The notes under the pieces: generated by a model
Database searches by the model: none
Told to the model about the DNA's origin: nothing
What the model saw: the letters and a program-made list of their open reading frames with translations, nothing else
Translations under genes and position numbers: made by a program
IMG/VR virus record: IMGVR_UViG_2687453512_000002
Length of the DNA stretch: 35,348 nt
Direction: 5' to 3' (one strand)
Source of the DNA: a virus
Taxonomy: Duplodnaviria > Heunggongvirae > Uroviricota > Caudoviricetes
Shown: piece by piece, positions 1 through 35,348 of the stretch
How the letters are laid out: each line of letters opens with the position of its first letter
Numbering within the stretch: position 1 is the stretch's first letter

Positions 1-201
1 TTACCCATTGGCGCGGCTTAAGAGCTTATTTTTGAATTCACAATGGTCACGATATAACCATCTTGCTCGCCCGTGGATAACTTTGGCTTTTGGCAGGTCG
101 CCGGACTTAATCCGGTCATAGATGAAGGTTTTACCGAAGCCAGTATCGGCCATGATGAATTTCAAATCAACCAGTGAATCAGGTTGTAGTTCGTGTTGCA
201 T
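1..201 (-). CDS. xis: Excisionase / AlpA-TorI family DNA-binding protein (66 aa); integrase expected just outside the window to the left
   Basis: ORF MQHELQPDSLVDLKFIMADTGFGKTFIYDRIKSGDLPKAKVIHGRARWLYRDHCEF... has the AlpA/TorI-type winged-helix excisionase pattern; GGAG Shine-Dalgarno upstream of the ATG at 201; position at the prophage end. Confidence 0.8.
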   Translation of the reverse strand: MQHELQPDSLVDLKFIMADTGFGKTFIYDRIKSGDLPKAKVIHGRARWLYRDHCEFKNKLLSRANG

Positions 202-246
202 GAGTGCTATCTCCGAATAGGGAATCGAACCTGCAAATCAGGCAAT

Positions 247-267
247 AAAAAACCGCCATCAGGCGGC
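247..267 (-). terminator. Rho-independent terminator (minus strand)
   Basis: On the minus strand, GC hairpin CCGCC-TGAT-GGCGG followed by TTTTTT; it overlaps the stop codon of the small ORF at 259..426. Confidence 0.5.
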
Positions 268-426
268 TTGGTGTTCTTTCAGTTCTTCAATTCGAATATT
301 AGTTACGTCTGCATGTGCTATCTGCGCCCACAGCATCCAGTGGTCATAGCAGTCGTTGATGTTCTCTGCTTCGATAACTCTGTTGAATGGCTCTCCATTC
401 CATTCACCTGTGACTCGGAAGTGCAT
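259..426 (-). CDS. Small hypothetical protein (55 aa)
   Basis: ATG at 426 preceded by GGAG at about -8; translation MHFRVTGEWNGEPFNRVIEAENINDCYDHWMLWAQIAHADVTNIRIEELKEHQAA; below the 60-aa cutoff of the ORF track. Confidence 0.4.
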   Translation of the reverse strand: MHFRVTGEWNGEPFNRVIEAENINDCYDHWMLWAQIAHADVTNIRIEELKEHQAA

Positions 427-498
427 TTATCATCTCCATAAAACAAAACCCGCCGTAGCGAGTTCAGATAAAAGAAATCCCCGCGAGTGCGAGGATTA

Positions 499-783
499 TC
501 ATTCATTGTCGATATTCACCTTTATAGCGAACACCTTTACCGGTTTATCGCCGAAGTGCGGATGTGTGATTGTCTTGATTTCATATCCGTCATACGGGAC
601 GTCAATTCTGCGGCTGGAATCGTCGCGCTTCGGATATCCCTTTGTGATAATCAGGCGGTCATACTCGCGGAACATAATTCGCTTATTCCAGTAGTCATTA
701 CACAGGCGATACTCTTCCGTTTTCTCTCCGCGAATCATGGCATCGAAGTATTCACCTTTAACGGCAAGTTGCAGGTTAGCCAC
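499..783 (-). CDS. Hypothetical early-left-operon protein (94 aa)
   Basis: Uninterrupted ORF in the same orientation as the surrounding early genes; no family recognised with confidence. Confidence 0.55.
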   Translation of the reverse strand: MANLQLAVKGEYFDAMIRGEKTEEYRLCNDYWNKRIMFREYDRLIITKGYPKRDDSSRRIDVPYDGYEIKTITHPHFGDKPVKVFAIKVNIDNE

Positions 784-866
784 GACCTTCCTCCTTTGGC
801 TTGTGAATTTGTATCGTCATGCCGCTTTGAGTGGTGACTACAACGACAGAACCAGGCTGAAGACTG

Positions 867-1061
867 TTAAGATTGAATGCTTCGTAAAACGAAGCCAAGG
901 CCAGCGCTTTTTTTATTCTTTCGGTTCCACCAACGCCATCCATTGCTACAGGCTACACTGACAATCCACTGTCCACTCCTGTAAGCCATATAAAACCAGA
1001 TGAGCAAAACCTGAATGAATGCTATCCAGTCAATAATCGTATATTTCGCGAAGGAGACCAT
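867..1061 (-). CDS. Small hydrophobic protein (64 aa)
   Basis: ATG overlaps the stop of the upstream gene (ATGA coupling); hydrophobic, Trp-rich sequence. Confidence 0.45.
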   Translation of the reverse strand: MVSFAKYTIIDWIAFIQVLLIWFYMAYRSGQWIVSVACSNGWRWWNRKNKKSAGLGFVLRSIQS

Positions 1062-1633
1062 CAATTAACCTCCTGCGGCGGTTCCGGTAGAGGCATCCAG
1101 TACAAGGCGTTCCCTAACCACGATAAAGTGCCGTCGCTCAACTCCACGTATTCCCCTTGTACCTGTCCTGCCATATACTCGCCGTGCTTTGAATAAATTA
1201 AAATCCAATCATCTTGAGCGGGCATTCGCTCACTACAGCTTATCCAACCATCCGGAGTTACCGGATAGTTGCCCGACAGCTCGTTCAACTTGTAAGTTTG
1301 GCTTACAGGTTCGGCTTCCAGTTCTGCAATGCGCTTCTCTGCAGCTTCCAGCTCAACGCGCAGCTTCCCTACCGTTAGCGCAATTTCCTCGTTCTCCTGG
1401 TCGCGGCGTTTGATGTATTGCTGGTTTCTTTCCCGTTCATCCAGCAGCGCCAGCACGGTTTCTGGTCCGGTCAGAAATTTGAAGGCGTTGAGCGCATCAA
1501 TATCCACACCGTAATCCTTAAGTTCCTGTTCACTTAACAAATCATCATCAACTGGCAACATTAACAGGCGTTCCATTGCCGGAATTGCACGTTCTGCCGC
1601 CTCACGCAGTGCCTGATAGTTAATTTTGGTCAT
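1061..1633 (-). CDS. Ea22-like / DUF551-containing protein (190 aa)
   Basis: Coiled-coil N-terminus and a C-terminal DGWISCSERMPAQDDWILIY...YWMPLPEPP motif typical of DUF551; typical position in lambdoid left arms. Confidence 0.65.
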   Translation of the reverse strand: MTKINYQALREAAERAIPAMERLLMLPVDDDLLSEQELKDYGVDIDALNAFKFLTGPETVLALLDERERNQQYIKRRDQENEEIALTVGKLRVELEAAEKRIAELEAEPVSQTYKLNELSGNYPVTPDGWISCSERMPAQDDWILIYSKHGEYMAGQVQGEYVELSDGTLSWLGNALYWMPLPEPPQEVN

Positions 1634-1634
1634 A

Positions 1635-1934
1635 TCACATCCCCCTGAAGCCGTTGCATTTACGTAAAAAATCGCAGATATAGCCCTTCATTTTTTCGTG
1701 CCAATCTCGATCATTCCCATTGCACCAACCATCAGGTGGAGTCCAGTTTTCTATCAGAGCAGCCATTTTCTTTGCTTTCGCCGGAGTAGCTGTTGCGGTA
1801 TCGCAGTAATGACGAGTGTCAACCAACGTATCCATACCATCGATATCAAGTACGCAAAACCATGTGTGATTCGGCATTTCAACAGATGGTATTTGTTGCC
1901 CACGTCGACGTTTATCAATAAGACATACAGTCAC
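1635..1934 (-). CDS. Hypothetical protein (99 aa), GTG start coupled to upstream stop
   Basis: ORF abuts neighbours with overlapping start/stop (GTGA); no recognised family. Confidence 0.5.
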   Translation of the reverse strand: MTVCLIDKRRRGQQIPSVEMPNHTWFCVLDIDGMDTLVDTRHYCDTATATPAKAKKMAALIENWTPPDGWCNGNDRDWHEKMKGYICDFLRKCNGFRGM

Positions 1935-2467
1935 TGGTTGCCTCCTTTGCGAAGCTGGGCAGCAAAGTCAACTAACCACTCAGTCATTTCAACCTTCCCT
2001 ACCAGGTCTGAACCAGGGTGCATACAGCAATCACTCTGCGCCGCTTTGAAATCCTTATACTCATATTCTTGGGCCACCAGATTTTTTGCAGCTTCTATAG
2101 CAGCATCCACCCCCTGCGCCCGCACTTCAGCCAGAAAAGCATCGGTGGCTGGGGTTTCAGTAACATCATCTTCCCATTCGCTAAACTCCTCACGACAAAA
2201 GTCATTAAATTCCTTCTCAGATTGCTTAAGTGAGGTATTTTCAGCAGCCATCTTCGCGCATTTAGCCTCAAGGTTATCAATCGTGATTCCAGCAGAACTA
2301 CACTCCCGCAACGCCGTTTCCAGTTTTGATTCAAGTTCACCGAACTTACGGACAAGGTATTCAGCGTTTGTTTCGTTAACCTTTAAATCACTTGGGATGC
2401 ATTTACCTTTCAGAAAACCATCCATCTCAATTAGTGACATTTGTTTCATTTCTTCCCACTCCGCCAC
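1931..2467 (-). CDS. Ead/Ea22-like family protein (178 aa)
   Basis: Acidic, coiled-coil protein with Ea22-like C-terminal region (…AEVRAQGVDAAIEAAKNLVAQEYE…); position downstream of the recombination genes. Confidence 0.65.
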   Translation of the reverse strand: MAEWEEMKQMSLIEMDGFLKGKCIPSDLKVNETNAEYLVRKFGELESKLETALRECSSAGITIDNLEAKCAKMAAENTSLKQSEKEFNDFCREEFSEWEDDVTETPATDAFLAEVRAQGVDAAIEAAKNLVAQEYEYKDFKAAQSDCCMHPGSDLVGKVEMTEWLVDFAAQLRKGGNQ

Positions 2468-2543
2468 ATCGCATTCAGATATTTGTTGTCATTAACAGAA
2501 CCGAAACTCTTTCTCTTAAGCAAGTCCTCTCATGGTAAATTCC

Positions 2544-2840
2544 TCAGTCATTACTGATAGCGCCATAGCGTGAGCGGTAATTACGCAGGCGCGGGTCGAT
2601 ATATTCAGGGAAGTGGGTATATGTGGCTTTGCGGAATGGTCGGATTGATGTCTGGTAAATTCGCTCGCGTTCTTCTTTCTCTGCAAGCCATATACAGTGG
2701 CGAAATTCCTTTTCCTCTTTCGTTTCCTGCGGTAGAGACATTATTCGATCGTAGTTTTTTCTGAATTTATCCAGCACCTCCGATACGGAATTGCCGGAAC
2801 AGCGGCGCGGGTCATCCGCACCATACAAAGGCGCTGGCAT
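2544..2840 (-). CDS. Hypothetical early protein (98 aa); size and position are compatible with an Abc2-like anti-RecBCD protein but this is not established
   Basis: ORF MPAPLYGADDPRRCSGNSVSEVLDKFRKNYDRIMSLPQETKEEKEF...; located immediately downstream of erf/ssb. Confidence 0.55.
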   Translation of the reverse strand: MPAPLYGADDPRRCSGNSVSEVLDKFRKNYDRIMSLPQETKEEKEFRHCIWLAEKEERERIYQTSIRPFRKATYTHFPEYIDPRLRNYRSRYGAISND

Positions 2841-2863
2841 AATTAAATCCTTATTTTTCTAAA

Positions 2864-3247
2864 TCAGAATGGGATGGAATCGTCGTATTCAGGATTATTT
2901 TGATGATTGCTACTTTGCTGCTGTTGGCTGTTTCCTGAAGTTGCAAATCCAATCTTTGCATTCAGTAATTCAAGAGTGATTGATTGACCATTTTGCCCCT
3001 GATAAACATCAACCCTGATGTTTTCTCCGGTAATTTCTACAATGCCTCCTTCAACCAGAACGCTACGATAGTAATCCGCTTGCGCTCCCGGCTTGGCAAA
3101 TACAACGGCGCTGTAGTTTGTCCATTCTTTCTTTTTTGTCTGGCGATCGTAATACTGAACGCCAGCACGGATGTTGAATCCGATATTTTCCCCGCCCTGA
3201 AACTCTCTTGCGGGTTTGTTTAGTCTTACTGTAATCGAATGTGCCAT
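2864..3247 (-). CDS. ssb: Single-stranded DNA-binding protein (127 aa)
   Basis: OB-fold-like N-terminus, Gln/Gly-rich linker and acidic C-terminal tail ending YDDSIPF (canonical SSB tip); ATG overlaps erf stop (TAATG). Confidence 0.85.
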   Translation of the reverse strand: MAHSITVRLNKPAREFQGGENIGFNIRAGVQYYDRQTKKKEWTNYSAVVFAKPGAQADYYRSVLVEGGIVEITGENIRVDVYQGQNGQSITLELLNAKIGFATSGNSQQQQSSNHQNNPEYDDSIPF

Positions 3248-3852
3248 TAAGCAGTTGCCCCTTCTAATTCGTCTCGTCTGATGTTGTAAACGTCCTGCGC
3301 TTTGTGCTGCTCCGGCGTCCCTTCGAGCATCTTCCACGCTTTGGCGAACGCCTGTTTAAGCTCTTCTACGGTGTTTTTCTGCATTGCTGCGTCAGTGAAT
3401 GCTTTTAGAACCTGTTCAGGTGTAAGTGATGGTTTTGATTGCTTTGCTGCTGCGTTCTGCTGATGTTTATGCTCGTCTGTATCTGCATCTTTCGCATCAT
3501 CAATGCCGAACAAACCATTGAGGCAATACTTGCGTGCATAAGAGCTTGTAGCTCCCGTAACTTGTGCAGAATCCATTCCTTTCTTGCTTTCTTCCTCTCG
3601 TGCAAGAGCGGTTGCCGTATGACTGTTTTCGCCATCGGTAATAGTTGCCGTGGCTTTCACGTAATACCGATCACCAATCAACACAACTTCATCGCTGATT
3701 GATAAAAACAGACCGTTCAGTAACGGCTTAACGCCTTCAAGAATATCTTCGCAGCTTCTGTATTTATATTTGCCGAATGAGTTGTACTGATTCTTTGGCG
3801 CGTTCAGATTCTCCTGAATAGCTGCCAGTCTTGCGTAAAATTCTTTGCTCAT
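3247..3852 (-). CDS. erf: Erf-family single-strand annealing recombinase (about 201 aa)
   Basis: Translation from the internal ATG begins MSKEFYARLAAIQENLNAPKNQYNSFGKYKYRSCEDILEGVKPLL..., matching the P22 Erf N-terminus as remembered. Confidence 0.85.
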   Translation of the reverse strand: MSKEFYARLAAIQENLNAPKNQYNSFGKYKYRSCEDILEGVKPLLNGLFLSISDEVVLIGDRYYVKATATITDGENSHTATALAREEESKKGMDSAQVTGATSSYARKYCLNGLFGIDDAKDADTDEHKHQQNAAAKQSKPSLTPEQVLKAFTDAAMQKNTVEELKQAFAKAWKMLEGTPEQHKAQDVYNIRRDELEGATA

Positions 3853-3953
3853 ATGATTGCTCTCAGAATGGACACGGCCCAAGGAAATAACGCTGATTTA
3901 ATACTTCGACTCGGGACAAATTAAGGCATACCCGCATTCCTTCGCGGTCACCA

Positions 3954-4112
3954 TTATGGCGATACCAGAGAGCTTTCTGCGTGTACATGCGTCTCTGTAA
4001 CTTGCTCTCCTTCACTGTGGTTGCAAGTGACATGAATATCTCCTTCGTTACCGATTAATTCTTTTATCTGACGAATGAATTCTTCGTCTGACCAGTTATC
4101 CGTAAAACTCAT
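3954..4112 (-). CDS. Small protein in the Kil position (52 aa), start overlapping cIII stop
   Basis: ATGA overlap with the preceding cIII-like gene, as in lambda cIII/kil; assignment by position only. Confidence 0.4.
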   Translation of the reverse strand: MSFTDNWSDEEFIRQIKELIGNEGDIHVTCNHSEGEQVTETHVHAESSLVSP

Positions 4113-4279
4113 GGACGGCCTTGTTGTTTCAAAATATCCCAAAGCTTTTCGAGCAAGCTTTTCATTCTTGGTTGTTTAAAGTCTGCTCCGGTTAAAATGT
4201 TTTTTCGTGAATGCTGTACCGATAAAATCGGGTTGAAAGGGCGAACCGATGCCGCCCCTGCAATAGCGAACTGTTGCAT
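4109..4279 (-). CDS. cIII: CIII-like protein (FtsH/HflB inhibitor, 56 aa)
   Basis: Starts MQQFAIAG and ends LWDILKQQGRP, paralleling lambda CIII (MQYAIAG … LIDILNQPGVP); strong AAGGAG Shine-Dalgarno 6 nt before the ATG at 4279. Confidence 0.7.
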   Translation of the reverse strand: MQQFAIAGAASVRPFNPILSVQHSRKNILTGADFKQPRMKSLLEKLWDILKQQGRP

Positions 4280-4473
4280 AGGATGCTCCTTCTGTTTGAT
4301 TGCATAACGAAAACGCCTCGAGTGAAGCGTTATTGGTATGCATATAAAAAAGCCCTCACACTGGAGGGCAAAGAAGATTTCCAATAATCAGAACAAGTCG
4401 GCTCCTGTTTAGTTACGAGCGACATTGCTCCGTGTATTCACTCGTTGGAATGAATACACAGTGCTTATTCGTA

Positions 4474-4944
4474 CTAATAAAACACCCAGTTTTCTGTTTC
4501 TTGGTTGTGTCCAAAGTTATATTCAATACCTGGTGTTGATGTATCAATATTCTTCATCCCATCAACAAGAGTTGATACAACAGCCAAATCTTGTTTGATT
4601 CTCATCAAATGGTATTTCTTCCGGCGCAATAAACTTTCAATGGCAAGTTTCTTCGTCGGGAATGCAAAAGATCTTTCTGCATTTTTTGCTACTTTCTTAA
4701 TTGCATATCTATTTCTCCTTTGTTTCCATTCCTGTAACCACTGATTTGGTGCTGGTTTAAAATTAACAATCCAATGCGCAGGAACCAACCATGCATAATG
4801 CTCTGTCTGATGAAAAGCTATATATTGAAGTGCGAATATTTTGATTCCATCTTCTTCAACTGTCGCTTGGAATCTCCAGAAAACAGGCATTCCATCATGT
4901 TCAGTTTCTGATTCAGGAAAAGGTACGCTCCATGATTTTGTCAT
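4474..4944 (-). CDS. Hypothetical protein (156 aa), AT-rich moron-like gene between N and cIII
   Basis: Complete ORF in a region of visibly lower GC than flanking phage genes; occupies the ral/sieB-type accessory slot; no transmembrane segments. Confidence 0.65.
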   Translation of the reverse strand: MTKSWSVPFPESETEHDGMPVFWRFQATVEEDGIKIFALQYIAFHQTEHYAWLVPAHWIVNFKPAPNQWLQEWKQRRNRYAIKKVAKNAERSFAFPTKKLAIESLLRRKKYHLMRIKQDLAVVSTLVDGMKNIDTSTPGIEYNFGHNQETENWVFY

Positions 4945-4952
4945 ATATCACC

Positions 4953-5252
4953 TCAAATAAGTGGTTTGCTGCCTAATTTCATTTTCTGGCGACCAACACA
5001 AGTCACACCCATTTCACTGCGTGGCTTGCGGTAGTAAATACGATTCTGTTTACTCTCGACTTCATCTGCCTTCTTGCAGCGAAGGATTCCGAGTGATGCT
5101 GCTTTATCCGCTCTGACGCAACCAGAGAGCTTTAGCGCAATTTTTCGCGCCAGTCGCTGTTCTTGCATCGCCTGTTCACGTTGAGCCTGTCTGCGTGCTC
5201 TGCGGCGATTTCTGGCGTTATCGTCAGCCAGATATGTAATGACTACTGTCAT
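4953..5252 (-). CDS. N: Antitermination protein N-like (99 aa)
   Basis: Translation from ATG at 5252 (GGAGG Shine-Dalgarno): MTVVITYLADDNARNRRRARRQAQREQ... carries an arginine-rich motif like the boxB-binding N proteins; first gene downstream of pL/nutL. Confidence 0.75.
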   Translation of the reverse strand: MTVVITYLADDNARNRRRARRQAQREQAMQEQRLARKIALKLSGCVRADKAASLGILRCKKADEVESKQNRIYYRKPRSEMGVTCVGRQKMKLGSKPLI

Positions 5253-5565
5253 GTTGACCTCCGATGAAACAACTTTGGAATTGATAGTGATTGCAAAGTG
5301 GTTTCTGGCCCCTCGAACTGAGGGGCAGAAAGAGCATCTCGCCACCTAATAGGTCGATGCTCGGATCGAGAGATTTAATTAACCTCGGTTTTGAAGTTAT
5401 GCATTCACATAAATCCTCCTACCTCTTGTGCAGCTTTCTTGAATATGGTGGCGGCTGCATAACGCCTATGGAATTGACTTTGGCGGTGACGCGCCGGGTG
5501 CTTATCTTCCGGTTGCCGTCGTGCAGCTGCACTTCACGTCACCCCAAAGCCAACTACTCTTTGGT

Positions 5566-5607
5566 TCCCGCATTTCGGCGGGACAATCCCATCAATGTTA
5601 AAGAGCC
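5566..5607 (-). promoter_or_regulatory. nutL (boxA GCTCTTTAACA plus boxB hairpin TCCCGC-CGAAAT-GCGGGA)
   Basis: Minus-strand sequence reproduces almost exactly the boxA-boxB element found downstream of cro (6697..6740). Confidence 0.6.
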
Positions 5608-5644
5608 TGCCAATCTGTTCCGTTTGGCTTCCAGCGTCCTGCTG

Positions 5645-5706
5645 ATGGCTTAAATTTAAGATCTCTTTAATTAATGGTCAAGAGCATTTTTGAAGAAAAC
5701 TTAAAT
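5645..5706 (-). promoter_or_regulatory. pL promoter with overlapping P22-type operators (OL1 5654..5671, OL2 5689..5706)
   Basis: Minus strand -35 TTGACC, 17-nt spacer, -10 TAAATT; 18-bp sites ATTTAAG-ATCT-CTTTAAT and TTTGAAG-AAAA-CTTAAAT fit the ANTNAAG-N4-CTTNANT C2-operator pattern. Confidence 0.55.
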
Positions 5707-5749
5707 TTTCTTTCGTAACTTAAGTTTGGCTTTGATTTTTAAAGGAAAT

Positions 5750-5772
5750 AAAAAAAAAGGGGCGAATGCCCC
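5750..5772 (-). terminator. Rho-independent terminator downstream of the repressor gene
   Basis: Minus-strand hairpin GGGGC-ATTC-GCCCC followed by a 9-nt T run, immediately after the repressor stop codon. Confidence 0.7.
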
Positions 5773-5773
5773 C

Positions 5774-6424
5774 TTATGGAAGGTTTGCTAGTTTTGCATC
5801 GACAACTACGCCGATGATTTTGCAGTTTCCGTTGATCTCGATCATCGGATATTGTGGGTTAAGTGGTTTTAGAAACTTCCTGCCTGCATCAATAACTAAC
5901 TTCTTGAAAGTTGCCTCGTTTTCTCCTTCGAGCTTTGCAACTACCAGTTTCCCGTTACGCGGCTCTACTTCAGGATCGACGAGTATTATCATTCCTTCAG
6001 GGATACTGAGACCGGCCGGAGCCGTCATTGAGTCTCCCTTCACGTCCAACCAAAACGAATCTTCTGAACAGTCTACGGTTGTATCGTACCAGTTATCTAT
6101 TGCACGCTTATGATATGGTTCTACAGCTTCCATCCAGCATCCTGCGCTCACCCAGCTAATCAGAGGGTATGACCCTCTTGGATCATGCCTACTGTGATAG
6201 GCAATGTTTGAAAGACTTTCCTCTCCTTTCATCAGATAGTCAGGGGAACACTTCAACGCATTAGCCAGGGCGAGAAGATTCTCTCCATTTGGCTCTGTCT
6301 CAGAGCGTTCCCACTGAGATATGGCAACATTAGACACGCCGACCATCTTTCCAAGTGCGGCCTGCCTGATCTTGAGTTCTTTTCTCCGAGCGCGAATGCG
6401 CTCTCCCATCAATTGAGTTTTCAT
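5774..6424 (-). CDS. c2: Prophage repressor, P22 C2-type (HTH plus LexA-like S24 autocleavage domain, 216 aa)
   Basis: MKTQLMGERIRARRKELKIRQAALGKMVGVSNVAISQWER… with C-terminal GDSMTAPAGLSIPEGMIILVDPE…FKKL motif; near-identical to P22 C2 as remembered. Confidence 0.93.
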   Translation of the reverse strand: MKTQLMGERIRARRKELKIRQAALGKMVGVSNVAISQWERSETEPNGENLLALANALKCSPDYLMKGEESLSNIAYHSRHDPRGSYPLISWVSAGCWMEAVEPYHKRAIDNWYDTTVDCSEDSFWLDVKGDSMTAPAGLSIPEGMIILVDPEVEPRNGKLVVAKLEGENEATFKKLVIDAGRKFLKPLNPQYPMIEINGNCKIIGVVVDAKLANLP

Positions 6425-6490
6425 AGTTAAGACATCTTAAATAAACTTGACTTAAGATTCCTTTAGTGGATAATTTAAGTGTTCTTTAAT
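6425..6490. promoter_or_regulatory. OR operator region with divergent pRM/pR (OR3 6425..6442, OR2 6450..6467, OR1 6473..6490)
   Basis: Three 18-bp sites AGTTAAG-ACAT-CTTAAAT, ACTTAAG-ATTC-CTTTAGT, ATTTAAG-TGTT-CTTTAAT; TTGACT -35 and GATAAT -10 upstream of cro. Confidence 0.75.
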
Positions 6491-6504
6491 TTCGGAGCGA
6501 GTCT

Positions 6505-6690
6505 ATGTACAAGAAAGATGTTATCGACCACTTCGGAACCCAGCGTGCTGTAGCTAAAGCGTTAGGCATTAGCGACGCAGCAGTCTCTCAGTGGAAGGAA
6601 GTCATCCCAGAGAAAGACGCCTATCGACTGGAAGTCGTTACAGCTGGCGCCCTGAAGTATCAAGAAAGCGCTTACCGCAAAGCGGCATAA
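6505..6690 (+). CDS. cro: Cro repressor (P22-type, 61 aa)
   Basis: MYKKDVIDHFGTQRAVAKALGISDAAVSQWKEVIPEKDAYRLEVVTAGALKYQESAYRKAA, matching P22 Cro as remembered. Confidence 0.9.
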   Translation: MYKKDVIDHFGTQRAVAKALGISDAAVSQWKEVIPEKDAYRLEVVTAGALKYQESAYRKAA

Positions 6691-6696
6691 GCAAAT

Positions 6697-6740
6697 TGCT
6701 CTTTAACAGTCATGGTCCTCATTCCCGCCGAAATGCGGGA
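6697..6740 (+). promoter_or_regulatory. nutR (boxA TGCTCTTTAACA plus boxB hairpin TCCCGC-CGAAAT-GCGGGA)
   Basis: boxA is close to the lambda consensus CGCTCTTACACA; stem-loop 13 nt downstream; mirror copy present in the pL leader. Confidence 0.6.
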
Positions 6741-6747
6741 ATACAAC

Positions 6748-6780
6748 GCGCATAAGTTGATGCGCATAACTTCTTATTTG
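6748..6780 (+). terminator. Candidate tR1-like terminator
   Basis: Hairpin GCGCAT-AAGTTG-ATGCGC followed by a T-rich tract, between nutR and cII. Confidence 0.35.
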
Positions 6781-6798
6781 TTAAGGAAATACTTACAT

Positions 6799-7092
6799 AT
6801 GGTTCGTGCAAACAAACGCAACGAGGCTCTAAGAATCGAGAGTGCGTTGCTTAACAAAATCGCAATGCTTGGAACTGAGAAGACAGCGGAAGCTGTGGGC
6901 GTTGATAAGTCGCAGATCAGCAGGTGGAAGAGGGACTGGATTCCAAAGTTCTCAATGCTGCTTGCTGTTCTTGAATGGGGTGTTGTCGACGACGACATGG
7001 CTCGATTGGCACGACAAGTTGCTTCGATTCTCACCAATAAAAAACGCCCGGCGGCAACCGAGCGTTCTGATCAAATACAAATGGAATTTTAA
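6799..7092 (+). CDS. cII: CII transcriptional activator, lambda-type (97 aa)
   Basis: MVRANKRNEALRIESALLNKIAMLGTEKTAEAVGVDKSQISRWKRDWIPKFSMLLAVLEWGVVDDDMARLARQVASILTNKKRPAATERSDQIQMEF is near-identical to lambda CII as remembered. Confidence 0.9.
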   Translation: MVRANKRNEALRIESALLNKIAMLGTEKTAEAVGVDKSQISRWKRDWIPKFSMLLAVLEWGVVDDDMARLARQVASILTNKKRPAATERSDQIQMEF

Positions 7093-7114
7093 CAACATCC
7101 AACGAGGTAATTAT

Positions 7115-7387
7115 ATGCGAAACAAAGGCTTTAATCCACCTGATACACACAAAGAAGCTAAGCGTTTGCGCTTCCTTCGTTCCATTGATGAAAGAACTCA
7201 AATCTCTTTTGTGAAAGTTGCCAGAACTGAGCTTCTGAAGGCTGAGGCGAGGGCGTTGCTCCCGTCTCTACCAAAAGAGGAGGGATATACGTTCATTCCA
7301 AACGCATTTCTGGAAAAGCTTCTCAAAGAAGACATATCCGTAAGTCAGTTTAACGATGTTCTTAAGGTCTTTCGTCAAGGCAGGTAG
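7115..7387 (+). CDS. Hypothetical protein (90 aa) inserted between cII and the replication initiator
   Basis: ATG at 7115 with GAGG Shine-Dalgarno; basic, helical translation MRNKGFNPPDTHKEAKRLRFLRSIDERTQISFVKVARTELLKAEARAL…. Confidence 0.55.
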   Translation: MRNKGFNPPDTHKEAKRLRFLRSIDERTQISFVKVARTELLKAEARALLPSLPKEEGYTFIPNAFLEKLLKEDISVSQFNDVLKVFRQGR

Positions 7388-7389
7388 TT

Positions 7390-17031: not shown

Positions 17032-17472
17032 ATGGCGCGCCCAACAAAGTATCAAGAGGCGTATGCCGAACAGGCACGCAAACTGTGCTTGCTGGGCTAC
17101 ACCGATGCAGAGCTTGCTGATTTCTTCGAAGTCAGTGAGTCAACTATTAACAAGTGGAAGCTTGATTATCCTGAGTTTTCGGAGTCCATAAAAAAGGGTA
17201 AGGCCGTCGCTGATGCAGAAGTTAGTGACCGTCTTTATCAACGCGCTATGGGCTTCGTGGCTCCAGACATCGATATTCGTGTTATTGAAAACAGAATTGT
17301 CGAAACTCCTCTTGAGAAGTATTACCCGCCTGATACAACAGCTGCCATCTTCTGGCTTAAGAACCGACAGAAGGATAAATGGCGCGACAAGGTTGATCAC
17401 GAGCTAACAGGCAAAGACGGCGGCGCAATCCAGATTGAAACATCACCGATGAGTACTCTATTCGGAAAATGA
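17032..17472 (+). CDS. Terminase small subunit (146 aa)
   Basis: N-terminal HTH-like segment …LCLLGYTDAELADFFEVSESTINKWK…; immediately precedes the large terminase with overlapping stop/start. Confidence 0.75.
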   Translation: MARPTKYQEAYAEQARKLCLLGYTDAELADFFEVSESTINKWKLDYPEFSESIKKGKAVADAEVSDRLYQRAMGFVAPDIDIRVIENRIVETPLEKYYPPDTTAAIFWLKNRQKDKWRDKVDHELTGKDGGAIQIETSPMSTLFGK

Positions 17473-18884
17473 CCTCGATTAATCCTATCTTTGAACCGTT
17501 CATTGAGGCGCATCGCTACAAAGTCGCCAAAGGCGGTCGAGGTAGCGGTAAATCATGGGCAATTGCGAGACTGCTTGTTGAAGCGGCGCGTCGGCAGCCA
17601 GTGCGTATTCTCTGCGCTCGTGAACTGCAAAACAGTATCAGCGATTCGGTAATCCGGCTGCTTGAAGACACCATAGAGCGTGAAGGGTATACGGCTGAGT
17701 TTGAAATTCAGCGTTCCATGATTCGTCATCTCGGGACGAATGCTGAGTTCATGTTCTACGGCATCAAAAACAACCCGACGAAGATTAAATCGCTCGAAGG
17801 CATTGATATCTGCTGGGTGGAGGAAGCGGAAGCGGTAACGAAGGAATCATGGGATATCCTGATACCAACCATCCGCAAGCCATTTTCCGAAATATGGGTG
17901 AGCTTCAACCCGAAAAACATCCTCGACGATACCTATCAGCGATTCGTAGTAAACCCTCCCGATGATATTTGTCTGCTGACGGTGAACTACACCGACAACC
18001 CGCACTTTCCTGAAGTTCTCCGTCTGGAGATGGAAGAGTGTAAACGCAGAAACCCGACACTGTATCGTCACATCTGGCTTGGTGAGCCAGTAAGCGCAAG
18101 TGATATGGCAATCATCAAACGTGAATGGCTTGAAGCCGCAACCGATGCGCACAAGAAACTCGGATGGAAAGCGAAAGGCGCTGTTGTCTCTGCGCATGAC
18201 CCATCAGATACAGGGCCAGATGCTAAAGGTTATGCATCGCGTCACGGTTCGGTAGTTAAGCGCATTGCCGAAGGTCTGCTGATGGACATCAACGAGGGTG
18301 CTGACTGGGCTACTTCGCTGGCGATTGAAGACGGCGCTGACCATTACCTGTGGGATGGCGATGGTGTCGGTGCAGGGCTACGCAGACAGACAACGGAAGC
18401 ATTCTCCGGCAAGAAAATTACCGCCACGATGTTCAAGGGCAGCGAATCGCCATTCGATGAAGATGCTCCGTATCAGGCCGGAGCATGGGCTGATGAAGTC
18501 GTACAGGGTGACAACGTTCGCACTATTGGCGATGTATTCCGCAATAAGCGAGCGCAATTCTATTACGCGCTGGCTGACAGGCTGTATCTGACATATCGGG
18601 CGGTTGTCCACGGTGAGTATGCAGACCCCGACGACATGCTGAGCTTCGACAAAGAAGCGATAGGCGAGAAGATGCTGGAGAAACTGTTTGCAGAACTGAC
18701 GCAGATTCAGCGCAAATTCAATAATAACGGGAAACTGGAGCTTATGACTAAGGTCGAAATGAAGCAGAAGCTCGGTATCCCATCTCCTAACCTGGCTGAT
18801 GCGCTGATGATGTGTATGCATTGCCCGGAGTCGGCTGCGCAACCCGACTATTCCAGTTACTCAATTCCTTGTGGTGTAGGTTGA
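17469..18884 (+). CDS. Terminase large subunit (471 aa)
   Basis: Walker A-like KGGRGSGKSWAIARLL, ATPase plus nuclease domain architecture. Confidence 0.9.
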   Translation: MTSINPIFEPFIEAHRYKVAKGGRGSGKSWAIARLLVEAARRQPVRILCARELQNSISDSVIRLLEDTIEREGYTAEFEIQRSMIRHLGTNAEFMFYGIKNNPTKIKSLEGIDICWVEEAEAVTKESWDILIPTIRKPFSEIWVSFNPKNILDDTYQRFVVNPPDDICLLTVNYTDNPHFPEVLRLEMEECKRRNPTLYRHIWLGEPVSASDMAIIKREWLEAATDAHKKLGWKAKGAVVSAHDPSDTGPDAKGYASRHGSVVKRIAEGLLMDINEGADWATSLAIEDGADHYLWDGDGVGAGLRRQTTEAFSGKKITATMFKGSESPFDEDAPYQAGAWADEVVQGDNVRTIGDVFRNKRAQFYYALADRLYLTYRAVVHGEYADPDDMLSFDKEAIGEKMLEKLFAELTQIQRKFNNNGKLELMTKVEMKQKLGIPSPNLADALMMCMHCPESAAQPDYSSYSIPCGVG

Positions 18885-18885
18885 T

Positions 18886-21084
18886 ATGGCAGAAAAAAAG
18901 ATGACTGACTGGCATCGCAAGGTGCTGTGCAACTTTGATAATGCCTGGTCAGCAACGCAGGATATGCGTGAGCAGATTATTGAGGCTCAACGTTTCGTCC
19001 GGGTATCCGGCGCACAGTGGGAAGGCAGCACAAACGCTGGTTACTCATTTGATGAAGGCAGGTTTGAGCATTACCCGCGCTTTGAACTGAATAAGATTGC
19101 CCGTGAATGTGATCGCATCATTGGCGAGTATCGACAGAATCGCATCAGCGTTAAATTCAGGCCGAAGGATGACAAGGCATCGGAAGCGTTAGCCAAAAAG
19201 ATGAACGGCAAATTCCGCGCTGACTATCAGGAAACATCAGGTGGCGAAGCGTGTGATAACGCATTTGATGATGCTGTAACGGGCGGATTCGGTTGTTTCC
19301 GCATGTGTGCCGATTACGAAGATGAAATGGACCCAAGTAACGAGCAGCGACGCATCAGCCTTCTTCCTGTTTACGACCCAGCGACATGCGTCTTCTTCGA
19401 TCAGGACAGCAAGCAATATGACCGTTCTGATGCTATGTGGGCTATGGAAATGTTCTCCATGACGCCTAAAGCGTTCGAGGCTGAATACCCTGATTCCATC
19501 GCGGCAGGCCTTTCTCGTGATGAGACTGGCACTCAATATGACTGGTCAACGCCAGATGCCATCTATGTTGGGCGCTACTACGAAGTTCGCATAGAGAAGG
19601 TGAAGCTCACGGCATGGCGCAACCCTGTTAGCGGAGAAACGGCAATCTATGATGAAGAGCAAATCAAAGATATTGTCGACGAGCTGACCGATGGTGCATT
19701 CGAACTGATTGGCGAGCGAACGGTGAAGAAACGCCGCGTTTATTGCGGCCTTCTGTCTGGCGCTGAATGGCTGGAAGAACCGAAGCGTATTCCGGGCGAA
19801 CATATTCCTCTCATCCCGGTATATGGACGTCGCTCATTTGTTGATAATCAGGAACGAATCGAAGGCCACGCAGCAAAAGCGATGGATGCACAGCGTCTTG
19901 AGAACCTGATGGTTTCCATGATTGCAGATAACGCTACTCAGGCTGGCGGTGATGGCATTCCTGTAGTTGATGTTGACATGATTCCTGGTCCTCTCGCCAC
20001 TCATTGGGCGGAGCGCAACAAAAAGCGCCCGGCGTTCCTGCCGATGGTCAGTCTGAAAAACAAAAACGGAGATATTACTGCGCAGGCTCAGGTCAGCAGT
20101 TATACGCCTCCGACACAAATGCCTCCAGCTCTTGCCGGGCTATTGCAGTACACCGGAACGGCTATTCAGCAAATTACAGGTGCGTCGCAGCTTGAGAACA
20201 TGCCGAGCAACGTTGCTACCGATACCGTTGATAGCATCTTTAACCGGATGGATACGCAGTCCTATATCTACATGGACAACATGGCTAAATCCATGCGTCG
20301 CGCTGGCGTTGTGTGGCTTTCTATGGCTCGTGAAGTCTATGGCAGCGATACGCCGATGCGTATCGTTAATGAGGACGGCAGCGATGACGTGGCGCTGATG
20401 ACTGGTGAAGTGGTTGACCGTCAGACAGGGCAGGTTATCGCGCTTAACGACCTTTCGCAGGGTAACTATGAAGTGACTGTCGATGTCGGTCAGTCGTTCG
20501 CTACTCGCCGTGACGCAACGGTTAAGTCGTTACTTTCCATGCTGGCACTTATCCCGCCCGGAACGCCGAAACACGACCTTGTATCGTCGATGATCCTCGA
20601 CAATATGGACGGCGAAGGGATGGACGACCTTAAAGAATACAACCGCAATCAGTTGCTTCTGTCTGGAGTTATCAAGCCGAGAACGCCAGAAGAACAGCAG
20701 ATGGTTGAGCAGGCGAAACAACAACAGGCCAGTCAGCCAGATCCGGCTATGGTTGCTGCGCAAGGTCAGCTTCTTGCTGGTCAGGCTGAATTGCAGAAAG
20801 CGCAGAACGAGCAGGCAGCCATTCAGGTTAAAGCATTCCAGGCACAGACTGATGCTCAGGTTGCAGCGGCAAATGTTGTGAAAATCCTCGCATCTGCCGA
20901 TAGCCAGCAGAAATCTGATATCCGCGAGGCTCTGAAACTGCTCGGACAGTTCCAGCAACAGCAAGGAGACAATGCCCGTGCTGATGCAGAGCTTGTCCTG
21001 AAAAGTCAGGCACAGGGCCATGCGCAGCGCATGGACATCAGCAGCATCCTGCAAAAATCAACTCAGCAACAACCACAGCAGTAA
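18886..21084 (+). CDS. Portal protein, P22 gp1-like (732 aa)
   Basis: Size and clear similarity to P22 portal including the Gln/Ala-rich C-terminal barrel (…PEEQQMVEQAKQQQASQPDPAMVAAQGQLLAGQAELQKAQNEQ…). Confidence 0.9.
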   Translation: MAEKKMTDWHRKVLCNFDNAWSATQDMREQIIEAQRFVRVSGAQWEGSTNAGYSFDEGRFEHYPRFELNKIARECDRIIGEYRQNRISVKFRPKDDKASEALAKKMNGKFRADYQETSGGEACDNAFDDAVTGGFGCFRMCADYEDEMDPSNEQRRISLLPVYDPATCVFFDQDSKQYDRSDAMWAMEMFSMTPKAFEAEYPDSIAAGLSRDETGTQYDWSTPDAIYVGRYYEVRIEKVKLTAWRNPVSGETAIYDEEQIKDIVDELTDGAFELIGERTVKKRRVYCGLLSGAEWLEEPKRIPGEHIPLIPVYGRRSFVDNQERIEGHAAKAMDAQRLENLMVSMIADNATQAGGDGIPVVDVDMIPGPLATHWAERNKKRPAFLPMVSLKNKNGDITAQAQVSSYTPPTQMPPALAGLLQYTGTAIQQITGASQLENMPSNVATDTVDSIFNRMDTQSYIYMDNMAKSMRRAGVVWLSMAREVYGSDTPMRIVNEDGSDDVALMTGEVVDRQTGQVIALNDLSQGNYEVTVDVGQSFATRRDATVKSLLSMLALIPPGTPKHDLVSSMILDNMDGEGMDDLKEYNRNQLLLSGVIKPRTPEEQQMVEQAKQQQASQPDPAMVAAQGQLLAGQAELQKAQNEQAAIQVKAFQAQTDAQVAAANVVKILASADSQQKSDIREALKLLGQFQQQQGDNARADAELVLKSQAQGHAQRMDISSILQKSTQQQPQQ

Positions 21085-21174
21085 TTAACCCATAACGTGC
21101 AATGGCTGTCTTTATGAGGCCTGGCACCCTATTGCCTTCCGATGGGCTGAACATCGAGTAAACAGGGGTAACAA

Positions 21175-22068
21175 ATGGACCAGATGGCAGAAAACACACC
21201 AGAAGTTGAAATCGAAACCGACGCGTCAGAGCAGATTCCTGATGATGTCGAACTGGCTGAAAAAGTCGAAACAGAAGATGGCAGTGAGTCCTCAGGCAAT
21301 GATGCAGAGGAGGCTACTGAAACTGATGACGACGAATCAGAACAGGAATTCTACTTTGGTGACGAAAAGCTGGATTCGCCAACCAGCGAAGATGGCGCTG
21401 AGCATGGACTGGTAAAACACCTGCGCAAGACGATTAAAGAGAAAGACCGCGAGCTGAAAGAGCTGATGCGTCAGTCTCAGAAACCCGTCGAGCAGCAGCC
21501 GGTAATCACTCAACCACCGCGAATGCCAAAACTGGATGATGAGGACATCGGTTTCGATGAAGAAATCTACCAGCAACGCATGGCTAAGTGGGCAGAGGAT
21601 AATGGCAAGTACCAGCAACAGGAGATGGCTCGCAAGCAGAAGGAGCAGGAGCTTCAGGCTGCCTATCAAGAGCGATTATCCAAATATCAGCAACGTGTTA
21701 AGGCTCTCAAAGTTCCTGGCTATCAGGAAGCTGAGCAGGCCGTACTCGAGGAAATCCCCATCGAGACACAAAACGCGATCCTGTTTGAGTCAGAGAAGCC
21801 GGAAATCGTTGTTCTGGCGCTTGGTCGCAACGCTGAACTGCGCAAGCAACTGGCAGAAGCTACCAACCCCGTAGCAATTGGTCGTCTGCTGGAACGTATC
21901 GAATCGAAGGCCAGAATCATGCCAAAAGCAAAAACCACGGCAGCCACAACCCCGACGGTTAAGGGGAGCAACGGCGCAGTAATCAACAACCTCGACAAAT
22001 TGAAAGCCAAGGCGCTGGAAACTGGTGACTGGACGCCGTATTTCGCCGCTAAAAAGGCAAAAAAATAA
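21175..22068 (+). CDS. Scaffolding protein (297 aa)
   Basis: Highly acidic N-terminus, helical, basic C-terminal coat-binding tail; between portal and coat. Confidence 0.8.
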   Translation: MDQMAENTPEVEIETDASEQIPDDVELAEKVETEDGSESSGNDAEEATETDDDESEQEFYFGDEKLDSPTSEDGAEHGLVKHLRKTIKEKDRELKELMRQSQKPVEQQPVITQPPRMPKLDDEDIGFDEEIYQQRMAKWAEDNGKYQQQEMARKQKEQELQAAYQERLSKYQQRVKALKVPGYQEAEQAVLEEIPIETQNAILFESEKPEIVVLALGRNAELRKQLAEATNPVAIGRLLERIESKARIMPKAKTTAATTPTVKGSNGAVINNLDKLKAKALETGDWTPYFAAKKAKK

Positions 22069-22086
22069 CCTATCGGAGCATTAAGC

Positions 22087-23340
22087 ATGGATAACCAATT
22101 AGCAAAAGACCTTGAAATCATGTTCGAAAACTACGTTGAAGGCTTTGAGGCCGCCTGCGTAGTTTCCCGTAACGCTAAAAAATTCCGTCCCGGTGATACA
22201 GCAATGCAGCGAGCAGGTGATGTTCTGTATCGTCCGCAGCATTACCACATGAACATTGAGGAAGGCCTCGACCTCAGCAGCAAAACGCCAACAGCACTGG
22301 TTCAGCGCCTTGTTCCTTCAGTGTTCAAGGAGCCGAAAAACATTCTGTACACTCTGGATGCGCGTGAAATGCGTGACCCTGAGCATAAAACTGAAGCTGG
22401 TCGCGCCGCAGGTATGCGCCTTGCTGCACAGATTGACTCTGACCTGATTTCCATGGTCACGCAGCGTGCTACTAACGTGATCACAATGGCTGACTCAACC
22501 ACTGGTTCACAGGGCCGTGATTTGTGGAACTGTGCGGCAGGTATTGATGCCACCATGACGGCGATTGGTGTGCCACAGGGTATCAACCGCCGCTCTTTTT
22601 GGAACCCCTTCAACTACAAAGACCTTGCTGGCGAGCTTGGTCACCGAGCCTACGCTCAGGGCGCAACCCTGACAGCATACGAAAAAGCGCAGATCCCTCC
22701 GGTTGCTTCCTTTGATAGCTACAAGACCGATATTTCTGGTCGATTACCGAAAGGAAGCACTGAATCCTTGACAGTATCAGGCCAACCTGAACACAAGGTT
22801 GAAGCGAAAGATTCAAATGGTATGCCAGTTGATAACCGACAGGGGACTATTACGGTATCTGCATCTGGCTTGCAGGTTGGTGATGCGTTCACCATTGCCG
22901 GTGTGAATTCCGTACACCAGATCACAAAAGATACCACCGGTCAACCGCAGGTATTCCGTGTTCTGGCTGTTAGCGGAACTACCGTAACAATTTCTCCAAA
23001 GATTCTCCCTGTTGAAAATACTGATGTTGCGAGTCGTCCATATGCAAACGTCGATGCCAAACCGGCAGAATCAGCAGCAATCACCATTCTCAACAAGAAC
23101 GCAGCACCTGCTAACCTGTTCTGGGCTGATGGTTCTGTTGAACTGATGTACGGCAAACTGGCGTTCCCAACTGGTCAGGGTCCACAGGTAATGACAGCAA
23201 CCACCGAGCAGGGCGCTACGCTGATCATGTCTTACTCCTTCGACCACATCAAAGGCGTAACCACTGCGCGTTTCACCACTCTGTACGGTTGCTCTGTACT
23301 GGTTCCTGAATATACGGGCATCGTTATTGCTGGGCAGTAA
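22087..23340 (+). CDS. Major capsid (coat) protein, P22 gp5-like (417 aa)
   Basis: Size and position; followed by a strong terminator as is typical for coat genes. Confidence 0.85.
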   Translation: MDNQLAKDLEIMFENYVEGFEAACVVSRNAKKFRPGDTAMQRAGDVLYRPQHYHMNIEEGLDLSSKTPTALVQRLVPSVFKEPKNILYTLDAREMRDPEHKTEAGRAAGMRLAAQIDSDLISMVTQRATNVITMADSTTGSQGRDLWNCAAGIDATMTAIGVPQGINRRSFWNPFNYKDLAGELGHRAYAQGATLTAYEKAQIPPVASFDSYKTDISGRLPKGSTESLTVSGQPEHKVEAKDSNGMPVDNRQGTITVSASGLQVGDAFTIAGVNSVHQITKDTTGQPQVFRVLAVSGTTVTISPKILPVENTDVASRPYANVDAKPAESAAITILNKNAAPANLFWADGSVELMYGKLAFPTGQGPQVMTATTEQGATLIMSYSFDHIKGVTTARFTTLYGCSVLVPEYTGIVIAGQ

Positions 23341-23347
23341 TTTTGGT

Positions 23348-23370
23348 GGGGCTTCGGCCCCATTTTTATT
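23348..23370 (+). terminator. Rho-independent terminator after the coat gene
   Basis: GGGGC-TTCG-GCCCC hairpin followed by ATTTTTATT. Confidence 0.65.
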
Positions 23371-23381
23371 GGGAGAAGACA

Positions 23382-23570
23382 ATGGCACGAACAATGCTCT
23401 ATAAGCCAGGCAACATGATCACCTGCGGTCAGTTTGCTGTCGATTACATCATTGTTGATGACGAAGAAGTTAAATCTCACCTGAAAAAAGGTTGGGTAAA
23501 AACTCCTGAAGAAACCGCAACGAAGCAAAAAGTGGCTAAGGCGGAAGAAGATGGCGAAAACGAAGGGTGA
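23382..23570 (+). CDS. Small hypothetical protein (62 aa)
   Basis: ATG at 23382 with GGAGAAG Shine-Dalgarno, directly after the terminator. Confidence 0.5.
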   Translation: MARTMLYKPGNMITCGQFAVDYIIVDDEEVKSHLKKGWVKTPEETATKQKVAKAEEDGENEG

Positions 23571-24012
23571 TCTCGTTCTAAAGGCTTTACGAAAAGCCGG
23601 GCTGTATTCCAATGCCACGTTGACAGATGCTGACCCTCAGGCAATTGAAGATGCCATTAATGACCTCGAAGACATGATGGCAGCATGGCAGGCGAAAGGT
23701 ATCGAGCTTGGGTATCAGTTTGCTGATACAGAAAACGGCATCATGCCGTTACCTGACGATGATTCAGGCATCCCTGCATGGGCAAATGATGGCGTCGCTT
23801 TGAAACTCGCTGTGCAAGTGTGCATGGATAACGTCATTCAGCCGTCAGACGCTCTCCTTACCGCTGCTGACAGTGCATATCAGACAATCTGTATCGCTTT
23901 AACCAAAATACCACCACTTGAGCGGCGAAATGACATGCCTCGCGGTAGTGGTAACAAAAGCGCGTTTACGTGGAATCGGTTTTACATCGAGAAAGATGAT
24001 CCGAGTACGTGA
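23551..24012 (+). CDS. Head completion / DNA-stabilisation protein, P22 gp4-like (153 aa)
   Basis: MAKTKGDLVLKALRKAGLYSNATLTDADPQAIEDAINDLEDMMAAWQ… parallels the P22 gp4 N-terminus as remembered. Confidence 0.7.
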   Translation: MAKTKGDLVLKALRKAGLYSNATLTDADPQAIEDAINDLEDMMAAWQAKGIELGYQFADTENGIMPLPDDDSGIPAWANDGVALKLAVQVCMDNVIQPSDALLTAADSAYQTICIALTKIPPLERRNDMPRGSGNKSAFTWNRFYIEKDDPST

Positions 24013-24021
24013 GGTGAATAA

Positions 24022-25440
24022 ATGCCGATTCAGCAACTTCCGCTTATGAAAGGTGTCGGCAAAGACTTTCGAAACGCCGACTATATCGACTATCTGCCAG
24101 TGAATATGTTGGCTACGCCCAAAGAAATCCTGAACAGCAGCGGATATCTTCGCTCATTCCCGGGCATTGCCAAACGTTCTGATGTGAATGGTATATCGCG
24201 CGGCGTCGAGTACAACATGGCGCAGAGTGCTGTTTATCGCGTGTGTGGCGGCAAGCTGTACAAAGGAGAAAGCGAAGTCGGTGACGTCGCCGGAAGTGGT
24301 CGCGTATCAATGGCGCATGGTCGAACATCACAGGCTGTAGGCGTTAATGGTCAACTGGTCGAGTATCGTTATGATGGCACGGTTAAAACCGTCTCAAACT
24401 GGCCTACAGACAGTGGATTCACGCAGTATGAGTTAGGTTCAGTTCGCGACATTACTCGCTTACGTGGGCGTTATGCGTGGTCAAAAGACGGAACTGATTC
24501 ATGGTTTATCACTGACCTTGAAGACGAATCGCACCCTGACCGATACAGTGCACAATATCGCGCAGAATCGCAGCCGGACGGCATCATCGGTATCGGGACA
24601 TGGCGAGACTTCATCGTCTGCTTTGGTTCATCGACTATTGAATATTTCTCCCTGACTGGCGCAACCACCGTTGGTGCTGCTTTGTATGTCGCACAGCCAT
24701 CACTGATGGTGCAAAAAGGCATCGCCGGAACCTATTGCAAAACGCCATTCGCTGATTCCTATGCGTTCATCAGCAATCCGGCAACAGGTGCGCCGTCTGT
24801 ATACATCATCGGTTCCGGGCAGGTGTCACCAATCGCCAGCGCGAGCATTGAGAAAATTCTTCGCTCCTACACTGCTGATGAACTGGCTGATGGTGTGATG
24901 GAGTCTCTGCGATTTGATGCGCATGAGCTGCTGATTATCCATCTTCCGCGCCATGTCCTCGTATACGACGCATCTTCAAGCGCCAATGCTCCGCAATGGT
25001 GTGTACTGAAAACAGGTCTGTATGACGATGTGTACCGCGCTATCGACTTCATTTACGAAGGCAATCAGATAACGTGCGGCGATAAGCTGGAGTCCGTGAC
25101 CGGGAAATTGCAATTCGACATCAGCAGCCAGTACGACAAGCAACAGGAGCATCTGCTGTTTACTCCTCTGTTCAAAGCGGATAACGCCAGAGTTTTCGAC
25201 CTTGAAGTTGAATCTTCAACTGGCGTTGCGCAGTACGCCGACCGCCTTTTTCTCTCTGCAACCACTGACGGCATCAATTACGGTCGTGAGCAGATGATTG
25301 AGCAGAATGAACCGTTTGTTTACGACAAACGCGTTTTGTGGAAGCGAGTCGGGCGCATCAGGAAAAATGTCGGCTTCAAATTGCGCGTTATCACGAAGTC
25401 ACCTGTCACTCTGTCTGGCTGCCAGATAAGGATCGAGTAA
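24022..25440 (+). CDS. Head completion protein, P22 gp10-like (472 aa)
   Basis: Size identical to P22 gp10 and position between gp4 and gp26 homologues. Confidence 0.7.
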
Positions 25441-26141
25441 TGGCTGATTCGAATCTCAACACCCCTGTTATTGTGCAGGCGACGCGGCTCGATACATCAA
25501 TCCTTCCACGCAATATATTCAGCCAGTCTTACCTGCTGTATGTCATTAATCAGGGGGCTGATGTCGGCGCAATTGCCGGGAAAGCAAATCAGGCTGGTCA
25601 GGGCGCTTACGATGCTCAGGTGAAAAACGATGAACAGGATGTCGAACTGGCTGACCACGATGCAAGAATCACCGCAAACACAAAAGCGATAAATCTCCTT
25701 GAGGTCAGGTTAACAACCGCCGAAGGGAAGATAGTTGTACTGCGTAGCGATGTTGATTACTTGCTGGATGAGGTTATCGATATTCAGGCGCATCTGGTCA
25801 CTGTTGACCAAAGACTGGATGGCGTAGAAAGCGATATATCTGACATTAAGAGTGATTACGTATCGAAAACCGTAACAGAATCGCAGTCTCTTGCGTCACC
25901 GCTGGATGTAAAAACATCATATTCAGTTGATGGAATTCAGGTCGTTGGAGCAAGGCAGACCGGATGGACAGCGGCCACAGGCACACCACTTCTTGGCTCA
26001 TTCAACGCTAACCAGTCATACACGGTCGGCACTACGTACACACAATCCGAAGTCGCAGCTATCGCTACAGGTTTGGAGCAGGCGCGGCAGCGTATTCTGG
26101 CGCTTGAAACAGCACTTAGATTACATGGGCTGATTGACTGA
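25440..26141 (+). CDS. Tail needle protein, P22 gp26-like (233 aa)
   Basis: [73 protein letters not shown]… closely matches P22 gp26 as remembered; trimeric coiled-coil heptads. Confidence 0.85.
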
Positions 26142-26596
26142 TGATTACATTCAAACCAACGCGAAACATCGACCTGATCGAAGCAGTAGGAAATCACCCT
26201 GACATCATCGCCGGGAGCAACAACGGTGATGGATACGACTACAAACCTGATTGCCGTTACTTTGAGGTGAACGTGCACGGTCAGTTTGGCGGCATTGTTT
26301 ACTATCAGGAGATTCAGCCGCTTACATTCGATTGCCACGCCATGTACCTGCCAGAGATTCGCGGCTTCAGCAAGGAAATAGGGCTGGCGTTCTGGCGATA
26401 CATTCTGACCAACACCACCGTTCAGTGCGTCACATCATTTGCTGCACGCAAATTCCGCCACGGGCAGATGTACTGCGCAATGATTGGCCTTAAGCGTGTA
26501 GGAACCATCAAGAAATACTTCAAAGGCGTGGATGACGTGACGTTTTACAGCGCCACACGCGAAGAACTAATCGACTTCCTGAATCACGGGAGATAG
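26141..26596 (+). CDS. P22 gp14-like head/tail assembly protein (151 aa)
   Basis: Position after the tail needle as in P22 gene order 26-14-7-20-16. Confidence 0.6.
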   Translation: MITFKPTRNIDLIEAVGNHPDIIAGSNNGDGYDYKPDCRYFEVNVHGQFGGIVYYQEIQPLTFDCHAMYLPEIRGFSKEIGLAFWRYILTNTTVQCVTSFAARKFRHGQMYCAMIGLKRVGTIKKYFKGVDDVTFYSATREELIDFLNHGR

Positions 26597-26598
26597 CC

Positions 26599-27291
26599 AT
26601 GTTATATGCATTTACGCTGGGCAGAAAACTGCGCGGCGAGGAACCTTATTACCCTGAAAAAGGCGGGAAAGGTGGCAGTTCTGATAAAAGCGCAAAGTAT
26701 GCAGCAGAAGCTCAGAAGTATGCCGCAGACCTGCAAAATCAGCAGTTCAACACCATCATGAACAACCTGAAGCTGTTTACTCCTCTGGCTGGGAAGTATG
26801 TCGGCAGCCTTGAGAACTTATCGTCTCTGGAAGGGCAAGGTCAGGCACTTAACCAGTATTACAACTCTCAGCAGTATAAAGACCTTGCAGGTCAGGCTCG
26901 CTATCAGAGTCTGGCGGCAGCGGAAGCAACAGGTGGATTGGGTTCCACCGCAACCAGTAATCAGTTAGCAACAATCGCACCAACGCTTGGTCAGCAATGG
27001 CTATCTGGACAAATGAACAATTACAACAACCTGGCAAATATCGGTCTTGGCGCTCTTCAGGGGCAGGCAAACGCCGGGCAAACATATGCCAACAACATGA
27101 GTCAGATTTCACAGCAAAGCGCGGCTCTTGCAGCGGCAAACGCCAACCGACCGTCAGCATTGCAGCAGGGTGTTAGTGGTGCTGCATCCGGTGCGCTTTT
27201 GGGTGGTGGCATAGCCAGTGCTCTCGAGCTATCAACTCCGTGGGGTGCTGGTATCGGTGCTGGTCTTGGTCTGCTTGGCTCGTTGTTTTAA
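26599..27291 (+). CDS. Ejection (internal virion) protein, gp7-like (230 aa)
   Basis: Gln/Ala/Gly-rich low-complexity protein with hydrophobic C-terminus; gene order. Confidence 0.65.
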   Translation: MLYAFTLGRKLRGEEPYYPEKGGKGGSSDKSAKYAAEAQKYAADLQNQQFNTIMNNLKLFTPLAGKYVGSLENLSSLEGQGQALNQYYNSQQYKDLAGQARYQSLAAAEATGGLGSTATSNQLATIAPTLGQQWLSGQMNNYNNLANIGLGALQGQANAGQTYANNMSQISQQSAALAAANANRPSALQQGVSGAASGALLGGGIASALELSTPWGAGIGAGLGLLGSLF

Positions 27292-27301
27292 GGGGTAATC
27301 A

Positions 27302-28753
27302 ATGGCTACGTGGCAACAGGGTATTAATTCTGGTGGGTTTCTGGCTGGCATCGGTACGCAAAATGAGAATGCGCCAAAGGCAAGCGACATTAACGCAACG
27401 CTTGGTCTGATCCGCGAAAACAATGAACTGGCTCGATCAGGTGCAAATAACGTTGCTCTGACAGGTCTTCGTGGTCTGGCTGGAGTTGCTGATATTTATA
27501 AGCAGCAGCAAAAGCAGGAGCGTAAAGCGGCATTCCAGAAAGGTTATGCGGATGCTTATGCGTCCGGCGACAGGGAGCAGATGCGTAATCTTATTACAGC
27601 ATTCCCCGAAGAGTTTGAGGAAGTCCGTAAAGGCATGGGGTATGTCGATGACGCCCAGCGGGATGATTTTGGCAATCTGGCGCTTAAGGCTCAGGTCGCT
27701 TCGTCGCTTGGTCCGGGTGCATTTGGCAGGTTCATGATGGATAACGAAAAGGAGATGCGTCGTTTAGGTATCCCTCCAGAAACTATTGCGGAAATGCAGG
27801 TTAATGACCCGCAGGGCTTCCAGCACTTCGCAGGTAATCTGGCACTATTTTCTCTCGGTCATGAGAAGTATTTCGATATCAAAGATCAAATGGAAGGTCG
27901 GGATATTGAGCGTGGCAAGTTGGCAGAGACGATTCGCAGCAATAAAGCTGGGGAAGGTTTAAAGGCGCAAAGCATTGCTGTTAGCCGTGAAAACTCCCTG
28001 CGCACTGCTGGAGGTGCTGTTCCTGCATCTGTTAAAGAATATCAATATTTCAACAGCCTGTCTCCAGAGCAACAAAAGACATATCTTCGTGTTCGAGGTC
28101 GTCCTGATGCTGGCGGGGAGAATGTTGTGCAACTGGCAGATGGCAGAACGGTAACGGTTGGTAGGAAGCTTCACGGCGCTGGTGCTAATGCGTTCTACGA
28201 AGGAATAGACAACGAGGGCAATATGATTCGCGTCCCCGCCAGTTCTATTGCTGCTCCGGCTACATCGGCAGCTAATGCACAGAATTACGAAATGAAGAAA
28301 GATCTTGATGCAATTTCTGGCGCATCAATTGACGATCTTGGCTTCATGACAGGTATTACAGGTTCTTCAGGTTCTTTTGCTCTTGGTGCAGATATTCGTA
28401 GCAGGGCATCTGGTGTTGAGGAGAGGAGGCTATACAACGCTGCACAGCGAATCATGGGCAAAATGCAAAATCAGGGGATTGCAGCAGCCCGAGATATGGG
28501 GGCATCTGGCATCAACACCGAAGCAGAGGCCAATAGGTATTTTCAGGGTATGCCAAAGCCTGATTTCTCAAGTCCTGAAGCGCTGCAACAATCAATGCGC
28601 GACATTCAGCAATATACCGACAATTACAACCAGCAATATAACGTTAATGTTGGTAATGGCGGGAAGAAATCATCAAGGCAACAGCCAGCTACTCAGCAAT
28701 CAGCAGGAGGTAGCTACACGTCAAAATCAGGCATTCAATTTACGGTGGAATGA
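27302..28753 (+). CDS. Ejection protein, gp20-like (483 aa)
   Basis: Gene order and size comparable with P22 gp20. Confidence 0.65.
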
Positions 28754-30765
28754 TGAAAGTAACTGCAAATGGTAAGACATTTACCTTTCCTGATGGTACG
28801 AGCACGGAAGATATTGGGTCCGCCATTGATGAGTATTTTGCTGGTCAGTCAGCGCCAACACAACAAGGTGTTCAGCAATCGCCAGCAGACAACTCACTTG
28901 CATCAGGATATGCACAGCTTGCCACTCAGCAGAAGGAAGGACTAGATCGCTCTGCTGAGCAAGGGGCTGTTTTAGGTGCTGCAATGCGCGATGCCGTTAC
29001 CGGTGAAAGCCGAATGACACCAGAAATGGAGAGACTGCAAAATGTTGGGGCTGCCCCTGAGTTGAACTCACTAAGCATGGATGCCCTGAAGGCTGGATGG
29101 TCTCAACTTTTCGGCTCCGACGCGTCTCAGGAAAAGATTCTTCAGAGTATGGGGGCGAAATTAAGGCAGGATGAGAAGGGTAACACTATCGTTTCCCTGC
29201 CATCCGGTGATTATGCCCTGAACAAGCCAGGTTTATCACCGCAAGACCTGACTTCGTTTCTTGCTAATGCGTTAGCGTTCACACCAGCGGGCAGGGCTGG
29301 AACGGTGCTTGGTGCCATAGGGAAATCAGCTGCTACAGATTTAGCACTACAGGGTGGCACCAGCCTTGCTGGCGGAGAAGATATTGATCCTGCACAAACG
29401 GTAATTTCTGCTGGCATTGGTGGTGTTGGCAAGGGGCTGGAAAATACAGTTAGTGCGGTTTCCAGGGCTGTTCGCGGTGAGATGTCACCGGAAGCAAAGG
29501 CTGCTGTCGATTTTGCGTCGGAAAGAAACCTGCCGTTAATGACCAGTGACACGCTGAAAGATAAAACCTTTATGCAGAGTCAGGCTCAGACATTAGGCGA
29601 AAGAGTTCCTTTTTTTGGAACCGGTAAGAATCGGCTGAATCAACAACAAGCACGAGAAAATTTAGTCAGAACATTTAGCGATGGTCTGGGTGGCATTTCT
29701 GATAAACAGCTTTATGAATCTGCGACTAAAGGGCAACAAAAATTCATTGAGGCAGCAGGAAAGCGATATAACCGCATAATTGACGCTATGGGGGATACCC
29801 CTGTCGATCTCTCAAACACGGTAAAAGCTATCGACAATCAGATTGCCGTGTTAAGCCGCCCGGGCAAATCTCAGGATAGAGCCGCGGTAAAAGTCTTGCA
29901 GCAATTTAAAGACGATATCACCAGCGGACCCAATGACCTGCGTCTGGCGAGAGAAAACAGAACTGACCTTCGAAAGCGGTTCATGAATTCAAACGAGACT
30001 GTTGATAAAGACACGCTCCAGAAAGCCAGCGATATTGTCTACAAGGCATATACAGCGGATATGAAAAAAGCAGTATCCCAAAAACTAGGCTCAGAAGAAG
30101 CTGCCAATATGTCTAGGGTTGATCGCTCATGGGCTAGATTCAATGACATGATGGGAAGAACGCGCGTTCAAAAGGCAATAGCCAGCGGCAAGGCTACACC
30201 TGAGGATGTAACAAAACTCGTTTTTAGCCAAAACCCATCAGAACGTTCTCAGCTTTACATGCTTCTGGATGACAATGGTAGGCAAAACGCACGAGCAGCC
30301 ATAGTTCAGAATGCTGTAGATAAGGCGACTGATCCGTCTGGAAATATTAGTGTTGAAAAGTTTATTAATGCGTTACACCGGAACAGGAAGCAATCAGCAA
30401 CTTTCTTTAAAGGCGTACATGGAAAGGAACTGGACGGCGTTATTAAATACCTCAACGATACAAGACACGCGGCAAAAGCGAACGTTCAAAACTTAAATGG
30501 TCAGCAGCTTTATGGATTGTTAGTTGGTGGTGGCATCATAAACGCAGCAGTATTAGCGGGGATGCTAAAAACGGCTGCGTTTGTTGTTCCTGCTGCTGGT
30601 GTCGTAGGAGGAGCTGCGAAGGCATACGAAAGCCCTGTTATACGAAATGCCTTGTTACGTCTGGCAAATACGCCAAAAGGTAGCACAGCATATGACAGAG
30701 CGATCAGTACGGTCACACAATCGCTCACCAGAGTCGCACAGGCATCACAAAAAGAAGCTCAATAA
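28750..30765 (+). CDS. Ejection protein, gp16-like (671 aa)
   Basis: Gene order and size; C-terminal hydrophobic stretch; last structural gene before the accessory region. Confidence 0.65.
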
Positions 30766-30782
30766 CTGGCAGCCACGGATGG

Positions 30783-31133
30783 CTAATTTTTATTCTTTGA
30801 TCTCGTCCACAGGTAAAGAAGAGCAATGGCAAGACAGGAAACAGAGAATAGATAACCTACCTCATATGGTGCGCCAAAAAAATTAGCTATTGATACGGGC
30901 AAAAAAGCCGAAGCGATCAGAATTGAAAGGCAAAAAATAAGCCCAGTAACATAGTTTATTAAACTCTTAAATGAGAAACGTTTTGCTTGATTTACGGTCT
31001 CAGCGAGTGATCGCTTAACGATGGATAAAAGCAAATAGATGGCGACAGTAGCTAATGCCCCTTTCCACCAGTCTGGATATAGTTTTGCGACAATCAGCCC
31101 AAGGAAAACCATGATGACAGACTGAGCATTCAC
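30783..31133 (-). CDS. Small inner-membrane protein (116 aa, 3-4 predicted TM helices); candidate superinfection-exclusion-type moron
   Basis: ATG with AAGGAGG Shine-Dalgarno; strongly hydrophobic; divergent from the 31309..32333 operon; occupies the sieA-type slot. Confidence 0.6.
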   Translation of the reverse strand: MNAQSVIMVFLGLIVAKLYPDWWKGALATVAIYLLLSIVKRSLAETVNQAKRFSFKSLINYVTGLIFCLSILIASAFLPVSIANFFGAPYEVGYLFSVSCLAIALLYLWTRSKNKN

Positions 31134-31308
31134 ACCAACCTCCTTAGTTTTGCGCAGGATACCAGATGATGTATAGGAGTGGGAGTAAAGTTAGTCGGTG
31201 ATAGAACGGTGGTTGCATAATGATATCACGTGACGTAAACTTATTGCGCATAGCGTGTATTCAATGGATGCATAGCTATTGATAATCTCCGATAAGAAGG
31301 AGGTTTGT

Positions 31309-31875
31309 ATGAGCAATGAGACTAATGGGATTGATGAAATGTTTAGCTTGAACGCTGCCAAAGCTGGAGTCGCAATAGGTTTGCTATTACAGCAAGCTTC
31401 TGCGTTCAGTTGTGAGGTGGTTGTTACTGATAACGTTCAGCACGCTTACCATCAATCCTCATTCAGCAGTGAACGGGCTAATGATGAGCTTCATGAGGCG
31501 GTGTCTTCGATTAAAGAATTGTCTCGAATGCTGAAATACGCTTATCGTGTTCTTGCAAACGCTACCGATGAGAATGTAGACAATGTGTTGTCTATCATTG
31601 AACCAGAAAAGTCTCGATTGATAGAGCATCAATTGAGAGGACTTGAAGGGGCAATGAAATCGGTATTCAAAGAAGCTTCTGCTGATTTTAAAGAGATCGC
31701 AAGAGATATCTATATCGTTGTTGCTGATGCCAGATCTGCCGTAACCAACCTGAATAGTCTTATTAAACAACGCTCATGTGTTCCGGTTGTTTTTGATAGT
31801 TCCGTAGATATGGCTGGTTTGCGTGCGCTTGCTGAGCACGGGACTCGTGTGTTTCACTCTGGTAACTTCCACTGA
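31309..31875 (+). CDS. Hypothetical protein (188 aa), first gene of a two-gene AT-rich operon; candidate partner/antitoxin of the downstream YafO-like protein
   Basis: ATG with AAGGAGG Shine-Dalgarno; helical protein with no recognised domain; 8-nt spacer to the next gene. Confidence 0.65.
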   Translation: MSNETNGIDEMFSLNAAKAGVAIGLLLQQASAFSCEVVVTDNVQHAYHQSSFSSERANDELHEAVSSIKELSRMLKYAYRVLANATDENVDNVLSIIEPEKSRLIEHQLRGLEGAMKSVFKEASADFKEIARDIYIVVADARSAVTNLNSLIKQRSCVPVVFDSSVDMAGLRALAEHGTRVFHSGNFH

Positions 31876-31883
31876 GGTAAAAC

Positions 31884-32333
31884 ATGCAAGTAACCGTGGA
31901 ATATAATCAGGATAGTTTTGACTATTTTTTCTCCCCGGTTTTTGTTGAGTTTCCTGATTTAAAACAAACACTTGTAGATGATTTTATCATCTACAAGTCT
32001 ACGGGAACGTTGCCCAGCTATTTTGGCAGAGACACCTCTTATCATCGACCTCCTGATATTGAAGATGCAGGCCTTATGCACCTTCATTTAGCAATTGGTG
32101 AAAATAAATTTGAGCCAATAAAAAATGGCACAGATATCAGCACACCGCAAAAGTTGCAGTGGCATAAAACATCCAATACCGCTCTCGTTTATGCACAAAA
32201 TCTTTTTGATGAGAACAGGTATTCATTGATTGCTCTTTTTCATCCTGTAGCTCACATGTCTGCTAACAATCATAATAGAATGAGAGTGTTAGCAGGGTAT
32301 GCGAGAGACTTTAGAAACACTATGTTTGACTAA
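31884..32333 (+). CDS. YafO-family toxin-like protein (149 aa)
   Basis: Motifs DDFIIYKSTGTLPSYFGRD, LMHLHLA, ALVYAQNLFDE, LIALFHP, NHNRMRVLAGYARDFR parallel the E. coli YafO sequence as remembered; about 37% GC. Confidence 0.65.
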   Translation: MQVTVEYNQDSFDYFFSPVFVEFPDLKQTLVDDFIIYKSTGTLPSYFGRDTSYHRPPDIEDAGLMHLHLAIGENKFEPIKNGTDISTPQKLQWHKTSNTALVYAQNLFDENRYSLIALFHPVAHMSANNHNRMRVLAGYARDFRNTMFD

Positions 32334-32334
32334 A

Positions 32335-32357
32335 CCCACCGTCAGGTGGGTTTTTTA
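32335..32357. terminator. Bidirectional terminator between convergent genes
   Basis: CCCACC-GTCA-GGTGGG hairpin followed by TTTTTT on the plus strand and flanked by an A-rich run on the other side. Confidence 0.7.
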
Positions 32358-32381
32358 TAAGGAGTAATCATGATTTACCCA

Positions 32382-32918
32382 TCAAACAACCCACCAGTTT
32401 GCCTGATTGGATGCCAGCCTTGCAGTTTTTATGGAATTAATTATGCCATGCTCAAGAGCCTTGTTAGCATCCAAAATGGTCGAGTCTGCTATCAGGGATG
32501 CCCACCTAATATGGGTTCCGATGTCGATATTGAACGTCTCAACGAAGCGATCAAGATCGTTATCGAGGCATTTCCCGTACTCTCTCAATCTGGCATGGTC
32601 GGCGGCTGGGGAGGCAAAGCACCATAATAGAGGATGTAACAGGAATCTTGATAATGGGTTTGCGAAACGTTCTGAGCCAGCCAGGAAAACGATATTAGCT
32701 ATGGATTCAACATTGCTTATGTTGTGAGTTCTAACGGTAACAGGGAGTGACTTAAGAAAGTTATACGCAGTAAAGCCAGCAGCAGTTTCCCCTCCCTGAC
32801 TTGATATATGGATATTTAATTCAGTTGCGCCTTGAGATAATGCGGTGAGACAGTGGTTCTGAAGTTGCCCAACAGTGGCAGTGTTAACAGGGCATAAGAA
32901 ATGAATTGTGTGCAGCAT
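32382..32918 (-). CDS. ClpP-fold (S14/S49-like) serine peptidase, 178 aa, translationally coupled to mnt
   Basis: IHISSQGGETAAGFTAYNFLKSLPVTVRTHNISNVESIANIVFLAGSERFANPLSRFLLHPL aligns with the ClpP core (…[42 protein letters not shown]…RVMIHQPL) with Ser and His in the catalytic positions; TAATG overlap with the mnt stop. Confidence 0.7.
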   Translation of the reverse strand: MLHTIHFLCPVNTATVGQLQNHCLTALSQGATELNIHISSQGGETAAGFTAYNFLKSLPVTVRTHNISNVESIANIVFLAGSERFANPLSRFLLHPLLWCFASPAADHARLREYGKCLDNDLDRFVETFNIDIGTHIRWASLIADSTILDANKALEHGIINSIKTARLASNQANWWVV

Positions 32919-33166
32919 TATTTTTCATCCTTAGCATACATGGTCTTTAGCGTCTCAAGTAGCGCCTCTTTGAATTTATCAGCTTCTTGCTGAGCAAATG
33001 ACTCAACTGACTTTGGCGACCTATCTTCATCAATCGCGGCTTGCAAAATCATGACGATCTCGGAGTTAACAGAGCGACCATTTTTTGATGCTCTGACAGC
33101 AAGAGCCTCGCGTAAAGATTCAGGGATTCTTACCGTAGTTGGAGAAATTGACACACCCTTTGCCAT
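32918..33166 (-). CDS. mnt: Mnt-like ribbon-helix-helix repressor (82 aa)
   Basis: MAKGVSISPTTVRIPESLREALAVRASKNGRSVNSEIVMILQAAIDED… with C-terminal …LETLKTMYAK resembles P22 Mnt; divergent from arc. Confidence 0.8.
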   Translation of the reverse strand: MAKGVSISPTTVRIPESLREALAVRASKNGRSVNSEIVMILQAAIDEDRSPKSVESFAQQEADKFKEALLETLKTMYAKDEK

Positions 33167-33189
33167 ATAACACCTTTGGTATTCAATTT

Positions 33190-33242
33190 GATAGCAAAGT
33201 GTATGCAAAAAAATTTTGACTAGATATACTCACTTTGCTATC
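33190..33242. promoter_or_regulatory. Divergent mnt/arc-ant promoter-operator region with a 12-bp perfect inverted repeat
   Basis: GATAGCAAAGTG (33190..33201) and its reverse complement CACTTTGCTATC (33231..33242) flank a TTGACT -35 element. Confidence 0.5.
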
Positions 33243-33280
33243 TTTTGTATTCGAAAAGAGTTGTTTGCGTGGAGGGTAAC

Positions 33281-33433
33281 ATGGAGAAAGAAATAAGTAA
33301 GATTTTGGTAAGGATGCCGCAGTCGTTAAAGGATGCTATCGGTAGCAGGGCAAAGGAAGAGTGCAGGTCGTTTAACTCAGAGGTTATCAAGCGCCTGATA
33401 GACAGCCTGAAGAGAGAGGGGGTAACGGTGTGA
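33281..33433 (+). CDS. arc: Arc-like ribbon-helix-helix repressor (50 aa)
   Basis: MEKEISKILVRMPQSLKDAIGSRAKEECRSFNSEVIKRLIDSLKREGVTV parallels P22 Arc (…NGRSVNSEIYQRVMESFKKEG…); GGAGGG Shine-Dalgarno. Confidence 0.8.
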   Translation: MEKEISKILVRMPQSLKDAIGSRAKEECRSFNSEVIKRLIDSLKREGVTV

Positions 33434-33665
33434 TTCGCTTGGATGCAGTAGTCAAAGAGATTGCGATTACCATTTTAAGACCAAATTTTGTTCATGGCGA
33501 ATCATTTGGCACGAACGAAAAATTGAGAAGAGAAAGAGTATTCAGTGGCAAGCGCACGTTTTCAGAAGTGATGCTTGATGCGGCAAAGAAATCAAAACAG
33601 TGAAGCCCCAACTGCTGGAACAGTCAGGGCTTCGGTTGTCGGTAAATCCGTGGAGAAAAACCAAC

Positions 33666-34370
33666 ATGAATAGTATAGCAATTTTAGAAGCAGTGAACAC
33701 CTCTTACGTGCCATTCAACGGTCAGCAAATTATCACCGCCATGGCTGCCGGAGTTGCATATGTTGCGATGAAGCCAATCGTTGAAAACCTCGGAATGAGC
33801 TGGTCAACGCAGCAAACAAAACTCATGAAGCAGATTAGCAAATTCAACTGTGTTCATATGAACATGGTTGCCGCTGATGGTAAGCTTCGTAAGCTACTCT
33901 GCCTTCCTTTGAAGAAGTTAAATGGATGGCTGTTCAGCATCAACCCTGAGAAAGTTCGTGCTGACATCCGCGATAAACTGATTCAGTACCAGGAAGAATG
34001 CTTTACTGTGCTGCATGACTACTGGACAAAGGGAGAGGCAGCAAATGCACGGAAGAAAACATCTGTTGATGACAGGACTCCGCTTCGTGATGCTGTAAAT
34101 ATGCTAGTCAGCAAAAAGCATCTAATGTACCCAGAAGCTTATGCAATGATTCATCAGCGTTTCAATGTGGAAAGTATTGAAGAGCTTGATGCATCTCAGA
34201 TACCACAAGCAGTAGAGTACATCCACAGGGTAGTGCTTGAAGGTGAGTTCATCGGCAAACAAGAGAAGAAAACCAACGAGCTTTCTGCAAAAGAAGCAAA
34301 CAGCCTTGTATGGCTATGGGATTATGCCAACCGCTCACAGGCATTATTCCGCGAACTGTATCCGCGCTAA
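33666..34370 (+). CDS. ant: Antirepressor Ant (234 aa)
   Basis: Begins [20 protein letters not shown]… consistent with P22-type Ant; follows mnt-arc in the immI arrangement. Confidence 0.8.
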
Positions 34371-34435
34371 AACAAATTCAATCGAACTATTCCGGCAGAT
34401 GTCATGACTGCGGTTATGAGTTCTCCCGTATTATC

Positions 34436-34567
34436 GATATGGCGAGAGACGTTTTAATCAATCACACACGAGATGTTGATATCAATGAGCCAGACGGACC
34501 AACGAATCTTTCCGCATGGATGAGACTTAAGAATAAAGAATTACCTCCTTCAGTACATAATTACTGA
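34436..34567 (+). CDS. Possible small ORF (43 aa) downstream of ant
   Basis: ATG-initiated ORF ending just before the terminator; no Shine-Dalgarno assessed, no family. Confidence 0.25.
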
Positions 34568-34586
34568 CAGATAACCAACGCAACGA

Positions 34587-34609
34587 CCCAGCTTCGGCTG
34601 GGTTTTTTT
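34587..34609 (+). terminator. Rho-independent terminator after the ant operon
   Basis: CCCAGC-TTCG-GCTGGG hairpin followed by TTTTTTT. Confidence 0.7.
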
Positions 34610-34667
34610 ATGCCCAAAATTCACCGTGGCCATGCTGCGGCGATTCTTTGCATCTGGAGCAAATTAA

Positions 34668-34717
34668 ATGACAGACATTACAGCCAATGTGATTGTTGCG
34701 TATTTTCATGAAAGGAG
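34668..34717 (+). pseudogene. Tailspike gene 5-prime fragment (first ~10 codons only), truncated at the junction with rRNA sequence
   Basis: GGAG Shine-Dalgarno then ATG ACA GAC ATT ACA GCC AAT GTG ATT GTT = MTDITANVIV, matching the conserved head-binding N-terminus of P22-family tailspikes (MTDITANVVV…); the reading frame then runs into 16S rRNA sequence. Confidence 0.5.
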
Positions 34718-34997
<280 letters not shown>

Positions 34998-35082
34998 CCT
35001 TAAAGAAGCGTACTTTGCAGTGCTCACACAGATTGTCTGATAGAAAGTGAAAAGCAAGGCGTCTTGCGAAGCAGACTGATAC

Positions 35083-35158
35083 GTCCCCTTCGTCTAGAGG
35101 CCCAGGACACCGCCCTTTCACGGCGGTAACAGGGGTTCGAATCCCCTAGGGGACGCCA
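35083..35158 (+). tRNA. tRNA-Glu (anticodon UUC) in the 16S-23S spacer
   Basis: GTCCCCTTCGTCTAGAGGCCCAGGACACCGCCCTTTCACGGCGGTAACAGGGGTTCGAATCCCCTAGGGGACGCCA, 76 nt cloverleaf with CTTTCAC anticodon loop. Confidence 0.97.
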
Positions 35159-35348
35159 CTTGCTGGTTTGTGAGTGAAAGTCACCTGCCTTAATATCTCA
35201 AAACTCATCTTCGGGTGATGTTTGAGATATTTGCTCTTTAAAAATCTGGATCAAGCTGAAAATTGAAACACTGAACAACGAGAGTTGTTCGTGAGTCTCT
35301 CAAATTTTCGCAACACGATGATGAATCGCAAGAAACATCTTCGGGTTG

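Follow-up and report, generated by a model that had tools for sequence, protein, structure and literature searches.

Lambda Ral acts on type I restriction-modification, an activity that has been proven experimentally. Morons are additions to phage genomes that form transcription units of their own, each with a promoter and a terminator, and that remain expressed while the prophage is repressed; the classical example is gp15 of phage HK97 (Juhala et al. 2000; Cumby et al. 2012). In lambda, the genes of the pL operon beyond N are all non-essential, with ral being conditionally essential on type I restriction hosts (PMC10695390). When DefenseFinder was applied to EHEC phages, the anti-defence functions reported were limited to methyltransferases, Ral, and Gam (PMC12502783), and the GenBank records of phi296, phi315, phi345, phi367, and phi419 from that series contain the gene described here, a member of the HK97 gp45 family.

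The gene occupies positions 4474..4944 (minus strand) of the window, which is the whole 35,348-nucleotide stretch of DNA that was analysed (IMG/VR record IMGVR_UViG_2687453512_000002), and it encodes 156 amino acids from an ATG start. As described in the initial annotation, it lies between N and cIII, with an N-like antiterminator gene of the phage 21 type (4953..5252, minus strand; phrog_271, E=3e-36; alignment with phage 21 N) upstream and cIII, the next backbone gene (4109..4279, minus strand; phrog_550, E=1e-22), downstream. The product matches the phrog_1636 profile over its full length (E=1.1e-111, residues 1-156 against profile positions 1-156), and proteins of equal length with 98-99% amino acid identity occur as HK97 gp45, 933W NP_049479, phi24B vb_24B_11c, and in H-19B. 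Amino acid identity to HK97 Gp45 is 98.7% (tblastn), the HK97 DNA is 98% identical to positions 4286-5006 of the window, and the gene order in HK97 is N, Gp45, terminator, and cIII. Family members include HK97 Gp45 (AAF31125.1 / NP_037731.1), 933W NP_049479.1, phi24B vb_24B_11c (ADN68407.1), orf57 of Stx2 phage 86, and an unannotated ORF in H-19B. Existing catalogues, which the initial annotation did not reflect, thus contain the gene under the name HK97 gp45 and, labelled hypothetical protein, for 933W, H-19B, and phi24B; PHROG 1636 is listed as having unknown function, and all relatives in a database of 5.8 billion proteins are labelled "hypothetical." No literature on function was found under the names HK97 gp45, L0079, vb_24B_11c, or phrog_1636, and the portion of the supplements of a 196-gene accessory-gene screen that was considered here does not contain the gp45 sequence (PMC12373910).

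The gp45 product is predicted to be soluble and basic (18.6 kDa, pI 9.3), with a net charge of +13 across residues 61-131, and the median pI in the family is 9.0. The earlier description of a protein with neither a transmembrane segment nor a recognised domain holds, as the maximum Kyte-Doolittle mean over 19 residues is 0.56 and no match was obtained in Pfam, NCBIfam, or PADLOC, where the best score (Cas1, E=0.018, 45 residues) is noise. No PDB sequence match was obtained with phmmer or a profile search. An AlphaFold model (pLDDT 96.2, from a 72-sequence alignment) matches no solved structure, and its matches in BFVD, a collection of predicted viral protein structures, are uncharacterised phage proteins only, some of them from virulent phages. 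The model points to a soluble alpha/beta protein with a fold absent from solved structures. A likeness of the segment RSFAFPTKKLA to AP2 and the lambda Int arm-binding domain, noticed by eye, was not significant in hhalign.

The ORF has a GC content of 36.7% (GC3 29.3%) in a window of 47.8% GC and is the lowest-GC 471-bp stretch in it (0.2 percentile), while the adjoining genes have 41-53% GC and 38-56% GC3. The composition is atypical, as the initial annotation had suggested in noting a GC content below that of the adjacent early genes, and it supports gp45 being compositionally foreign. As a member of the HK97 gp45 family, it is a real coding sequence maintained by selection. Forty residues are invariant across 22 homologues (55-99% identical to the query), and the dN/dS ratio of 0.07-0.13, with synonymous sites saturated, shows strong purifying selection. 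Among 5426 complete E. coli genomes, 563 (∼10%) carry the ORF intact and at full length, and it is likewise intact across Enterobacterales genera. A scan of genome contigs recovered only 7 loci. The gp45 protein belongs to a wider family of basic early proteins of 130-165 amino acids from both temperate and virulent phages; the large hits P0059 (940 aa) and P0080 (444 aa), obtained when representatives were searched, are false positives caused by repeats or low complexity. In Brenneria and Pectobacterium prophages, the gp45 homologue adjoins xis-int rather than N, so a position after N is not a trait of the family. The distant homologues of Brenneria, Pectobacterium, and Rosenbergiella have a terminator-like hairpin and T-run within ∼100 nt of the stop codon. 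No conserved partner gene of the homologues was found, their neighbours being variable (ParB-like, DpdA-like, DNA methylase, and many unknowns).

A pL-like promoter (TTGACC-17-TAAATT; 5653..5681, minus strand), predicted by consensus scan only, would drive N and gp45 and lies between cI and N, at a position matching the annotated pL/OL of phage 21. The N stop codon (TGA, 4953-4955) is separated from gp45 by 8 nt and is overlapped by the gp45 Shine-Dalgarno sequence, read as GAGGTG at 4949..4954 (minus strand), 4 nt upstream of the ATG at 4944; phage 21 shows the same junction, TTATTTGAGGTGATATATG, before a different ORF. No sigma-70-like promoter for gp45 was detected within 350 bp upstream, even at 8/12 consensus matches, and the only minus-strand terminator-like sites downstream of the pL-like promoter are 4369..4352 and 4331..4312, in scans by consensus matching only; weak or non-sigma-70 promoters and Rho-dependent terminators may exist besides. 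Because gp45 has no promoter of its own, follows the N stop codon after 8 nt, and lies upstream of the first intrinsic terminator, we infer that it is co-transcribed with N as an immediate-early gene. Transcription from pL would begin right after infection or induction, with antitermination not being needed, and the gene would be silent in the repressed prophage.

Comparison of lambdoid genomes places gp45 as one of many interchangeable cargo genes in a variable slot of the leftward early (pL) operon. The slot is framed by two conserved linkers, which are the 3' end of the 21-type N with the shared ribosome-binding site and the bsq4/tL2a element. The right-hand linker (4945..5006) consists of the last ∼53 nt of the 21-type N together with the ribosome-binding site. 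It shares 98.5% identity with the spacer between N and gp45 in HK97 and 933W, phages with another type of N, and 96% with phage 21 N at its 3' end. Mosaic breakpoints are located at ∼4341-4369 and 5006, and in phages with different cargo the homology begins within ∼15 nt of the hairpin described below. The ORF directly upstream of the bsq4/tL2a element in 104 IMG/VR contigs encodes Ral in 32 and gp45 in 16, with the rest belonging to at least 12 other unrelated families, so that at least 14 unrelated genes use the slot and Ral is the commonest. The slot was correctly recognised at the outset as one carrying ral/sieB-type functions, with both ral and sieB found there in lambda and a putative sie gene in HK620; Sf6 gp34 and HK620 HkaQ share the slot and are not relatives of gp45. 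Co-occurrence of gp45 and ral was found in 0 of 87 contigs against 7.4 expected (Fisher p=1.5e-5, for related contigs and uncorrected for that relatedness), an anti-correlation that may reflect mere competition for one physical slot. Phages phi367 and phi296 carry both genes, which shows that they are not strictly redundant.

The left-hand frame of the slot is the lambdoid boundary sequence known in Sf6 as bsq4 (4341..4465), which comprises a hairpin, a linker, and the terminator tL2a and was delimited by identity and by the annotations of Sf6 and HK620. It is 96-100% identical in lambda, 21, Sf6, HK620, HK97, 933W, and others; identity to Sf6 is 98.3% (4346-4464, annotated there as bsq4 and tL2A) and to lambda 97.6%. 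The element was detected in 327 phage records and in 2238 of 5426 complete E. coli genomes (∼41%), which makes it ∼4 times as frequent as gp45, the latter being present in 87 of these ∼327 phage records and in 563 of the 2238 genomes. The hairpin forms its upstream edge (4427..4464, minus strand, from folding) and has a perfect 9-bp core, GTGTATTCA-N10-TGAATACAC, at exactly 4432..4459 with no T-tract after it, just as first reported. As minus-strand RNA, the stem extends to ∼14 bp including G.U pairs, with the loop CAAC. The core stem has G-C pairs at 3 of 9 positions, is followed by GGAGCAAUG, and was not reported by the terminator scan; the hairpin is not an intrinsic (Rho-independent) terminator. 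Perfect 9-bp stems with loops of 3-12 nt are expected ∼1.7 times per window in first-order Markov simulations, and five distinct ones are present; it is conservation across phages, and not such within-window statistics, that shows the hairpin to be real. The same 28-nt hairpin lies in lambda at 34013-34040, downstream of ral. The first intrinsic terminator downstream of pL is tL2a (GCCCTCCAGTGTGAGGGC then TTTTTTATAT; 4342..4369, minus strand, from the terminator scan and annotations), whose stem at 4369..4352 with T6 lies ∼60 nt beyond the hairpin, is shared with lambda at 33933-33950, and is labelled "terminator" in HK97 and phage 21 and "tL2A" in Sf6 and HK620. The scan also found a second terminator-like hairpin (AACGCTTCACTCGAGGCGTT then TTCG; 4302..4331, minus strand), the counterpart of HK620 tL2B, immediately ahead of cIII.

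On comparison of these sequences, the hairpin is the conserved 5' part of the tL2a boundary module and not a gp45-specific feature. Whatever the cargo, it may provide the 3' end of the preceding message with a structured barrier or a processing point, and it may also form part of a homology patch where cargo genes swap; these putative roles are the most likely ones. The arm GTGTATTCA was also considered as a dispersed protein-binding site, with 16 matches in the window (≤1 mismatch) against ∼8 expected, a count reached in 1 of 100 shuffles, but this over-representation is weak, there is only one extra exact copy (at 31255), and the idea is unconvincing.

The overall best explanation, which we favour tentatively, is that gp45 is a cargo gene of the HK97 gp45 family, expressed immediate-early, encoding a binding protein with an accessory lytic function and followed by a hairpin of the backbone. 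That the protein serves a dispensable accessory function of the lytic cycle, in counter-defence or host takeover and as an alternative to Ral in the slot, is by itself a serious possibility. Given the charge of residues 61-131 and a predicted fold absent from solved structures, the protein is more likely to bind nucleic acid or an acidic partner protein of the host than to act by catalysis. An anti-defence or anti-restriction role is plausible; it is suggested by position, with some support from the anti-correlation with ral, and no homology or structural match backs it. A broader reading would make the gp45 family a new class of immediate-early counter-defence or host-takeover proteins with a new fold, binding nucleic acid or an acidic host factor and serving as a functional alternative to Ral. 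Such a class could be used by lambdoid phages including the main Shiga-toxin phages 933W, H-19B, and phi24B, with distant relatives acting alike in virulent phages of Proteobacteria and Bacteroidota, and it is for the present a doubtful proposition.

It is also conceivable, although unlikely, that gp45 regulates the phage itself and does not act on the host, as a small protein that binds DNA or RNA and modulates processes of the early-left operon such as recombination, the direction of excision, replication, or early transcription. Members of the family are basic, and the residues they conserve are Lys/Arg (K84, K87, R91, R107, K109, and R115 among them) and not of a catalytic type. In every case the homologue belongs to the early-left operon, in the company of RecT, YqaJ, SSB, RdgC, Erf, and xis-int genes, with the Brenneria and Pectobacterium gene directly upstream of an excisionase-like gene and int, and relatives occur in virulent phages too. 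However, the gene is patchy among near-identical backbones that carry the boundary element (87 of ∼327 phage records; 563 of 2238 E. coli genomes), the search for a conserved partner gene found none, the candidate half-site is weakly over-represented in the window, and the hhalign comparison with AP2 and the lambda Int arm-binding domain was not significant.

For the hairpin, the alternative to a backbone module is an RNA processing or regulatory site specific to the gp45 message or, in a stronger form, a 125-nt unit released as a 3'-UTR-derived small regulatory RNA. Folding of the region is much more stable than that of shuffled sequences (z=-5.7, with 0 of 200 shuffles as good), and the 5' hairpin, the A/U-rich single-stranded linker, and the U6-tailed terminator resemble Hfq-dependent small RNAs. 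Across 120 IMG/VR contigs, the stem hardly varies and changes are concentrated in the loop (nine loop changes against three stem singletons), and the stem is 100% conserved in an 87%-identical Salmonella variant in which the linker has diverged. Specificity for gp45 is opposed by the presence of the element after ral in lambda and phage 21 and after other cargo elsewhere, and no compensatory changes in the stem were seen in the 120 contigs. The whole element is almost invariant, so stem conservation is inseparable from conservation at the DNA level or recent spread. Rfam covariance models gave no match at E≤1 on either strand of window positions 3800-6600, and the published surveys of prophage small RNAs considered here place their RNAs in the late region, to which AsxR, AgvB, and the Pas family map, all unrelated to the boundary element. 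A gp45-specific RNA site is on balance quite unlikely, and the hairpin-linker-terminator module being released as a regulatory RNA could be a second, less likely novelty.

The initial annotation had listed gp45 as a candidate exclusion moron, and a lysogen-expressed moron protecting the host by superinfection exclusion or defence, like sieB, rexAB, or HK97 gp15, would agree with the deviant GC content, with low GC possibly meaning horizontal acquisition as in classical morons (PMC3594210), with the use of the same slot by lambda sieB and the putative sie gene of HK620, and with the intrinsic terminators that the distant homologues each have of their own. There is, however, no promoter-like sequence upstream of gp45, and the ribosome-binding site lies within the end of N, so that expression depends on the repressed pL. 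Exclusion in the lysogen is unlikely because gp45 has no promoter and no membrane segment and because its structural relatives are also encoded by virulent phages, for which there is no lysogen to protect; the protein is soluble and has no PADLOC match, and the lysogen-moron reading as a whole is improbable. A decaying or selfish passenger devoid of function, with low GC as the mark of recent foreign origin, would fit the dispensability judged from the patchy distribution and the lack of a known function, but it is hardly credible and is largely refuted by the selection data (dN/dS); the preservation of the whole ORF in 563 complete E. coli genomes and in several Enterobacterales genera, the confident predicted fold, and the strong ribosome-binding site also speak against it.

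The finding as it stands is a catalogued hypothetical gene that was correctly described and a backbone hairpin that was misattributed to it. The gene is carried by reference Shiga-toxin phages at a position expressed first after induction, and if gp45 disarms defence or reprogrammes the host, this would be relevant to which hosts toxin-converting phages can infect and to how they are induced, and it would add a new fold to the anti-defence repertoire. The census of the slot, in which only Ral is characterised among the cargo families, provides a target list for accessory-gene screens, and the conserved linkers framing it offer a natural site for engineered insertions.

Among the known systems, HK97, 933W, and phi24B are the closest, with gp45 likewise directly after N and before tL2a. 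The present locus has the 21-type N and the 8-nt gap, whereas HK97 and 933W have an H-19B-type N and a 58-nt spacer, which is a relic of the 21-type N 3' end. Lambda Ral (NP_040622.1) occupies the same slot as the last pL cargo before bsq4/tL2a and is dispensable for lytic growth, and Ral and gp45 are near-mutually exclusive in lambdoid contigs. The two are unrelated in sequence, Ral being a Cys-rich protein of 66 amino acids and gp45 a basic one of 156, and they fall into separate clusters in an all-against-all BLASTP of the slot cargo, with no ral PHROG among the gp45 matches. Comparison of window positions 4341-4465 with the lambda tL2a region, Sf6 bsq4, and HK620 tL2A and tL2B shows a hairpin and a terminator stem identical to those of lambda, and the window shares with HK97 and HK620 the variant in which tL2B and cIII come next, uninterrupted by ea10 or gp17 cargo. 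The moron gp15 of HK97 and gp45 are both compositionally deviant, dispensable, and present or absent among related phages, but gp15 is a membrane protein and gp45 is soluble. Unlike a classical moron, which it is not, gp45 shows no promoter and uses the ribosome-binding-site region and terminator of the backbone, the latter being the same tL2a that is also present in phages with other cargo.

The 156-amino-acid gene at 4474..4944 on the minus strand (gp45, of the HK97 gp45 family) lies, as the initial annotation had proposed, between a gene matching the N-like antiterminator family (4953..5252, minus strand), which is upstream, and cIII (4109..4279, minus strand), the next backbone gene downstream. 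Its GC content of 36.7% (29.3% at third positions) is below that of the flanking early genes (41-53% GC; third positions 38-56%) and the window average of 47.8%, and it falls at the 0.2 percentile among 471-bp stretches of the window, with none much lower, which bears out the earlier description of an AT-rich gene. A second low-GC stretch occurs at 31279-32412 (below 39% over 31842-32412), where a pair of uncharacterized ORFs, 31279-31875 (phrog_8416) and 31884-32333 (phrog_1651), is found just upstream of an Ant-like anti-repressor (33600-34370); the phrog_1651 ORF contains a perfect palindrome with a 13-bp stem (31970-31998) and has a 9-bp hairpin at its end (32332-32353).

The minus-strand order of elements is a pL-like promoter (5681..5653), N (5252..4953), gp45 (4944..4474), a hairpin, an intrinsic terminator (4369..4352 plus T6), a second terminator-like hairpin (4331..4312), and cIII. 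The gp45 ribosome-binding site, GAGGTG, overlaps the N stop codon, and no sigma-70-like promoter was detected within 350 bp upstream of gp45, even at a lax threshold. These consensus scans suggest that gp45 would share a transcript with N, made before any antitermination is required, as an immediate-early gene dependent on pL, and that a repressed prophage would not express it. Downstream of the pL-like promoter and 56-74 nt upstream of the N start, a G+C-rich hairpin, GCCCCTC-N5-GAGGGGC (5308-5326), could serve the 21-type N protein as its nutL boxB, and perfect inverted repeats in the late-regulatory/lysis region at 14299-14328 (13-bp stem) and 16189-16210 (9-bp stem) may be terminators.

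The perfect 9-bp-stem hairpin described earlier, GTGTATTCA-N10-TGAATACAC, was found exactly at 4432..4459, and folding of the transcribed strand as RNA gives a stem of ~14 bp with a CAAC loop and no U-tract after it. One perfect 9-bp stem is statistically unremarkable, with ~1.7 expected per window in simulated sequences vs five present. A DNA search with 4340-4960 matched 2238 of 5426 complete E. coli genomes, of which only 563 (~10% of the 5426) contain most of the query, including gp45; sampled rows from the other matching genomes were limited to 4340-~4465, which covers terminator, linker, and hairpin. Copies of this ~125-bp piece with 96-100% identity are present in 327 phage records, lambda, 21, Sf6, SfI, HK620, HK106, and HK75 among them. 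The Sf6 record labels it "terminator; homology to phage lambda; tL2A" and "bsq4; boundary sequence"; the HK620 record annotates tL2A and assigns the second hairpin to tL2B. In lambda, the identical 28-nt hairpin occurs at 34013-34040, 47 nt downstream of ral, with the terminator stem at 33933-33950, and alignment of phages with different cargo places the start of homology within ~15 nt upstream of the hairpin. The hairpin is backbone and not part of the gp45 gene, and its occurrence after ral in lambda and throughout these phage and bacterial genomes leaves the earlier proposal of a processing or regulatory site, taken as specific to gp45, unsupported. Its stem is almost invariant in 120 IMG/VR contigs (nine sequences with loop differences and three with single stem changes); RNA-level selection is possible at most, since no compensatory stem pairs were seen in these contigs and the linker is nearly as conserved. 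No Rfam family matched the region. The hairpin may act in RNA processing or stabilization, or be released as a small RNA, at a low probability.

The placement of gp45 in a slot for ral-type accessory genes was confirmed by a census of the ORF immediately upstream of this boundary element in 104 IMG/VR contigs, which found Ral in 32, gp45 in 16, a 207-aa family (phrog_1965) in 11, an Sf6 gp34-like membrane protein in 9, and a 62-aa family in 7, the remainder having nine further unrelated families or, in 9 contigs, no ORF of at least 40 aa. Besides ral and gp45, no fewer than 12 unrelated cargo families with no known function occupy the slot (for example, phrog_1965, phrog_10407, phrog_12139, phrog_2471, phrog_1578, and phrog_1372), and all non-reference families scanned against PHROGs were of unknown function. 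Upstream of the element, ral and gp45 all but exclude each other: among 87 contigs with enough upstream sequence, gp45 occurs in 17, ral in 38, and both in none, against ~7.4 expected (Fisher p=1.5e-5, contigs counted as if unrelated). Both genes are present in the GenBank phages phi367 and phi296, arranged as N...ral-gp45-tL2a. On its right side the slot is bounded by a conserved linker, made up of the final ~53 nt of the 21-type N gene and the ribosome-binding site; in phage 21 this linker precedes another ORF. The N of HK97 and 933W is of the H-19B type, unlike the 21-type N of the window, and their 58-nt N-gp45 spacer (HK97 locus 3146-3207; 933W locus 2439-2504) matches the final ~53 nt of the window's N at 98.5% identity (compared over 4945-5006), which makes the spacer a remnant of a 21-type N 3' end, one that traveled with the cargo or serves as a recombination linker. 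Phage 21 (OL657228) shares the TTATTTGAGGTGATATATG junction with the window, and after it starts a very acidic ORF (MEEEFEEFEEHP...), not annotated in the record, which is located from ~1936 downwards, in the interval from N (1947-2246) to ral (1668-1868).

Products 98-99% identical to that of the window are HK97 Gp45, 933W NP_049479 (a hypothetical protein after N), phi24B vb_24B_11c, Stx2 phage 86 orf57, and those of BP-4795 and an unannotated H-19B ORF, and the gene is present in 87 phage records. Over 4340-4960, the window matches a prophage of the E. coli type strain DSM 30083 = ATCC 11775 (NZ_CP033092.2, 1527045-1527665) at 100% identity; over 4300-5300, the closest deposited phage is the P22-like vB_EcoP-611R6 (97.7%), which differs in its terminator and in an extra 77-aa ORF between gp45 and cIII. 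The earlier statement that the protein has no transmembrane segment or recognized domain stands, as no hydrophobic segment was found and Pfam, NCBIfam, PADLOC, and PDB sequences gave no match; the gene was already catalogued as HK97 Gp45 and, over its full length, as PHROG 1636 ("unknown function"). Salmonella, Cronobacter, Pectobacterium, Brenneria, and Rosenbergiella prophages carry homologues with 55-85% identity, and the closer enterobacterial homologues each have a terminator-like hairpin and T-run of their own downstream. Searching 1.8 billion representative proteins with a profile extended the family to unannotated members of ~130-165 aa, ~17-27% identical to the query. In prophages, the more distant homologues are without exception found in the early-left operon, either amid recombination genes or immediately upstream of xis-int; relatives are also found in early gene clusters of other phages, neighboring genes vary between contexts, and GC is below the surroundings in 9 of 10 homologues examined.

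The preferred reading, tentatively ranked most likely, is that gp45 would provide a lytic-cycle accessory function, in counter-defense or host takeover, used as an alternative to Ral. In a small sample of about a dozen contexts of distant homologues, a DNA cytosine methyltransferase (PF00145) lies within a few genes of the homologue in four or five and a DpdA-like transglycosylase (queuine tRNA-ribosyltransferase homologue) adjoins one; these anecdotal neighbors may hint at a tie to DNA modification or anti-restriction. That gp45 is instead an internal nucleic-acid-binding regulator is doubtful. AlphaFold reached a pLDDT of 64 with a shallow alignment and 96.2 (pTM 0.83) with 72 sequences; in the latter model, residues 19-55 form a long antiparallel sheet of three strands, residues 83-86 a short strand, and residues 98-130 a helix of 33 residues, alongside two short helices and a C-terminal tail that is conserved. 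The family has a basic character (median pI 9.0), residues 61-131 of the query carry a net charge of +13, and positions conserved family-wide are Gly, Ala, Thr, and Lys/Arg with no catalytic constellation; the protein would act through a basic binding surface. Likeness to AP2 or integrase-arm DNA-binding domains was not significant. The second-best BFVD structural match is a 143-aa uncharacterized phiEa2809 protein; Pantoea phage LIET2 encodes a sequence relative of gp45 (gp069) and a protein (gp064) whose annotation notes similarity to NW77_134 of Erwinia phage phiEa2809, at 3025-3480 and 4866-5297 of its locus, and may have two paralogues of the fold if NW77_134 is that protein. A lysogen-expressed exclusion moron is distinctly unlikely, because gp45 has no promoter of its own, its product has no membrane segment, and virulent phages also have relatives. 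That gp45 is a passenger with no function is scarcely credible: forty positions are invariant across the 55-85% identical homologues, and with synonymous sites saturated, dN of 0.08-0.38, and dN/dS of 0.07-0.13 where calculable, gp45 is a real gene under selection.

The initial annotation was a fair description of an uncharacterized accessory gene with a misattributed hairpin, and gp45 is a reasonable experimental target, though no surprise. A literature search found no paper on its function; published DefenseFinder runs on EHEC phages returned only methyltransferases, Ral, and Gam as anti-defense functions (PMC12502783), and gp45 is present in GenBank records of that phage series. HK97 gene 45 with a putative terminator and the lambda tL2a/Sf6 bsq4 element are already public, and in lambda the pL genes beyond N are all dispensable, with ral of consequence only when the host has type I restriction (PMC10695390).

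Follow-up and report, generated by a model that had tools for sequence, protein, structure and literature searches.

A preliminary description of this window (the whole 35,348-nucleotide stretch of DNA that was analysed) identified a nutL site matching nutR in the leader of the N gene and, further along the same leader, a second element at 5308-5337 on the minus strand, in which a boxA-like word is followed by a hairpin. This element was suggested to be an RNase III processing site or a second regulatory RNA element controlling N translation. The sequences named for nutL, nutR and the second element are all present at the positions given for them, and the question that the locus raises is what the second element is. 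Analysis of the leader in its genome context, and of related leaders, showed that the second element corresponds to two helices (P1 and P2) of a larger, optional leader block and is not an N-utilisation element.

Early region and nut sites

The window is from a P22-like, lambdoid temperate phage. The features of the early region that surround the leader were:

5774-6424, minus strand, cI, a LexA-type repressor
6505-6690, plus strand, cro
6712-7092, a cII-like open reading frame, with cII proper starting from an internal ATG at 6800
4953-5262, minus strand, the N ribosome-binding site and N gene (GGAGG at 5262-5258, ATG at 5252, end of the stop codon at 4953, 99 amino acids)
5653-5681, minus strand, predicted pL (TTGACC, 17-nt spacer, TAAATT)

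The N protein matched PHROG 271 (anti-termination protein N-like) with E = 2.9e-36. The pL candidate was the sole promoter-like site within 4900-5800, its position corresponds to that of the pL annotated in HK620, and the transcript would start at approximately 5646-5650. A strong terminator (5775-5756) ends the cI transcript just upstream of the predicted pL. No promoter-like or terminator-like site was found on the minus strand between pL and N (5650 to 5252 in the case of terminators), so the leader block described below must be transcribed whenever N is made. Measured between the predicted transcript start and the ATG of N (5252), the leader is approximately 396 nt long, compared with approximately 192 nt in HK620, which agrees with its earlier description as a long leader. 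The best full-length match to the interval from cI to N was CUS-3 (93%), with partial matches to HK140, HK620, N7 and others, and the immunity region belongs to the CUS-3/phage 21 type rather than to that of HK620.

The nut sites consist of the following:

5597-5607, minus strand, nutL boxA, G-GCTCTTTAAC, identical to the annotated nutL of HK620
5566-5583, minus strand, nutL boxB hairpin, TCCCGC-CGAAAT-GCGGGA, invariant in all aligned HK620-type leaders
6697-6740, plus strand, nutR, with boxA TGCTCTTTAAC, a 15-nt spacer and the same boxB at 6723-6740

At both sites a boxA agreeing with the consensus (CGCTCTTA / TGCTCTTTAACA) lies upstream of the boxB hairpin, and the same boxB is found in both early operons, after pL and before N in one, and after cro and before cII in the other. 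nutL is approximately 45 nt downstream of the predicted pL, and nutR is directly downstream of cro. The pattern GCTCTTTAAC-N(8-25)-TCCCGCCGAAATGCGGGA occurred exactly twice in the window (5566-5606 on the minus strand and 6698-6740 on the plus strand), compared with none expected (no matches in 100 shuffled sequences), and the 18-nt boxB was confined to these two sites in the window even when three mismatches were allowed. On sequence grounds, nutL (5566-5607) and nutR (6697-6740) are a real lambdoid nut pair, and the proposal of a candidate N-dependent antitermination system is supported by the match between them.

The boxB was also correctly described as unlike those of lambda and P22; the P22-type boxB used in this comparison, GCGCTGACAAAGCGC, is present in two of the related loci, L042 and ENT47670. 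The 42-nt nutL is base for base the feature annotated as nutL in HK620, whose record describes its N as similar to the N proteins of H-19B and phage 21, and at least one Stx-converting phage matches it at all 49 nt from boxA to boxB. The nut type is therefore already known, that of HK620/H-19B, and the nut sites themselves add nothing new.

An optional block in the N leader

HK620 has the same leader sequence as the window from pL to a long hairpin, and the same N ribosome-binding site and N-terminal arginine-rich region, but its leader of approximately 192 nt, compared with approximately 396 nt in the window, lacks a block of 206 nt. The two features concerned are:

5472-5555, minus strand, long leader hairpin immediately upstream of the block, with one bulge and a basal stem of approximately 21 bp
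5267-5472, minus strand, accessory leader block of 206 nt, present or absent between otherwise near-identical N leaders

The leaders of the window, HK620, HK140 and CUS-3 are near-identical from pL to ...GCCAAAGTCAAT and again from CATCGGAGGTCAACATG. Between these flanks the window, CUS-3 and HK140 have the 206 nt (5472-5267), and HK620 does not. For the allele C described below, the same arrangement was found in the Cronobacter phage ENT47670 (empty) and in L042 (filled), whose leaders are approximately 98% identical apart from the block. A perfect 14-bp direct repeat, CAAAGCCATTTCAC, flanks the block of L042, and a single copy of this repeat is present in ENT47670. The block is thus a discrete, cassette-like indel, found with unrelated N and nut specificities.

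Among 50,697 phage records, the block was found only in HK140 (deposited twice) and CUS-3. The stretch comprising nutL and the long hairpin (at least 80%) was found in 19 phage records, three of which contained the block (HK140 twice and CUS-3). Of 5426 complete E. coli genomes, 163 contained the block, and identical copies were carried by strains including ATCC 11775 and S88. A further 64 IMG/VR contigs and 20 metagenome contigs had copies, and the block occurs both with nut sites and N of the H-19B/HK620 type and with those of the P22 type. Four classes of allele were distinguished:

Allele A, in the window and HK140
Allele B, the CUS-3 type, approximately 79% identical over the block and approximately 60% in its centre, and the commonest in E. 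coli
Allele C, in leaders with a P22-type nutL (boxB GCGCTGACAAAGCGC) and a P22 gp24-like N
Allele P, a core of approximately 120 nt only, on 11 conjugative plasmids from Klebsiella, E. coli, Serratia and Citrobacter

In alignments inspected by eye, the core of the block was approximately 93-95% identical between E. coli and Cronobacter-type phages, and the neighbouring leader was approximately 65-75% identical or unrelated. Allele P lies approximately 240 nt from a convergent hok/flmC locus. A tblastn comparison of the proteins neighbouring it on the plasmids with the window gave no shared protein partner, and neither PHROG nor Pfam had a match for the plasmid upstream open reading frame or for an extra 66-aa open reading frame in one related locus (L039). 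Pattern scans of species-representative genomes gave no wider homologues, and a scan of metagenomes returned only the alleles already known.

The sole prior annotation found for this DNA was in the CUS-3 record, in which the whole interval from cI to N, including the allele B block, is labelled bsq5, 'boundary sequence'. That label marks a mosaic junction; the helices, mini-ORF and indel boundaries are not annotated. These comparisons show that the block is optional and moves between leaders of different nut and N specificities, and this cassette is an undescribed variant of lambdoid N-leader architecture.

Conserved helices in the second element

The hairpin of the second element, GCCCCTC-AGTTC-GAGGGGC, is at 5326-5308, and the boxA-like word, TGCTCTTTC, is at 5336-5328. 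Both lie within the block, in which the following structures were predicted:

5332-5362, minus strand, helix P1, in which GAGCATC (5362-5356) pairs with GATGCTC (5338-5332), 7 bp, from RNAalifold
5354-5344, minus strand, a small hairpin, ACCT-ATT-AGGT, enclosed by P1
5308-5326, minus strand, hairpin P2, GCCCCTC-AGTTC-GAGGGGC, extendable to 5331-5302 via TTTCT/AGAAA
5266-5305, minus strand, hairpin P3, in which GAAAC-C-ACTTTG pairs with CAAAGT-T-GTTTC

Only half of the proposed boxA-hairpin pair was retained. The hairpin is real and is conserved to a greater degree than expected by chance. The boxA is not, as the TGCTC of TGCTCTTTC falls inside the 3' arm of P1, where it is base-paired with the GAGCATC arm 20 nt upstream, and boxA-like words of this kind occur in the window at chance frequency. 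The ground for refutation named in the preliminary description, a second hairpin that is not conserved in phages with the same N gene, applies in part: phages that share nutL and the start of N, such as HK620, are entirely without the element.

RNAalifold predicted P1 and P2 unprompted from eleven distinct copies, and P1, P2 and also P3 from a longer alignment. In the plasmid homologue P1 reads GAACATC/GATGTTC, a change from G-C to A-U that keeps the helix and degrades the boxA match, and in a subgroup of allele A the upstream arm reads GAGCATT, a change from a C-G to a U-G pair. The 7-bp stem of P2 was present in every allele, including allele B, where it reads CCCCGTC/GGCGGGG with a U.G pair, and its loop was found in at least seven versions (AGTTC, AATTC, ATGTC, AAGTC, TTAT, GACAG and TAATT). 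P3 is made up of the block-internal GAAACCACTTTG and the repeat copy CAAAGTTGTTTC, which abuts the N Shine-Dalgarno sequence. It was predicted across alleles, with a C-G pair replaced by U-A in allele C, and extension of P2 is in competition with its outer pairs.

Covariation was assessed in a model-guided alignment of 95 copies representing 20 distinct sequences. Pairing cells made up 91% in this alignment and 84% in shuffles, none of 500 shuffles reached 91%, and pairing fell to 35-65% when the partners were slid out of register. Four pairs were changed on both sides. This support is genuine, but because diversity is small, with four allele classes, the covariation comes from few independent events. 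The two G.U pairs, in P1 of the allele A subgroup and in P2 of allele B, would be A.C mismatches on the other strand, which indicates that the structure belongs to the pL-sense RNA. Thus the helices are maintained by compensatory and wobble changes that fit the pL-sense RNA only, and selection, or very recent spread, preserves the stems and not the loops.

P2 is not followed by a U-tract, having CAGAAACCAC in that place, and was rejected as a terminator or attenuator on this ground and because of the lack of terminator-like sites in the leader noted above. No covariance model in Rfam 15 matched either strand of the window between 4000 and 8000 at E ≤ 1.

Small open reading frames in and opposite the block

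Upstream of P1, the block contains two short translational signals:

5405-5420, minus strand, a start-stop pair, with Shine-Dalgarno sequence AGGAGGA (5420-5414) and ATG-TGA (5410-5405)
5375-5404, minus strand, a mini-ORF of 9 codons, ATG CAT AAC TTC AAA ACC GAG GTT AAT TAA (MHNFKTEVN)

The Shine-Dalgarno sequence and start-stop pair were kept in alleles A, B and C and in the plasmid copy (which has TAA for TGA), though most copies of the block were retrieved with a pattern that contains this motif. Copies found by BLAST only also keep it, with one AGGGGGA variant. The mini-ORF was less constant. Its peptide is MHKFKSESK on the plasmids and MHNFKTEIN or MHNFKTQIN in allele C, and in allele B its start codon is lost. 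An open reading frame starting from the ATG inside P1 is conserved in neither length nor frame, being 37 aa long in the window and CUS-3, 7 aa long in allele C, and fused in frame to N in strain VG38. On the opposite strand, PGAP predicts in some genomes a hypothetical protein of 129-138 aa (in the window, an open reading frame of 120 aa from TTG, 5291-5653). This was judged to be spurious because the frame differs between alleles and shifts after a 2-nt indel in the HK140-type copies.

The bar minigenes of lambda are two-codon open reading frames transcribed from pL, and they likewise place a minimal open reading frame after a Shine-Dalgarno sequence in the pL transcript. Unlike in bar, the first open reading frame of the block is a bare start-stop pair, at which therefore no peptidyl-tRNA can form, and it is followed by one of 9 codons.

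Possible role of the block in N expression

On balance, the best explanation of the locus is probably that the N leader carries a discrete structured cassette, cis-acting on the N mRNA, rather than a nut element. That the cassette acts in cis on the N transcript is, taken by itself, a more tentative proposal, to which we would give somewhat less than an even chance. The earlier alternative, a second regulatory RNA element that controls N translation, may still hold, as the second element is a conserved RNA structure placed between nutL and the ribosome-binding site of N. The cassette lies exactly between the N ribosome-binding site and the base of the long hairpin, itself a likely RNase III substrate. 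From 5' to 3' it contains an AU-rich open stretch with the Shine-Dalgarno sequence, start-stop pair and mini-ORF, then P1, then P2, which is GC-rich and for which the loop sequence would be immaterial, and then P3, formed with the duplicated target sequence beside the N Shine-Dalgarno sequence. In this arrangement it would add approximately 206 nt and three stable hairpins, placing nutL and the long hairpin at a distance from the N ribosome-binding site, and the open, Shine-Dalgarno-led start-stop pair and mini-ORF may provide a ribosome-loading site. The outcome would be tuned N translation, mRNA stability or processing, rather than recruitment of N and Nus factors. A GC-rich hairpin that is indifferent to its loop would be typical of an element for stability, for pausing or for a processing boundary, and not of a protein-recognition site.

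Several observations weigh against a role in cis. The predicted probability that the N Shine-Dalgarno sequence is unpaired was 0.22-0.39 with the block and 0.60 without it in leaders of the E. coli type, and 0.19 with it and 0.25 without it in those of the Cronobacter type, an effect that is inconsistent between the types and depends on the fragment folded. The block is also dispensable, as its absence from HK620 and from the majority of phages with this nutL shows, and allele B, the commonest in E. coli, has lost the start codon of the mini-ORF. No gene is obvious downstream of the plasmid copy, which is thus a poor fit with an N-specific role. A riboswitch-like toggle between the extended P2, P3 and a hairpin that buries the Shine-Dalgarno sequence was considered and rejected; these structures are mutually exclusive on paper, but their probabilities vary with the fragment and the allele.

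N leaders are a classic model of post-transcriptional control, and here such a leader is found with an optional structured cassette, with a relative on plasmids, that moves between phages differing in N specificity. If the cassette alters the dosage or timing of N, it would act as a natural "tuning insert" by which the lysis-lysogeny decision is adjusted in prophages of extraintestinal pathogenic E. coli, namely the CUS-3-like phages of K1 strains. The 206 bp can be deleted from or transplanted between near-identical leaders, which makes them a clean experimental handle.

A relic without present function is the main rival to a cis-acting cassette. The block could be neutral, derived from foreign DNA or from a small non-autonomous mobile insert that created or used the 14-bp repeat, an origin that we regard as unlikely while taking it seriously. 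It would then be tolerated because P3 restores the context of the N ribosome-binding site, P1 and P2 being leftovers that are idle in the phage, and we hold this further detail to be unlikely to a similar degree. The patchy presence of the block among near-identical leaders and the precise indel with a direct repeat are consistent with a relic, as are the loss of the mini-ORF in allele B, the inconsistency of the small open reading frames between alleles, the annotation of the CUS-3 stretch merely as 'boundary sequence' and the inconsistent predicted effect on the N ribosome-binding site. However, the helices are kept by compensatory and wobble changes across alleles approximately 60-73% diverged, with the loops drifting, and the core is more similar between E. 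coli and Cronobacter-type phages than the neighbouring leader, and both observations argue against an idle remnant.

The block, or its core of approximately 120 nt, could instead be a small mobile RNA cassette, independent of N, whose core combines the start-stop pair and its ribosome-binding site, the mini-ORF and the two covarying helices. It would insert where the long hairpin has its foot, duplicating 14 bp, in lambdoid phages of unrelated N specificities, and would also reside beside hok on conjugative plasmids. We consider this doubtful. Were it so, the cassette would define a novel category of regulator that can be carried from one early operon to another, altering, for example, RNA polymerase or the coupling between ribosome and Rho. 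A portable module is suggested by the plasmid copy and the repeat-flanked indel. More specifically, and with a still smaller chance of being right, it could be an autonomous RNA module, for instance a processed small RNA or a put-like RNA that alters RNA polymerase, which would work in any early operon (phage pL, or a plasmid near hok) and spread as a cassette. Such a module would agree with the two adjacent stem-loops, approximately 55 nt in all, in the leader of an early operon, with their occurrence alongside unrelated N and nut specificities and on conjugative plasmids, with the direct repeat flanking the indel and with a core that is more conserved than its surroundings.

The put RNAs of HK022 are a known parallel to such a module. 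They too are two neighbouring stem-loops in a nascent early transcript of a lambdoid phage, and they bring about processive antitermination by RNA only, likewise requiring no cognate N specificity. They are, however, longer and paired, with longer stems than those found here (PMC9378689). The element in the window occurs once, approximately 290 nt from the transcript start, has stems of 7 bp and does not resemble put in sequence; the HK022 immunity region, which contains putL and putR, shared only chance matches of 9-13 nt with it. The put RNAs form a pair of left and right sites, but a covariance model of the element found one copy per locus over 94 related loci. Identity with a put RNA was rejected on these two grounds, similarity and paired copies. 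The block also has no promoter and no U-tract terminator that would bound a small RNA, it is among the sequences without an Rfam match at E ≤ 1, and these phages already possess N. The known prophage small RNAs Pas, AgvB and STnc100 were rejected as candidates, being located near late genes and not here.

RNase III and the long leader hairpin

RNase III substrates are approximately two helical turns long, and the leader of lambda N has an RNase III site between nutL and the N ribosome-binding site. It is highly improbable that P1 and P2 form such a processing site, freeing the N ribosome-binding site from the N bound at nutL as in lambda. Their position between nutL and the N ribosome-binding site is that of the lambda site, and the leader as a whole is unusually stable when folded (z = -4.1), but P1 and P2 are helices of only 7 bp, and the longest form of P2, a bulged helix of up to 12 bp adopted by a minority of the ensemble, is still short of the two turns required, and the suggestion that the second element is an RNase III site was abandoned on account of these short stems. 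Of the structures between nutL and the N ribosome-binding site, double-stranded RNA of approximately 20 bp is provided instead by the hairpin at 5472-5555 just upstream, whose 21-bp basal stem is kept by covariation.

This basal stem was kept in six leader variants with different interiors and different stem sequences, among them GGTGACG/CGTCACC, GATTGGATG/CATCCAATC and GGTGTGG../..CCACACC. Leaders that have the block and leaders that lack it share the long hairpin. Where the block is missing, approximately 4 nt separate the foot of this hairpin from the Shine-Dalgarno sequence of N; this foot is the precise point of insertion of the block, and P3 recreates a helix foot beside the ribosome-binding site. 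Judged by its predicted fold, the 5472-5555 hairpin is likely to be a better RNase III candidate than the second element. Work from the Court laboratory described an RNase III-sensitive hairpin in the leader of lambda N, and the 5472-5555 hairpin sits in what we take to be the equivalent position. The order of elements is also that of lambda (pL, boxA and boxB, a long double-stranded hairpin and the N Shine-Dalgarno sequence), though the lambda leader has no sequence similarity to the window and nothing corresponding to the cassette. By analogy, RNase III cleavage and N autoregulation as in lambda can be considered only a candidate parallel for this group of phages.

The boxA-like word

The weakest reading, that the second element is itself a nut-like site (either the vestige of a nutL with a different N specificity, or a target of a heterologous N or Nun), is scarcely credible: TGCTCTTTC agrees with the rrn/P22-type boxA TGCTCTTTA in 8 of 9 positions and precedes a GC-rich hairpin, and leaders in this phage group are mosaic, but the word is neither single-stranded nor conserved (GATGCTC forms an arm of P1 and has covaried to GATGTTC in the plasmid, damaging the boxA match, and allele B reads GCTCTTC); the gap between it and the hairpin is 1 nt, compared with 13-15 nt in the phage's own nut sites; the loop of P2 is neither conserved nor matched to N, occurring in at least seven versions of 4-5 nt, with the same element in leaders of two different N types; and no counterpart was found in the pR operon downstream of cro, elsewhere in the window or in the 94 related loci.

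In the window, the covariance model found one copy of the element, at 83.9 bits. The next match (16.5 bits, 10494-10561) lies inside a 63-aa open reading frame and is without P2, and was taken to be a chance match. The heptamer GCTCTTT occurs 10 times in the window, compared with 6.7 ± 2.6 expected, and 16 of 100 shuffles reached 10, which is a chance-level frequency. A boxA-like word beside a hairpin is insufficient for calling a nut site in annotation.

Start of the pL transcript and the long leader hairpin

The pL transcript begins with ~40 nt (about 5608-5647 on the minus strand of the window) that read CAGCAGGACGCTGG[A/T]AGCCAAACGGAACAGATTGGCA. This stretch was near-identical between E. 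coli phages and Cronobacter phages, the latter represented by L042, a leader that contains the 206-nt accessory cassette (the block), and L094 (phage ENT47670), in which the site is empty. The boxA spacers, the boxB hairpins and the N proteins all differed between these same phages. The start of the transcript is a conserved 5' leader module.

A long hairpin was located further along the leader:
5472-5555, minus strand: hairpin between boxB and the block, its basal stem ~21 bp long

The basal stem was maintained through covarying sequences in six leader variants, the interiors of which differed and ranged from 60 to 150 nt. By analogy, this hairpin is likely the counterpart of the RNase III site in the lambda N leader.

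The block as an indel and on plasmids

In Cronobacter-type leaders the block was a precise 206-bp indel (L042 versus L094, alignment A5, columns 312-517), bordered by a perfect 14-bp direct repeat, CAAAGCCATTTCAC. This repeat may be a target duplication generated by insertion, or else it may have been the substrate for a deletion.

A core of the block, ~120 nt long, was also found on plasmid pECTOK-001_1 (NZ_AP018396.1; L008 1500-1622) and on 10 further plasmids, which are conjugative and come from Klebsiella, E. coli, Serratia, and Citrobacter. The plasmid core contained the ribosome-binding site, the start-stop pair, the 9-codon ORF, and the two 7-bp helices of the block, P1 and P2. Upstream of it was a 166-aa ORF that matched no family, and a convergent hok/flmC toxin locus was encoded ~240 nt away.

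The window itself gave a weak additional match to the covariance model (10494-10561, plus strand; 16.5 bits), in which TTTC follows a P1-like helix (GAACATT/AATGTTC). This match lacked P2 and fell within a 63-aa hydrophobic ORF (10416-10607), and is probably due to chance rather than a second copy of the block.

Open reading frames in the N leader

An ORF antisense to the leader was present in the window and in related loci:
5291-5653, plus strand: antisense ORF spanning the whole N leader, including nutL
L005 1020-1424, L006 1020-1409 and L098 193-609: antisense ORF in related loci

In several E. coli genomes, PGAP annotates this ORF as encoding a hypothetical protein. Because the reading frame differed from one block allele to another, the gene call is probably false.

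On the sense strand, the open frame upstream of the N ATG reached back to a GTG at 5345 (5224-5345, minus strand). In strain VG38 (L005), an ATG within P1 was in frame with N and would extend it by 29 aa. In the window and CUS-3, the ATG within P1 started a 37-aa ORF in a different frame, ending 26 nt inside N, and in allele C, that of P22-type leaders, the corresponding ORF had only 7 codons. The coding signal is inconsistent across alleles.

One IMG/VR contig (L039) contained an extra 66-aa ORF (MSSRISNEQKDRL...) between the N start and the 3' end of the block, the Shine-Dalgarno sequence staying with the block end; the ORF was bordered by a short AGGTGCC repeat. This ORF had no Pfam match, and its sole PHROG match was marginal (phrog_18213, E = 0.0058).

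The annotation of N in Cronobacter phage ENT47670 (NC_019927.1) also overlapped the leader:
L094 587-1234: CDS, "anti-termination protein N-like"

The annotated start lay inside the pL/leader region, so that the long hairpin as well as nutL fell within the CDS. Translation of N most likely starts at the ATG that follows ACGAGGACAAAGCC, and the annotated protein is therefore over-extended.

Follow-up and report, generated by a model that had tools for sequence, protein, structure and literature searches.

The DNA analysed in this study, referred to below as the window, is a stretch of 35,348 nucleotides that represents a CUS-3/APEC-1-type P22-like prophage of E. coli ST95. Positions 30500..32400 are 100% identical to sequences from E. 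coli S88, APEC O1, ATCC 11775 and other strains, mostly ST95/K1, and positions 22500..34696 are 99.98% identical to the S88 prophage. The gene order in S88 is capsid, gp4, gp10, gp14, gp7, gp20, gp16, the small gene described here and a YafO operon, followed by ClpP-like, Arc/Mnt-like, Arc and Ant genes, a 2.9-kb tailspike gene, an acyltransferase, IntS and tRNA-Arg. In the accessible part of an earlier comparison, the gene-16-to-gene-9 region of the APEC-1 prophage is drawn as a six-gene ‘ant moron’, of which the window contains the APEC-1/CUS-3-type version; that part of the paper assigns no function to the APEC-1-type moron genes (Villafane et al. 2008, PMC2629481). The small gene and the elements that surround it are as follows.

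28750..30765, plus strand: gene 16, encoding a CUS-3-type ejection protein of 671 aa; the sole constant neighbour of the small gene
30771..30794: hairpin AGCCACGGATGGCT with a T-run on the plus strand, between the convergent stop codons of gene 16 and the small gene
30783..31133, minus strand: the small gene, a 116-aa coding sequence with a GTG start and four predicted transmembrane (TM) helices; predicted N-in/C-in
31134..31170, minus strand: sieA-type leader CATCTGGTATCCTGCGCAAAACTAAGGAGGTTGGT, then GTG; near-identical to the P22 sieA leader, with AAGGAGG at 31145..31139
31171..32368, plus strand: apparent two-gene mobile cassette between the leader and the ClpP-like gene; not part of the small-gene unit
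31309..31875, plus strand: 188-aa protein with no Pfam family, PHROG 8416
31884..32333, plus strand: YafO-family toxin (Pfam, 3.4e-22), with a stem-loop and T-run after the gene
32382..32918, minus strand: ClpP-like protease homologue of 178 aa

Several other features lie towards the right end of the window. The ClpP-family homologue follows an Arc/Mnt-like repressor, the two together covering 32382..33208 on the minus strand, inside the immI region, which is identified as a P22-type control region by a sar antisense RNA (Rfam RF00262, 83.9 bits) located between arc and ant at 33599..33665 on the minus strand. The ant gene is a single 300-aa ORF in S88 (locus L001, 11167..12069) and is represented in the window by two overlapping plus-strand ORFs, 33600..34370 and 34310..34567. 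This split is consistent with a 1-bp indel, so that ant in the window is either a pseudogene or affected by a sequencing error. The match to the S88 prophage runs as far as 34696, the point from which S88 goes on into its tailspike gene, and the remainder of the window (34697..35348) is rrn-operon sequence. This end of the window includes 16S rRNA 3' fragments at 34661-34984, with an internal gap relative to the model, a tRNA at 35083-35155 and StyR-44 at 35236-35344. The junction at 34696/34697 is either an assembly join or a rearrangement.

The small gene and its product

A reading of the window made from sequence only had described a 116-codon frame on the minus strand, a strong Shine-Dalgarno sequence in front of it and a product with 3-4 hydrophobic helices, and all three descriptions agree with our results. 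The frame at 30783..31133 is present, conserved and GTG-initiated, and AAGGAGG (31145..31139) is separated from the GTG by a 5-nt spacer. The ORF is a real conserved gene and not a chance ORF, because the 116-codon frame and its GTG are kept in all nine DNA variants (74-100% nucleotide identity; E. coli, Edwardsiella and Yersinia), dN/dS is 0.32-0.62 for variant pairs with dS of at least 0.1, and an N-terminal MNxQ is retained in homologues of 37-42% identity. The protein is under purifying selection, yet it diverges faster than gp16: membrane proteins that are 37-42% identical adjoin gp16 sequences that keep 62-70%. RefSeq lists a hypothetical protein of 109 aa that starts at an ATG at codon 8, and the conserved GTG-initiated frame together with MNxQ favours the GTG start.

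Eighteen positions are invariant in the family (M1, N2, Q4, L11, V15, K17, L18, Y19, P20, L27, F53, Y61, G64, L65, F67, P79, L108 and R111). The C-terminus of the window protein is LLYLWTRSKNKN, and its last codons (KNKN) and stop overlap the hairpin at 30771..30794, which resembles a terminator for the plus strand.

Four hydrophobic segments are found, at about residues 5-19, 25-40, 58-86 and 92-110, with Kyte-Doolittle maxima over 19 residues of 1.57, 1.66, 2.47 and 1.82, respectively. Wimley-White octanol windows are favourable at all four segments in each of the 10 family members analysed. An AlphaFold2 model computed from an input of seq­uences numbering seven places helices at 3-18, 22-49, 55-85 and 90-114, at low confidence (pLDDT 57). 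Lysine and arginine residues are concentrated in the loop at 40-57 (five) and at the C-terminus (three), so the positive-inside rule, which is the sole basis of our topology prediction, would place both termini in the cytoplasm and the turns KLYPDWWK and GAPYE in the periplasm. The protein is predicted to reside in the inner membrane with an N-in/C-in topology. The best-conserved parts are the N-terminus, helix 1 and the first turn, which is predicted to be periplasmic (mean pairwise identity 0.67-0.82); the loop and tail predicted to be cytoplasmic vary most (0.34-0.35).

Database names for the 116-aa protein are all ‘hypothetical’, ‘uncharacterized’ or ‘putative prophage protein’. Only seven matches at E ≤ 0.001 came from a profile search that covered 1.84 billion representative proteins, and four of them are distant full-length relatives of 115-120 aa with 37-38% identity to the window protein. 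No credible family was found in Pfam, PHROGs, PADLOC or NCBIfam, and the PADLOC-DB 2.0 HMMs gave no match at E up to 0.1. Relatives were likewise absent from a profile search of the PDB, a tblastn search of 50,697 phage genomes and a scan of representative genomes (one genome per species). A literature search for WP_011703616 found nothing, including experimental or expression data. Phage_holin_3_6 is matched weakly and below threshold (E = 0.065; 13.7 bits, where the cut-off is 28.4); this match occurs in only two of 10 family members, beside other chance hydrophobic matches.

Gene 16 linkage and the sieA-type leader

The small gene is convergent with gene 16 and lies 17 bp after it, which bears out the ‘sieA-like position’ that the earlier reading had assigned to it; the corresponding gap for sieA is 22 bp in P22 and 21 bp in HS1. 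The same arrangement, with a spacing of 17-24 bp from a CUS-3-type gene 16, is found at about 40 loci from E. coli, Yersinia, Edwardsiella and metagenomes, over which the small protein is 37-100% identical. These include a Yersinia enterocolitica prophage, all 18 IMG/VR loci and the loci of the distant metagenomic homologues. In every intact context the neighbouring gp16 is 62-100% identical to that of the window (62-94% over the sequence available; up to 100% in IMG/VR loci), and gp16 of this type is only about 30% identical to gp16 of P22.

The gene 16 side is constant, and the upstream neighbours vary from locus to locus. One other P22-like prophage has a LexA-family gene upstream of the small gene. 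In others (L014) the upstream gene is ClpP-like, 55 bp away and in the same orientation, and for this reason the ancestral arrangement may have been a single leftward operon of an mnt-like gene, a clpP-like gene and then the slot gene.

Of 5,426 complete E. coli genomes, 229 contain the small gene; identity is at least 99% in 61 of them and 90-95% in 167. One exception to the gene 16 linkage was observed, in the O111:H8 remnant island that was examined (L003), where the intact gene stands alone beside ykgL and gene 16 is gone; among the matches listed, 11 O111 genomes have the gene at 93.2% identity, as in the L003 copy. Because merely 17 bp separate the two genes, their linkage could be purely physical.

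Integrative islands of about 20 kb at yicC-dinD in E. coli and Edwardsiella also carry the small gene. Their content is an integrase, HTH, antirepressor, Ash-family and TOPRIM/DUF927 primase genes, followed by homologues of gp14, gp7, gp20 and gp16 and then the membrane gene; no capsid, portal, terminase or tail genes were found in them. An example is the island of E. coli 042 (L010; NC_017626.1 4198135-4217750), and further examples are L002, L004, L008, L009, L013 (Edwardsiella), L035-L041, L044 and L045. The published PICI EcCIO42 is a different element, located at 1.83 Mb in the same strain. Judged by gene content, the islands look like phage satellites with an ejection-protein set of their own, and most E. 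coli copies of the membrane gene appear to reside in such islands or their remnants.

Translation of the small gene is expected to start from a leader that it has in common with sieA. Over about 35 nt, the window sequence TGGTATCCTGCGCAAAACTAAGGAGGTTGGT-GTG and the P22 sieA sequence TGGTATCCTGCACAAAACTAAGGAGGTTGGT-GTG are nearly identical (the full P22 sieA leader is TTTCATGGTATCCTGCACAAAACTAAGGAGGTTGGT, then GTG), and a clear relationship is also seen with the leader in front of the HS1 type B sieA. Homology between contexts ends inside the leader, 7-31 nt before the GTG (window 31140..31164). At least 120 IMG/VR contigs, with loci L048-L126 among them, contain the exact 33-nt leader GGTATCCTGCNCAAAACTAAGGAGGTTGGTGTG. 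The leader is also found, without the small gene, in about 250 further E. coli genomes, and a sieA-type leader lies at 4832..4868 of L005 (minus strand).

We defined cargo of the sieA slot operationally, as an ORF that starts at the leader GTG and is convergent with a gp16-type gene. The 116-aa ORF begins at the GTG of GGTATCCTGCNCAAAACTAAGGAGGTTGGTGTG and converges with such a gene, which places it in this class. At least 12 mutually unrelated families, including SieA and the 116-aa family, are represented among the ORFs that start at the leader GTG; 11 of the 12 have predicted signal or TM segments, and nearly all of the ORFs are convergent with a gp16-type gene at a distance of 0-63 nt. The families and the number of loci at which each was found are listed below.

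109-aa single-pass coiled-coil protein: at least 28 loci
129-aa signal-peptide protein: at least 25 loci
62-aa 2-TM peptide: at least 11 loci
75-aa 2-TM peptide: at least 10 loci
SieA types A/B: at least 10 loci
Second 109-aa single-pass coiled-coil protein: at least nine loci
149-aa single-pass protein: at least six loci
140-aa protein with no clear TM segment: at least six loci
116-aa 4-TM family (the window protein): at least five loci
99-aa signal-peptide protein: at least four loci
N7 orf14-like protein: at least four loci
YobH-like 68-aa protein: at least three loci

Individual uncharacterised occupants on the minus strand, apart from the 116-aa family, include a single-pass protein like orf14 of phage N7 (L011, 5516..5836), a YobH-like 68-aa protein (L025, 3619..3825), a 62-aa 2-TM peptide (L046, 2817..3005) and a 109-aa single-pass coiled-coil protein (L047, 2674..3003), each convergent with a different gp16 type. 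The presence of at least 12 unrelated families at one leader GTG points to exchange of coding sequences exactly at the start codon, and the slot thus appears to be a cassette-exchange hotspot in which coding sequences are swapped under conserved translation signals. We found no description of the shared sieA leader and its set of alternative cargoes in the literature searched. The conserved leader GTG also supports the 164-aa start of P22 SieA, which has been called uncertain (PMC10883804).

A sigma-70 consensus scan of the minus strand over 31134..31308 detected no promoter. By eye, a weak -10-like CATCAT can be seen just upstream of the leader, where the -10 of the annotated PsieA of P22 sits; in the window, the sequence upstream of the leader has been replaced by the YafO cassette. 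For P22, 85 bp upstream of sieA are enough for exclusion activity (Leavitt et al. 2024, PMC10883804). A leader RNA that sequesters the Shine-Dalgarno sequence was considered and dropped, the predicted fold being no more stable than that of shuffled sequences (z = 0.30).

Comparison with SieA and other entry-blocking proteins

SieA (PF26849; types A, B and C of Leavitt et al. 2024, PMC10883804) occupies the same slot between genes 16 and 9, convergent with gene 16 and about 20 bp after it. [quoted passage not shown] In contrast to SieA, the 116-aa protein is found only with CUS-3-type gp16, and it is commoner in satellite-like islands than in full prophages.

Despite these likenesses of position and signals, the window protein is not a SieA homologue. 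BLASTP against SieA gave no significant similarity, and hhalign with the family profile returned a probability of 2.2% against the type A profile and 0.08% against HS1 type B. Types A and B of the three SieA types were covered by this comparison, and as a positive control the type A profile was aligned with type B at 99.5% (E = 1.4e-22). The conserved C-terminal cytoplasmic motif of SieA, FxRYPxEAxxFNK (PMC10883804), is visible in our alignment of SieA sequences and absent from the 116-aa sequence. Our local Pfam copy apparently lacks the newer PF268xx models, as gp16 was not matched to PF26808 with it, and SieA homology was for this reason assessed from precomputed Pfam labels together with hhalign. 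PF26849 is assigned to 12 of 13 SieA relatives (the exception is a 106-aa partial sequence) and to no member of the 116-aa family. A membrane protein encoded by a prophage at the sieA position is a known arrangement, and what is new is that this one belongs to a non-SieA family with no functional description.

T4 Imm is a small membrane-anchored protein that acts at DNA entry. The window protein resembles Imm, HK97 gp15, Sie2009 and Ltp in being small, membrane-anchored (by prediction) and phage- or prophage-encoded, but those proteins target long-tailed or T4-type phages, are encoded at other genomic positions and show no family match to it in PHROGs, Pfam or PADLOC. HK97 gp15, Lactococcus Sie2009 (Tuc2009) and TP-J34 Ltp are small membrane proteins that block phage DNA entry (PMC10883804).

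Proposed superinfection exclusion and its alternatives

Superinfection exclusion is the best-supported hypothesis for the small gene because of its location in the sieA slot, its leader, Shine-Dalgarno sequence and GTG, its orientation, the membrane character of its product and its tie to gene 16. The conserved four-helix architecture, purifying selection combined with faster divergence than in gp16, and the intact ORF of L003, where gene 16 is gone, also speak for it. By analogy with P22 SieA, which blocks DNA injection and is the sole characterised occupant of the slot (PMC10883804), we somewhat favour the view that the 116-aa protein is a non-homologous SieA analogue that blocks DNA injection at the inner membrane. 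In broader terms, it is probably an envelope protein, expressed from a prophage or island, that acts against incoming phages. Sharing the sieA slot does not prove a shared function, and among the 12 cargo families there is one that lacks a clear membrane segment.

The sequence-only reading had also suggested that the membrane protein is functionally linked to the YafO-like operon, for example as an effector or immunity component, and had proposed co-occurrence as a check. It had correctly placed the two on either side of a common intergenic region of about 175 bp (31134..31308), with the divergent 188-aa/YafO operon at 31309..32333, and they occur together in 51 E. coli genomes. These 51 represent essentially one prophage lineage (100% identity among the matches listed). 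Of the 229 E. coli genomes that have the gene, the other 178 lack the operon at that place, and outside that lineage most loci lack it: all of those individually looked up, among them the Yersinia, Edwardsiella and island loci, and 12 of the 18 from IMG/VR. Comparison with L014 and L006 indicates that the operon, together with its terminator, is an insertion of about 1.2 kb with defined ends. It is also found without the small gene. The same operon (99.5%) is present in a P22-like prophage (L025) with an unrelated gp16 type and the YobH-like 68-aa slot protein, and the tail region of siphovirus HK639 (L026) contains a homologue of the 188-aa gene (38%), followed by a co-directional YafO-sized gene. 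Occurrence of the small gene away from the operon was an outcome that the sequence-only reading had itself named as refuting. The distribution and the insertion boundaries together lead us to reject the link, and a role for the membrane protein as effector, immunity factor or regulator of the operon is extremely improbable. The 188-aa/YafO pair behaves, as far as these comparisons indicate, as a mobile 1.2-kb cassette. Its toxin gene is preceded by the 188-aa gene and not by a YafN-like antitoxin gene, and the 188-aa protein may be an unusual antitoxin or a regulator.

Other explanations concern the membrane protein itself. Defence systems often use small multi-pass membrane proteins as effectors, and the occupants of the slot are so diverse (signal-peptide, single-pass coiled-coil and 2-TM proteins, and one without a clear TM segment) that they need not all block injection. 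The window protein might then be expressed from the prophage for defence or conversion and act at a step other than DNA entry, for example as an abortive-infection effector or sensor or as an envelope modifier. We regard this as unlikely, given that PADLOC provides no match, that the gene stands singly with no sensor partner kept across contexts, and that the one slot occupant of established function blocks injection. Strict co-occurrence with one gp16 type over 37-100% identity, including in the gp14/7/20/16 islands, would also fit a partner of CUS-3-type gp16 that assists it or that protects the membrane of the producing cell from its own ejection protein. Such a partner would not be expected to have a sieA-type leader and to be encoded opposite to the late operon; phage N7, whose gp16 is 71% identical, carries an unrelated 1-TM protein in place of the 116-aa gene, and the gene persists without gene 16 in the O111:H8 remnant, all of which makes this role distinctly less likely again. 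The small size and hydrophobicity of the protein and its weak match to Phage_holin_3_6 are the points in favour of a holin-like lysis protein or small membrane toxin. The restriction of that match to two family members, the location of the gene outside any lysis cassette and opposite the late genes, and its presence in islands without lysis genes make this function very improbable.

For the favoured reading, injection blocking by a SieA analogue, a mechanism can be outlined. The small gene would be one of many alternative cargoes of the sieA slot, each placed behind the leader, Shine-Dalgarno sequence and GTG and convergent with gene 16. It would be expressed in the lysogen from the prophage or satellite-like island, and its product would form two helical hairpins in the inner membrane, leaving both of its ends in the cytoplasm. 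The N-terminal hairpin and the periplasmic turn KLYPDWW, which are the best candidates for an interacting surface, could then disturb the inner-membrane end of the gp20/gp16 conduit of an incoming P22-like phage or, alternatively, interfere with a host factor that this conduit requires. In either case DNA injection would be blocked, as it is by SieA. For SieA itself, escape mutations map to the C-terminal regions of gp16 and gp20, and P22 SieA excludes CUS-3 as well (PMC10883804); exclusion activity of the 116-aa protein and a target in the conduit are suggested by this analogy.

A more far-reaching possibility, which we put forward tentatively and consider doubtful, is that 4-TM proteins of this kind make up a new class of injection blockers, structurally unrelated to SieA, which act on gp20/gp16 conduits and travel as a unit with CUS-3-type ejection genes in both prophages and capsid-less islands. 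The sieA leader would in that case mark an exchange hotspot stocked with largely unexplored entry-level defences, possibly matched to ejection-protein variants in an arms race of exclusion and escape. The islands hint in addition that satellites may bring their own module for DNA delivery and exclusion.

These results remove a tempting link between the membrane gene and the YafO toxin operon and offer new material on how SieA acts on the P22 ejection-protein conduit at the inner membrane (PMC10883804). If the 116-aa protein also blocks injection, it would be an independent and smaller probe of the step that SieA blocks. With the leader as a simple sequence handle, a dozen candidate exclusion proteins, as yet uncharacterised, can be retrieved from prophages. 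The ST95/K1 lineage of ExPEC and APEC is among the carriers of the gene, which could affect the susceptibility of these strains to K1-specific P22-like phages.

Follow-up and report, generated by a model that had tools for sequence, protein, structure and literature searches.

Which protein restrains a YafO-type toxin when the gene preceding it does not encode the expected antitoxin? This question is raised by a pair of genes in the 35,348-nucleotide stretch of Caudoviricetes DNA analyzed here (IMG/VR record IMGVR_UViG_2687453512_000002; hereafter the window), in which a YafO-like gene, ORF B, is preceded by a gene for a larger protein, ORF A. YafO itself is among the least understood of the E. 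coli RNase toxins, and reviews note both that it has no solved structure and that its ribosome dependence is disputed. The reading favored here, with a probability of roughly 0.65, is that ORF A and ORF B constitute a self-contained, horizontally mobile, type II-like toxin-antitoxin cassette, carried as a moron of a P22-like prophage, and that its antitoxin belongs to a novel family.

The locus and its operon

The element that hosts the pair is a P22-like prophage, 100% identical to E. coli S88, APEC O1 and ATCC 11775. A P22-gp16-family ejection gene lies on one side of the pair and the Arc/Mnt-Ant immI genes lie on the other. The two genes (Table 1) are adjacent and co-oriented, and form one operon with a single terminator downstream of ORF B. 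At 43.2% (ORF A) and 37.8% (ORF B), their GC content is below that of the window as a whole (47.8%) and of the structural genes at 8000-28700 (49.7%). The adjoining immI-region genes are also low in GC (40-45%). A preliminary description of this DNA had placed the two genes at the coordinates of Table 1, between the ejection proteins and immI, and had pointed to their low GC content, to an 8-nt spacer with a Shine-Dalgarno sequence and to a strong terminator at the end of the operon; all of these were recovered here.

Table 1. Coordinates of the cassette features within the window
Feature	Position	Strand	Description
Leader hairpin (predicted)	31284..31305	+	7 bp, AAUCUCC / GGAGGUU; would sequester the AGGAGG Shine-Dalgarno sequence of ORF A (31298-31303)
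ORF A	31309..31875	+	188 aa; putative antitoxin/partner of YafO-like toxin; WP_000064337.1, phrog_8416
Translational-coupling junction	31873..31886	+	TGA stop of ORF A (31873-31875), overlapping GAGG Shine-Dalgarno sequence, 8-nt spacer, ATG start of ORF B (31884)
ORF B	31884..32333	+	149 aa; long-form YafO-family toxin; WP_001198454.1, PF13957, phrog_1651
Inverted repeat inside ORF B	31970..31998	+	13 bp, perfect; spans codons for TLVDDFIIYKS; lineage-specific
Intrinsic terminator closing the cassette	32332..32358	+	9-bp stem, then U-run; dG -14.9 kcal/mol, z = -3.4

The Shine-Dalgarno sequence of ORF A ends 5 nt ahead of its ATG. At the junction between the genes, the arrangement CAC-TGA-GGTG-N4-(A/T)TG is kept in 25 of the 30 A-B junctions examined (window counted), and TTG is the start codon of the B gene in 19 of the same 30. 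Three plasmid loci have a 10-nt overlap between the A and B genes. Downstream, none of 200 shuffled sequences folded as well as the terminator. A consensus terminator scanner made no call for this hairpin, probably because the U-run is partly counted as stem. The terminator is set between convergent genes and may be active in both directions; the same segment gives weak Rfam matches to an sroH terminator-like element on both strands.

Upstream of ORF A, the region containing the leader hairpin (31240-31325) has a predicted fold of -27.5 kcal/mol (z = -4.0). Both arms of the hairpin are invariant in five P22-like loci, leaving no covariation to assess, and a second cassette subgroup also has a CTCC...GGAG pair in its leader. 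A promoter scanner detected no sigma-70 promoter between 31134 and 31308. An element picked out by eye, TTGCAT-N17-TAAACT (31213-31241), holds the same position in the five P22-like loci; it agrees with the consensus at only 7 of 12 positions and is not claimed as a promoter. The inverted repeat inside ORF B was ruled out as a conserved regulatory element, since its stem is 8 or 6 bp in the nearest relatives and it is missing from distant ones, and comparison of these sequences suggests that it probably has no function. In searches of the cassette for an RNA antitoxin or a known RNA element, no Rfam family scored above threshold and no tandem repeats were found.

The two proteins

The YafO likeness of the second gene, proposed in the preliminary description, is borne out by profile search: ORF B matches Pfam PF13957 (YafO_toxin) with 78.9 bits (cutoff 25; E = 3.4e-22) over profile positions 3-101 of 101. 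BLASTP aligns it with K-12 YafO at 38% identity across 120 residues. Residues invariant in the family, as defined on an 11-sequence alignment that includes K-12 YafO, are kept in ORF B (D33, F34, Y37, K38, L43, P44, F47, G48, Y53, H66 and H68, as well as L101, V102, Y103, P121, H124, M133 and F143). The score nevertheless falls below the NCBIfam equivalog cutoff for K-12 YafO (NF007377; 79 bits versus 153). The YafO proteins paired with relatives of ORF A are long (136-156 aa), and an N-terminal extension of about 12-15 residues in ORF B is conserved in this subfamily as VEYNxxSxxxFFxPVFxxFPxL. By these sequence comparisons, ORF B is a genuine YafO_toxin family member in a distinct long-form subfamily. 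RefSeq PGAP already annotates it as YafO, and that identity is not new. The PDB yielded no relatives of ORF B by sequence or by profile, and PADLOC-DB v2 no match. Its AlphaFold2 model (mean pLDDT 53.4, from a 15-sequence alignment) is too poor to confirm a RelE/BECR-like fold.

ORF A has no significant match in Pfam, NCBIfam, PADLOC or PDB, and its name is "hypothetical protein" in every RefSeq record inspected. In PADLOC-DB v2 its sole match, to the coiled-coil C-terminus of ZorA, scores 14 bits (E = 0.0039); neither protein of the pair rises above noise against these catalogued defence models. The upstream gene had been described as encoding neither a Phd/YefM-type antitoxin nor any recognizable fold, and this holds: Pfam finds no Phd/YefM domain in it, and a hidden relationship to YafN is ruled out by BLASTP (E = 36) and by hhalign of the A-family profile (probability 0.3%). 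No RHH, HTH, AbrB or Phd DNA-binding domain is recognizable in ORF A, and canonical autoregulation is therefore unsupported. The structural model predicts a hydrophobic helix at the N-terminus, then a disordered linker and a three-helix bundle, and lastly a conserved C-terminal helix that ends in HGTxVFxSGxFH; overall it resembles only a generic helical bundle. The family is rare, with about 40 cluster representatives in 1.84 billion. One eukaryotic protein of 3,239 aa (P0040) returned by the A-family profile search was disregarded as a repeat-protein artefact. Judged from sequence and predicted structure, the A family is a group of helical proteins that have not previously been characterized and are unrelated to YafN or Phd/YefM.

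An antitoxin role for such proteins has already been guessed by an annotation pipeline. The depositor of phage PhiR40_1 named an A-family gene "YafM antitoxin", a SEED/RAST-style label, and the product of this gene matches the A-family HMM with E = 1.6e-52. A Pectobacterium pangenome similarly lists a "YafO/YafM" toxin-antitoxin system (PMC10991766). The name is a label only, and no paper was found that characterizes an A-family protein; likewise, the literature yielded none on WP_000064337.1, WP_001198454.1 or the pairing of the two.

The obvious comparison is with the YafN-YafO pair of E. coli K-12. The toxins are homologous, the partner gene comes first and the toxin gene second in both, and both have a very short intergenic gap. 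However, YafN is a Phd/YefM-type protein of 97 aa, whereas ORF A is a helical protein nearly twice that length with a hydrophobic N-terminus. K-12 YafO lacks the N-terminal extension of the long form. The K-12 pair is encoded in an SOS-regulated chromosomal operon (dinB-yafN-yafO-yafP), while the A-B pair is found on phages and plasmids.

Linkage, mobility and co-divergence

The preliminary description had allowed that the 188-aa protein might never co-occur with YafO-like genes; the reverse is the case. An A-family gene lies directly upstream of a long-form YafO gene in all 63 loci with inspectable downstream sequence. It was immediately 5' of the B gene in 43 of 43 loci and in 9 of 9 genomes, ranging from Buttiauxella to Pseudomonas and Orbaceae. 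The same order is found in five named phages, HK639 among them, and in 3 of 3 plasmids; the distant family members P0035 and P0061 likewise adjoin a downstream YafO-like gene. The genome-wide locus scan was run with the closer A-family alignment (A3), as the diverse A and B alignments offer no sufficiently conserved stretch. Among complete E. coli genomes, A and B are found in the same 55, each at 58 places. In every locus inspected, the only partner of an A-family protein is YafO, and these proteins look monogamous rather than hyperpromiscuous.

The surroundings of the cassette differ from locus to locus. Besides the gp16/immI slot of P22-like prophages, it occurs among siphovirus tail genes near the tape-measure gene (HK639 gp17/18), in a lambdoid late region between the Q antiterminator and holin genes, beside a CI-like repressor gene in Pseudomonas phage YMC11/02/R656, beside an integrase gene, on a plasmid where two IS5 copies flank it, and on phage-plasmids. 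About 620 plasmids carry it, mostly non-mobilizable replicons of about 110 kb. The cassette is a mobile module of many kinds of temperate element and is not tied to the P22 superinfection-exclusion slot.

This variability also bears on whether the pair belongs to a larger system that would include a 116-aa membrane protein (30783-31133, minus strand), a ClpP-like protease (32382-32918, minus strand) or both. These two genes and the cassette are all low-GC cargo packed between gp16 and immI, and a dedicated protease could in principle render an antitoxin labile, for example by degrading A. Comparison of contexts largely refutes such an arrangement, which we consider very improbable. The upstream minus-strand gene changes with each related locus (297, 140, 111+75, 107 and 115 aa; the 115-aa product matches Rap1a), the ClpP-like gene is missing from all other A-B loci examined, and in tail, late-region and plasmid contexts the pair occurs with neither neighbor. 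With flanks that vary by context, the A-B loci also differ from tripartite TAC systems in having no conserved third gene for a SecB-like chaperone.

Exclusion and abortive-infection genes are familiar as prophage morons: sieA of P22 lies between gene 16 and mnt, and rexAB of lambda lies beside cI. The A-B cassette resembles these in location, both in the gp16/immI slot of the window and next to the CI-like repressor gene of YMC11/02/R656, and in its low GC content and its own terminator. It has no sequence relationship to them, however; its effector is a putative RelE-superfamily-type RNase rather than a membrane protein, and it has no known exclusion phenotype. Among type II toxin-antitoxin systems, combinatorial partner-swapping has been described in the NetFlax network and for the PanA/Panacea antitoxins (PMC10440598). 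The combination of a known kind of toxin with a non-homologous antitoxin family (a putative one in the case of A), the presence on mobile elements and the suspected links to phage defence are common to both cases. ORF A differs in that it is not a Panacea/DUF4065 protein (no Pfam match) and that its family pairs with YafO only, where inspected; the main text of that study (PMC10440598) contains no mention of YafO or PF13957.

The divergence of A and B is closely correlated (r = 0.89); in a Mantel test, none of 999 permutations gave a value as high. In 98% of locus pairs A shows the lower conservation of the two, and both are under purifying selection, with dN/dS of 0.11-0.24 for A and 0.03 for B. 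Co-divergence, a faster-evolving A and purifying selection on both genes is the usual pattern of an antitoxin and its toxin. In one locus (L017), A is intact and B is frameshifted; the loop of the inverted repeat in B is also flipped there, which changes F34 to K. The frameshift could be a homopolymer sequencing error.

Strict linkage and co-divergence indicate joint working only, and do not give the sign of the interaction. It may be imagined that the pair has no toxin-antitoxin or defence role, and that B is an RNase serving the phage, for example by remodelling host or phage transcripts during lytic growth, with A as its activator, chaperone or specificity factor. The size of A, far larger than typical antitoxins and with no DNA-binding domain, is compatible with this, as is the location of several cassettes inside late or structural operons, where lytic expression is possible. 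We nonetheless regard it as improbable. The following all fit an addiction or defence moron: the partner gene comes first and is joined to B by a coupling junction, B has a weak TTG start, the partner evolves faster than B, the cassette has its own terminator and a low GC content, and many plasmids carry it. The L017 locus, which retains A while B is broken, also argues against it, and reviews describe E. coli YafO as an established toxin that arrests growth.

In the toxin-antitoxin reading, B would, by homology to E. coli YafO, be an endoribonuclease toxin that cuts mRNA and so blocks translation, and A would be its dedicated partner, most likely the antitoxin. A would be made first and in excess, because its Shine-Dalgarno sequence is strong and translation of B is coupled to that of A, often from a weak TTG start. 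Neutralization would probably be by direct binding of A to B, most likely via the conserved C-terminal segment of A (residues ~139-188), and the subfamily-specific N-terminal extension of B may add to the interface. Carried by a lysogen or a phage-plasmid, such a pair would serve its carrier as an addiction or abortive-infection module: once A is depleted, for example by a shut-off of host gene expression or by loss of the element, B would be freed and would arrest translation.

The N-terminal segment of the partner and its implications

One feature of A is unexplained by this model. A crude heuristic scores the N-terminus as signal-peptide-like in 36 of 46 A-family members, in none of 16 B proteins and in 8 of the 61 ORFs of the window; an antitoxin that acts on a cytoplasmic RNase would not be expected to carry such a segment. 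Examples, with a slash at the candidate site, are MKDSITKIAMVVALALSSLSHGSYA/K (L064), ...LALAIASACAGIAGVAHA/E (P0061), MKFGKLASLIAAVLAFAGAHS/E (P0067) and ...CGVLTQPAALA/E (P0035), all of which have a positive n-region, a hydrophobic h-region and an AxA-type site. The Enterobacter plasmid protein WP_006812569.1 is another textbook-like case. The signal-like character is kept across subfamilies whose N-terminal sequences are otherwise unalignable, and the members that have it are still linked to YafO.

If this segment drives export, A would be parted from the cytoplasmic toxin, which would count against a type II model. A could then be exported or membrane-anchored through a genuine Sec signal peptide or signal anchor, and the pair would not be a simple cytoplasmic type II system. 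In one version, cytoplasmic A is short-lived because it is exported, and antitoxin lability stems from export instead of proteolysis; in another, A resides in the envelope as a sensor, and its state controls B, the cytoplasmic RNase. To our knowledge, no exported antitoxin has been described as the partner of a cytoplasmic RNase toxin. Export or anchoring is considered unlikely, on several grounds beyond the crudeness of the heuristic. In the subgroup to which ORF A belongs, five of six members have an acidic n-region with a net charge of -1 to -4 (the remaining one is at +1), and QQ follows an h-region of only about 9 residues. Within this hydrophobic segment, the phage-borne subfamily has an invariant GLLxQQ motif, which is unusual for a signal peptide and a better fit to a specific protein contact; the segment is among the two most conserved stretches chosen by the scanning tool, and AlphaFold2 models it as a helix (pLDDT ~80). 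Some members, such as those of pJN2-26 and a Pseudomonas putida locus, lack the signal-like feature altogether.

A more specific proposal, which we hold to be unlikely, is that A represents a new class of antitoxin in which the signal-like segment is functional, conferring lability by Sec export or membrane insertion, or tethering A to the envelope as a sensor. Under export, a halt in the synthesis of A, such as a phage-induced shut-off, would free the YafO RNase. As a sensor, A would release the cytoplasmic RNase in response to events at the membrane, for example when a superinfecting phage injects its DNA. If true, this would be an undescribed wiring of a type II-like toxin-antitoxin or abortive-infection system. 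The N-terminus of A poses a concrete mechanistic question.

Should the cassette prove to be a plain toxin-antitoxin pair, the gain would be incremental, adding another case of antitoxin swapping. A distinct long-form YafO clade of temperate phages, prophages and phage-plasmids, in Enterobacterales and Pseudomonas, uses a dedicated and uncharacterized partner family with no relationship to YafN. Compact at 1 kb, the cassette occurs in a classical laboratory phage, HK639 (gp17/gp18), and in ExPEC/APEC ST95-type strains of clinical importance; it is open to direct tests of toxicity, neutralization and phage exclusion, and hundreds of RefSeq annotations of "orphan YafO toxin" gain a candidate antitoxin.

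Layout of the cassette

The window is a P22-like prophage, and its 30700-32400 stretch is 100% identical to chromosomal DNA of E. coli S88, APEC O1, ATCC 11775 and some 50 other complete genomes; in S88, it is placed with a P22-gp16-family ejection gene on one side and Arc/Mnt-Ant-tailspike genes on the other. The preliminary description had proposed a two-gene operon here, with a short spacer carrying a Shine-Dalgarno, a strong terminator and a GC content below that of the phage backbone, and this is borne out in all respects. Both reading frames, A (the putative antitoxin gene) and B (the YafO-family toxin gene), are as described, as is the terminator (see table). The stop codon of A is 8 nt from the start of B, and GC content is 43.2% in A and 37.8% in B versus 49.7% in the structural genes. 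No convincing promoter of the cassette was identified, and no RNA antitoxin candidate was found.

Features of the A-B cassette and its surroundings, with elements of the AlphaFold2 model of A
Feature	Position	Strand	Description
Membrane-protein gene	30783-31133	-	116 aa, multi-pass, no family match; sieA-like slot after gp16
Invariant segment	31134-31151		18 nt 5' of membrane-protein start; ACCAACCTCCTTAGTTTT
Shine-Dalgarno of A	31298-31303		consensus AGGAGG
ORF A	31309-31875	+	188 aa
Stop of A	31873-31875		TGA, overlapped by GAGG Shine-Dalgarno of B
ORF B	31884-32333	+	149 aa
Terminator-type hairpin	32332-32358		3' of B stop; 9-bp GC-rich stem and U-run; dG -14.9 kcal/mol, z -3.4
ClpP-like or head-maturation-protease-like gene	32382-32918	-	178 aa, stand-alone; Pfam CLP_protease E = 2e-11; phrog_94
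immI Arc/Mnt-like repressor gene	32918-33208	-	
Hydrophobic helix	A residues 16-33		
Disordered linker	A residues 35-53		
Three long helices	A residues 54-156		
C-terminal helix	A residues 168-183		

The putative toxin and its partner protein

The likeness of B to the YafO family, also raised in the preliminary description, holds in an HMM search (Pfam YafO_toxin, 78.9 bits, cutoff 25). B also matches phrog_1651, is 38% identical to K-12 YafO and retains all residues invariant in a family alignment that includes K-12 YafO. RefSeq already labels it 'type II toxin-antitoxin system YafO family toxin', so its YafO identity is not new. It falls below the NCBIfam cutoff for a K-12 YafO equivalog (79 bits versus 153) and belongs to a long-form subfamily with an aromatic-rich, conserved N-terminal extension. 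The predicted model of B (pLDDT 53) is too low in confidence for use. A truncated 114-aa variant of B (P0019) is present on 8 contigs.

A had been thought to lack a recognisable fold or Phd/YefM-type identity. Consistent with this, it gives nothing above noise in Pfam, NCBIfam or PADLOC, has no PDB match by sequence or by profile, and shows no similarity to YafN; its sole match is phrog_8416, of unknown function. The AlphaFold2 model (pLDDT 76.7) has five elements, fold searches with it return generic helical bundles only, and no DNA-binding domain is detectable. The best-conserved part family-wide is the C-terminal ~50 residues (AKARxxxxxLNxLxxQxTxPxxFESxIDxxxLxxLAxHxT), which are a natural candidate for a toxin-binding element.

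Most A-family N-termini resemble Sec signal peptides, for example MKDSITKIAMVVALALSSLSHGSYA followed by K and ...LALAIASACAGIAGVAHA followed by E. A crude heuristic scores 36 of 46 A-family members as signal-peptide-like (B proteins, 0/16; window ORFs, 8/61), as would suit an A that is exported or acts as a membrane sensor, and members with such N-termini retain the YafO linkage. We nevertheless consider that version unlikely: the window's subgroup has a weaker signal-peptide look, with an acidic n-region and a short hydrophobic core, and its segment bears an invariant GLLxQQ, among the best-conserved stretches of A, which favours a specific protein contact over an export signal. The N-terminal segment may be a hydrophobic helix that binds the toxin, a tether to the membrane or a real export signal.

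Linkage and co-divergence of the pair

Proteins of the A family are rare. In 5.8 billion clusters, a word-indexed search recovered 6 A-family clusters by single sequence and 12 by profile, and when 1.84 billion representatives were searched exhaustively with a profile, 42 matched, nearly all of 170-190 aa. Co-occurrence of the two genes elsewhere, which the preliminary description had proposed to look for, was seen at every locus with inspectable DNA, an A-family gene lying directly upstream of a long-form YafO gene. This applies to 43/43 loci from metagenome and viral collections, to all nine species genomes (Buttiauxella, Serratia, Acerihabitans, an unclassified Enterobacterales MAG, Pluralibacter, Enterobacter, two Pseudomonas and an Orbaceae), to the named phages HK639 (gp17/gp18), Pseudomonas YMC11/02/R656 (gp093/gp092), PhiR40_1, Klebsiella pJN2-26 and CMS-2020a, and to the three plasmids sampled out of 620 encoding a B relative. 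Two distant members, P0061 and P0035 (the latter sharing 26% identity with A), likewise come directly before a long-form YafO gene. Among complete E. coli genomes, A is found in 55, at 58 places, and the same figures hold for B. The record of E. coli ExPEC XM (NZ_CP025328.1) has cassette copies in three places, and this strain therefore probably holds several prophages with the same moron.

Several features of the pair bear the marks of a toxin-antitoxin relationship. The partner gene comes first and the toxin gene second. The junction CAC-TGA-GGTG-N4-(A/T)TG is kept in 25 of the 30 junctions examined, including the window's, and B begins with the weak start TTG in 19; in plasmid versions, the genes overlap by 10 nt. 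The two proteins co-diverge (r = 0.89 over 561 locus pairs, a value reached by 0/999 Mantel permutations). In 98% of these pairs, A shows the lower conservation (mean pairwise identity 36%, versus 51% for B), and purifying selection acts on both genes (dN/dS 0.11-0.24 in A, about 0.03 in B). Between the window and the homologous locus L008, dS is a modest 0.44 in A and saturated in B, although the B protein is more conserved; this is a hint that a recombination breakpoint lies within the cassette and that the pair is thus mosaic.

At another locus (L017:4576-5023, IMGVR_UViG_2537562173_000011), A is intact at 100% identity, and B has a +1 frameshift in a T-run plus F34K at an invariant residue. 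This is the direction of decay expected of a toxin, although the change may be a sequencing error. The F34K change arises from a flipped 13-bp hairpin loop (TTT to AAA), resembling a hairpin-mediated template-switch mutation.

The best-supported reading, to which we give a probability of about 0.65, makes A-B a toxin-antitoxin cassette that is mobile and type II-like. B would be a YafO-type mRNA endoribonuclease and A its cognate protein antitoxin, of a new family; translational coupling would yield A in excess, and A would neutralise B through direct binding. A prophage or phage-plasmid expressing the cassette would have an addiction and/or abortive-infection module. The present data establish the anatomy, homology, linkage and co-evolution; toxicity, binding, lability, trigger and phenotype are what we infer. 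Sitting less easily with this reading are the negative results for a DNA-binding domain in A and for a promoter and, more strikingly, the signal-peptide-like N-termini. That B is an RNase serving the phage, activated or chaperoned by A, seems improbable.

Genomic settings and known relatives

The contexts of the cassette are mutually unrelated: the gp16/immI slot of P22-like prophages, siphovirus tail genes near the tape-measure gene, the interval between a Q-type antiterminator and holin, sites beside Arc/Ant genes (in a siphovirus), a CI-like repressor or an integrase, and a plasmid site between two IS5 copies. Flanks vary even among close kin: every P22-like locus has its own, different minus-strand gene upstream of A, and the downstream ClpP-like gene is confined to the window lineage. 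A larger system including these neighbours is largely refuted by genomic context and is very improbable.

In related P22-like loci, the slot of the 116-aa membrane protein holds unrelated ORFs of 297, 140, 111+75, 107 and 115 aa, the last with a Rap1a match. The segment 5' of the membrane-protein start, which includes its minus-strand Shine-Dalgarno, is invariant in all five P22-like loci, and suggests a fixed expression site with swapped cargo genes. The ClpP-like gene lies directly downstream of the immI repressor gene, whose stop its start overlaps; the prophage's own head genes are elsewhere, and all related A-B loci lack the ClpP-like gene, so that there the cassette is followed at once by the Arc/Mnt-like gene. 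It looks like unusual cargo under immI control.

In a second subgroup, of tail- and late-region insertions (L009:3330-3420, L011, L013, L015; alignment A5), a conserved GC-rich hairpin and T-run (GCCGAAGC...GCTTCGGCCTTTTTG) lies ~30 nt 5' of A's Shine-Dalgarno; it is preceded by TTGCTCA-N4-TGAGCAA, a 7-bp inverted repeat without mismatch, which overlaps what may be a -35 element. These could be a moron-insulating terminator, a leader attenuator or an operator. Divergent pairs on plasmids (L061, L064) have the fixed order phoH - gp49-family - grxA - A - B - integrase; the carriers are ~110-kb non-mobilizable IncFIB Klebsiella and Enterobacter replicons of SSU5-type phage-plasmid appearance, which suggests that in lineages common in the clinic the cassette serves plasmid-prophages for addiction.

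Among known systems, E. coli YafN-YafO comes closest and shares the toxin family. However, A is not homologous to YafN, B is of the long-form subfamily whereas K-12 YafO lacks the N-terminal extension, and A-B is phage- or plasmid-borne whereas YafN-YafO resides in the SOS-regulated dinB operon. That antitoxins are swapped is well documented (NetFlax, PMC10440598); the main text of that study mentions neither YafO nor PF13957. Reviews treat YafO only in antitoxin/toxin gene order, under its own name. One phage record and a single pangenome paper use the label 'YafM antitoxin', so an antitoxin role had already been guessed by an annotation pipeline; no experimental or dedicated bioinformatic description of A or the A-B pairing was found in the literature. 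As a plain antitoxin, A would be an incremental finding. The signal-peptide-like N-terminus is the most interesting point of the cassette, and if it is functional, A would be considerably more interesting.

Follow-up and report, generated by a model that had tools for sequence, protein, structure and literature searches.

What does a temperate phage gain from a gene for a ClpP-like protein placed immediately behind the gene for its Mnt repressor, and what might that protein do in the cell? The question is raised by a window of 35,348 nucleotides (IMG/VR virus record IMGVR_UViG_2687453512_000002; all positions below count from the first letter of this whole stretch), which represents a P22-like prophage with P22 portal and coat, gp7 and gp20-type ejection proteins, and a C2-type HTH+S24 repressor. 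The part of the window that concerns us here is closely matched elsewhere: positions 30000-34722 align at 99.979% identity, with one gap, with a prophage found in E. coli ATCC 11775.

The two genes lie on the minus strand and are tightly joined. The mnt homologue (32918..33166; 82 aa from an ATG, MAKGV...) opens the leftward immI unit, and the clpP-like gene (32382..32918; an ORF call of 178 aa with an ATG start) begins on the last base of its stop codon. At the translational-coupling junction (32916..32932, minus strand), the sequence reads ...AAG GAT GAA AAA TAA TG: the mnt stop TAA (32920-32918) and the clpP-like ATG (32918-32916) have one base in common, and an AAGGA Shine-Dalgarno sequence for the clpP-like gene (32932-32928) is found 9 nt 5′ of the ATG, within the last mnt codons. 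The TAATG overlap that a preliminary description of this DNA had reported for the 178-aa ORF is thus plainly visible in the ORFs and in the junction itself. The same description took the upstream partner to be the Mnt repressor, and this identification proved sound. The encoded protein matches the Pfam Arc-like ribbon-helix-helix (RHH) family (Pfam Arc, E = 9.5e-11), combines an N-terminal ribbon-helix-helix with a Mnt-like C-terminal tail, and is 36% identical to P22 Mnt over essentially its full length (74 of 82 residues, E = 7e-14). It also matches profiles of FitA-like RHH antitoxins, and PF11423 (Repressor_Mnt) is matched by the Pectobacterium orthologue of mnt, which comes from the same operon.

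Because the Mnt homologue faces arc, sar and ant across a divergent control region, the locus is a genuine immI region. To the right lie the arc homologue (33281..33433, plus strand, 50 aa; Pfam Arc, E = 5.1e-12) and orf57 (33430..33603, plus strand), an ORF without a Pfam match that overlaps the arc stop by 4 nt. They are followed by the sar antisense RNA (33599..33665, minus strand; Rfam RF00262, which it matches with 83.9 bits where the gathering score is 43) and the antirepressor gene ant (33666..34567, plus strand; Pfam P22_AR_N, E = 3.1e-45). In E. coli ATCC 11775, ant is intact and encodes 300 aa, whereas a 1-nt indel breaks the window copy into two ORFs. The control region between mnt and arc (33167..33280, read directly from the sequence) is the equivalent of Pant/Pmnt. 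The immI promoter in use in P22 lysogens is Pmnt, which Arc turns off. Reading the spacer by eye, we noted an 11-bp inverted repeat, ATAGCAAAGTG / CACTTTGCTAT, whose arms are 29 nt apart and may serve as operators; an inverted-repeat search at the distance limit chosen returned no operator in this spacer. A promoter scan of the window picked out a promoter-like TTGACT-17-TATCTT on the plus strand (33216-33244); for Pmnt, it showed neither a consensus sigma-70 site nor anything above the shuffled background. At the far end of the leftward unit is a GC-rich hairpin (32332..32358, ACCCACC-GTCA-GGTGGGT) that is common to the convergent yafO-like and mnt/clpP-like units and has a good T-run on the plus strand and a weak one (TTT) on the minus strand; it was not among the sites listed by a pattern scan of the window. 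The neighbor on the other side of this hairpin, a YafO-family toxin pair that adjoins the clpP-like gene in the window, is exchanged for unrelated genes in phiv205-1, EC.P3 and 14EC017.

The clpP-like ORF is a real gene under strong purifying selection and no chance ORF, as judged from its dN/dS of 0.075 relative to an 80%-identical Pectobacterium homologue, its wide occurrence and the retention of the TAATG overlap. An identical protein is encoded on at least 1000 public contigs, and the 785-nt mnt/clpP-like region is present in 146 of 5426 complete E. coli genomes (~2.7%). We collected about 160 clpP-like loci, among which 49 are close to that of the window (at least 79% identity) and 86 are distant (75% or less). 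The close loci come from E. coli and Shigella-type prophages, from a P22-like prophage of Pectobacterium parmentieri and from the phages phiv205-1, EC.P3 and PhiR12. In 46 of these 49, the 1-nt TAATG overlap with mnt is retained; the other three comprise one locus with a junction mutation and two that are truncated. The mnt-clpP-like arrangement is shared with the Pectobacterium prophage and with the lambdoid PhiR12 phages, in which the whole immI cassette is found between tail genes L and K.

Within immI, the clpP-like gene appears to move together with the end of the repressor gene to which it is joined. The mnt genes coupled to it represent at least six DNA-binding alleles, the P22 type included, and the coupled Mnt proteins all end in ...ETLK(T/K)(M/I)Y(G/A)KD(E/D/N)K, with the K-D tail (AAGGAT) kept across six alleles. 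A common tail on at least six different alleles implies a mosaic boundary inside mnt, such that the segment bearing the Shine-Dalgarno sequence travels with the clpP-like gene. Alignment of the window by blastn with a ClpP-less locus of E. coli 14EC017 (our L163) delimits a cargo cassette of 582 nt (32357..32938, minus strand), which consists of a new mnt 3′ end, the clpP-like gene and a 24-nt spacer and stands in place of 9 nt. The 14EC017 allele is 98% identical through mnt and arc; its mnt ends in ...ETLRNMQENKKPT and runs directly into a hairpin that corresponds to the window hairpin 3′ of the clpP-like gene (25 nt, 96% match, L163 2967-2991). We consider this allele to be the best available evidence, drawn from sequence comparison, that the clpP-like gene lies within the mnt transcription unit. 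Moreover, since an otherwise 98%-identical immI does without it, the gene is optional for immI function.

Relatives of the gene are found in quite other surroundings. None of the 86 distant loci has a co-oriented RHH gene upstream, and none has arc or ant within 6 kb; ant lies within this distance in 48 of the 49 close loci. Homologues of 52-75% identity stand singly and are oriented against their neighboring genes. In Leclercia and in lambdoids of the Klebsiella/E. coli type, they separate lysis genes from terminase genes; in Proteus, N lies on one side and erf/ssb on the other; in Chromobacterium and Pantoea, they are embedded in myovirus tail modules; and some sit among IS elements. This placement follows the classic moron pattern, and overall the phage-borne subfamily takes up at least five moron positions, with hosts that include E. 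coli, Salmonella, Pectobacterium, Klebsiella, Proteus and Pantoea. A compositional moron signature was not detected when the GC content of the clpP-like gene (45%) was compared with that of the rest of immI (43-47%), and a scan for promoters belonging to two of the stand-alone homologues gave nothing above the shuffled background. As the preliminary description had supposed, the gene is absent from P22 itself, whose immI we inspected. Its companion statement that mnt is a stand-alone gene in P22 holds only in part: no gene overlaps P22 mnt, but ORF59 and sieA come after it in the same orientation. The presence of these two genes makes the position behind mnt a known accessory slot.

The properties of the protein point in a more specific direction. 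Its ClpP fold, claimed earlier from a core that appeared to align with ClpP, is upheld by profile, model and structure comparisons. A Pfam search assigns the protein to the peptidase family PF00574 (CLP_protease) with a score above the cutoff (E = 2.2e-11, 44.4 bits against 20.2), and the match spans residues 24-165, corresponding to profile positions 37-180 of 182. An AF2 monomer model built on 41 homologues has a pLDDT of 93 and includes the handle helix (a long helix at 108-132). In Foldseek, this model superimposes on PDB 9uxt_A with a TM score of 0.93 (rmsd 1.7 A, 38% identity) and on E. coli, S. aureus and Listeria ClpP with scores of ~0.82. Phmmer also ranks 9uxt_A far ahead of other solved relatives (E = 1.6e-35), with canonical ClpPs at ~1e-7 and PaClpP1 at only E = 3.7e-4. 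The protein falls far below all cutoffs of the NCBIfam ClpP and head-protease models, scoring 19 bits against a cutoff of 309 for the clpP equivalog.

Residues were mapped by alignment with E. coli ClpP (its sequence checked against PDB 3MT6), with the 9UXT protein, Pseudomonas plecoglossicida ClpP1 (PpClpP1), and with five Pseudomonas members of the family. The Ser and His that had been placed at the catalytic positions are indeed there: Ser72 and His95 correspond to Ser97 and His122 of E. coli ClpP and do not vary among the 41 homologues, and the oxyanion Gly (E. coli ClpP Gly68 equivalent) is retained as well. The third member of a catalytic triad, by contrast, is missing. The position equivalent to Asp171 is Ser145 in the window protein and Ser, Ala, Pro or Gly across the family, and the adjoining Asp144 is not conserved, so that the alignment yields a Ser-His pair and no Ser-His-Asp triad. 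Also missing are the first ~25 residues of mature ClpP, which form the N-terminal axial loops and helix A. In the ClpX/ClpA docking pocket, six of the eight alignable residues have become polar, charged or Ser (Y60N, Y62H, F82S, I90H, L114N and L189K relative to E. coli ClpP); the residues compared are those that line the IGF/IGL-loop/ADEP site in E. coli ClpP-ADEP and ClpX structures. These traits are the hallmarks of the PpClpP1-type family, which comprises 524 clusters at 50% identity (E ≤ 1e-10), mostly of 180-190 aa: a length of ~180 aa, a start at the first core strand, a retained Ser-His and a lost triad Asp. The protein is an N-terminally truncated ClpP paralogue of the PpClpP1 subfamily, and a non-canonical ClpP. 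Calling it a short ClpP-like peptidase, as was done at the outset, is therefore right about the fold but passes over its membership in a truncated subfamily that lacks the unfoldase docking site and has PpClpP1 as its solved member.

PpClpP1 is the only member of this short subfamily that has been studied, and its biochemistry offers a guide to what the phage protein may do. It is a homotetradecamer by cryo-EM and AUC, with an unusually wide pore of 42.7 A and a "triad" of Ser-His-Pro (PMC12900304). Its peptidase activity is 13-fold below that of the canonical paralogue; changing the Ser or the His to Ala abolishes it, and a change at the third position has only a mild effect (PMC12900304). 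On its own, PpClpP1 does not pull down ClpX and degrades neither casein nor GFP-ssrA, but together with canonical ClpP it assembles into a stable heterotetradecamer, which binds ClpX and is slightly faster in degradation (PMC12900304). Deletion of the Pseudomonas homologue causes a growth defect, and phages go unmentioned in the study (PMC12900304). We considered whether PpClpP1 might itself be prophage-borne and ruled this out on the basis of its conserved chromosomal context in Pseudomonas, where the genes of its clade are lone chromosomal genes that adjoin KGG/DUF6555 genes. That alternative ClpP subunits can tune ClpXP through hetero-oligomers is also established for P. aeruginosa ClpP2, a proteolysis rheostat (PMC13056064, PMC12451819).

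The interpretation that we favor, with a probability of roughly 0.55, is that the gene encodes an accessory ClpP subunit of the PpClpP1 type that would be made with Mnt in lysogens, form rings with weak peptidase activity and act with host ClpP. Lysogens would then probably gain a second, phage-supplied ClpP subunit, which by analogy with PpClpP1 probably acts with the host protein to tune Clp proteolysis. Given the coupling to mnt, the clpP-like protein is likely to be produced together with Mnt from the lysogen-active promoter, and expression from such a promoter would argue for a lysogenic-conversion (moron) function as opposed to a virion or lytic one. If the protein behaves like PpClpP1, it should form a ClpP-type ring that has weak Ser/His-dependent peptidase activity and binds no unfoldase. 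Having no unfoldase binding of its own, it would be expected to act mainly in mixed tetradecamers with host ClpP, and these may alter the rate or the cleavage pattern of ClpXP/ClpAP in the lysogen. Candidate substrates include Ant, repressor fragments and the proteins of incoming phages. Transferring the heterocomplex to E. coli ClpP is an extrapolation, because the identity to PpClpP1 is ~40% and the PpClpP1 clade is chromosomal and non-phage.

The slot behind arc holds a further connection to the Clp system. In 14 of the 49 close loci, or about a third, an arc-coupled ORF of 60-75 aa with two CxxC motifs lies upstream of ant; orf57 fills this variable slot in the window and is unrelated to the ClpX zinc-finger-like ORFs of the other alleles. 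One sequence type of the CxxC ORF passes Pfam zf-C4_ClpX, and a profile of all five types finds ClpX N-terminal zinc-binding domains exclusively as its top PDB matches (E = 2.6e-7) and aligns with the E. coli ClpX N-terminus at 94% hhalign probability. The product would, on these profile matches, be a free ClpX zinc-binding-domain-like protein. A rather speculative extension of the accessory-subunit model, to which we give only a small chance of being correct, is that immI bears a two-part Clp layer through which temperate enterobacterial phages would reprogram host Clp proteolysis, with Pmnt directing synthesis of Mnt and the phage ClpP and, in many of the same modules, Pant that of Arc and a ClpX zinc-binding-domain (ZBD) decoy. 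According to this extension, a phage ClpP ring would co-assemble with host ClpP in lysogens, and the free zinc-binding domain would block ZBD-dependent substrate delivery. The two could together form a proteolytic layer of the lysis-lysogeny decision in which, for example, Ant is destroyed in lysogens and protected on infection or induction. Should this prove true, they would be the first phage-encoded ClpP subunit and the first ClpX decoy with a regulatory role.

Other readings need to be weighed against the accessory-subunit model, among them the possible parts in antirepressor turnover, superinfection exclusion and abortive infection that the preliminary description had suggested. The first is that the ClpP paralogue is a dedicated component of immI that, alone or with host ClpXP, holds Ant or another immI protein at a low level in lysogens and would thereby strengthen repression by Mnt. 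This reading is a special case of the accessory-subunit explanation with the substrate named. Its appeal stems from the position of the gene in the mnt transcription unit, where it is translationally coupled to the repressor of ant, and from the proximity of ant in nearly all of the close loci; some weak support is lent by the 14 modules with the arc-coupled ClpX-like ORF in the ant operon. In S. aureus, furthermore, ClpX is needed to complete prophage induction by CI removal (PMC10584840). A dedicated role is nevertheless difficult to reconcile with the 52-75%-identical homologues at four other prophage positions, where neither arc nor ant is nearby, and with the otherwise 98%-identical immI modules that lack the clpP-like gene and for which it must be dispensable. 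Our literature search also gave no paper linking Ant to Clp proteolysis, and we consider this reading unlikely.

About as doubtful, in our estimation, is a role in superinfection exclusion or anti-phage defense, in which the protein would degrade ejected or early proteins of an incoming phage or trigger abortive infection. The slot that it occupies is the one that holds sieA and ORF59 in P22, its homologues are found in classic moron/defense hot spots on the opposite strand, and the YafO-family toxin pair is its neighbor in the window. However, that pair is replaced in phiv205-1, EC.P3 and 14EC017, no sensor or partner gene accompanies the clpP-like gene, no PADLOC-DB v2 family was matched at E ≤ 0.1, and the Pseudomonas clade is chromosomal, in a housekeeping or stress context. 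Clp goes unmentioned in the DefensePredictor paper, and without ClpX and canonical ClpP, PpClpP1 cannot degrade even unfolded casein (PMC12900304), which speaks against a freestanding effector.

Much less probable still is that the pair constitutes a type II toxin-antitoxin system with the clpP-like protein as toxin and the RHH protein as antitoxin. An RHH gene overlapping the next gene by 1 nt and the additional matches of its product to FitA-like antitoxin profiles might suggest such a system, but the RHH protein is a full-length Mnt homologue encoded divergently to arc-sar-ant, and loss of the Pseudomonas homologue brings a growth defect and not relief (PMC12900304). We rejected the idea since the clpP-like gene is usually without an RHH partner, as in all 86 distant loci and in Pseudomonas, where it is a lone chromosomal gene. 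Finally, a head-maturation (prohead) protease, as suggested by the GenBank annotation of QGF19911 from phiv205-1, by the best PHROG match (phrog_94, "head maturation protease", E = 7e-21) and by NCBIfam Clp_rel_HeadMat (NF045542, 49.3 bits), has almost no chance of being the right assignment and was rejected on genomic position, strand and sub-threshold family scores. The NCBIfam score is far under the 120-bit cutoff, and the gene, being part of immI, runs against the late operon. The portal gene, a 297-aa gene (scaffold) and the coat gene of the window are contiguous with no protease between them. A Leclercia prophage that carries a 75% homologue encodes, by portal and capsid, a separate ClpP-type protease of 284 aa, and the closest structure is that of a cellular ClpP paralogue.

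These results have a bearing on how the gene is currently labeled. RefSeq auto-annotation makes the protein a Clp subunit, and the gene is mis-annotated whether it is called an "ATP-dependent Clp protease proteolytic subunit" (housekeeping) or a "head maturation protease". We found no publication on a phage-encoded member of the PpClpP1 type, on its coupling to Mnt or on ClpX-ZBD ORFs in immI. The APEC host of the phiv205-1 prophage reportedly forms more biofilm and adheres better with it, but the effect was attributed to other genes and cannot be credited to the clpP-like one. Alternative ClpP subunits of the PpClpP1 type were already known; what is new here is that such a subunit is phage-borne and wired to Mnt. 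Alternative ClpP subunits, recently found to be rheostats of regulated proteolysis in pathogens, have so far been treated as chromosomal paralogues, but the PpClpP1-type subfamily is widely carried by temperate phages of the Enterobacterales, and in P22-like and some lambdoid phages its gene is linked to the only immI promoter used in lysogens. If co-assembly with host ClpP indeed takes place, lysogeny would alter the output of ClpXP/ClpAP and, with it, RpoS, SOS and antitoxin turnover and the clearance of repressor fragments. This would constitute a new route of lysogenic conversion and possibly a means of controlling prophage stability.

Comparison with known systems helps to place both the locus and the protein. 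The locus resembles P22 immI in having mnt leftward and arc-sar-ant rightward between a gene 16 homologue and the tailspike position. The two differ in what follows mnt: in P22, ORF59 lies ~100 nt and sieA ~400 nt from mnt with neither overlapping it, whereas the first gene behind the window mnt encodes a ClpP paralogue and is joined to it by TAATG. With the ClpP-related prohead proteases (NF045542, phrog_94), the protein shares a ClpP-like core and moderate profile matches, but it has no scaffold or delta-like extension. With E. coli ClpP (MEROPS S14, PF00574), it shares the fold (TM ~0.82 at 20% identity) and the equivalents of Ser97, His122 and Gly68, whereas residues 1-~25, Asp171, Arg170 and six of eight pocket residues of the E. 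coli protein are lost. P. aeruginosa ClpP2, Listeria ClpP1 and M. tuberculosis ClpP1P2 are comparable in that each involves a second ClpP that recruits no unfoldase of its own and enters hetero-oligomers, and Listeria ClpP1/2 is the next-best structural match to our model (TM 0.82). They are, however, products of cellular genes from other sequence subfamilies that keep the N-terminal region and, for the most part, an Asp or Asn in the triad. The nearest counterpart is PpClpP1, which is ~38-40% identical and of similar length (183 aa against 178 aa for the window protein) and has the same N-terminal truncation, the invariant Ser and His, no Asp at the third position and a polar docking pocket. 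At the third triad position, PpClpP1 has Pro and the window protein has Ser, and PpClpP1 is encoded by a conserved gene of the Pseudomonas chromosome, whereas the gene in the window is carried as cargo by a phage and is coupled to Mnt.

Between arc and ant, immI has room for one short ORF, whose start lies 4 nt inside the end of arc, across its stop codon. In the window, this slot holds orf57 (33430-33603), a 57-aa ORF unrelated to the ClpX zinc-binding-domain-like ORF found at other loci. For 14 of the 49 immI loci that carry the ClpP-like gene, the slot instead encodes a protein of 60-75 aa with two CxxC motifs, and profile comparisons show it to be related to the N-terminal zinc-binding domain of ClpX. 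One type matches the Pfam family zf-C4_ClpX at 42 bits, and a profile built from all five types of slot protein retrieved ClpX from the PDB (E=2.6e-7) and scored 94% against ClpX in hhalign. The slot ORF of other loci is represented by the homologue loci L081, L090, L097, L080 and L096. The two-CxxC ORF also occurs in the ClpP-less allele of E. coli 14EC017 (L163, 3492-3674) and in phage CUS-3 (CP000711, 6562-6762), in both cases without annotation.

The mnt-arc control region contains a perfect 11-bp inverted repeat (33191-33240; ATAGCAAAGTG ... CACTTTGCTAT, with 29 nt between the arms) that overlaps a promoter-like TTGACT-17-TATCTT. Its two arms are candidate operators for the Mnt/Arc allele of the window. 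Downstream, the reading frame of ant (33666-34567) is broken: compared with E. coli ATCC 11775, where ant is intact and encodes 300 aa, an indel of one base leaves two ORFs, 33600..34370 and 34310..34567. The antirepressor of this copy is probably inactive, unless the indel is a sequencing error.

A complete immI cassette, consisting of clpP-like, mnt, arc and ant, is also found between tail genes L and K of lambdoid siphoviruses, as in phage PhiR12_1 (PV340549, 3048-5060). Given this second location, the module transfers as one unit between podovirus and siphovirus backbones. In the genome of E. coli ExPEC XM (NZ_CP025328) the mnt/clpP-like region occurs at three separate places, presumably in three prophages.

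Two genes convergent with the clpP-like gene lie at 31279-32333 of the window. The first encodes 198 aa of unknown function (phrog_8416), and the second a homologue of YafO-family toxins (Pfam, 3.4e-22; under the NCBIfam equivalog cutoff); the two possibly act together in abortive infection or as toxin and antitoxin. In phiv205-1, EC.P3 and 14EC017 other, unrelated genes stand in their place, and the interval between gene 16 and immI is therefore a variable cargo bay. At the other end, the window matches the prophage of ATCC 11775 up to 34722 and no further. In the segment 34661-35348, fragments of a 16S rRNA 3' part (34661-34984), a tRNA (35083-35155) and StyR-44 (35236-35344) stand where the tailspike gene is expected. 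This suggests that the prophage has been rearranged into an rRNA operon or that the assembly is chimeric; at the corresponding position, ahead of the tailspike, ATCC 11775 carries an IS21 element.

The ClpP-like family itself ends in a Trp-rich, nearly invariant C-terminus (residues 173-178 of the window protein; alignment A1) that reads N-W-W-V in enterobacterial phage members, with W175 kept in at least 90% of the aligned sequences. In the predicted model this tail forms a terminal beta-strand. It has no counterpart in canonical ClpP, and it might influence how subunits meet in the ring or occupy the pocket once used for docking.
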